A DNA stretch of 50,322 nt, the filler included, from Bipalium vagum (taxonomy: Eukaryota), in assembly GCA_037834085.1 (NCBI GenBank). It is 2 parts of 2 records of this genome, joined end to end, with 100 filler letters (N's around TTAATTAATTAA, not from the genome) between each part and the next. Parts side by side here need not be neighbours in the genome. Positions count along the whole stretch, not along the records: positions 1 to 31,152 come from JBBMKC010257794.1; 1 more part is not named here. One strand, written 5' to 3'. The notes below the pieces were generated by a model. That model had not been told where the DNA came from. It made no database searches and worked only from the letters and a program-made list of their open reading frames with translations. This document shows positions 1-50,322 of the stretch, one piece after another. The position numbers and the translations under genes were made by a program. The number at the start of each line of letters is the position of its first letter. The stretch's first letter is position 1.

Positions 1-1129
1 ATTATTAAAATCAAATTCCGGGTTTTAACTTTTACAAATAAATAAAATTACACAAATTATATATTGTTTTTTATACAACAAATGAATCACTAAATAATCA
101 CTAAATGATCACTAAAATGTTTAAAATCAATAATGTTATTGTTTTGAGGGTTTTGATTGTTTTGGCTGGATTGTCGTTTTTGAAAGGTTTGATTGAATTG
201 ATTGGTCCGAAGGTGGGAGTCTCCACATATTTATTATATTATTAATTTTGTTACTATTATTATTTAGGTCTTTTCATAAGTGTTGTTGCTTTTCATTAGC
301 AGGTAATTATAAAATAAATATGATAAAATATAAACATGTGTTGGAATCTGTTGAGGTTTGACTCCTATCTTTAACTCTCTGTAAATACAATTTATGGCGA
401 AAATAAAATTTAAATAACAAATTAAAATTAATTAATTAACAAATTTAAATAATAAATTATGTAATTCCAATTAATTAAATAAATTTTTAAAAATTATTTA
501 AAATATTATTTTATGAGCAAATACTGATTTTTAATCAGTAGCATGTCACCCTAAAGTTCTTTAATTATAATTTTTGGGAAATTTTAGAATTTAAAGTTAT
601 TTTTAATAAAAATTAATTATAGAAAATACATCATGATTAACTGGTCAATCAGAGACGATAAAATAAACTGCAAAATAGTATAAGCCAGCAAAATTCATTA
701 TTTTCTCCCAGAAAATTAACTAAGAAAAAATGTATGATGTTTCTTAATAGTTTTATTTTGTAACCAGGGTTTTTCCTGGAATCGCTTTTAATTACAGTGT
801 GCTTAGAGTCTCTGAGTAGTTTGTTATTTGACTGCCTGTTGCAGTTTTTTTATAGTGACTGCAGTTTTATTGTTGTAAATAAAAATGATCTCATCCTCAT
901 TTTATTTAATAATTTTTAGAGTGTTTATATTTTGTTAGAGGGTGAGATTGCGAGCTCTTTGGGTAGGCTCACAGCAGCCTCAGTATAGGTCAGGTGAGCT
1001 GGGCAAGAGTTTCGTCAACAAATCTATGAAATCAATTCAGGTTTTTTTAATTTTTCATATTATTTATTTAATTATTCAAAAAATTATAAACGATCAAGCA
1101 ATTAGTAACAAGATAATAAATGATCAAAC

Positions 1130-1605
1130 AACGATAGACCATGTTTGAAATTACATTATTTATGAATTTCGAACCGAAAAAAGGTTACTGAATGTAATTT
1201 ACAGCATTAATGCAGTGTATCCTAATACATTGGACTTCAGAATATGTTAGAGTTGGTTTTCCAGATTTACAGAAGATGATTTCGATTTAGATGATTTTAG
1301 ATTCAAGTTCCGGACGTCCTTTTAATACCAATGAGGAATTGCTATGGCAATTAAATCAGGAAAATCAACATTGAACATTGACGGAGATGAAAACTGTAGA
1401 GAATTCGGTGCAGTGACACTATCCCGTCATTAAGAGACAATTGATAGGATTTTTAAAACCGCAAATTTGGTTTATTATCAATTGACAGATTTACAAGAAT
1501 TTTGTGACTAACAATCTTTACGTTACTGCTTTTTAGATATCAGAAGGATTCGCTATTTTATCAGATTTTTATTGGAAATGAAAACTAGCTGGCATATGAC
1601 AAATC
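1130..1605 (+). mobile_element. Decayed mariner transposase, N-terminal HTH to first catalytic D
   Basis: IIYEFRTEK...SWFSRFTEDDFDLDD...SSGRP and FYQIFIGNEN*LAYD resemble mariner WFQRFKSGDFDLED..RSGRP and RIVTGDEKWIYYD. Many stops. Confidence 0.7.
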
Positions 1606-1619
1606 TGCTTCTCAACTGG

Positions 1620-1960
1620 AATTCAAACCAATTCTCTGGTGAATCGTCAGCAGTTCCAGGCTAGCATTATAATACTACGCTAGTTTGATCCTTAATTATT
1701 GTTTTTATAGTGTGTCCCATCTATGTAATCAACGTCTCCGCTGGAATTTGACTCAGCAGGATTTGATTTACTATTATCTCATATCTTCCTGGTGAAAAAG
1801 ATGCAGGAGACAATCATGGCAATCTACTTTTCTTGTAAAGATTGATTCATGGATACATAAGATGCGAGTAATTGTTCCTGTGGCTTCCTCCAGATTGCTT
1901 TTAGTACTGATGATTCAAAACATTTTACTATGAAAACTTACAAAATAATAATTGCAAGTA
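1620..1960 (-). mobile_element. Probable Tc1-like transposase relic
   Basis: IWRKPQEQLLASYV...MIVSCIFF...YIDGTHY resembles Tc1 VWRKPGE..., VMVWGCF and IDGTMN. Heavily degraded. Confidence 0.45.
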
Positions 1961-3863
1961 CTTTAAAAATTCAGTTTTACAATTACTTGCTTTAACGATC
2001 AAACATTTCTAATTACAGTTGTTTTTAACAATATTCTTTGGTACAATTACTATCAAAAATAATATTATTTATGTCTGTTTAAACTGATTGTAATAGGATT
2101 TTTCCGAAATCCGATTCATCGAGTTTCTTGTTCTGAAAATAACCAGGAATTATCCATTATTTCTCTAAAAACTACATTACCCTCCCTATTGTGATTAATT
2201 ACCGACCTTTTTACTTACTCCAACATTTTAGTTCATAAATCAACCCCAATAAAATATTGAAAATTTTATTTTAAGATTTATTATTAAAATTAAATTTATT
2301 TAAAATTACTTAATATTATTAACTATTAAATAAGATTCCTCCAAATTTTAATTACTAAATCACAAAAATTTTAATTTTTCCAAAAATACGTAGTATCTAA
2401 AATTTTAATTTCCATCTTATTATTTGAAATTTAATAAAAAATTTTATTATTTAATATTTTTTCTTGTGATAAAATAATTTATAAATATTTAATATTGATT
2501 TATTGTCCTTCTAAGTATTTTAACCTTTTAAAATTCGTACGGGATTCTAATATAATAGAAGATAATTGTTTTATTTTATTAATTTTAATAACTTAATGAC
2601 TACTATAAATTTTAAATTTTTATATTTTTTCGATTATCAAATTAATTTTCATTTGCTTTGTATTATTCAAACAGTTTCATAATTGAAATTTCGTTAATTT
2701 TTGTATATCTACAAAACTTAATACTGAATGACTTACACAGTTTATATTTTTTAAAAACAAATTAAAATTTTGTTTGATTAGAATTTTTAATTGAAAAATT
2801 ATTTAAAATTTATAAATATTTATATATTAATATTCCTTTATTTAATAAAACTTTTTTAATAAATTAAATCCATACTCTTGTGAATTTTATCAAATTAAAA
2901 ATTACAAACTTTAACAAGAAATAAATATATGCTTTCTTTAAAGAACTCTTTCATATTTCACCAAAAAATATATTAGTATTAATCATTTAAATACTGCTCT
3001 GCATAATGAAATTACTTGAATCAGATAAGAGAAATAGTTACTTGCGGAGAAATACAAATAAAAATTCAGACTTTTCTAAAGAACCATTCAAAAAACAAGA
3101 ATTAATTGGTGAATTAAAATAGTAATGCTTGTTTTATTTTTAAAAGAAATTTAAAACATCTATAAATAATGTTTCCAGTTATCCCATAACGATCTGAAAA
3201 GTAATATTTGTAAAACAAACGAAACAAATGGTATTGTATACTGCAAAAAACGAAATACGATTCTATTCTATACATAAATAAATTCTTCATTACAGACCAG
3301 CCATCCATTAAAAATAATATAACTTATACATTTTCTAATTTTACACAAATCACTCACCAAATGATGAAACCATTAACTGAAAAATTAGAGATGTAAAACA
3401 CAACTCTAGAATTGAAAAATAAAAATCGAAATATTTTCAGTAAATTAAAATATGTATTGATTGAATAATTTTTTCAAAATGAAATATAAACACCACATTC
3501 CATCAAATGAAAATGTAATTCAGTAATGTAATGTAAGTAGTTAATACTGATACTGATAACAACTATAATTAATAAACCATACATAAGAAATTTATTATTC
3601 TTTTCAATATAAAAACAATTGAAATATTGAATGATTAATGATGTTATAATATAGTGAAGTAATACCATTCTATTTTGTTTAAGACCAAATACCATAGTAA
3701 TCATCATCATCGTTATGATCATCAGATTTAAGAGTAAAGATCATCGAGATGAAATCATTTTTAATGTCAATATATATTTACCATCCATAACTTCATAGTC
3801 AGTCAGTAGGATGACATAGCTTTTATATTTAGAATATATATAAATAATTCTCTGATTGATCTT

Positions 3864-7707
<3,844 letters not shown>

Positions 7708-10006
7708 TATTTGTTTTGATTATATTAGCAATAGTTTTTAATTTATTTTTTATTATTTAGTGCATTAAAACATTAGATGGAATGTTCAAAGTATATTTTA
7801 ATTTTTATTTAAAGAAAATTAAAATATGGCATAATAAATAAAAAATACTTTTTAGATAAATTAATAGTTTTATTCAGATTTTAATAATTAATAATAATTA
7901 AAAATTTTGTTACTACTTGTGTCATTATGTTATATTCAAATATAAAGTTAGTTTTAAATTTTTAAGACAGAATGTCTCAAAATACTACCACTTTTTTAAA
8001 AATAAATAATTAAATTAAAATGATATTATTGAGTCAAGATAATTATTAAATTTTTATAAAAATGTAAAAACACCATGTAAACTATTTACAACTTATGAGA
8101 TACAGACTATAACATCAATTTACATTAATTTGGTCACGTATGTGAACAAAAAAGAAATCAATCATGGTTAAAACATTGTTGATATCGGTAAGCGATTGAA
8201 AGGCAAACATTCATAATCATTTCTTTTGGGATTTTAGACATATTAACAATGCTTCTAGTTCAAAGTAGTCAGTGATGTTGTGACATAAACTTTTTCTTTC
8301 ATATAACTCGAGAAGAAAAAATATATTAGCGTAAAGTATTTTGATTATGGAGTAAATCCATTTAAATATCTTTTAACAATCCACGTGTTTGGCAGCTTAT
8401 TGTCGAGATTTTTCCTCAGTTCACTATGTTAATAAAGCTGGTGCACTGTCTTACTAGAAATAAAAACTCTTATCTCCAAAATCTTTAATTTTTGCAAGAA
8501 ATTTAAATAATTCGCAGCAGTTATCGTACTGTCAAAGAAAAAAGGTCCCAATTACTTGATAATATGAAAGACTACATCAAATTGACACTTCTGGTTAAAT
8601 AATACTACGTTGGACCGTAATGTCTGAATTTCAAGTACCCCAATAAGTAAAACCATAGTGATTCGAAATGCAAAGTTAAAAAAGGAAAAAGTTAGGTATG
8701 CCACTGCTCAGTAGAGACAGTTATAATTACTAATTGATTGAAATTAAAATTAGTATATTTTTTTACATTATAGAAAAAAACTATGAAAAATAACTATGAA
8801 GACTCAATTATCTTTGTGAATTGTCTTTTATCTTTCTAATCATATCAAAAGATGATGCATAGTAAATAGAATTATTCAAAAATTATATATATTCTGCTAT
8901 TCTCAATTTCAGAAAAAATCCTTCAAAAAATGCTAGTTTTTTTTGCTTTAATTAATTAATTTTAACTTTAATTATTAAAATAATAATTAAATCGAAAATG
9001 ATATAACAAAACTAGAGATTAAGACCACTATCCATTTTGTTAGACACCAATTATGATTTTGTATAAAGATACCATCATAACCTTTTAATGTAATCAATAT
9101 TAATTTAATACGATATTTAGATTAGTTAACAATCATTAGAAGTTGAATAAAAGAAAAAAATTTCACTTCATAATAGCTGAAGAGCAAATCTTATAAAACT
9201 AAACAAAAAGCAACATACAAGTTTTTTAAAAAATAAAACACTAAAATATTAAATTTTATGAAAAATATTTTTAATTTAATATCAGAATATGGCTGATAAA
9301 TTTTTATTTCTGTGCAGTTTATTTAATATTGAATGCATTTGATAAAACTTAGGTTTTTATTTAAATATTTTAATTTAGAAAATCGATATATTTTAATAAA
9401 TAAAAATATATTGTTTTATTTTAACTGAAGTTTTAATTTTTATAATATAGTAGACGATTTTTATTGCAACATAATAATGTTATTTCAAAATAATCTAAGA
9501 AAATAATTTTAAGAATTATGAAAATTGTACATAATTTATTCATCTTTATAAATTAATTTTTTTAATTTTTACTGTTATTTTTATTTAAATTTATATATTC
9601 ATTTATTATATTATAATTTTATAACTGATTGATATTTATTTAAATGAAATTTCAAAAGAATTTTTAAAAATCAAAATTAAAAAAATAAATATATTGTAAA
9701 ATACTTAATTATTATCACATAAGAAATTTTTGAGCATATAATTAGTTATCTCGAGTAAAACAAAATATTAAATATTAATTGTAAATATTAATAGTGAACT
9801 TAGATTTTAATTTTTTCGAAAAATTCAAAATTATCTTTATAATTATTTCTGTTTTAATTTAAATAAACATAATTTAAAAATTAAAAAATGAAAGTTTAAG
9901 AGTTTAAGGTCCTTTTTTAAAACGCAAAGAAATTCTTTTAAAAAGTAATATTTTCAGGAAATTTGTTTAAATAATGATTAAATAGAAAATAAAATTTAAG
10001 TATAAG
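7708..10006. promoter_or_regulatory. Divergent intergenic region between the two PP1 start codons (possible bidirectional promoter)
   Basis: The ATGs at 7707 (-) and 10007 (+) point away from each other, 2.3 kb apart. No specific promoter element was identified. Confidence 0.45.
8135..8710 (-). mobile_element. Decayed rosa-like (DD41D-type) transposase, catalytic half
   Basis: TYWGT*NSD...LGPFFFDSTITAANYLNFLQ, FYF**DSAPA and LDNKLPNTWIVKR...FFFSSYMKEKVY resemble IIGPFFFEGTVT, WFQQDGAPAH and FPNRWIGR...DFFLWGYLKEKVY. Confidence 0.65.
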
Positions 10007-11087
10007 ATGGAAAATACAAATTCACCTACTCATGATTTCTTAGATAACTGTATAAATAAATTGATGAAAAGTATTTAGAAAAAAACTTATTATTTATTTA
10101 ATGATTTCATTTATATTTAGTTGGAGAGAAAACAAATAAAAAGAAGCAGCTTCCTGGAAAGATTTGTGACAACTCTTTGACTTTTCAAGAAATCCAAAAA
10201 TTATGTCAATTGGCAAAAGGTGTGTTTAGAGAGCAACCAGTTTTGTTGGAATTACTTACTCCTGTGAAAATTGCTGGAGATATACATGGTCAATTTACTG
10301 ATTTATTGAGACTTCTTGAATATGGTGGTCTTCCACCATCATCAAGCTACTTGTTTTTAGGTGATTATGTAGATCGAGGTGCTCAGTCAGTGGAGACAAT
10401 TTGCTTATTATTTGCTTTCAAAGTTAAATATCCTGAAAACTTTTTCCTCTTAAGAGGAAATCATGAATGTTCAAATATAAATAGGTTTTATGGGTTTTTA
10501 GATGAATGTAAAAGAAAATATAACATGAAAATTTACAAAACATTTACCGATTGCTTCAACTATCTTCCTCTTGCTGCTGTTATTGATTCAAAAATATTTT
10601 GCTGCCACGGAGGTAAGACTTTTTATAACTCATTACTAATATTTATTATTTAAAGGAATATCCCCACACTTGAACGATATTAGCATTATAAATAAATTTA
10701 AAAGGCCTGCTGAAGTTGGAGATTATGGATTTGAATGTGACTTATTATGGTCTGATCCTTCAAAATTTGTGGATTACTATGGTGCAAATGAAAGAGGGGT
10801 CAGCTATTGTTTTGGAAAAAAAGCCCTTTTGGAATTTCTTGAAAATAATGATCTGGAACTTGTATGTAGAGCTCATCAAGTCGTTCAAGATGGATATGAA
10901 TTCTTTGGTAATAGGAAGCTTGTCACAATCTTTTCAGCCCCAAACTATTGCAACGAATTTGATAATGCAGCTGCGCTTATGAGTGTTGATGAAAACTTAC
11001 AATGTTCATTTCAAGTAAATATTTGACTTTTTTTATTTTTCATAATTTAAAAATATTATTTTTCAGATTCTCAAGCCAACCAATTAA
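10007..11087 (+). CDS. PP1: Divergent PP1 catalytic subunit paralog lacking the C-terminal tail (311 aa), 4 exons
   Basis: Exons 10007-10070, 10121-10612, 10656-11014 and 11067-11087; introns 50, 43 and 52 nt, all GT-AG; 936 nt total, no internal stops. Translation runs [35 protein letters not shown]...GDIHGQ...GDYVDRG...LRGNHE...CCHGG...[13 protein letters not shown]...SAPNYCNEF...[10 protein letters not shown]. Confidence 0.93.
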
Positions 11088-12164
11088 TTCTTTTTAATAG
11101 AGATTTCTATTTATCTTTAGTCAAGATATATTTTTATAAAGCTATAATATATATATATATATATTGAAAATTATTGTTTTGATTGGATATTTAAAAACTG
11201 TGCGGCTGAATTTTATTAGTCAGAGTTAAACATTGATTTTATTGACTGATATTTACAAATACATTGAGGCATTTAATTTTATAAATTGATATAATTTTAA
11301 AAAGATTTTTTATAGGTTTAATTTTTTTTAAAATTGACTGTCTACTTGAACAATCTACGTGATCTTTTCAACATTTTCTAAAATAATAAAAATGAATTGT
11401 CAATAAAAATTTCTTCAACACACAATCAAAAATCGATCACACTAAAAGTCACTTAGAAAAACCTTAACAGTACAGTACCCGTCGTAGCTCCTGTCACATA
11501 GAAGACATAAGTACAATATTAACTGTTAAGGGCTTCAAACGTCTCTTAGAATTTTGTGGCAATTCACTTCGGACTCCAACTATTTAAATACTATTTTGGT
11601 CATATCAGTCGTAAACTTGCTTGATTTATGGGGAATGTTAATTCCCCTTTTAGATCTTAAATTATAAATCGGTCACTAAAACCTGTTCTAATCTTACTAA
11701 TTTAACTTCACCATTGTCAAGATTAGGACCTTATAAAAAATAATAAATTGACTTTTATCTTTTTAATTAAATTTTCATCATTATTTTATTATTATTACTA
11801 CTACACTTCTGACCCTTTTGTGGTCTTAATAATTAATCTAATAATCTAGACACTTTTGTTGCGTTAACATGTAATTTTTGTATCAGAGTTAACTGGGATA
11901 TCTTTGACTAATCCGTCAGAATTTTGATTTTGAAAATCAATAGAATTTTGATTTTTCATTAATCAGTTTTGAGTAGTTTCAGGTTGTTGAATTTTATATG
12001 ATTTTCGTGTGACAGGAATTAACTATAGGTACTGTGAGGGCTTGGTCGTTTTAATCAAATCGGTTTGTATCATGTAACAATCCAAAGACAAATCAACATC
12101 TAGCCATATTCTGTTATTATTTTTTCACAATCATAGAAAAATTGATTAATTAACTGTTTGTGAT

Positions 12165-12927
12165 TAACGTCCGCAGACTGCAAGGATCAAAGTATAGTCC
12201 AAAATATACCACGAAAATGGTGAAATTTGGAGGTAATAGTATAATGGTTTGGGGTGCAATTAAAGAAAATAGCACCAGAGTTCTGGTAAGGTGTCTGAAT
12301 ATGATGAATTCAGATGCCTACAAGGATTTCTCCAGATATATGATGCAGAGAATATATTTCAACTCCATGCCACAAATCAATATTGGTAAATTCTTTTTTG
12401 GACATGAAAAAATCTGGGTACTCAGTGATTGGCCGATTTAATCGCCAGATTTGAATATAATTGAGCCGTTATGGGCTGACCTAAAAGCCAGAGTCCAGAG
12501 CTTGAAGGCCGACAAATATTGAGGCACTGTGGAAAAATTTGAAGGATCAGTGGGCTCCAACATCTAAAATTAAAAATCTATATGAAAGCATGCCAAGAAG
12601 GATGCAAGAGGTCATTGAAAATAAAGGTACTGAATTCGAGTATCGCGATTGTTCATGAGGTTGACTTTTTATTATTATGTGTTTGATCATTTGAAATGTA
12701 AATAAAAGATACTTTATTGACGTTTTAGTCTTGTATTCAAAATGACTTAAAAACTGATGTTTCTGAACAAATCTGTTTTTCTACATTTCCAAAAATTTTA
12801 CTTTGGGAATTTTTGATTGGAAACATATTTTATCATATATTTAAATATAGACAGGATTAAAGATTTAAAGTAATCATCATTTTATCGAAATTTTAGAGGT
12901 GGCCCAAAACATATGGACGGCATTGTA
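12165..12927 (+). mobile_element. 5'-truncated Tc1 element with right TIR and TA
   Basis: VKFGGNSIMVWGAI...DWPI*SPDLNIIEPLWADLK...SMPRRMQEVIENKG. The terminal GGCCCAAAACATATGGACGGCATTG (12901-12925) is followed by TA. Confidence 0.85.
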
Positions 12928-14099
12928 TTAGTAAAGCGCAACAATTTCAATTTGTCCTTAAATTCAAAATTTATAATTTAAAAATGCACTTTTTAATAAC
13001 TTTTGTAAAACCTGTCAAATTATCTGATTCAAACAGGATATATTAATTAAGAAATTGAGGTTTTTATAATTCTTTGTTCAGTGAATAATAGTCAACTATT
13101 ATTATATTTTATTATCTAAAAATCTTTTTGAATTTATTATTAACTATAATTATTTGAGAATTCATTAATGTAAGCATGTAATTAATTTATTATTCATTTA
13201 ATCTTGTGTTAAAATGCATATACCAGAAATATTTTCATTTAAGTATTTGAAAAAAAATTAATTTCTTTCGAACTTTTCGATTTTTTTTAAAGAACATTAC
13301 ATGTTTTGAAACCATATAACTATCCTCAAGAAACAATATAATTAATTATATGAACTACAAAAATAAAATTTATAATTAAAAATATTTAGTTTTACTTAAC
13401 TGATTTTATGAATTGTTTAAATATTTCACAATATAATTGAAAGAAGTTTAATGAAAAAAAATATTAATTCAAGTAAGTTTTATTTTTAATTTCCTTAATA
13501 AACGAAAATATATAAAATTTTCGATGAAATCGAAATAACTATAAATAATGATTTTTAATTAAAATCGACCATTGTTTTTCTACATCAATATAAATATATT
13601 AAATATAATTTATGAAAATCGTATAATGTGATTTATTTTTGTTTTCTATATTATTCACCAGTTTCAAATTTATTGAAGAGTTTATGTGTCTCAATTTATT
13701 TTAAGGTAGCTATTATTGATCATTGTTCTTTTTGGTTTAAATCAATTATTTTAAAGTTTTTAAAATCTAAAAATCTATTTGAATTGGTTTCAAATATAAA
13801 TCTTAGTAATTTATGAAAGTTTTACTTTTTCTAAAAATATATTTAATATTTTGATTTCTAAAAACAAATAAATAGATGACTATCATTGCACAATGTGTAC
13901 AACATTTAAGCCGTTTTATTATGATATTGCAATGTTTTATAAAATTTGACTGAGAAAACTAACAGAAATATTAGTATTTTGGTGAAGAAAGTAATTTAAT
14001 TATATTAAGACTAAAAATGTGAAATGAATCAAGTGTTTTACGATTTAATAATTCATTAGGATTATTTTCCTTTTGTTTCAGATTGATATTTTGGAAAAT

Positions 14100-17000
14100 A
14101 TGCAAAATTTAACAGTCAGGGAAGAAATCTACGAACAGTTTCTTGCATTTAAATCAAAAGTGAAACCTAATTTATCAAATGATGATTTCATCAAACTTTT
14201 AATGAACCGATTTGAAAGCTGTTGCTCGAAACTTAATTGTAACGGAACGTATTCGTGAGTATTATAATTGACAATTATTTCTTAAAATATGCTATTAAAA
14301 GATTTAAACTTAATTATTATTATTGATTTTGGATTGGAAAATTTTAATTATTAATTCACATATTATTATGATTAATCCGGTAAAATATTAATACTGGTAT
14401 TGATTTTAGAAATGGAGTGAGAGAAACTTCAGAAATCAATTCGTATGTAAGTCCAATTAAATATTTATAATTCTTATGTTAATAATAAAATATGTAAGTT
14501 CTTTCGTTCTGGCTGTGTATGCTTATTTTCTAGATTTGCTGATTTTATTTGTTTTCTTTCATTGCTTTTCTCTATATGATATAAATTAGTATATGTATAT
14601 ATCAGTAATTGTCGTAATGCGATTCGTCGTTTTGATAGCGGCAAACCAGCAGCAGCATCCATCATCATCAACATCATCAAGGCGGCGATTGTTGATGCAT
14701 CATCGATCGTACATATTAACCATATTTTATAATCTGACACACTAGTTTTTTATTTATTCATTATGTCGTCATTACCATTTTCTGCCTCTACTTCTACCAT
14801 TACTAATTTAATAAACTAACAAAGTAAATAAAAAAAATTAATAATAATCAATACATATAATCTCGAAATTTATTCGCGTTGAAATTTCAAACTATTTGCC
14901 AATTTTTGATTGTCCTGTGGATTTTTGTTTTCAAAATTGCAGAAATCTGTCTCTTGATGTCAAGAGTCGTAGTAGAGTTTTAATTTTTTTGTTATAAATT
15001 TCCTTTTCAAGATTTTCTCAACGGGAAACTCAGATTCTTAAATAATATTCTCATTGTGTTACGTTATTGACAATTTCCGAAGTGCAAATATTTTATGATA
15101 TTTGTTTTCTTATTTTACTTATTCCGTAAACTATAGATATATTTTGGAGAAATTTTATTATAAATGTACGTTTTCCTAACTGAATATTTTTTAAAGAGAT
15201 TATGTTTTTCAATATTTTATCTTTTTTACTAATATTAAAATTTTTTCTGTAATCTTTTACTTTTCAAATTATTCCTCTATTTTTGGGCGCCACAAACAAA
15301 TTCTTTGCTGACAGAAATCCCCATTGGATTTTTTATTTAAATTTAAAATTGAATAAAAATAATTTAATGTCGATGTTAAAATTGAAGTTGAAATTTATTT
15401 TTGATTTTTTTAGATTTTAAAAAAGCCATTTTATAGCGAGAAAAAGAAAAATATTATCTCAAAAAATGTACTTTAATGATATCAATATATTTACAAGTAT
15501 TAGAAATTTTAATTAAAAACATTTTCAATGTTTTTTATATTTCTAAAAAGAAATGATTGCAATAAATTTTGAATAATAATATTTTTTTATTTTAATTTTA
15601 TAAAAATAAATATAAATTAAAATGAGAGAGATTTAATTAAATTAAAAACTATAAGAATATTTCAATTTATTTAAAATAATTGACTGGAAAAATGTCAGAA
15701 TTTTTTACTTCATAACGTTTTAAAAAATTAAACCAAATCGCAAATTTTAATAAATTTTTAATATACAATTTAATTTCTTTATTTTATAAATAGTTTTACT
15801 TAAAATTTTATTTCATAAAAATCCCGATAATGCATATAATCCTTTTCATTAAATTGCTATGCGATCTCAGTCATCTCAAAATATAGTTTTATTTAATATT
15901 TTTTTCTGTTAAGTCATTGGTAAATTTATTTATGAGAATGTCATCCTTAAATTTTCGTTGAAGTCCATCGTTTTTTCTAGAATTATTTTTTAAATTGTAA
16001 AATTTTTTTTTGCTATGTGACTAAGAGTTTTAATACATGTGTTACATTTTATATTAGATTATAAGAAATTTTTGAATTACTGGTCAAATATTTTTTTATT
16101 GATCTGAATTATAGGTCTTCTTTATTTGGTTATAGATTTGGCATGGATTTTTCACGATTAGAAAATTTCCTTTTTATTTCATTGATCAAGTAAAATTAAT
16201 TTCGTGTCATATTTTCCATATCATTAGAAACAACGTATAATACCTGAAAATATACTAATTACAAATTATTATTTTACTTTATAGGTATTATACATAATTT
16301 CTTTGTTATTTGTACAAATTCATTTTAGAAAATAATTATTTTTGATATTGAATCAAAAACAATAGTTTATTAAAACTTAAGTAAAATCAATTTAAAAAGT
16401 TGTGAAAAGAAATTAGAAAGAAAAGTATTTCATTATTATAAACTAAGTATATTAGAAATAGTTTTCGATTTTGTGTACTTAATACAAAAATATTAAGTAA
16501 ACTTCATTGTTTGAAATTGTAAGAAATTTCCTTCTTCCATCTTTGTGAATGGAGATTGTCGAGATAGTTGAAAATAATGCATTTTACAATTGAGGAGATG
16601 ATGTTGAAAATAATCCAGCAATCATTTGTTTTCAAGACTAGTTTACAGAAAATTGAAACAAACGAATTTACATAATACTTTGTATTTTCTATTGAGATAA
16701 AAGTAGATATCATATATCGAACCAATCTATAATGTTGTTGATAAAATATATTCTTGAATAATTATCATAAGATATTAGTAAAGTTTTAATACAAATTCTA
16801 TGGTCAATTTACATAAAAATATTTCCTGTTATATTTACTATCACTACATTAAATAAATTTTGGGTCAAAGGAATTTTAATTGGGGATCTTAAAATTAAAA
16901 TTTCTCCATTATGGAATGTGTAACGAAATTAAAAAATAAGTGGTAATTGACAGTATTTTCCAAGAAATCAAAATATTTTAAAATTCCAAATAAAATAAAA

Positions 17001-20000
17001 ATTAAGAAAAAAATTATTTTCATTGAATTTTTAAGATTCGATTTCAATTTTTCTTACTTGTTTTTATTTTTTCTACACATGAGATATAATTTATAGATGT
17101 GAATTTTTTATTTTAAATTAATTCAAAGAAATTCCAACACGTATGTCAATTTGCTTGAATTAGTATTTTACAAACATTAATTGAAATTAAAAAGAATTTA
17201 ATTATTTTTAATAGTACATTTTTTGCATTGAAAGATGACCCAAAATTTCTTTTATGTCAACATTTGGAATAATTTAGTTTATTAAGAGGTTAATTTTAGA
17301 TTTCATATGGTTGAAAATGTTCACAATTTAAATTATGAATAATATTAATAAAATATCCAATCATCTGTTTTCATAAAAAACTCTTATTGGATTCTACCTA
17401 ACAGTAATGTTTACAATATTTAATAGTTAGGTGATAAAATAAATCTTTGAGCTTTATTTTTGTAATCTGATAGAAATTTGATAATTTTTATATACTTAAT
17501 CTTTCACAAGCTTTATTTGAAAAAATTGTTCTTAACACGATATCTTGATCTTTGAAACATAATACTTTTAACTATTAAAACATTACTAAATATCTCATTT
17601 ATAATTAACATATATGTATTTAATTATGTTTGTAAACGAATTTTATTAAAATTTTCAAATTCTTTATACATTTTTCCATGTTTTATTATATAATTCAGTA
17701 TTCATAAAAATAATTAGCAAGAGAATTTTCTTGGTTATTTTAATTGGTACATAAGAAAAATTTCAAATGTAAACAAATTGCCACTTTTTTCTTCTGCAAT
17801 GATTACAAGAAATTTTATAATTATTTATCTCAACAGTTTCAATACATGACTTTTTCATATATCAAGCTATAAACACAAAAATACATTTTGAACTATAATT
17901 ACTTTTTATCTAATTGTTTTCCTTTCAAAGTTTTATTATTTTTTTCAAAATAATTACAAACAAATTTTGAGAATAATATTTGAAAAAAATACAAAGTTAA
18001 TATTAATTGTTAATATTTAAAGTTTTTGTTTTTTGCCTGAATTTTATTTTCCATACTTTAATACTACAAAAGTATCTGAAAATTTTATTAATCTTCGTAC
18101 AAAAACTATTTGCTGACAATAATTGTTTTTTGTAAATTCTCAGTAATTTTAATAGCGTAATAAAATATGGTTATTTAATTTTAGTATTAATTTCCAAATT
18201 GACACATTTATGGTTATATCACAAATTTTGTGTAAATTATTTTTGATAAATAGGACTTAAATCAGTTATGGCTATTCTTCTAAAAACTCAATGTTTTACA
18301 TAAGCTTAATATATTTTTAAAATGGAATTTTAAAAATATATAATGAATAAAATCTAAATATAAATTTTTTTCTTTTCACGAAAGTTTTCTAGAGCTCAAT
18401 TTTTACCTCAGAATAACTAATAATTCAAAATAAGTAAAAATTTTAATACTGTAATGTATATTTATCAATTTAAAAATTGTGATTGCATATATGAGGTTTT
18501 TGAAAAAACGTGTATGCTTAGGTGTTTGTTCACAAAAATAATTATTAATTACATTAGGATTTTCTTAAATAAAATATTACGTAACTTTTTCATATAATCT
18601 TGATTTAGTGTCTGAATAATACAATTCATAATTAGAGATAAATAAAGCTAATTATTTTTGAAATTACTGCATCACTAGTTACATGTTTAATTAATTGCCT
18701 CGAAAACCGTTTTCGGCGAATTTTCCATTCAGATTTGATGATTTTCAACTTGAATTTTTTTTATTTCTTGAAATATTAACCCACAATTTGTGAGGAATGT
18801 TTTTATAAAGTATCTAAAACAAAAAAATTGATGTGTCATAAATTTATTCCGACAAGCAAAACACTTAACCTTTAGAGAACGTCTCCAATCTTATCAAGAT
18901 ATTATATAGGGGGTTAATAGCATATTTTAAAGAGAAGTCATTTAAAAATTCTTTGTTCGATTTTCTCAATATTTTAATTAAGGGTTTTAAAAATATTTTC
19001 TGTAGCTTTTTGTATATACTTAAAATTTTCTAATTTATTTTTTTCTAATTTCATAAATATCTTTGTAATATTATTTCTTTTAGTAAGTTTATTTCTTTCA
19101 AAATTTATCAATATATCTGTATTATACATTTTTAATCTAGACAGTTGCCTCAAGTTACCTATTAATATGATTCCACACATCCAAAGTGAATAAAAATGTC
19201 TTGTATAAAGTAGGAAAATTCTTAATATTATTTTGTTATTACTTATTTAAGTTCAGTACTGTTCATGTTATCGAAATTCTTATTTTTATTTTATTAGTCT
19301 TAATTGAATATTTATATTTTTGTTAAAACTATTTATTAATCTTTTTTAAAAAATTTTTTCTAATAAAAATTTTAAAAATTCCTGGTTATAATATCGATTT
19401 TTCTTCAAATTTACTTGGAACTTATTTTCAGTCTAATTTTTTAAAATTGATTAATATTATAATTGGTTTTTTTGGAAATTTCTGAAGAAAAATTAAAAAT
19501 GTATATATATTTAATTGACAATCAATATTCATAAAAAAATTTATTAAATATGAGATTAAACGTTAGTATAACTGCAATAAATACCCAAAAAAATTATTAG
19601 CAGACAATATTTATTTTCATTATTATAAATTACTTTCAATAATTGATAAAGATAAAACGAAACAGTATTGGTTAATATTTATGATAACATCTCAAAATTT
19701 ACTTAACTAATCGAGTATTTATAGACTTTTTTCTAATAAATATATTTAATTATAAATTTTAATGGTAATTAAGTTGAGATGAAAATAATTATTTTTTTTC
19801 TGTCAAATCGAAGCTTTTAAAAATATTTCTTAATATTGATTAATAAGGACAAATCAATCAATCATATGTTTTATTTCGTGTTTTATGTTTTATCCATCCA
19901 TCAATCAGTCAAATAATAATTTAATCATTAATTAAGAGCTTGATGGGTTTCATAAAATATTGACAAATTCAATAAATAAGTTCCAGAAAATATGGCAGCC

Positions 20001-22399
20001 ATGTATTAATAATGATTAATTAAAACCAATAATTTGTCAATTTTCGATACTCATTTTTCAAAATTATTTGATTTAATGAACAAGTTTAAGACATTAAGTA
20101 ATAACTAAAAATTTCAATATCGCTTGTCTTCTTGTCCAGTAGAAATAATTAGTTTCATGACGATCTCTTGCAATAATTTTTCAATAAAAACATTTATGCC
20201 AATTTATTTTAATATTTTTATTGATTTAAAAAACCTTTTCGCGAAAGTAATTATTTGTGCTGATAAAAATATAGAATCACAGTTTTTGGATATATTTATT
20301 TTCCATAAGAAATGTATTTATTCTTATAAATATTTAATGTTTAAATTTATTGATTATTAAATTTATTGATTATCAAATTAATTTATAAAATTAAATTATT
20401 AATAAATTAATTCTATGATACAAATATTAACTTTAGAAATACAAATAAAATTTCATTTAAGAGCCCTTTCCTATTTATAACTTGACATTTATTATGATTA
20501 TTTTTAATGGAATATTTATATTTGTGTCAATCTGTTAATAGATATTTTTCTTTGAATTATATAAATCGAATACTTTTGAAATTAAACTGAAGTTAAAAAA
20601 AAACTACATTTTTAGAAAGAAAATTTTGTTCGTAGCTTTTTTGAGTGATATGCAAAAAAACATCACAATTGTCCTTTCCCGGATTCAAAATATTTTGACT
20701 ATAAGATATCTTTACAAATGTTCGATGGAAATTACAATTTGATAAACAAAATAAATATTTTCTGAAAATGAAATTTTGCTTGGATTCATAAAATAAAATT
20801 TCATGAAAATTGGCAATCAGGAAAAGATTACAATAGAACATTTGTATTTGCACTACAATTGGACAACAATATTATTTTTCTTTATACCACCTAGTGCACA
20901 CAAGAAGGTCGATTTTTAATAAAAATTTATTGTGTGGTGATCAGCAATTTCTAGTCACAAATCACTATGACCACAATTTTTGTTTTATTTTAGCTTTCAA
21001 GTTTTTGATAGAAAGGGGATGGTTCTTCAAACTACCAACACTATTTTTACAGGTTTATGATAACATATCCAAAGATTTTCAACTTATAATATACAAAAAT
21101 ATTTTGTTTTGATATTTTTAACTGACCAAAATTATTATAGACATTTTATATATAATTTTCTTTTTTAAATAATCAACACAGTTACTTACATTGTCCATTG
21201 ATATAACTGTAATGTTTAAAATGTTTTTTTTAATAATTATTTTTATTTCTAAACTTAGAAATATATCATAGACAGGACACAAGAGAAATTATGATTCATT
21301 ATTATTAAATGGTTATATATAATGTTTTTTATTATATATTGCATCTCAGTTTTTTATTTTGATCAAGTTGTAATAATTTTTTCATAAACAAACTTTTTCA
21401 GAGTCAATGATAAATTTTACGAAAATCGTCACTAAATATCATATATCAACAAGTTAAATTGAAACGAAAATGGTTTGAATAAATTATAGATGCTAATTAT
21501 TTAATATGACAATATTTAATAAATAATTTGTAAAGTAGAAAAAGTTGAATTAATGATTGAATATTGATCTCATAATTTATCGTTGTAAATCGATAATATA
21601 ATCAATGTAGATATATTAATTATCATTGCAAATAAACTTAAAATTATTTAAAGAAATCCATTTTGTTTACTTGAGAGCGAAGTAACAAAAGTTTTAATTT
21701 GTATAACGAAATTTAATATTTGATTGTTTTGTGTTTTTGAGAACAGGTTTTTGTCGGTTAAAGTTGTATTTTGATTTAATTTTCAGCATTTTACTAATCC
21801 TTTTTCTATCATTTTCATAAGTGCAGAGTGTAATGCATAAATCAGAACCATTAATAATAATGGTAATTTCTGAGGCAAACATGTTCAATGACAGACATTT
21901 GACATTTTTATATACATTTTCATTTTGTTAGAAATATTTTCTAATAAAAACTGAACTAATTTTGATTAATTAATGATTCAAAAATCCATTAATAATCATT
22001 GGCTATATATTAGATTATAACTGAAAAAATTTGACAGTCAAATTTTAGATTTTGTATGCATACCAATTATAAGGTCTGCTTGATAATAAAATTTTTATTT
22101 ATACTTCATAGAAATATGCTAATTCACGTTGCACATAGAGATTGCTTTTTGTTGCATTATATTTATGTTGTAAATGTGGAATATTTTTCCAATGACTCAT
22201 TAAAATATATTAATACTGAGTGAAAGCAGGGACAGGTTTTATTTTTAATACTTTCTGAAGGGCTAGTTATAAATTAATACCCACTTGTCGACAAAACCAA
22301 AACTGTGAGCTGATTATTTTCTTTTAATTATCTGTTGGTTTTTATGATTTGTGATCATTAAGGCATGAAAAAATAATGAACTAAAATTGTTATTTATTA

Positions 22400-22438
<39 letters not shown>

Positions 22439-25400
22439 GTTATTAATATTAATTGGAGTAATTTAAGATTCTTAGATTCTGGTGAATCATCTTCACATTG
22501 TTTTTTGGATAATTAAAAAATAATTTTCAGATTGACTTAAATTCAATTTAATTTTAATTAATATTAAAATGAAATTAGACAGGAAAAAATAGAAAAAACG
22601 AAGAGACCGTGATTTTTGTTAGCGAAAGACTTTCCTGAGCTTGATTTAATTAAAATAAGGAAAATTATTTCAATGATTAGAAAAAGTAGAGCTCTATTAA
22701 TAAGTACCCCCAAAGTGTTGATTAGAATAATGGAGAAAAGTTATGTAATTTGCATAACAAAGAAGTGATATGCTAAATTGTCACTTGTCAATGTTTTGTG
22801 TGTGTGCGCGTTTGTGTCTTATATATTTTTATATATATACGTTTTTAATGAAAATATGTTGGTGTGTATTTTCGCATGTTTGCCTGCGAGTATGTCTTTC
22901 TTCAAATAAAGCTGGCATGTAATCGTGGTTGATTATTATTCCTTTTAGGAATGTTTTCCATCTTCATCGAAAAGTTGAAACGATAATATTTTTCGAAAAG
23001 TTTGGTTGAAGAAAATTTTTTTGTTGGAGAAAGACTGTGCGTCTTTCCATTTAAATATAGATTGAGACTTTGTCAGAGTAATTCATCATGAAATCAGACT
23101 ATTTTTATTATCGTTTTACTGGGCTATTTGAGATGTCCTTTGTAGCAAGGCTGATTCATAAATGTGTCCAGATAACTGCGCATGTACTAAATGTATATTA
23201 TGTCACTGTCACAATGGAACACACGATAGAGAAAGGAAAAGTAGTCGTTCTATTTTTATTGTCTTTTTCTTTTTTATCTTCCGTAATTATTACTATTATG
23301 TAATGTTTACACGGGTCTTATGAGATAAGTTTTTTGCTGTTTTGAACTGCAGTGTTTTTATGATTTATTTTGACATGATTTTGATGAAAATAATTTCTGG
23401 TTTCTTTTGTCAATTTGTAGAAAAACAAATGACAAGCATTTTTAAAAGAAAATAAAAAATATTCCAAATTGTTTACTGACTGAAGATTTAGCGGGTATTG
23501 AATATTTCCAGATAAAATGGAGAATCTGTTTTGTCGAGATTGGTTTTAGCTAAAATATTTTAGTGGAAAGCAATTTGTAGTAGCAATGCGAAAGTTTGTC
23601 ATACGTCGAAATTAAACCATTCTATATATGTATTGAAATATAATGAGATATATTGTAATATTTTTTTAAGTGAATTTTTTTCGAATTATTCAATGTTGCT
23701 ATGGAAACCATTTAATAAACTTATTTGATGTGTTTTATTTTGGATGCCTAATTTATTTCTCAGATATTTTATAGGTGATTGATATTGATTTTTCCTTTTT
23801 ATTTTTGTACTTGGACTAATTGAATTAAGTGTTATTATTAGTTTTCATTTCGTTAAATACTGATGATATTGAAATTAATTCAGCAATTTTTAGGCTAAAT
23901 TTCACTACTAAGATTTGATAATTAAATGAAATCGAAAAAATTAAATTATTAAAAATATCTTTAAAATTTTTAATATTCAGAATTTTTTAAAAAATCATAT
24001 ATATAATTCTACATTTAGCTAAAGTTTTTTAAAATAATGTTATCATTTTTCAATAATTTACACAATTAATTAATTATTTCAATCAAACTTAATTTTTATT
24101 AATTATATTTATCACGTTTTAATCAATGAGGTTATAAATATTTTATAAATTACTCAGTATAACAAAGAAATGACTGCTTAATTTGAAGAAATTTTATTCT
24201 ATTTGAATTGGTCATTTTCAATTAGTTTTTAAAGGATGTAGTCAAAATGGATGTTTATTATTTAAAGCAATAGAATTATTAGAATGTGGAATCATAAATA
24301 TTATCTTAGTGAACAATGGTTCATACAATAAAATAATAATTAATAAACCTATACATGATTATAATTATAAACTTTATTAATAAAAATTTCCCACTACATT
24401 GCAAATTTGTGACATAAAATGGAAATAATTTTTGATAATTTGTGAATATAGTTGGTTTATAAATTTTATTAAAATTAACAAATATTGTAATATTTATTCA
24501 AAATGTTTCATATTTTAAACATTTTGTGTCTCCTTACAATTAATCGGAGAATCTAGATAATTTTTCGAATTTGATAATAACTTGAAAATATTGATAATTT
24601 TTGACAGTTTTGATATTTAGTTATGATCTTCTAATATTAGTGTAATTAAGTTCAAAAGTGAAAAATTGACAAGAATTTCTAAATATAAATAGATGTTAAA
24701 ACAATTTCAGTGTTTGGGTTTGGTAATAAAAATAAAATAATATAAATTTGTATTAGAAAACAGTGAAAATAATCATTGAATTAATATTTTGTTTTTGTAA
24801 TTAATTAAATATACGATTTTAACTTTATGAACATGAATAAGTTTTAAGAATCCTTTTTTTAATAATCTTAAACATTTTTTGATGATACATGTATTTGGAA
24901 AAATATTTATTTACACTCTTATGGTCGATGATGAAAATATTTTAAAAATTTTTAATTCCTAAATACTTTATTTTTATTTAATTGACATCCTTTACACATT
25001 TCGTTAAAATAAATTACTGTACTTTATTAAATAGGATACCATTTTAATAATTAAGTTCAATTATTTAATTTTGATTTAACGTTCCCTATATTTTTTAAAA
25101 TAAAAATTAACTATGGAAATTATTCTTTGATTACATATATATATTTTCACTTTGATATTCAAGGAATTTGAGAAATTTTTTAACAGGTCCCAGAAGAATC
25201 AGCAATTGAAAATAACCCTGTTTCTTTTCAACATTCTATAGAAAAGCAGACCAATTCAAGTTCTTCCTCCAATACAATAAATAAAGAAAACACATCAAGT
25301 CAGAATTATAGATGTAGGTTCGTCTGTCCAGAATGTAAATATTCATCCTCTAGTAAGGAGGAAATTGAAAATCATTTTGATGAGTCTCATGATCTCAGTG

Positions 25401-26764
25401 GAACATTTCCTTGTACTTGCGACCAGTGTTTTAATAACATGTCTCAATTCTTAGCTCATTATATTATCTGTCCAATAGCCGCCACAGATTTACAAAATAA
25501 CTCTAACGATGAACAGATAACTGAGAATGAAAGCATTCTTGATGAAGAAATAGAACATTCAGATCCTGTTTTCGAATCTCGTAGTCCACTTACACATTCA
25601 ACTGATCAAACACCTATACAAAATGAAGATTCAGATGACATACCAGTGGATTATACAAATCCAATAAATCTGGTTAAAAGTGAAATCAAAGATTCTATTG
25701 CTGATTATTCAAATACTTCATTTAATATAAACTTTTCTTCCCATTCTGTCAAACCATGTCTTCCAGTTAATATAAACACGTCTTCTCCAAATAGTCAGGA
25801 TCAACCAAAAAGGTCAGGTAAGATATATGAGTGTGAGCACTGTGAAAAAAGCTTTAAATCAAAAGGTCTTTTAGACCAACATAAACATTTACACTTTCCT
25901 CCTAGACATGAATGTGAATATTGTGGTCGACGTTTTCGTTGGCCACCTCAGTTTTATACACATAAACAACAATGTAGTAAACGTAAGCTAGCTTTAACTG
26001 ATTCTCAAGATTCCAATAATGCTAAGAAATCTAACTTTAACTTTTCACAAATTAATAATTCATATAATCACACAGAATCTCGCATTCAGCAGACTCATAA
26101 AGTATATCCGCATCAAATTCAAGATCATTGTTTGTGTGGCTTTAAGGCAAATATAACAGAAATGTATGAACATAAGAGAACATGTATTACTTCAGCAAGA
26201 GCAATGATTTTGCAAAAAATCATCGATTACAAGTCAATGCAAAATCCATCTTTGATTTCCAATCTCCACTCTGTTAATGGTGGTGGAACAACAAAATCTT
26301 TAATTTCTAATATGCAATCTGTTAATGGTGGCGGAACAAATAACCAATCTTTGATTTCAAATATGCAGCCTACTAATGGTAGTGGGTCAAGCAATCCTTC
26401 CGTTCATTCTGTTATTCAAAATTTCATCCAAAATTCTACAAGTAATAGTAGCTTGACAAATTTTCCAGTGTTATCCAATGCAGATAATATAGGGAAATCT
26501 CAACAGACCACTTCTATTGGTGCAGTCACACAAATCCAAACATCAACAGTAATAAATGAAGAAAAACCTTTTGAATGTGATTTTTGCGATAGTCGATTTA
26601 TGACAAAAATCAGCTTGAAGCAACATTTGGATGGTAAGCATTCAGATCAGGCCAAATATTGTTGTGAAAAGTGTGGAAAGGGCTATTTCTGGAATGCTTC
26701 ATATAATTATCATAAAAAGAAATGTATGATAAAACCACTGACTGTGACAAATTTTAGTAACTGA
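14100..26764 (+). CDS. Multi-zinc-finger protein (about 589 aa) with N-terminal RHH-like segment; 3 coding exons
   Basis: Exon 14100-14254 (upstream acceptor ttttgtttcag ending 14081, donor GTGAGT, phase 2), exon 14410-14446 (acceptor ttttag, donor GTAAGT, phase 0) and exon 25187-26764 (acceptor tttttaacag, phase 0, in frame with the ORF at 25439). Phases match throughout; 1770 nt total. The terminal exon is certain; its linkage to the 5' exons is inferred from phase and splice-site quality. Confidence 0.72.
22400..22438. repeat. (ATT)n microsatellite
   Basis: About 13 ATT units. Confidence 0.9.
25187..26764 (+). CDS. Terminal zinc-finger exon with 7 predicted fingers (C2H2 and C2HC types)
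   Basis: Fingers: CPECKYSSSSKEEIENHFDESH; CTCDQCFNNMSQFLAHYIIC; CEHCEKSFKSKGLLDQHKHLH; CEYCGRRFRWPPQFYTHKQQC; CLCGFKANITEMYEHKRTC; CDFCDSRFMTKISLKQHLDGKH; CEKCGKGYFWNASYNYHKKKC. They are separated by S/N/Q-rich low-complexity linkers. Confidence 0.93.
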   Translation, partial: VPEESAIENNPVSFQHSIEKQTNSSSSSNTINKENTSSQNYRCRFVCPECKYSSSSKEEIENHFDESHDLSGTFPCTCDQCFNNMSQFLAHYIICPIAATDLQNNSNDEQITENESILDEEIEHSDPVFESRSPLTHSTDQTPIQNEDSDDIPVDYTNPINLVKSEIKDSIADYSNTSFNINFSSHSVKPCLPVNINTSSPNSQDQPKRSGKIYECEHCEKSFKSKGLLDQHKHLHFPPRHECEYCGRRFRWPPQFYTHKQQCSKRKLALTDSQDSNNAKKSNFNFSQINNSYNHTESRIQQTHKVYPHQIQDHCLCGFKANITEMYEHKRTCITSARAMILQKIIDYKSMQNPSLISNLHSVNGGGTTKSLISNMQSVNGGGTNNQSLISNMQPTNGSGSSNPSVHSVIQNFIQNSTSNSSLTNFPVLSNADNIGKSQQTTSIGAVTQIQTSTVINEEKPFECDFCDSRFMTKISLKQHLDGKHSDQAKYCCEKCGKGYFWNASYNYHKKKCMIKPLTVTNFSN

Positions 26765-27999
26765 CATTTGCAAAAATGTAAAGATCGTTTCTAGTCTTTG
26801 ATTGTTTGTACTAAGTCGAGTTGAGAACAATAAAAACCTTACACTTGTAAGGACCAATTCTATATTTGTGTTTATAAGTTTCAATTGCAAATTCGTGTCA
26901 AATGACGCATTTACCCAACGATATATTTTATTTTTTTCGTTTTTCTGTATGTCTTTACTTTGTAAATAAAATTATTTTTGTGTCTAATTATGCTGAAAAT
27001 ACGTATTATAAAAATAAGACAACAATTTCTATTAAATCATTAATATATAATATTACCAACAATTGTTATTGTATTATTATTGTATAGATTTATTGTTGTT
27101 TTGTCTTATTACCTCAAGGATGTGTCTTCAATTGTTGTTGTTTTCATACTAAATGTGGTTTCTCTACTGTTATTGTGACTTATTATTAGTCTTTATTTTT
27201 ATTATTACTGGTCAAAATACATGATCATTCCATTTCTGTATTTATTTCAATAGGCCTATTGTTAATTTTGTATAAATTTTATTTCTTTTAATTATCTATT
27301 GTCTATTGAAAGTAGTGCAACTTCAATATGTGATTTCAGTTGGTTTTGTTGTAAATGGTTGTCGTAAATTTTGCAGTTTTCATAAAATAGAAGTAACACT
27401 GTTGAAATTGAAATGTATGTTTTAATGTCGATCTTTATTACTTCTATATACTCATGTAATATATACGTTGATGTTGTTATATCCCTTGATTAAATGCTTC
27501 CAGACATCTTTTGCCAAAGAATTTAACCAATGCAACATTTTTTTTCATTTGAAATAACGGATATCTGTTCCAGTTTGTTTTGTAATATATTTTGAGCTTT
27601 TTTATTCGGTTTTGTTATTAATTGTCTTACTCTTAAATTTTGAGTTGGTTTCATGTCAATTTTCGAAGATCGTTTATCTATTTAGATAACAGTTAGTCAA
27701 GATAGACGCAAAATATAAAAAAATTTGAGTTAATAGTACGAAAATAGGAAATAAAAAAGGAATGTTAATTTAGATTAATTTGTGAGACCAAGTTGTTTTA
27801 CTAAAATAGGCTATTTATTGTTAAATTATTAGGTTTTAGAATTTTTGGCACATTTTGCTTAATAAATTAAAATTGTAAATAATTCAAAGAACTTATTTAA
27901 TGATCATTTAATATTATATAGCATTTAAGATCTCATTGCTTTCTTTAAAGTGTTAATCTATTTTGATTTTAAATTAAAAATTGACTACCTTTTTCCCAC

Positions 28000-28260
28000 T
28001 TTAATGTGGGATGTCGTGTCTCGATTTACACAAAATTTATTTTTGAGTTTTGACTCGGCACAAAAGGAGCTGAAACTGCTCAAAAAGTTAGAGGTTTTGG
28101 GCCATGGTATTGTAAATCTGTCAACAGTACGATGTTTATACCAGAAGTTTCGTAATGGAGATTTATCCCTTGAAGATGCGGAAAGAATTGGCCGTCATTC
28201 AAAATTCAAAAGTATGGGGTTTATGAAAGTAAAACAAGCAGAGTTCTCTAACTTTATATA
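28000..28260 (+). mobile_element. Mariner N-terminal HTH relic
   Basis: VLGHGIVNLSTVRCLYQKFRNGDLSLEDAERIGR matches mariner ...TVRRWFQKFRSGDLSLEDEERSGRP. Confidence 0.75.
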
Positions 28261-29489
28261 GATAGTGTAGGAAGTGGAAAACATATTCAAGACTTTTACG
28301 AAGAGGGTTCATTGCCAAGACGACGCTTCAGTAATGATTTTTAGTTCAACAAAATTAGGATTATAAAAGGGGACCCAGCGAGTTTGGGTTAGGGTTAGGA
28401 CGACCCGGGGACTCATTGTCACTCCTGCTGAGGCATTTATCTATTGTTTTTTGTGTTTTTTTCTTAATAATTTATTGGTGATAGTTAATATTATAATTTT
28501 AAAATTTGATTCGATTGCATATTTTATTATTATTCTTTGATATTTTGCGAACAGTGGAACATTTTGACGTTGTACTTATTTTTGAGTGATACTGATAGCG
28601 TGAGTGATTGAGATTTCTTTGCAGTTTTGCGTAAAAATAAAGTTTTATTGTGATGGAGTTTTGATTCAAATGGAGTTTAACTTTGTGCAGCGACAATAGA
28701 ATCGCGAACACAACAAATTAAAATGAGTTTTTGATGTACGAGTTCAAGTTACTTTTAAGTTATAATAGTAAAATGTCTAAGAACTGCTCTGTTTTTTGTT
28801 TTATATTGTTCTTTTGATTATTCTTTTTTATTGGATTGACTGGTAGGATTGGGAGCCTCAACAAATACATTCATGTTAACATCCACTTTTTCATTCAAAG
28901 AATCATTTCTGGTTTATATTTTAAGTTCATTATCCTGCGATCGAATCACTAATATCGTTTCATATTCAATTATGTATGACAATTTCTCTCAACTCTTCAA
29001 TTCTTTTTCAATTCTTCTTTTCAACTCTTTTCTTTCATTGTCCATAGTCATGTAAGCTACTGTAATTACTTTTGTCGTTTTTAAATGGTATCTTTTGATC
29101 ACTCCCTAACGGTAGCAAAAAATTTTACTCATAAAGTGTTCCCTTCGCTCGCTCATACATATTTTTATAAAAATCAACTGCAAAAAAAATTTTAATTTTA
29201 TTTTAATATTATTTATTATTTTACGGATGTCTTCTTTATCCTTTGTTTTTTTGTGGCGGCATCATTTAAAATTTTATTATTACTTTCAACTATTTTAAAA
29301 TTTTTTTTATTTGATTTTGTTAATTCAAATTGCCATTTTTGAGTAATTCAAGAAATAATACAAAATGTTTGTAAAGCTTATTATATTTTAATTCAAGATT
29401 CCTTTCTAATTCTCTTAAATTTTTTGGTCATTTTTAGAATCAATATAATAATAATATTTTAGTCACTATCCCGATAATTCCAATGACTA

Positions 29490-30040
29490 TTGGTAGCGCC
29501 AATGACTCTAAGATAACTACTGGAGTCAAAAATGAACTAAGTTTTATTTACTGCATTTAATGAAATTTAATAATAACAAAGATTGTTGTGATTGGACACT
29601 TAAAGATAATAATTGAGAACATAGAGAAAAGAAAATCAAATCAACGGACGCTGCGTAATCAATTTTTGATAATGCTACTTTTTATCGGTCAATACAATGA
29701 TTTGTGTAAAAATATGTTTTGAGAAACGTGGAGAATGGAAATCATAAAGATCAGATGACGTCAAAGTGCTGTGATTTAAGGGTAAGATATTTTGTCTCTC
29801 ATAAATCGCTCGCTTCTTGAAAGAAACTCATCTTAGTCATTTTTCGTGGTTGTCAAGTCCTACTGTTTCACGTTGTCGCTGTTATTGGTTCTTTACAAAA
29901 TTAATTTTTCATATACTATTCATTTACTTGACAACTTCCATTTCTGTCGGAAAGACATACGTGTCGGTTTGAATATTTTCTTCATCACCGCCAATCTTCG
30001 ATCTATTATAAATGAAGGTACCAATGTATATGAATAAAGT
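29490..30040 (-). mobile_element. Possible Merlin/IS1595-like transposase relic
   Basis: KIGGDEENIQTDTYVF resembles Merlin KIGGPGKIVEIDES. Otherwise too degraded to confirm. Confidence 0.25.
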
Positions 30041-30544
30041 ACGTAATATGTAAATCAATATTTCCAAATTTTAATTTTAACACAAAAGAATAAATGTTTC
30101 GATTTCAATAAATGTTCTGTTACTTCAAATTTTTCATGAAAAGAGTGGCTTTCTGGTGATTTTATTTATTCTTTAAATTCCTTCTAGATCCTAGAAAGAG
30201 TTAAATTGGACATTTTCATATCTGTAATATAATAATATTTTTAATTTTTTACTAATTATTTACTTAGGAATCTATTAAATTAATGTAAATAAACAAAACA
30301 TATTTATAATTTTAATATTAAATTTTCTATGTTAAAACTTTTTTCCGCACAAAATTTTTTTTATTACATTAATCTTAAATAAATAAATAACATAAATATC
30401 GAAAAAAATAAAAACATTTCATTTCGACAAAAGTAAACATTTACCAAATATTTTTATATGAAATAAAAATTAAAAGATTTGTCTTTAATTTATAAAGCAA
30501 GCAATTAAATATCTCAATTTGCTTAAGAAATATTTAAGTTTACT

Positions 30545-30573
30545 TTTCACGGTGACTTATGGGACACCCTGTA
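30545..30573 (+). mobile_element. Orphan Tc1/mariner-type terminus
   Basis: ...GACTTATGGGACACCCTG followed by TA, which reads TA|CAGGGTGTCCCATAAGTC on the other strand. Same CAGGGTG start as the TIR at 38125. Confidence 0.55.
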
Positions 30574-30642
30574 TAATAAACGACGATCCTGATATTCGTG
30601 TGCTTATTAATGCCAAATTTGTTGGTGTCACTTTCTCCACGG

Positions 30643-31050
30643 TGTTGGGTTTACCCAAGACACCCTCTCGGGGAGGGGAAATCTAACCAAAGAAAATCAT
30701 AAAAACGGTATAGATGTTAAAAAATAATAATAATATTAATAATTAAATTTAATTAACACTTGAAAAACAATTAAAAATTCCAGATATTTTTATTTTGAAA
30801 ATACTTAGGAAATAAAATAACCCCCCAAAAGTATTTTTTATTTTTAAAGAAGTCCAAAAGAGGTATTTTGTAAATATTAATGATCATCAGAAAATTTTTT
30901 TTAGGGAATTTTAGAATTTTAATAAAATTTTTAGAATTTTAAGTGTTAAGGTTTGGCGATGATTTGTTGAACTGATATGAAATAACAAGAATTTAGATAC
31001 CTTAACAAGATTTCGACTCTCAGAAGGATTTATGGATGAACGTAAGGAGC
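30643..31050 (+). repeat. LTR-like dispersed repeat beginning TGTTGGGTTTACCCAAGA (uninterrupted 5' part)
   Basis: Collinear with the reverse complement of 50138-50056 plus 48248-47985. The first 18 nt are identical to the reverse complement of 50121-50138. Confidence 0.65.
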
Positions 31051-31152
31051 ACAATAACACAATAAAAACAATTATCAAAACGATCACAATTAACTAAGAG
31101 AACTCGATTTAATATCAAAATCTTTATTATAAATTCTGATTTTACAAACGTT

Positions 31153-31252
31153 NNNNNNNNNNNNNNNNNNNNNNNNNNNNNNNNNNNNNNNNNNNNTTAA
31201 TTAATTAANNNNNNNNNNNNNNNNNNNNNNNNNNNNNNNNNNNNNNNNNNNN
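31153..31252. other. Assembly gap with artificial six-frame-stop linker
   Basis: N44-TTAATTAATTAA-N44, exactly 100 nt. Confidence 0.95.
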
Positions 31253-31469
31253 CTCCTGTTTCATTATAATTATTGATAATTTCATTATAGTTTTCTAATC
31301 TTTTATCAATATGAGTTCCTGGCAGAACTTCTATTCTAAAGTTTGTATTATATAATCATTTTAAAACTATAACTACAAATGCAATAAATAGAAAATTAAC
31401 AATATATTAGAAAAAACATGTAGCTGCAAAAAAGAAAGTGAAAACAATAATTTTTTTGTCAAAAATCCA

Positions 31470-31890
31470 TAATAATAATAATGGATTCATGTCGATCACA
31501 GATAACTGATAAAGTAAAAAAGTTATTAAACAAGTATTCAAAATTGAATATTTTTTCAGAGGGGTTGACTAAAAAGTTAAAACAACTAGATTTCACTGTA
31601 AATAAATCATTCAAATATATGATTAGTGAGACCATGAATATACAAAATCAGCTAAAATGAAACTTGCATCTTATGAATATATATGTATCTGGATTGTAAG
31701 TGCGTGGGAGCAAATTTCAGTCACGTGTATTATAAATGGATTTAATAAGTGTTTAAGTAATGTTCTAATTATAGAAAATTATGAAATCCATAATAAAAAT
31801 GAAGAGAATTTGTTTGTTGTTCACGAAGAAATTTAAAATTATATCTATTCTCTAAATTTTGAATCAGATAATTTTTCTGGTTTTGATTAA
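31470..31890 (+). mobile_element. pogo-family (DDE_1) transposase C-terminal relic
   Basis: IIIMDSCRSQITDKVK / FSEGLTKKLKQLDFTVNKSFK / HEYTKSAKMKLASYEYICIWIVSAWEQISVTCIINGFNKC resemble pogo LVMDSFRAHLT, IPGGLTSLLQPLDVSVNKPFK and W..AW..I....I..SFKKC. Confidence 0.75.
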
Positions 31891-32274
31891 ATAAATATTG
31901 CTCATATTGTTATATAGTATTGCGACATGCCTATCGGTTTCAAATTATGTAATTTGAAATTTAATATTGATGAGTATTAAGAAAGGCAACGCGCATCTAA
32001 CAGATAACACAATTCAAAAGATTGTGCAGATAATGCCGGGTTTTTGCCCAGAATACACTATAGGAAACCAAAACCGGATACATTTTAAATATCAAAATTT
32101 AAGATGATTTTGAGAAATATAATTATAATTTGAAATAAATAACGTGAAAATGATCTTATTACATTTATAAATAGTTTTAAAATTATATGATAATATAAAA
32201 ATGAATATAAAAAAATATTACTGTTTTAATATATTTTTTAAAATAACACGAAACAAGAAATCGGAAAAATTTAT

Positions 32275-33290
32275 TTAATACTTAGTATGATTTCCTTTAT
32301 TTCTCAAAAGATTTTTCACAACGATTAGGCATACTTGAACTAATTTTTACAAAGTTCTAATGGGATTTCGTGTCATATTTCTAATTTTTTCTATAATCAT
32401 TGGTTTTGTAGAAATTCTATATTTCCTGACCTTTTGTTTAACATAATCCCAAAGATATTCGATCGGATTAAGACCCGGAGATTGGAAAGGCCAACCAGCT
32501 ACTGATATTTTGGTTTGAAAGAAGAAATTCTTTATAAATGCTGAAGTATGTTTCGGGTCATTGTCATGCTGAAATATAAAATTTTCTCCTAGTCCCATTT
32601 GAATAGCCGAATCCAAAAGATTTTCAGACAGAATTTTCTTATATGAAAACCTGTCCATTGTTCCATCAATAAAAATTAATGATCCCACTCCTTTGAATGA
32701 TATACATCCGCAAATTATTAATGATCTACTTCCAAATTTAACCGTTGGTTGAATATATTTTTTTTTTCAGTTTAGAGTTTGGTGGGCCCCAACATCTACA
32801 ACCATCAGAATAAATAAGTTAATTTTGTTTTCATGCCTAAATAAAACTTTGTCCCATTGTGTTAGTGTCCCAACTCAATTGCATTGCCACAGTCAACCTG
32901 GCCTTTATATTTTAATTGGTAAGACGTGATGTTTTCAATGGTACTGAGCTCTTAAAACTATTACCCTTAAGTGCATATTGAATTGTTTTGTTTAAAACAT
33001 TCTTATCTTTCTCTTTTGCTAATATTTTCGCCAGTGTTAGAAATGATATTAATGGCAATTTTTTCATTTTTAACCAGAAAGCCTTTTATCTTCATTTAAC
33101 GAACATTTTTGACATGACTCTTAATCATAACAGTCTTGTATTTATTATATTTTCTTACAATATCATGGACTTATAGACTTTGGAATTCTCGTATTTCCCG
33201 AAATATTTGTAATGGTGAGTTCATTTAGTTTTAAAAGTCGGATAATTTCAAATCTAATTGATAAATTATTTTCTTCAGTTATTATTTGCA
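32275..33290 (-). mobile_element. Near full-length decayed Tc1 (DD34E) transposase
   Basis: HTH relic (VHDIVRKYNKY), then WDKVLFRHENKINLF, QPTVKFGSRSLII, FQHD-(34 aa)-E (HDNDPKHT...SPGLNPIEYLW), ending NKGNHTKY* at 32275. Confidence 0.88.
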
Positions 33291-33309
33291 TCGATTTTTT
33301 TTTGCAGAA

Positions 33310-34228
33310 CTAATCCGCTTAGTCAATTGTTGGATGTTTTCAGCTTTGGCATAGATTAATTGAGCTAATTTGCCAAAAAATCTTCAATGAAAAGACATTG
33401 AAGGAAATTTGTGGTATAACGTGAAGATGCTTTTTCAGGCCAGAATACTTAATCGTCTTTTGAATGATACCGTTAAATAAAATTATCTTCTGTAAACATT
33501 GTTCCTGATAAACTTTTGGATTGATAGCCAAACCACCAGGCTTGAAATAAGGCTTTGAGATTTCTTTTTCTGAAACACAAATGTATAGCATAACTTTTGG
33601 ATCAAACTTTTTCTTGAATTTTTATTGCACTTTGCATAAAATATATTGAATCCCGGTATTTGTGGTGCGCTTAGTGCAAAATATTTTCCATTATTCTTTT
33701 TCTCAAATTTCGAACCATCAGTTTGACTTTATATCAAAATCTGCTCCTGAGTGTTTTCTGCATTTCATTTTCTTTCTGCATTTAATATTAAGATTCACCA
33801 GCACTTGCTGATGTTGGATTTATTAAAATTAAACTGTTTAGCCGCTTGTCGTTTATTCACACCATTTTGTTGTTTAATTTCGATTTAAGCTTTTGGAATT
33901 TTTTTCGCCATTAAAATGCCCATCTGATGAGATTCAGATTTCTGTATCGCATTTTCCCGATTCAGGATGCCATAAATGGTGCGTCTTGGTAAACCTTCAG
34001 CCATGAAATGGTTGACAGTGAATATCTTACCAAATTCTTCATTGAGTTAATAAAAATGCCAAATTCGTTTTCGAAGCTCTTCTTGCTTAGATGGCATTTC
34101 TTTTATCAATCACAATAAAATAAAGAAAACAAAGGCGTTTTAATGTGATATTACTCATTCAGTAATCTCGCGAAAATTAATTTTATAAATAATCAAACCT
34201 AGCGCGATTTTTTTGTCACCAGCCGTTA
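33310..34228 (-). mobile_element. Decayed ITmD37E-like transposase
   Basis: Starts MPSKQEELRKRIW at 34097; then KYFALSAPQIPGFNIFYA, KFDPKVMLYICVSEKEISKPYF...INPKVYQEQCLQK and VFWPEKASSRY (compare LFWPDLASCHY). Tentative terminus near 34226 plus TA. Confidence 0.72.
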
Positions 34229-34604
34229 GCATTGCTATTCATTTAATACAGATAAACAAATATCTTATCATTATGTATATATTAACTTTTAATAGTATAA
34301 TTCATAAAAACTTATGGGGGTGAACATACTTATTTGTTTTATACTTTTTTTACTATTTACCCTTTTAATATTTTACCCTTACTCTTACTTTGAGTAGCGT
34401 AATTCCTTAATGACTTAATCTTACTGTCGCCAACTTCTTTATACATAGATGCCATTAATTTTAATATTAGTGTCTATTTATTTTTTAAATACAGTCTGAT
34501 ACATTAGGTTGTCCAATACAAAAAATTCAACACTTTCAATTAAATAAATGTATATAAATAAATATATATGGTTTCAGTAATTTGGTTCAATAATTCAATA
34601 ATTA

Positions 34605-34715
34605 CCTCTTCTGCCGTGGCCAGCAATCAGTCCCAATACTAACCACATCTAAAATGTGTGGGGGCGCATGAAACATCAGCTTAATCATATGTTCATAAAG
34701 CCAACTACATAATAA
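34605..34715 (+). mobile_element. Short Tc1 C-terminal catalytic fragment
   Basis: LLPWPAISPNTNHI*NVWGRMKHQL (compare WPARSPDLNPIENVW). Confidence 0.7.
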
Positions 34716-34859
34716 TTTTTGTGAAAGAGTTTTATAACTTCTTAATTATATAGTGATTTTTAAATTTACACATTTTTAAGTACCCTTTTAAAAGTATTAT
34801 TTGTTTAAATAATAAATAGATTTTGTAATGTTTTGGAATTAAATAAATGCTTTCTCTAA

Positions 34860-35435
34860 TTAGGTTTGCGAAATAGTCGAAGAATACCTAACACGCTTTG
34901 ATCAAGTGGGTATCTAAGAAATTCAAAAAGTTGAAGTTCTAAAATTTTGAAAGTTACAGACCATTTTTGGAAAATGCTGGAATCTAAATATCGATACTGA
35001 AATAATACATAAAAAAATTTCTTTTTATGTTAATCTTTTGTTAGATCAATTAAATAGTCAAATCAGAAATGCTTATTTTATCAGATTTAATACAAGATCT
35101 TGAAATGAAATGTCCTCTTTAACGATTTATAATGATTGGCTGAATTGCAAGGTAATTATCAATCACTGGATAATGAAGAGCTTATATCTGAAATAGATAA
35201 TTAAAGGTGAAAATGAAGACGATGATCTTGAGGATAAAAAAATAAATGAAAAAAAACAGTGACTTAGAAAATGAAAACATTTCTGAATCATTAAATGCAC
35301 ACAAATGTTTGATAAAATATTGGGAACAATAGCCTGATGATGATTGGTCAGGAATCAAAGGACTTCTTTTAATTCAAAGAGAACTTGATTTAAAAATAGA
35401 AAAATAACCACGTTATTGGATTATTTTAAATAAAT
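34860..35435 (+). mobile_element. Tigger/CENP-B-like (pogo) transposase C-terminal relic
   Basis: DWLNC..YQSLDNEELISE, an acidic tract ENEDDDLED, LIKYWEQ, and a TTLLDYFK* ending typical of Tigger-type C-termini. Confidence 0.6.
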
Positions 35436-36689
35436 TTTTGATTGATTTTTAAATAATTGTTAATAAATTATCGATTGTTATATGACATATAGTTTATGAT
35501 TTTATAATTTGATAAAATTATTATTTTTCCTGTCCGGGAAAGTGTGGAATTATTTTGCTGAAAATTTATACAAATCAATGGTTTCAAGGCTAAAAGATTT
35601 TTTGCATTTAGATTTCAGATAGATTCCTAAATTTCAGTATCCTGGAAACTATTCTATCAGACTACACGTGTTCGACCAATACAATGATTGTAAGACGACC
35701 TTAGAAATTTATTCATGATTATTTAGAGTTATCGAGTTTCAAAATTTCGATATTCATAAACTTTCAAATGAAGTTGATAGTTCAGCTCAAACTTGAACAT
35801 TTTTATAGAGAATTTAAAGCGCAAATTTTTCAAATTGAAAAGTAAAATTTCTCTGTCTTCATCGCTGGTTTATCAAGTAAGGTAGGTGCTTATCAAGCCT
35901 CCTTCACACTCAGAACGTTTTTTCCTAAAAAATGTTCTTAATAACCAATCGAAATTTATTGAACTTGAGAATCTTTCTGTTTTATTCAATCTTTATAATA
36001 GTCAATTATAATAATGAAAATATTTTTATTGTCTGCTCATAACTGTTTTTATCGTTTTTTCTATCATTTCTCGCTTTGGGAAAACTGATCAAAAGATTGA
36101 TAATTACAATTTTCAATGCGGTCAAAAAGAAAACAAACAATTCCATCTTGTTAAGGAACACCTGAAAATTTTTTTATTTGATATTCTGAGTAAATTAATC
36201 TTTTTGAAGATTGATTGAATTGCTGAACAACTAAATTTATATTTTGAATTCAATGAAAAGGTATTAGGAATCGAAAAAAACTGAGTGCATATTTTAAAAT
36301 ATGAATAAAAAATTTTTTTCTTAACATTTTTGAATTATCTATCTTCAAACCAACAAAATCATCACTTTTTAAACTCTGCTGTCAAGTCTCACACCTATCT
36401 ATATAAATCTAAGAGAAATAGCTGAAAATGCTATTACTTTTTGTGGTCAAAATTTAATTTACTATTGTTTTTAAAAAATTGAATAATAAATATATAATAC
36501 CTTACAAATAATAAACTAAGGATCAAGACAAGTAAAAAAAATTTAAAGAATGTTGAGTAATACTATAATTTTGACTGAGGCCAAGACAGATTAAAAATAA
36601 AACTAGGTCATTAACAAAGTCAACGAGATTTCTTATTGACAGTGTTACAACTATGGTTTTTAATATCCTATTTCATTTGTTTATTTTAG

Positions 36690-37165
36690 AGTAAACTTGG
36701 TGCGATACGCATTCCTAATCAAATCCCAACAGCGTGTCTTTTACACACTTTGTAACATGTGGAGGAGTATTATCTTGCAATAGAATGACTTTGAACCTAT
36801 TATTTACAGTTTTTTGTCGATCTCCTGTGATGGTTTATTATAGGTTTATTATTATATTATATTATAGAAGGTTACAATAAATAACACATTGATCCCATAA
36901 AATCCACAGCATTGGTTTTTTGTCATAGATATTGCGTTTTAAAGTCAATCCAACTAACCTTTTACATTTTTGATTGTCGAGCTATATCCATTTTCGTCTC
37001 CAGTTATTATCTGCAAAGAAAAAATAATTTTTTCGTGTTTAGAAATATATGGAACTGAGGTGCTCCAACAGTTCTCAGTTGAATATTTGTCAAATCATAT
37101 GGGACCAATTTTCCTTACTTCTTTATGTTCCCCATCTCATCCAAACGATTTGAAATAAGAGCAGT
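36690..37165 (-). mobile_element. Decayed mariner (Mos1-like) transposase core
   Basis: ISNRLDEMG..K.VPYDLT, IITGDE, KKPMLWILWDQCVIY and KVILLQDNTPPHVTKCVKDTL...HQVYS. Confidence 0.8.
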
Positions 37166-37424
37166 ACTACATACATCTAATATTAATGTAATAAATATGA
37201 TGATAATAAATATGATGATAAAATGATAAATAAGCGTACTTTAAGTTTCACTTTTCAAGAATATATTAATTTATAAATATGTGGGAATCGTCAATCAAAA
37301 AGAAAAGAAGATAAACATTGGTTTAGTTGATAAAAAGAATTGCAATCAAACATTTTAAACTTTTATTTGTGATTTTAATTTTGAACATTTTCATTGAACA
37401 TTTTAATTGTAATACGAATCTTAC

Positions 37425-37634
37425 GTTTTTTATTTGATAAATATTCTATTTGAAGTAATAAATAATTTTTTTTATTAAATTAATAATAATAATAAAGTAA
37501 AATAAATAAATTTTAAAAAAACCTGAAGGCATATCCACATACAAAGCAGCAAACAGCAAGCCGCGAGCAAGATCTAAAATAGAATTAATAAAAATAATAT
37601 TAAATAAACCTGTGGGAAGAATTTTTCCTGGTAC
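37425..37634 (-). other. Candidate micro-exon cluster (25, 51 and 21 nt) of an unidentified gene
   Basis: Exons 37634-37610, 37573-37523 and 37445-37425, each bounded by a U-rich TAG acceptor and a GT donor; introns 36 and 77 nt. The 25- and 51-nt pieces are GC-richer than their flanks. The reading frame is undetermined. Confidence 0.45.
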
Positions 37635-38122
37635 CTAAAAAATAAAAGTAAAAATGAACGTAATAAAATAAAAAAACCTACATAAAAATCAGTTAGATTA
37701 TAATGAGTTAATTGGTAATGGGCTTAAGACACCAAAATAATATATTAATCAATATTATATTTGGACCCATTCAAATAATCAATTCAGAAATAGATTTAGA
37801 AATCTTATAAAAACTTTGTAAAACTATAAATTAAAAATCTCCTACTTTTATTTACAAAAATAAAACGTTTAAACAATAATTTTTTAAGATTTAACATTAA
37901 TATAATGCTATTTCCTTAAAAGGTTAAGGTCGTACGGATAATTATTATATATTAATAATCAGAAAAAATTTAAATTTAGAAAATTTAGAAATTTTCATTA
38001 TTAAAAATCTACACCAATCTTTATAAATAAACGCATTAATAATGATAGTATTATAAACGCCGAAAACTTTTTACATACCCGTTGATTTTTTTAAAAAAAT
38101 TTATGTTTCAAACATTTATATA

Positions 38123-38760
38123 TACAGGGTGACCAGAAATAACCCGTCCTTAAAGTTTCAGTCATTTTACATAGAAACTAACATTTATTATAACATATAT
38201 TTTTCACAATATTAGCTAACAAAAATTTTCAAAATGTCCTCCTTGGGCTTTGATACACAGCTGAAGACGTTTAGGAAAATTATCTATGATGAGCCGCAGC
38301 TCTGCTGGAGTGAATAGATCCCATTCCCGGCACAACGAGCGTTTCAGAACATCCAAACTTTTGTGAGGTTTGCCACAAGCCCTGGACTCAAAAATTGACC
38401 AGACACTATAATCCAAAGGATTGAGATCGCACGAGTATGGAGGTCATTCTTCAGCCGTGATGAAATTCGGGAAATTTGCTTTACACCAGTCCTGCGTAGA
38501 TTTGGCTTGATGGGAAGGCGCGGAATCTTGTTGAAAAGTCCAAGATACGTTTCCAAAGTGATGTTGAGCCCAGGGTAGCACTACATCCTCCAGAATCAGT
38601 TTTTGATATATATCTTTATTGATTTTCACTCCTGATTCAATGAAAACGAGAGGGGTTTTTCCGGTTGCACAAATTCCAGCCCATACCATAACAGATTGGG
38701 GATTTTGACGATGTTGAACTATTGAAGAATTGCCCGGAGATTTTATTGACCAAATCAGTA
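38123..38760 (-). mobile_element. 5'-truncated maT (DD37D) element with intact 3' TIR
   Basis: SVMVWAGICATGKTPLVF...FQQD-(37 aa)-DYSVW...KRLQLCIKAQGGHFENFC*. Only one in-frame stop (W to TGA at 38444-38446) in about 180 codons. TA|CAGGGTGACCAGAAATAACCCGTCC begins at 38123. Confidence 0.9.
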
Positions 38761-39034
38761 GAACTTCGACACGCTGAGACTTCATCTTGATAGAAAATTA
38801 TTATTCTAAAAACACGTTTTTTGTTAGTTGAGGGATTTAATGTTCCTTTAAAGACCAGGGTAAGACCAAATTCACTATAGGAATCTACATATCTACACAG
38901 TTAAATGCATTGAATGAGGACTGAGTTTGCGCAAGATGTGGGTTAAGTGTATACCAAATTTTACAGTTATGGTGATGACTATGACTAAGTGAAATATTAA
39001 ATTTGTGATTACTAAATGTTACTAATTTAATTTT

Positions 39035-39400
39035 TTTTCACCAACCAAGTTGCAAACTGAATACGTCTAACTTTATCTCAATCATACAAAGTTTGATGCA
39101 CTTCAATTTTTGTTTCAACAATCTTAAATCTCTTGCTGATATGTTGTGTATATATGATCTATTCATACTGATTTCTCGAAATTTGACAAATGGAAGTTAA
39201 ACCCGAAAATTTTTCAAGAGGTACTTGAATGGCATTAACATTTTTATCTTATTCAATAGAGGGACGATCCGATCATGGTAAGTCTAAGAATTAACCTTGG
39301 AAGAATTTGTTAATTATTTTAGGTATTTTTAATGCAGTAAACGAGTGTTTTACTAAACGTGACGTCTTTTGTATTCTCTCATACATCTTGTATCACTTTT
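39035..39400 (-). mobile_element. rosa-like transposase N-terminal relic
   Basis: IINKFFQG*FLDLP*SDRPS...KIEVHQTLYD*DKVRRIQFATWL (compare VLDLPRSGRP...KIQLVQEL..DK.RR..FA.W). Confidence 0.65.
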
Positions 39401-40319
39401 GATAGAAAAAAATGTAGTATTTATACATTAAACATTAAACATTTATATTTACAACTTTATATGCATACTTTAAAATAAAAACTAAAGATATTTCCATTGT
39501 ACATACCATATATATTAAACAAAAAACAAATACTGGTGAAAATTAAATTACAAAAATTATTCATCAAAATTTTCAGGATATGTTTGGGTTGGCTTTGAAT
39601 TATTATACTTCGCTTTGTCTTTTTCGAACAGAAATATGTAGAAAATTTTTTTATTGATACTTCGATCTAACTCTAAAATTGAGGAAGGGAATAATTAAGA
39701 AATTCTTTGTTAATATATAATTTGACATCAATATTATACCAGATTGTCTCTGCTTAAATAAAACAAATAATATTCTTTATTTGAGATGTTGAATCTTCTT
39801 TGGGGGGTACTTGAAGATGTGGTTTTTTGTATGTATATATAATTTGATTCTTTAGAGTACGTAGAATGGCGAACAAAAAATAAAATATTAAAATATATCA
39901 ATATCTGAAATTTATTAAGATTTTGATAATGACTTTCGTTATTAAAGTGTACTCTACTTTAATTAGATAACCTCAAGTATCTGTCCAGATGTTTTACATT
40001 TTTTCATTTAAAATCTAATAACTTTGATAAAAAATTATTTCAAATTCAGATTTTCACATTATAAATGATTCTCTCTTCTACTAGGTAGAACTATTTTCAA
40101 CAAAAAAATATAAGAATAACAATTTTATTTAGGGTGCAAAAAGTAAATATCATCCATACTATTTTTTCTGTATTCTCATTATTTGGTATGTCATACTTTT
40201 GCTTTCAAATCATCCAAAATCATGCGTGGAATGTTGTCAATTCTTTGTAAGCATTGTTCTTAAGTTATTTTATTGATTTTTTATTGAATGTGTCAATTCA
40301 TCTTTTAAAATATTACAAA

Positions 40320-40766
40320 AATGCCGATGGAATTATGGTATGGGATGCCATATGCTTTGGATTCCGGTCATTCCTTGTGTTAGGATTAATTTTAATGATA
40401 TTCGATACATCAATAAATTTCAAAGGCCCATATTATTCCCATTAATGGAAACATTTGCAGACTGTTTTTTAAAAATACTTAATTAGAGATGCCATGTATA
40501 ACTTCAAATTTTTTGCAAGAATCAGAAGTGGAAACAATATCTTGATCAGCATATTCACCAGTTTTATCTACAATTGAACATGTGTGGGATATCATGAGTT
40601 GTCACCTATCATTTTCTCCCGGTATTCCTGAAACAATTGAATAATTAAAAATTATTACTAAATATGAAACAAAATACCAAGCGGAAAAAATTTTCTACTT
40701 ACTTTTATATCTATTAGAAGAATCCAAGACTGTGTGGTAATACGAGAGTGACATGACTCTTACTGA
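40320..40766 (+). mobile_element. Tc1 catalytic-half relic
   Basis: GIMVWDAICFG, AYSPVLSTIEHVWDIM and RRIQDCVVIRE*HDSY*. Confidence 0.75.
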
Positions 40767-41589
40767 TATCTTTAATTGTTTTCAATGTAAATTTATTAAT
40801 TTTATACAATTTGATCAAATATATTTTTTAATTTTATTGTTGGAAAATCAGAAATGTTATTGATACAGAGACAAGACAAGATATAAAAAATTACCAATAT
40901 TCAACTAACGATTATTGTAAAAAATCATACGTAAAATTTAATCAAGGTAATTCTAAGTCAATTTACCCGAGGAATAGTACGAACTTATATCGAGGTAACG
41001 ATACAAGTGATACGTTAACTTCGTGATTTTCGAATAAACCACAAATCAAAGAAGTAAATCTAAAAAATTAAATAAGTGTTATGAAAAAACATTGATTTTA
41101 TTTCCAGTCATAATCATATGCTTATCGACAGGACTAATTATTTTCTTTGGAATATTATTAATAATTAATGGTAATTAATTTCATTATTAATTATTATTTG
41201 GATCGTGCCTTTGGTGAACCAAACAAGAGATATTGATTGTTTCTTGTCTATACCAGAAGAATATCCGCAAATTTTAGTTTAACTTTTTGACTTAAGATTC
41301 TTTTGCTTTGATGTTTTTGATATATTTTGATTTTATGGATCTTAATCATACAAGATAAATAATTTTTATTTTCTCTATATTTCCGGAATGCAGTATCGTA
41401 CTCATCGTCATTCATAATCGGGTATTATTATTTGTATACTCATTAATTATGAATTACCAATATGATTCACTGTAATTAATTGAAAGTACAAATTGATCTT
41501 TTTAAAATAAAGATTATGTGTGATAATTATAATTATTACTCCGATGATATTTATTTTTATTGCTTTAATGGTTGTTGATTATGAGTTAT

Positions 41590-41790
41590 CCACCTCCCGA
41601 TATTCATATGGTTTTTGTTTTTGAATGTTAAATGAAACCATATAAAGATCTCTATTTGTGTTTGCACTTTTTACCTAATGACACATTTTTAATCCCACTC
41701 TAGATACACTGCATAACTTCAGATCCATTGAAATTCTGTTTCGACTTTGATATACCGGGTTCAATAGGTTTCACTTAGTTAATTTTACTA
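41590..41790 (-). mobile_element. Short mariner relic
   Basis: PIEPGISKSKQNFNGSEVMQCI*SG (compare [25 protein letters not shown]). Confidence 0.55.
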
Positions 41791-42442
41791 AATTAAGATA
41801 GTTCAGGTTATTTTTTTCTTGAAAAAGAATGTTGAAAAACTAATAAAATATCAAAATTTTATAAAACTAAAAAGCCAAATTAAGGATGAAATACATAATA
41901 ACTAATAAAATAAAATTGTAAGAGAAATAAACTAAAATTGATAAAAATAAAACCAAAATTAAAGTTTCTACTATAAGTTTTCAAAATAGTGAAGTAAAAT
42001 TTTTAAAAGAATGATTTTATCAAGCAACTTGAACGTCCTTGTAAAATGTGGGTATTTTAAATGCATTTCAACCAGATAATATTAAGGTCAAATTTTGGTT
42101 AAAATCCATGTAAAGAAATAAAATGAAATTGTAATTATAGAATTTGTTGATTAAGAGAACCATCAAAATTCCTTGGGTAAAATTATATTATCTATTTTTT
42201 CCAACTAAAGCCAGGTTAATATCACTTAAATATAAATTCAAAGGTTCTATCTTAGATTAGTATTGTAATAGAAAAAAATATTTTGTCCATGTTTTGTCAA
42301 AGTTCCAAACAACATCAATTGAGTCACTTTACTTTTGTTTCAATGGTTTTGTCGGGTAATACCATTTTCAACTCACAGGACTAAAATCTGCCAACTGACA
42401 CAAATTGGTTAATTTTACTTTATCAGATATAATTACAGGATT

Positions 42443-42720
42443 TTAATCACTACTAATATGCAAATTTATTAGCCAATTCAAAAACAGTTTTTTGAATAAT
42501 AACGGATATAGGTCAGTTTTCTTTTTTGATTTTAACACATTTCTGACATCACTTCCAAGAAGTTTGAATCGTCCTGATGCAGTATAGCATTTACCAAATT
42601 TAATATTTCGGACAATGCCTCGTTCTGCAAAATTGGATGTTTGGATTTTTGATGCAGTGTCGCTAATTTTTGAAAAGATGAATGAAAAATCCCCTGGGTT
42701 AAGGTGAAGCATAACATTAT
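42443..42720 (-). mobile_element. Possible Sola2-like transposase C-terminal relic
   Basis: KIQTSNFAERGIVR resembles the VVNDxAERGVKL motif. Single motif only. Confidence 0.3.
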
Positions 42721-42835
42721 TGATTTTGTATGTGTGTTAGTTTCACGGGAGAGTTCGTAATTCAACTCAAATTAATATATCAATTGATAAAATTTATTTT
42801 TAGCTTTCATTTATCTGAAGATACAATACTTTATA

Positions 42836-43993
42836 TCTTTGCAGACTCAAAAAAACCTGTCCAAAAGAGGATTTTAAAAAAACAGGTTATAAATTTAACA
42901 GAATTAAGTCCTATTATTAAGCACTAATAAGTTATAATAAAAATACATAAACCTTAATTCAAAAGATTTTTATCAAAATAGTCCTCTTCAGCACAAACAG
43001 TCAATCGCAGTCTTTCAGGGCATTGCATCATGATATCATTAAACCTTTTGTTGAGAAATTGAATTAACAGCCTTTCTAATGCCTGATTCCAAATTATGAT
43101 GGTGATATTTCGGGATTTAATGGTGGATGTTACTCCTAAATCAACAAACACATAACGAACAACTTTTGTCACATGAGACTTTGGAATGTCATGGATTATT
43201 GAAATTGGAAGACGTCTCCGCTGTTGCTGTAATATATGAACAGCTGGTAGAGAGATAATCTGTGGCAGTAACTATGGAAATCATTTTTGGAAATAGCAGT
43301 ATAGTACATGGTTTGGGTTATTAATGTTGAACTCATTGTCTTTGTCAATGCTATTCTAGACTGTTATGTTTTTTCCCAAGCATGAGTGCTCTGTTTGCCT
43401 CGTTTTGTGACATGTAAAACAGCCTTTTATCTAACATAATGATATGTCCACTTTGAAGAAGAATTAAATTATCCAGTACTGCTGTAATCTTGGTAACTTG
43501 TGTTTATCTATCAACCGTTTTGATACCCAACGGCAAGAGATTTTTTAAAAATCAATACGCTGAACTATGCGTATACCTCTTAAACTTTTAACAACATTAG
43601 GAAGATCATCAATAGTCATAAAATGATTATCAAAAATTACTTTTTCAACTTCATCTGCTTAATGGCCTGTCTGAATCCTTCTTACGCATAAGACCAACTC
43701 CATCAGAACAAAATTCAGTACACCACTTCTTCACATTAAAATAAGTTACCTCTGTATATGTTGAAGACACGAAATCTACAACCTGTGGTCCCTTAATATC
43801 ATTCTTGTAGCATGAAATATCGATCTTTAAGGATATTTCTTCAACTGCTTCTTCATATCTAATTCAATTAACTTAAGTAAGACTATAACAAAAAAATAAA
43901 TTAATAGAAATTATTTAAAGATAAAAATATCACAACAATTTAAACGGACGAACAAAATATATTTTGGACAGGTTATTTCTGGATCCACAAATA
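42836..43993 (-). mobile_element. Old full-length mariner element (about 1.16 kb) with degenerate TIR pair and TA flanks
   Basis: Left end TCTTTGCAGACTCAAAAAAACCTGTCCAAAA versus reverse complement of right end TATTTGTGGATCCAGAAATAACCTGTCCAAAA. Internal relics: KKWCTEF, KISCRWVSKRL, IIHDIPKSHVTKVV, HPPLNPEISP and RLRLTVCAEEDYFD. Confidence 0.78.
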
Positions 43994-44003
43994 TATTACA
44001 AAT

Positions 44004-44330
44004 TACCGTATTTTTCATATTATAATCTTAGTCCGAAAAACAGCAAGAGTATATTTATAATTATACGGGTTACTAAAGAAAATAATAAAAATTCGATGAT
44101 ATACATATTTATTCTTTAGTTAGATATTTTTTGTATTCAGAACATAACTATTTAAGATGTAAGGTCTTCCCAGGCAGAATTCGAGATAATAAAGTAGTTT
44201 CTTCAGTGTTGTTTAGCTTTTTCTATAAAATCAGATTCATTTAAGTTGAGTTTTTGGACTCCACAAATTCTATAAATTTTGTAATAACCTCATTAAAAAG
44301 GTGAATATTTACTTTAGGTGAAATGAGATA
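44004..44330 (-). mobile_element. pogo/Tigger-like fragment with CCGTA-type terminus
   Basis: TA|CCGTATTTTTC at 44004 and NTEETTLLSRILPGKTLHLK (compare NADETGLFYRLLPNKTL). Confidence 0.55.
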
Positions 44331-44956
44331 TTTTTTCGATATCTATGTTATTTATGTAATACTAATTTTTTTTGCAGAAAATATTTTTAACAAAATTTAT
44401 ATTTTGTTTATATATATTAATTTTAGAGATTTCTACGTAAATAATTAATTTAAAATCAATTTTTAAAATTTTAAAAATTATTTTATATTCAGGAAAATCA
44501 AAAATAGGAAATAGAAATATTTGAAAAATTAAATATTTTCTTACTCTTCTCTATAATATTAAAAGATGGCTAAACATTTTATGATGATTAAGCATTTTTA
44601 AAATTTCGGAAAATCATTTTACTTCACATGAGAGAATAAGTATAATTCACTTATTTTTCTAACCAATTTAAATTTAATTGGAACAAAAAAAATATTGAAA
44701 TATATTCAATAAAAAAATTGTCAAATGTCTTCGCTATTATTAAACCAACAATCATTCCACTTGGTAACCGTTAATAAAATTCATTCATCTTTCTGGCATC
44801 CAAAATTCTTAATTGGTAAATATCCGATTTCACGAAAAATAGAAGCTTTAAAATATATTTCTAGTTAAAAAATAAAAAAACTGAAGAAATAACCCATTTT
44901 GGTGTCCAATTTCATATAGAAATATTGGCGCTATGGGTTTTTCATCAAATTTCTAA

Positions 44957-45586
44957 GCTCCTCTTCTAATCAATCCAATGAAACAAAACAGTTTTATAAA
45001 TCTCATCAATAAAAACAGTCACACATTAATGCAAAATTCAAACAATCCCAACAATTACAAAACAAGCATAAGTTGATCAGCCTCAGCTGACAGAAACTAT
45101 CAAATTGTTGTCACAGAAAATATCAGTTTCATGTCACAAATGTATGAAGTTCTTGTATTTCTGGTTCAAAGCACATTTGGACAAATTTATAAAATGTTGC
45201 CGAGTGGCAATAAAAATTCTGAAAAACCACCCATCTTACTTAAGGCAGGGCGACGTTAAAATTCAAATTCTGCATCTGCTCAATCAAGAAGACAGAATAG
45301 CAGAACAATTGTGCTCGCCATTTCTAGCACAAAACCTCATTAGTCTTATGTTTCAGTTGTTGGAGCAGAACCTTTACGAGTATTTAAAACCGAATAAGTT
45401 TCGTGTGATGATGTTTCCGGATTACTCACCAGCTGATATAATTGAGGCAGTTGCATTTTATCCGATATGAAACCGCAAAACATTATAATCGTCAACCCAC
45501 CAAATAGGTCTATGTGATATGAGATGAAGGTTATTTATTTCGGATCTGTGTGTTTCACACGAAAGGCCGTCCAGAATACGTATTTG
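44957..45586 (+). pseudogene. HIPK: Homeodomain-interacting protein kinase (HIPK) kinase-domain fragment, disabled
   Basis: The translation pieced across frames reads ADRNYQIVVTENISFMSQMYEVLVFLVQSTFGQ / KCCRVAIKILKNHPSYLRQG...LMFQLLEQNLYEYLKPNKF / LSDMKPQNIIIVNPPNRSM*YEMKVIYFGSVCFTRKAVQNTYL. It matches the HIPK motifs YEVLEFLGRGTFGQ, VAIKILKNHPSYARQG, LEQNLYDFLKQNKF, HADLKPEN and KVIDFGS. Defects: two frameshifts, internal deletions, TGA at 45515, DFG changed to YFG. Confidence 0.88.
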
Positions 45587-46495
45587 GTTTTATTTATATT
45601 TGAAATGAGTGTGAGCTCTTATTTTTAAGAAGTAATTAAATCAGTTAAGATTACAATTGGTTATATAATTGGTTATTTAAATTTAATTATAATAAAACTG
45701 CTATGACGAAAATTCGAACAGATTTGTGACAATAAGTATTAAAAATAATAGTAATGATAATAATATAATTAGGATTTAATTTTTAAAATTAGGTTCTTGA
45801 ATATTTAGACGTCTGATCTTGGTCTATTTTCTTGTGAATTGGTCTTGGTGTAATGACAGGGAAATTGTTCTGTCTTTTTCTGTAAATGTTGATGGTCTTG
45901 TAATTGTTATCTTGATCGAAGTGGACCGTCTCAAGTTACTGTTTTATGACATCTATGAATTCGTTAATGATCTTGTCATTAATTCACTTGTTTGTTAATG
46001 TTTTGCGTTCGCCCTTTTTAATTTTTTGACGAAGCTTATTTTATTAAATTTTGCTTATTTTTTTATTTTAATGAAGTTATAGTTTCTATTAATAAAATGT
46101 ATTTTATTTAAATTACTATTTTTAGAAATTCTTATTATTTTCTATAAATAGTAATTTATAATATTTTTTTTACTAATTTTGTATAATTAATGCTAGAATG
46201 TTAATGATATTTTATTTTAATGACAGTTTCAATTTTACACAAATATCAAAGAAAAGTAAAATCACTAAAAAAAAGAAATGTCTGTAATTGTGAGAGGCTC
46301 TTAAATTCAAGTAAAAGATGTAACCAATCTCTATTTCCTTGTTCTGTAATTTTTTAAACATTGTATTCTAAAAAAAGATTATTGAATCTTTCTGTCAGTA
46401 GCTTTTCTTTCATTTTCAGTTGAATAATTATCTGCTTCATTATCATCACAAAATTCTCAACTGTTTTATAAAATTCAATACCGGATTTCTTTATT

Positions 46496-46814
46496 TGTTA
46501 AGATCCTAAAAAATGGGTAGATGTTAGAAGTGGAGCTTAATGTGTTTAGGTCTTAACGTGTGAAGGTTGCTTACTTTGGTATTCGTTTAACTTAATTAAA
46601 ATGATTGAGATAACGACTTGACTTTTAATACTTTTATTTTGAATAAAATAAAGTTTAAATTTACAAAGGTGTGATATCGACCTTGATTGATTTAGGAATA
46701 TTTTATTAATTATATTTATTATTTAAGAAAAATCCTCTCACTCTTAGGTTCAGAGGTCCTTGATTTAAGAATAAAAATATATCTCAAATATTATCTTTTT
46801 TAAAGACCTTAACT
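46496..46814. repeat. LTR-like repeat segment starting TGTTAAGATCC
   Basis: About 290 nt collinear with 48249-48522. Shared blocks include AAGTGGAGCTTA, GTCTTAACGT, ATACTTTTATTTTG, TTATTTAAGAAAAAT and CAGAGGTCCT. Confidence 0.7.
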
Positions 46815-47120
46815 TTAAGATACTGTTTTGGTTTTCTTTTGAAGTTAATTTGCTAATTGCTTTCTATTTTCTGATTTTAATTCTTGTAAATTTTCATTAA
46901 CAATTTTTTTTTGGAACTTTATAATGCTAAATTTAAGGCGATTAGTTTTATTAAACCTCTTTCTGCTTGATTAATTCTATTTATTGGAATGGAATCTGGT
47001 TTAGGAAGTGGGGTAATATTTAATTCACCTGTTTCATTATAATTATTTATTATTTCATATTTGATAGTTTTCTAATAGTTTATCAATATGCGATCCAGAC
47101 CAGGTAAGTTGGTACACAGT

Positions 47121-47659
47121 AAAATTTTAATATCTTTTTACTTTCATTGTTTTTTAATCTTTTATTGTATTTTATGGTGAATTTCATTTTTTTTCGAGAT
47201 GTATTTTTTACAAAATTCACAATATCATTTTGATTCATTTTCTAAGAAAATAATTTGATTAATGGATATATATGATCTAATCTTGTAGTAGAGTTGGAAT
47301 GGCTAGTAGAAATAGCGCCTAACCATTTATTTGAATTTGCTATCACTATATAAATTAAAACGAATAAAATATTAATTCATTAATATTAATTCATTAATTA
47401 AAATATTAAACTTTAGTTTAATATATTTATTTGTAACTTTCTTACAATAAAATCTGTTTTAATTAGAACTTTCAAAGATTTAGATATCTTTAGGTATAAA
47501 CTTAGTTTATTTAAAATTTCTTTAGTGTTCTTATATTCTAAATTTTAATATTTTTTTTACTTTCATTGTTTTTATCGTTGTTTTTATCATTGTTGTTTAT
47601 CTTTTGTTGTTATCTTTTATTGTATTTTATGGTGAATTTCATTTTTTTCGAGATGTATT
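47121..47659 (+). repeat. Local direct repeat pair (47121-47205 and 47540-47659)
   Basis: Both share AATTTTAATAT...TTTACTTTCATTGTTTTT...TTTATTGTATTTTATGGTGAATTTCATTTTTTTCGAGATGTATT. The second copy has extra TTGTT(T/G)TTATC-like units. Confidence 0.85.
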
Positions 47660-48248
47660 ATATAAATAAAATAATGATAGTATTCACTTAAATGAAAAAA
47701 TAAAACAAAAATGGAAACATTTTACGATTTATCTTCCGCTAAAACCCCCGAGTTATCGTCTGAGCCCTAACAGTTGCTCACCGGTAACCCGTTGATGGGG
47801 AATTTTATGCATAGTCCTAGTACTTGATATAATAAAATAAACGCTGAACTTTATTATGGTCAATAATCAAATAGTCTCCTGTGAATCGAACAATCTTCGT
47901 TTATGGATCGAATCGAATAATTTTCTTTTACACGCTTCTAGAGGGGTGAAATTTAAAATAAATAATAAAAGTGAAATAAAAAAATCCTTCTGCTTATATA
48001 CTTTTCTGAGGCTGATCTTCATTTGAAGATTATTTTTGAAATAATCTTAAAATTCTAAAATTTTGTCAAAACTCTAAATTTCCTGATGACTGTTAAAAAT
48101 TTACAAATTACCTCTTGTAGAATTCTTTAAAATAAAAATTTCTTTTTGAGGGTTGTTTTATTTTTAAAGTAATTTCATAATAAAAATATCTGGGAATTTT
48201 TAATTTGCTTTCTAATAATCAATTAACTTTTATTAATATCAATATTAA

Positions 48249-50051
48249 TGTTAAGATCCTAAAAGTTGGGTTGATGTTGAAAGTGGAGCTTATTATTCTT
48301 ATGTCTTAACGTATGAAGGTTACTTAATTTTGTGTTCGGCTATGATTATTTAAATTAACTGAGAGCACGAATCGACTTTTATACTTTTATTTTGTTCAAA
48401 ATAACTTTTGCAAATAGGTGATATCAATCTTGATTGATTTGATTAATTATATTTATTATTTAAGAAAAATTCTCTCGCTCTTATGCTCAGAGGTCCTCGA
48501 TTAAGAAGAAAAAGATATTTCACTGCCCTACTTATCGTGTGAAATATGAACAATAAAAAAAAATTAATAAGGAGCGGAAATGTGAAAAAATTAGATAATC
48601 CTCAGGTCTTGGCCTAAGTATTTACTTATTTATTATGGACAAACTGTGTCTTGTCTAACAAGACACCCCTGTTTAATTATAAAAAGGAATATGAAATATC
48701 AATGAAAATTTTTTTTTATTATTTTGTCTTATTGACAATCGATACCAGTCTTGTGAACTTTTAGTCCCAAGCTAATTTTTATTATTATTATTGTTGAACT
48801 TTTTATATCTATATATTTTATAATAATGGACTTTGTTACAGTAGTGTAACAAGTTGTAAAAAATATACTTAAATTTATTATAAAGTACGGAACTAAATAT
48901 TATTTTATTGTTATTCTAATATTAATAAGAAATACGACTATAAATGAAAACTTTGTTGCATAAAGGTAACAAGTCAATATTAAATAGATATTAATAAATA
49001 AGAAAAATTTACTTTCAATAAAAACTCAAGCATTAACAACGTAAATATTTTATTTGCTTTCTGTTACTTTTATAGTGATTTAGAGTGAGTAATAAAGTCC
49101 TGGTCGAGTAGGTTTTCTGTAATGAGTATGGGGCCTTATTTGAATTGAATTGGAATACGCCGTAGACCTTGAATGTGTTGAGTTTAGGCTTAGCTTTTAG
49201 TTGGATGAGTTGAATTTGAACAATCTGTAGGCTATGAATATTTTGAAATTGAAATCGTTTGAATTGACAGTAGTTTTTAAAAATTCGTAGGCGCTGTTCT
49301 CTAAGTTTTATCTCGTTGTTTTTCTTTTATTCTGTCTTTTGTGGTTTTTTCGCTTTCTTTTATGTTGCTCTTTTTACCTTCTTTTTTATAAATAGTAACT
49401 TTCTTTTTCTTAATAAAAATCTACTGTTCCTTTGTTTTCTATTTTTACCATCCAATATAAATCTTTTACCTATTTTTATAATTAGTATGTTATTATTATA
49501 TGTTACTTTATTATAAATCTTCCTAATTTTTTAAATATTTTACTTATAACTAACTAAATAAATAAATACTATAATCATTAATAATATATATATATATATA
49601 TATATATTGCTTTGCACTTGAACATAAACAATACTACTGTTAATGTTATTTAAATTATCTTATTATCAATACATCATTTACTATGATATTTCATATTCTC
49701 CTTATTCATTAGTTATTATTGTGTAATTACCATTTTATTATTTATTTCCTTTTTTTAAAAACAAATCAATCAAGAACGGTTTTACAATACATATATTTAT
49801 ACACTGAAAATATCAAATTATACATAAAACCAAAGAAAATGTGGTATTTTTACACAGACAGGATCAAATAAAATTGAAAGAAATACTAATCACACAAAAT
49901 GAAAAATAATGTTAATGTAATAATAAGCACAGTCTTAGGATAATAATGTTAATGTAAGAAATAAGCACAACATTAGTGATCAGTTTTTGGTTTGGTTGAT
50001 TTGAATAATTTTGCGCTTGACTAGGTGCTTGACCTGGTTGTAGTCTCCACA
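48249..50051 (-). mobile_element. 1.8-kb TG..CA insertion with TTAA target-site duplication (probable long solo LTR)
   Basis: TTAA|TGTTAAGATCC...AGTCTCCACA|TTAA. It splits a second repeat whose uninterrupted copy is at 30643-30945. Its ends recur at 46496 and 218-227. Confidence 0.62.
49583..49607. repeat. (AT)n microsatellite
   Basis: About 12 units. Similar tracts occur near 11147-11164 and 50198-50214. Confidence 0.9.
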
Positions 50052-50218
50052 TTAATAATATTATTATTAAAATTTAAACCCCTTTTCATGATTTTTTTGG
50101 CTTTATTTTCCGGATGGTTTTCTTGGGTAAACCCAACAGTATAAATAAAATTTTGAGTGTTCAGAAAAATAAAAAATTACTGTTAACTAGATTTTAAATA
50201 TATATATATATATATTTA

Positions 50219-50322
50219 TACAGTGCCGTCCATATGTTTTGGGCCCCTTGTAAATATCGAAATAATTGTAGATTACGAATTATATTAAAAGTTTTATGAT
50301 TTGAACTATGTTAATTTAGAAA
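50219..50322 (+). mobile_element. Terminus of a Tc1 element running off the window
   Basis: TA|CAGTGCCGTCCATATGTTTTGGGCC is 24/25 identical to the reverse complement of the TIR at 12901-12925. It sits beside a (TA)n tract. Confidence 0.85.

Follow-up and report, generated by a model that had tools for sequence, protein, structure and literature searches.

A predicted gene of the flatworm Bipalium vagum, found in a 50,322-nucleotide stretch of DNA (filler included; hereafter the window), encodes by homology a member of a conserved flatworm family of seven-zinc-finger proteins, and its small first coding exon adds an N-terminal module resembling the ribbon-helix-helix (RHH) fold. Sequence comparison indicates that this RHH-like module is real, conserved across the phylum and unannotated, and places it on this one seven-finger family; the module is probably a homodimerization unit. 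RHH is taught as a prokaryotic fold, and plant TCP factors are the only eukaryotic exception documented here. Conserved within an animal phylum and joined to C2H2 fingers, an RHH-like unit of this kind is an unannotated domain architecture, and no Pfam family covers the module.

Gene model and the seven-finger family

The sequence-only reading had proposed that two small exons, 14100-14254 (donor GTGAGT) and 14410-14446 (donor GTAAGT), splice in phase to a finger exon beginning at 25187, and we found both exons, both donors and the acceptor before 25187 as described. The predicted junctions yield an open frame of 589 codons, i.e. a spliced product of 589 aa. Among the 12 boundary combinations tried, two were stop-free, differing by one G slid across the junction, and the one of these with GT-AG ends was that of the earlier reading. 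The GC contents of the three coding pieces were 0.31, 0.32 and 0.33, versus 0.17 and 0.21 for the introns.

The first coding exon (14082..14254, plus strand, as are all features of this gene) was placed by homology to orthologue N-termini, with an acceptor at 14080-14081, a start codon at 14100, a 155-nt coding stretch (14100-14254) and the donor at 14255. Since tapeworm orthologues carry about ten extra N-terminal residues and the exon holds six in-frame codons ahead of the start codon (14082-14099), translation could possibly start upstream of 14100. The end of a candidate upstream (5' UTR) exon (13451..13478) has a strong donor at 13473, and its ATG would be out of frame with the main start. 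Intron 1 (14255..14409) is 155 nt long. Exon 1 ends in phase 2 whereas the finger exon begins in phase 0, so a bridging sequence is needed between them; the predicted exon 2 (14410..14446, 37 nt) restores the frame and ranked first of five single-exon bridging candidates under a simple scoring (17.0 vs 13.0, 11.9, 11.7 and 11.3), the runner-up using the same acceptor. One weak direct splice, from donor 14239 to acceptor 25241, also keeps the frame. The predicted long intron (14447..25186, 10,740 nt) was spanned, except for a skipped 74-base repeat, by contigs of run X1, which represents contiguous genomic DNA. Early in this intron lies a GC-richer stretch of CAG/CAT triplets (14640-14780), next to which run X1 showed three allele differences (14744, 14772 and 14776).

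The terminal exon (25187..26764) encodes all seven fingers, as C2H2/C2HC pairs at 25325-25471, 25832-25975 and 26576-26725 and a single C2HC finger at 26129-26185, and is followed by two candidate AATAAA sites 3' of the stop (26829..26970; at 26829 and 26965). Its match to PF00096 (zf-C2H2) reached 35 bits against a Pfam cut-off of 25.2, and its best relatives were a record with 71% identity and, at 31-34%, tapeworm proteins. A profile search at E <= 1e-10 returned 34 proteins, comprising 29 family members, the named ones from flukes, tapeworms and monogeneans, and five generic finger proteins. The seven fingers correspond one to one between the window, Schistosoma, Echinococcus and Schistocephalus, and finger pairs 3-4 and 6-7 are strongly conserved and near-invariant. 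In a quick, weakly supported tree the window protein had a long branch of its own, away from the named parasites, and the host is probably free-living and planarian-like.

Several irregular members were also seen. In the finger exon of the window a unit of about 17 codons is repeated in tandem, in three degenerate copies (26230-26400), against about one copy in the closest relative, P0001. In three Spirometra/Sparganum records (P0034, P0076 and P0077; 270 aa) the module is retained but all fingers before the last three are missing, and one Sparganum contig carries two copies of this short type; these records may reflect a deletion or a gene-model skip. A paralogue (P0036, P0037) has nine fingers and no detected module, and its records may be 5'-truncated.

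The window as a whole is AT-rich animal DNA, in which PP1 genes and remnants of Tc1/mariner elements also occur. A canonical gene for a PP1 catalytic subunit (5505-7597, minus strand) and a divergent PP1-like paralogue (10105-11026, plus strand) lie head to head, their exons being 71-77% alike in DNA. Transposase remnants of the Tc1/mariner type occur at 12154-12655, 27929-28261, 32347-32766 and 38444-38797, two of the four called from HTH_48 and DDE_3 matches and the others by eye.

Conservation and predicted fold of the exon 1 module

Conservation of the segment had been set as a test in the sequence-only reading. A module HMM built from 16 fluke and tapeworm N-termini, with the window sequence excluded, placed exon 1 at the top of the 2215 six-frame peptides of the window (28.9 bits, E 8.3e-8; next E 0.036), and orthologue N-termini open with a segment matching exon 1. 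By these comparisons exon 1 is real and coding, a match beyond chance, and the module is older than one species, being common to flukes and tapeworms. The segment had been credited to both small exons; exon 1 encodes all of it, as an N-terminal unit of about 45 residues, and the predicted exon 2 encodes linker only. The module itself (14100..14228, residues 1-43) is laid out as a predicted extended strand (about residues 1-7), helix A (8-21), a turn and helix B (27-43). F14, K18 and F30 do not vary in any of the 15 alignment rows, and mean identity over 11 flukes and tapeworms was 34% for the module, 11-23% for the linkers and 48-92% for the fingers.

The module was present, always near the N-terminus, in 48 of 72 family records and absent from 24. 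Many of the latter start at or past the first finger, and Schistocephalus, Mesocestoides, Clonorchis, Heterobilharzia and S. haematobium each have both full and module-less records. The absences fit the loss of a small exon in gene models, while some could be real short isoforms. Short Logan contigs (P0010, 2112 nt; P0064, 1840 nt) are the source of some records with the module, and because these contigs barely exceed the coding length, we infer that they are spliced transcripts joining module and fingers in relatives. Recognizing the module corrects the gene model; one in three family records is missing it.

The proposal of an RHH-like N-terminus was supported at the level of predicted fold. 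AF2 models showed a short N-terminal strand, helix A, a turn and helix B, the strand being extended without an E assignment, as expected when no partner is present. Overlay of the models on RHH proteins gave an rmsd of 1.8-3 Å over 39-45 residues at 7-20% identity, a tentative structural likeness to solved RHH proteins. HHalign against RHH (P 0.001; 0 of 200 shuffles) set the strand, helix A and helix B in RHH register, in line with the column profile, which has an alternating hydrophobic strand and a hydrophobic helix core, and the layout is in register with NikR and Arc. No match near the curated cut-off was obtained with the curated RHH profiles of Pfam, NCBIfam and PHROGs (15 members scanned). 

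Proposed role and competing explanations

In RHH sheets each monomer contributes one strand (PMC6514445), so the fold implies a dimer, and dimerization of the module is likely if the predicted fold holds. Two copies of the module would pair the protein into a homodimer, with the two short strands probably antiparallel and the four helices presumably packed round F14, F30 and adjacent aliphatic residues. Through flexible linkers such a dimer would hold two finger arrays, so that finger pairs 3-4 and 6-7 could bind DNA sites that occur in pairs or span two sites. The sheet of the module itself probably adds little to sequence reading. We assign a probability of about 0.6 to this homodimer scaffold presenting two finger arrays, with pairs 3-4 and 6-7 reading DNA. 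It predicts dimeric action by an apparently unstudied regulator present throughout the phylum, in flukes, tapeworms and their free-living relatives.

Alternatively, the module might be a working RHH head that reads DNA as well as a dimer interface, so that the protein would combine DNA-binding domains of two kinds, as if a plant TCP factor were joined to fingers. Its outward strand positions are polar (Gln, Asn, Thr, Asp) in the window and in flukes, model residues 1, 3 and 5 overlay Arc residues 9, 11 and 13, which we take to be the Arc base contacts, and K18 is invariant; moreover, plant TCP domains form a eukaryotic RHH class able to read DNA (10.1101/2022.11.22.517060). However, the outward positions are unconserved between flukes and tapeworms, where Pro, Ile, Phe and Ala also occur, and the last of the three is Arg or Lys in five of eight RHH proteins but in only one of the 14 module rows with a residue there. 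Helix B begins with Asp in 12 of 15 rows, and the module is much less conserved than the fingers; net charge alone did not discriminate. The rarely basic strand residue, the fluke-tapeworm differences and the acidic start of helix B together favour the homodimer scaffold, and we regard a DNA-reading module as unlikely.

The segment might also not be RHH by descent, and instead be a convergent helical hairpin, a transposase-derived intertwined dimer of the RAG1 nonamer-binding type or a site where another partner protein docks. This is improbable, since the first 18 ranks were all occupied by RHH proteins and the independent sequence-profile test put the strand and both helices in matching register. 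Finally, the arrangement, in which small exons and a 10.7-kb intron precede a lone finger exon, had been likened to lola or fruitless, and the 5' exons might be common ones spliced to several alternative finger exons, possibly outside the window or in trans. The frequent absence of the module from gene models, a hint that an intron follows it in relatives as well, and the short Spirometra/Sparganum records would agree, but pattern and family-HMM searches found no further finger exon in the long intron or anywhere else in the 50-kb window, 23.5 kb downstream included, and every module-bearing protein found has the same finger family, which makes this account highly improbable.

The suggestion that the module recurs across many finger proteins, in the manner of ZAD, SCAN or BTB, found no support in searches of limited reach. 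A module-only profile search, scoring 7984 candidates that share five-residue words, returned 14 proteins, all of them orthologues, and 0 of 13 non-family proteins examined, a set of limited reach, carried the module. Exon 1 alone gave no match among 1.84 billion representatives, a search that missed even true orthologues. A wider idea, that flatworms carry a true RHH domain of prokaryotic or mobile-element origin as a dimerization tag on many more genes, is speculative and rather doubtful; if true, the module would be hidden on tiny 5' exons dropped by gene models and diverged past single-sequence search, and would be the flatworm equivalent of ZAD or SCAN as well as a protein interface of relevance to parasites.

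RHH domains have reportedly been described in alternative isoforms of human FREM1, ZBTB8A and EMSY, with similar short motifs said to occur in uncharacterised fish and invertebrate proteins. Our literature search did not recover this report; should it exist, the module would be the flatworm member of an animal RHH group already described, and because of this possible precedent we do not rate it as categorically new. Full-text literature searches, in the portions of papers they returned, gave no paper that deals with the present gene family or describes C2H2 fingers joined to an RHH in an animal. Many flatworm finger genes are unclassified (PMC6225667, PMC9522251), and the gene is not named in the consulted parts of these two papers or of PMC7408454.

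Comparison with known systems

Like ZFP-1/ZFP-1-1 and FIR1, the gene encodes a flatworm C2H2 protein with orthologues in free-living and parasitic species. Identity with ZFP-1, which has three fingers and two signature motifs (PMC5927768), was rejected, as the present protein has seven fingers and neither motif. FIR1 is POGZ-like with six fingers (PMC6321819), and the gene does not fit its description there or in the consulted part of PMC6821492.

The module resembles prokaryotic RHH proteins (NikR N-domain, Arc/Mnt, PutA52, MazE6, ParD2 and VapB12) in its predicted strand-helix-turn-helix layout, length, alternating hydrophobic strand, Ser/Thr cap before helix B and N-terminal position. Unlike them, it belongs to an animal gene with introns, is joined to seven C2H2/C2HC fingers, and has an aromatic core (the invariant F14 and F30) and a strand mostly without a basic DNA-reading residue. 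No sequence similarity to the plant TCP domain was found; that domain is itself DNA-binding and has a basic region, whereas here the fingers are the more plausible DNA binders.

ZAD, SCAN and BTB are N-terminal dimerization modules of C2H2 proteins, and the protein has no Pfam match to any of them. The likeness lies in the arrangement, a small N-terminal domain on its own exon followed by a disordered linker and a finger array, with self-association likely; the module differs from them in its fold and, within the limited reach of our search, in belonging to one gene family rather than to dozens of paralogues.
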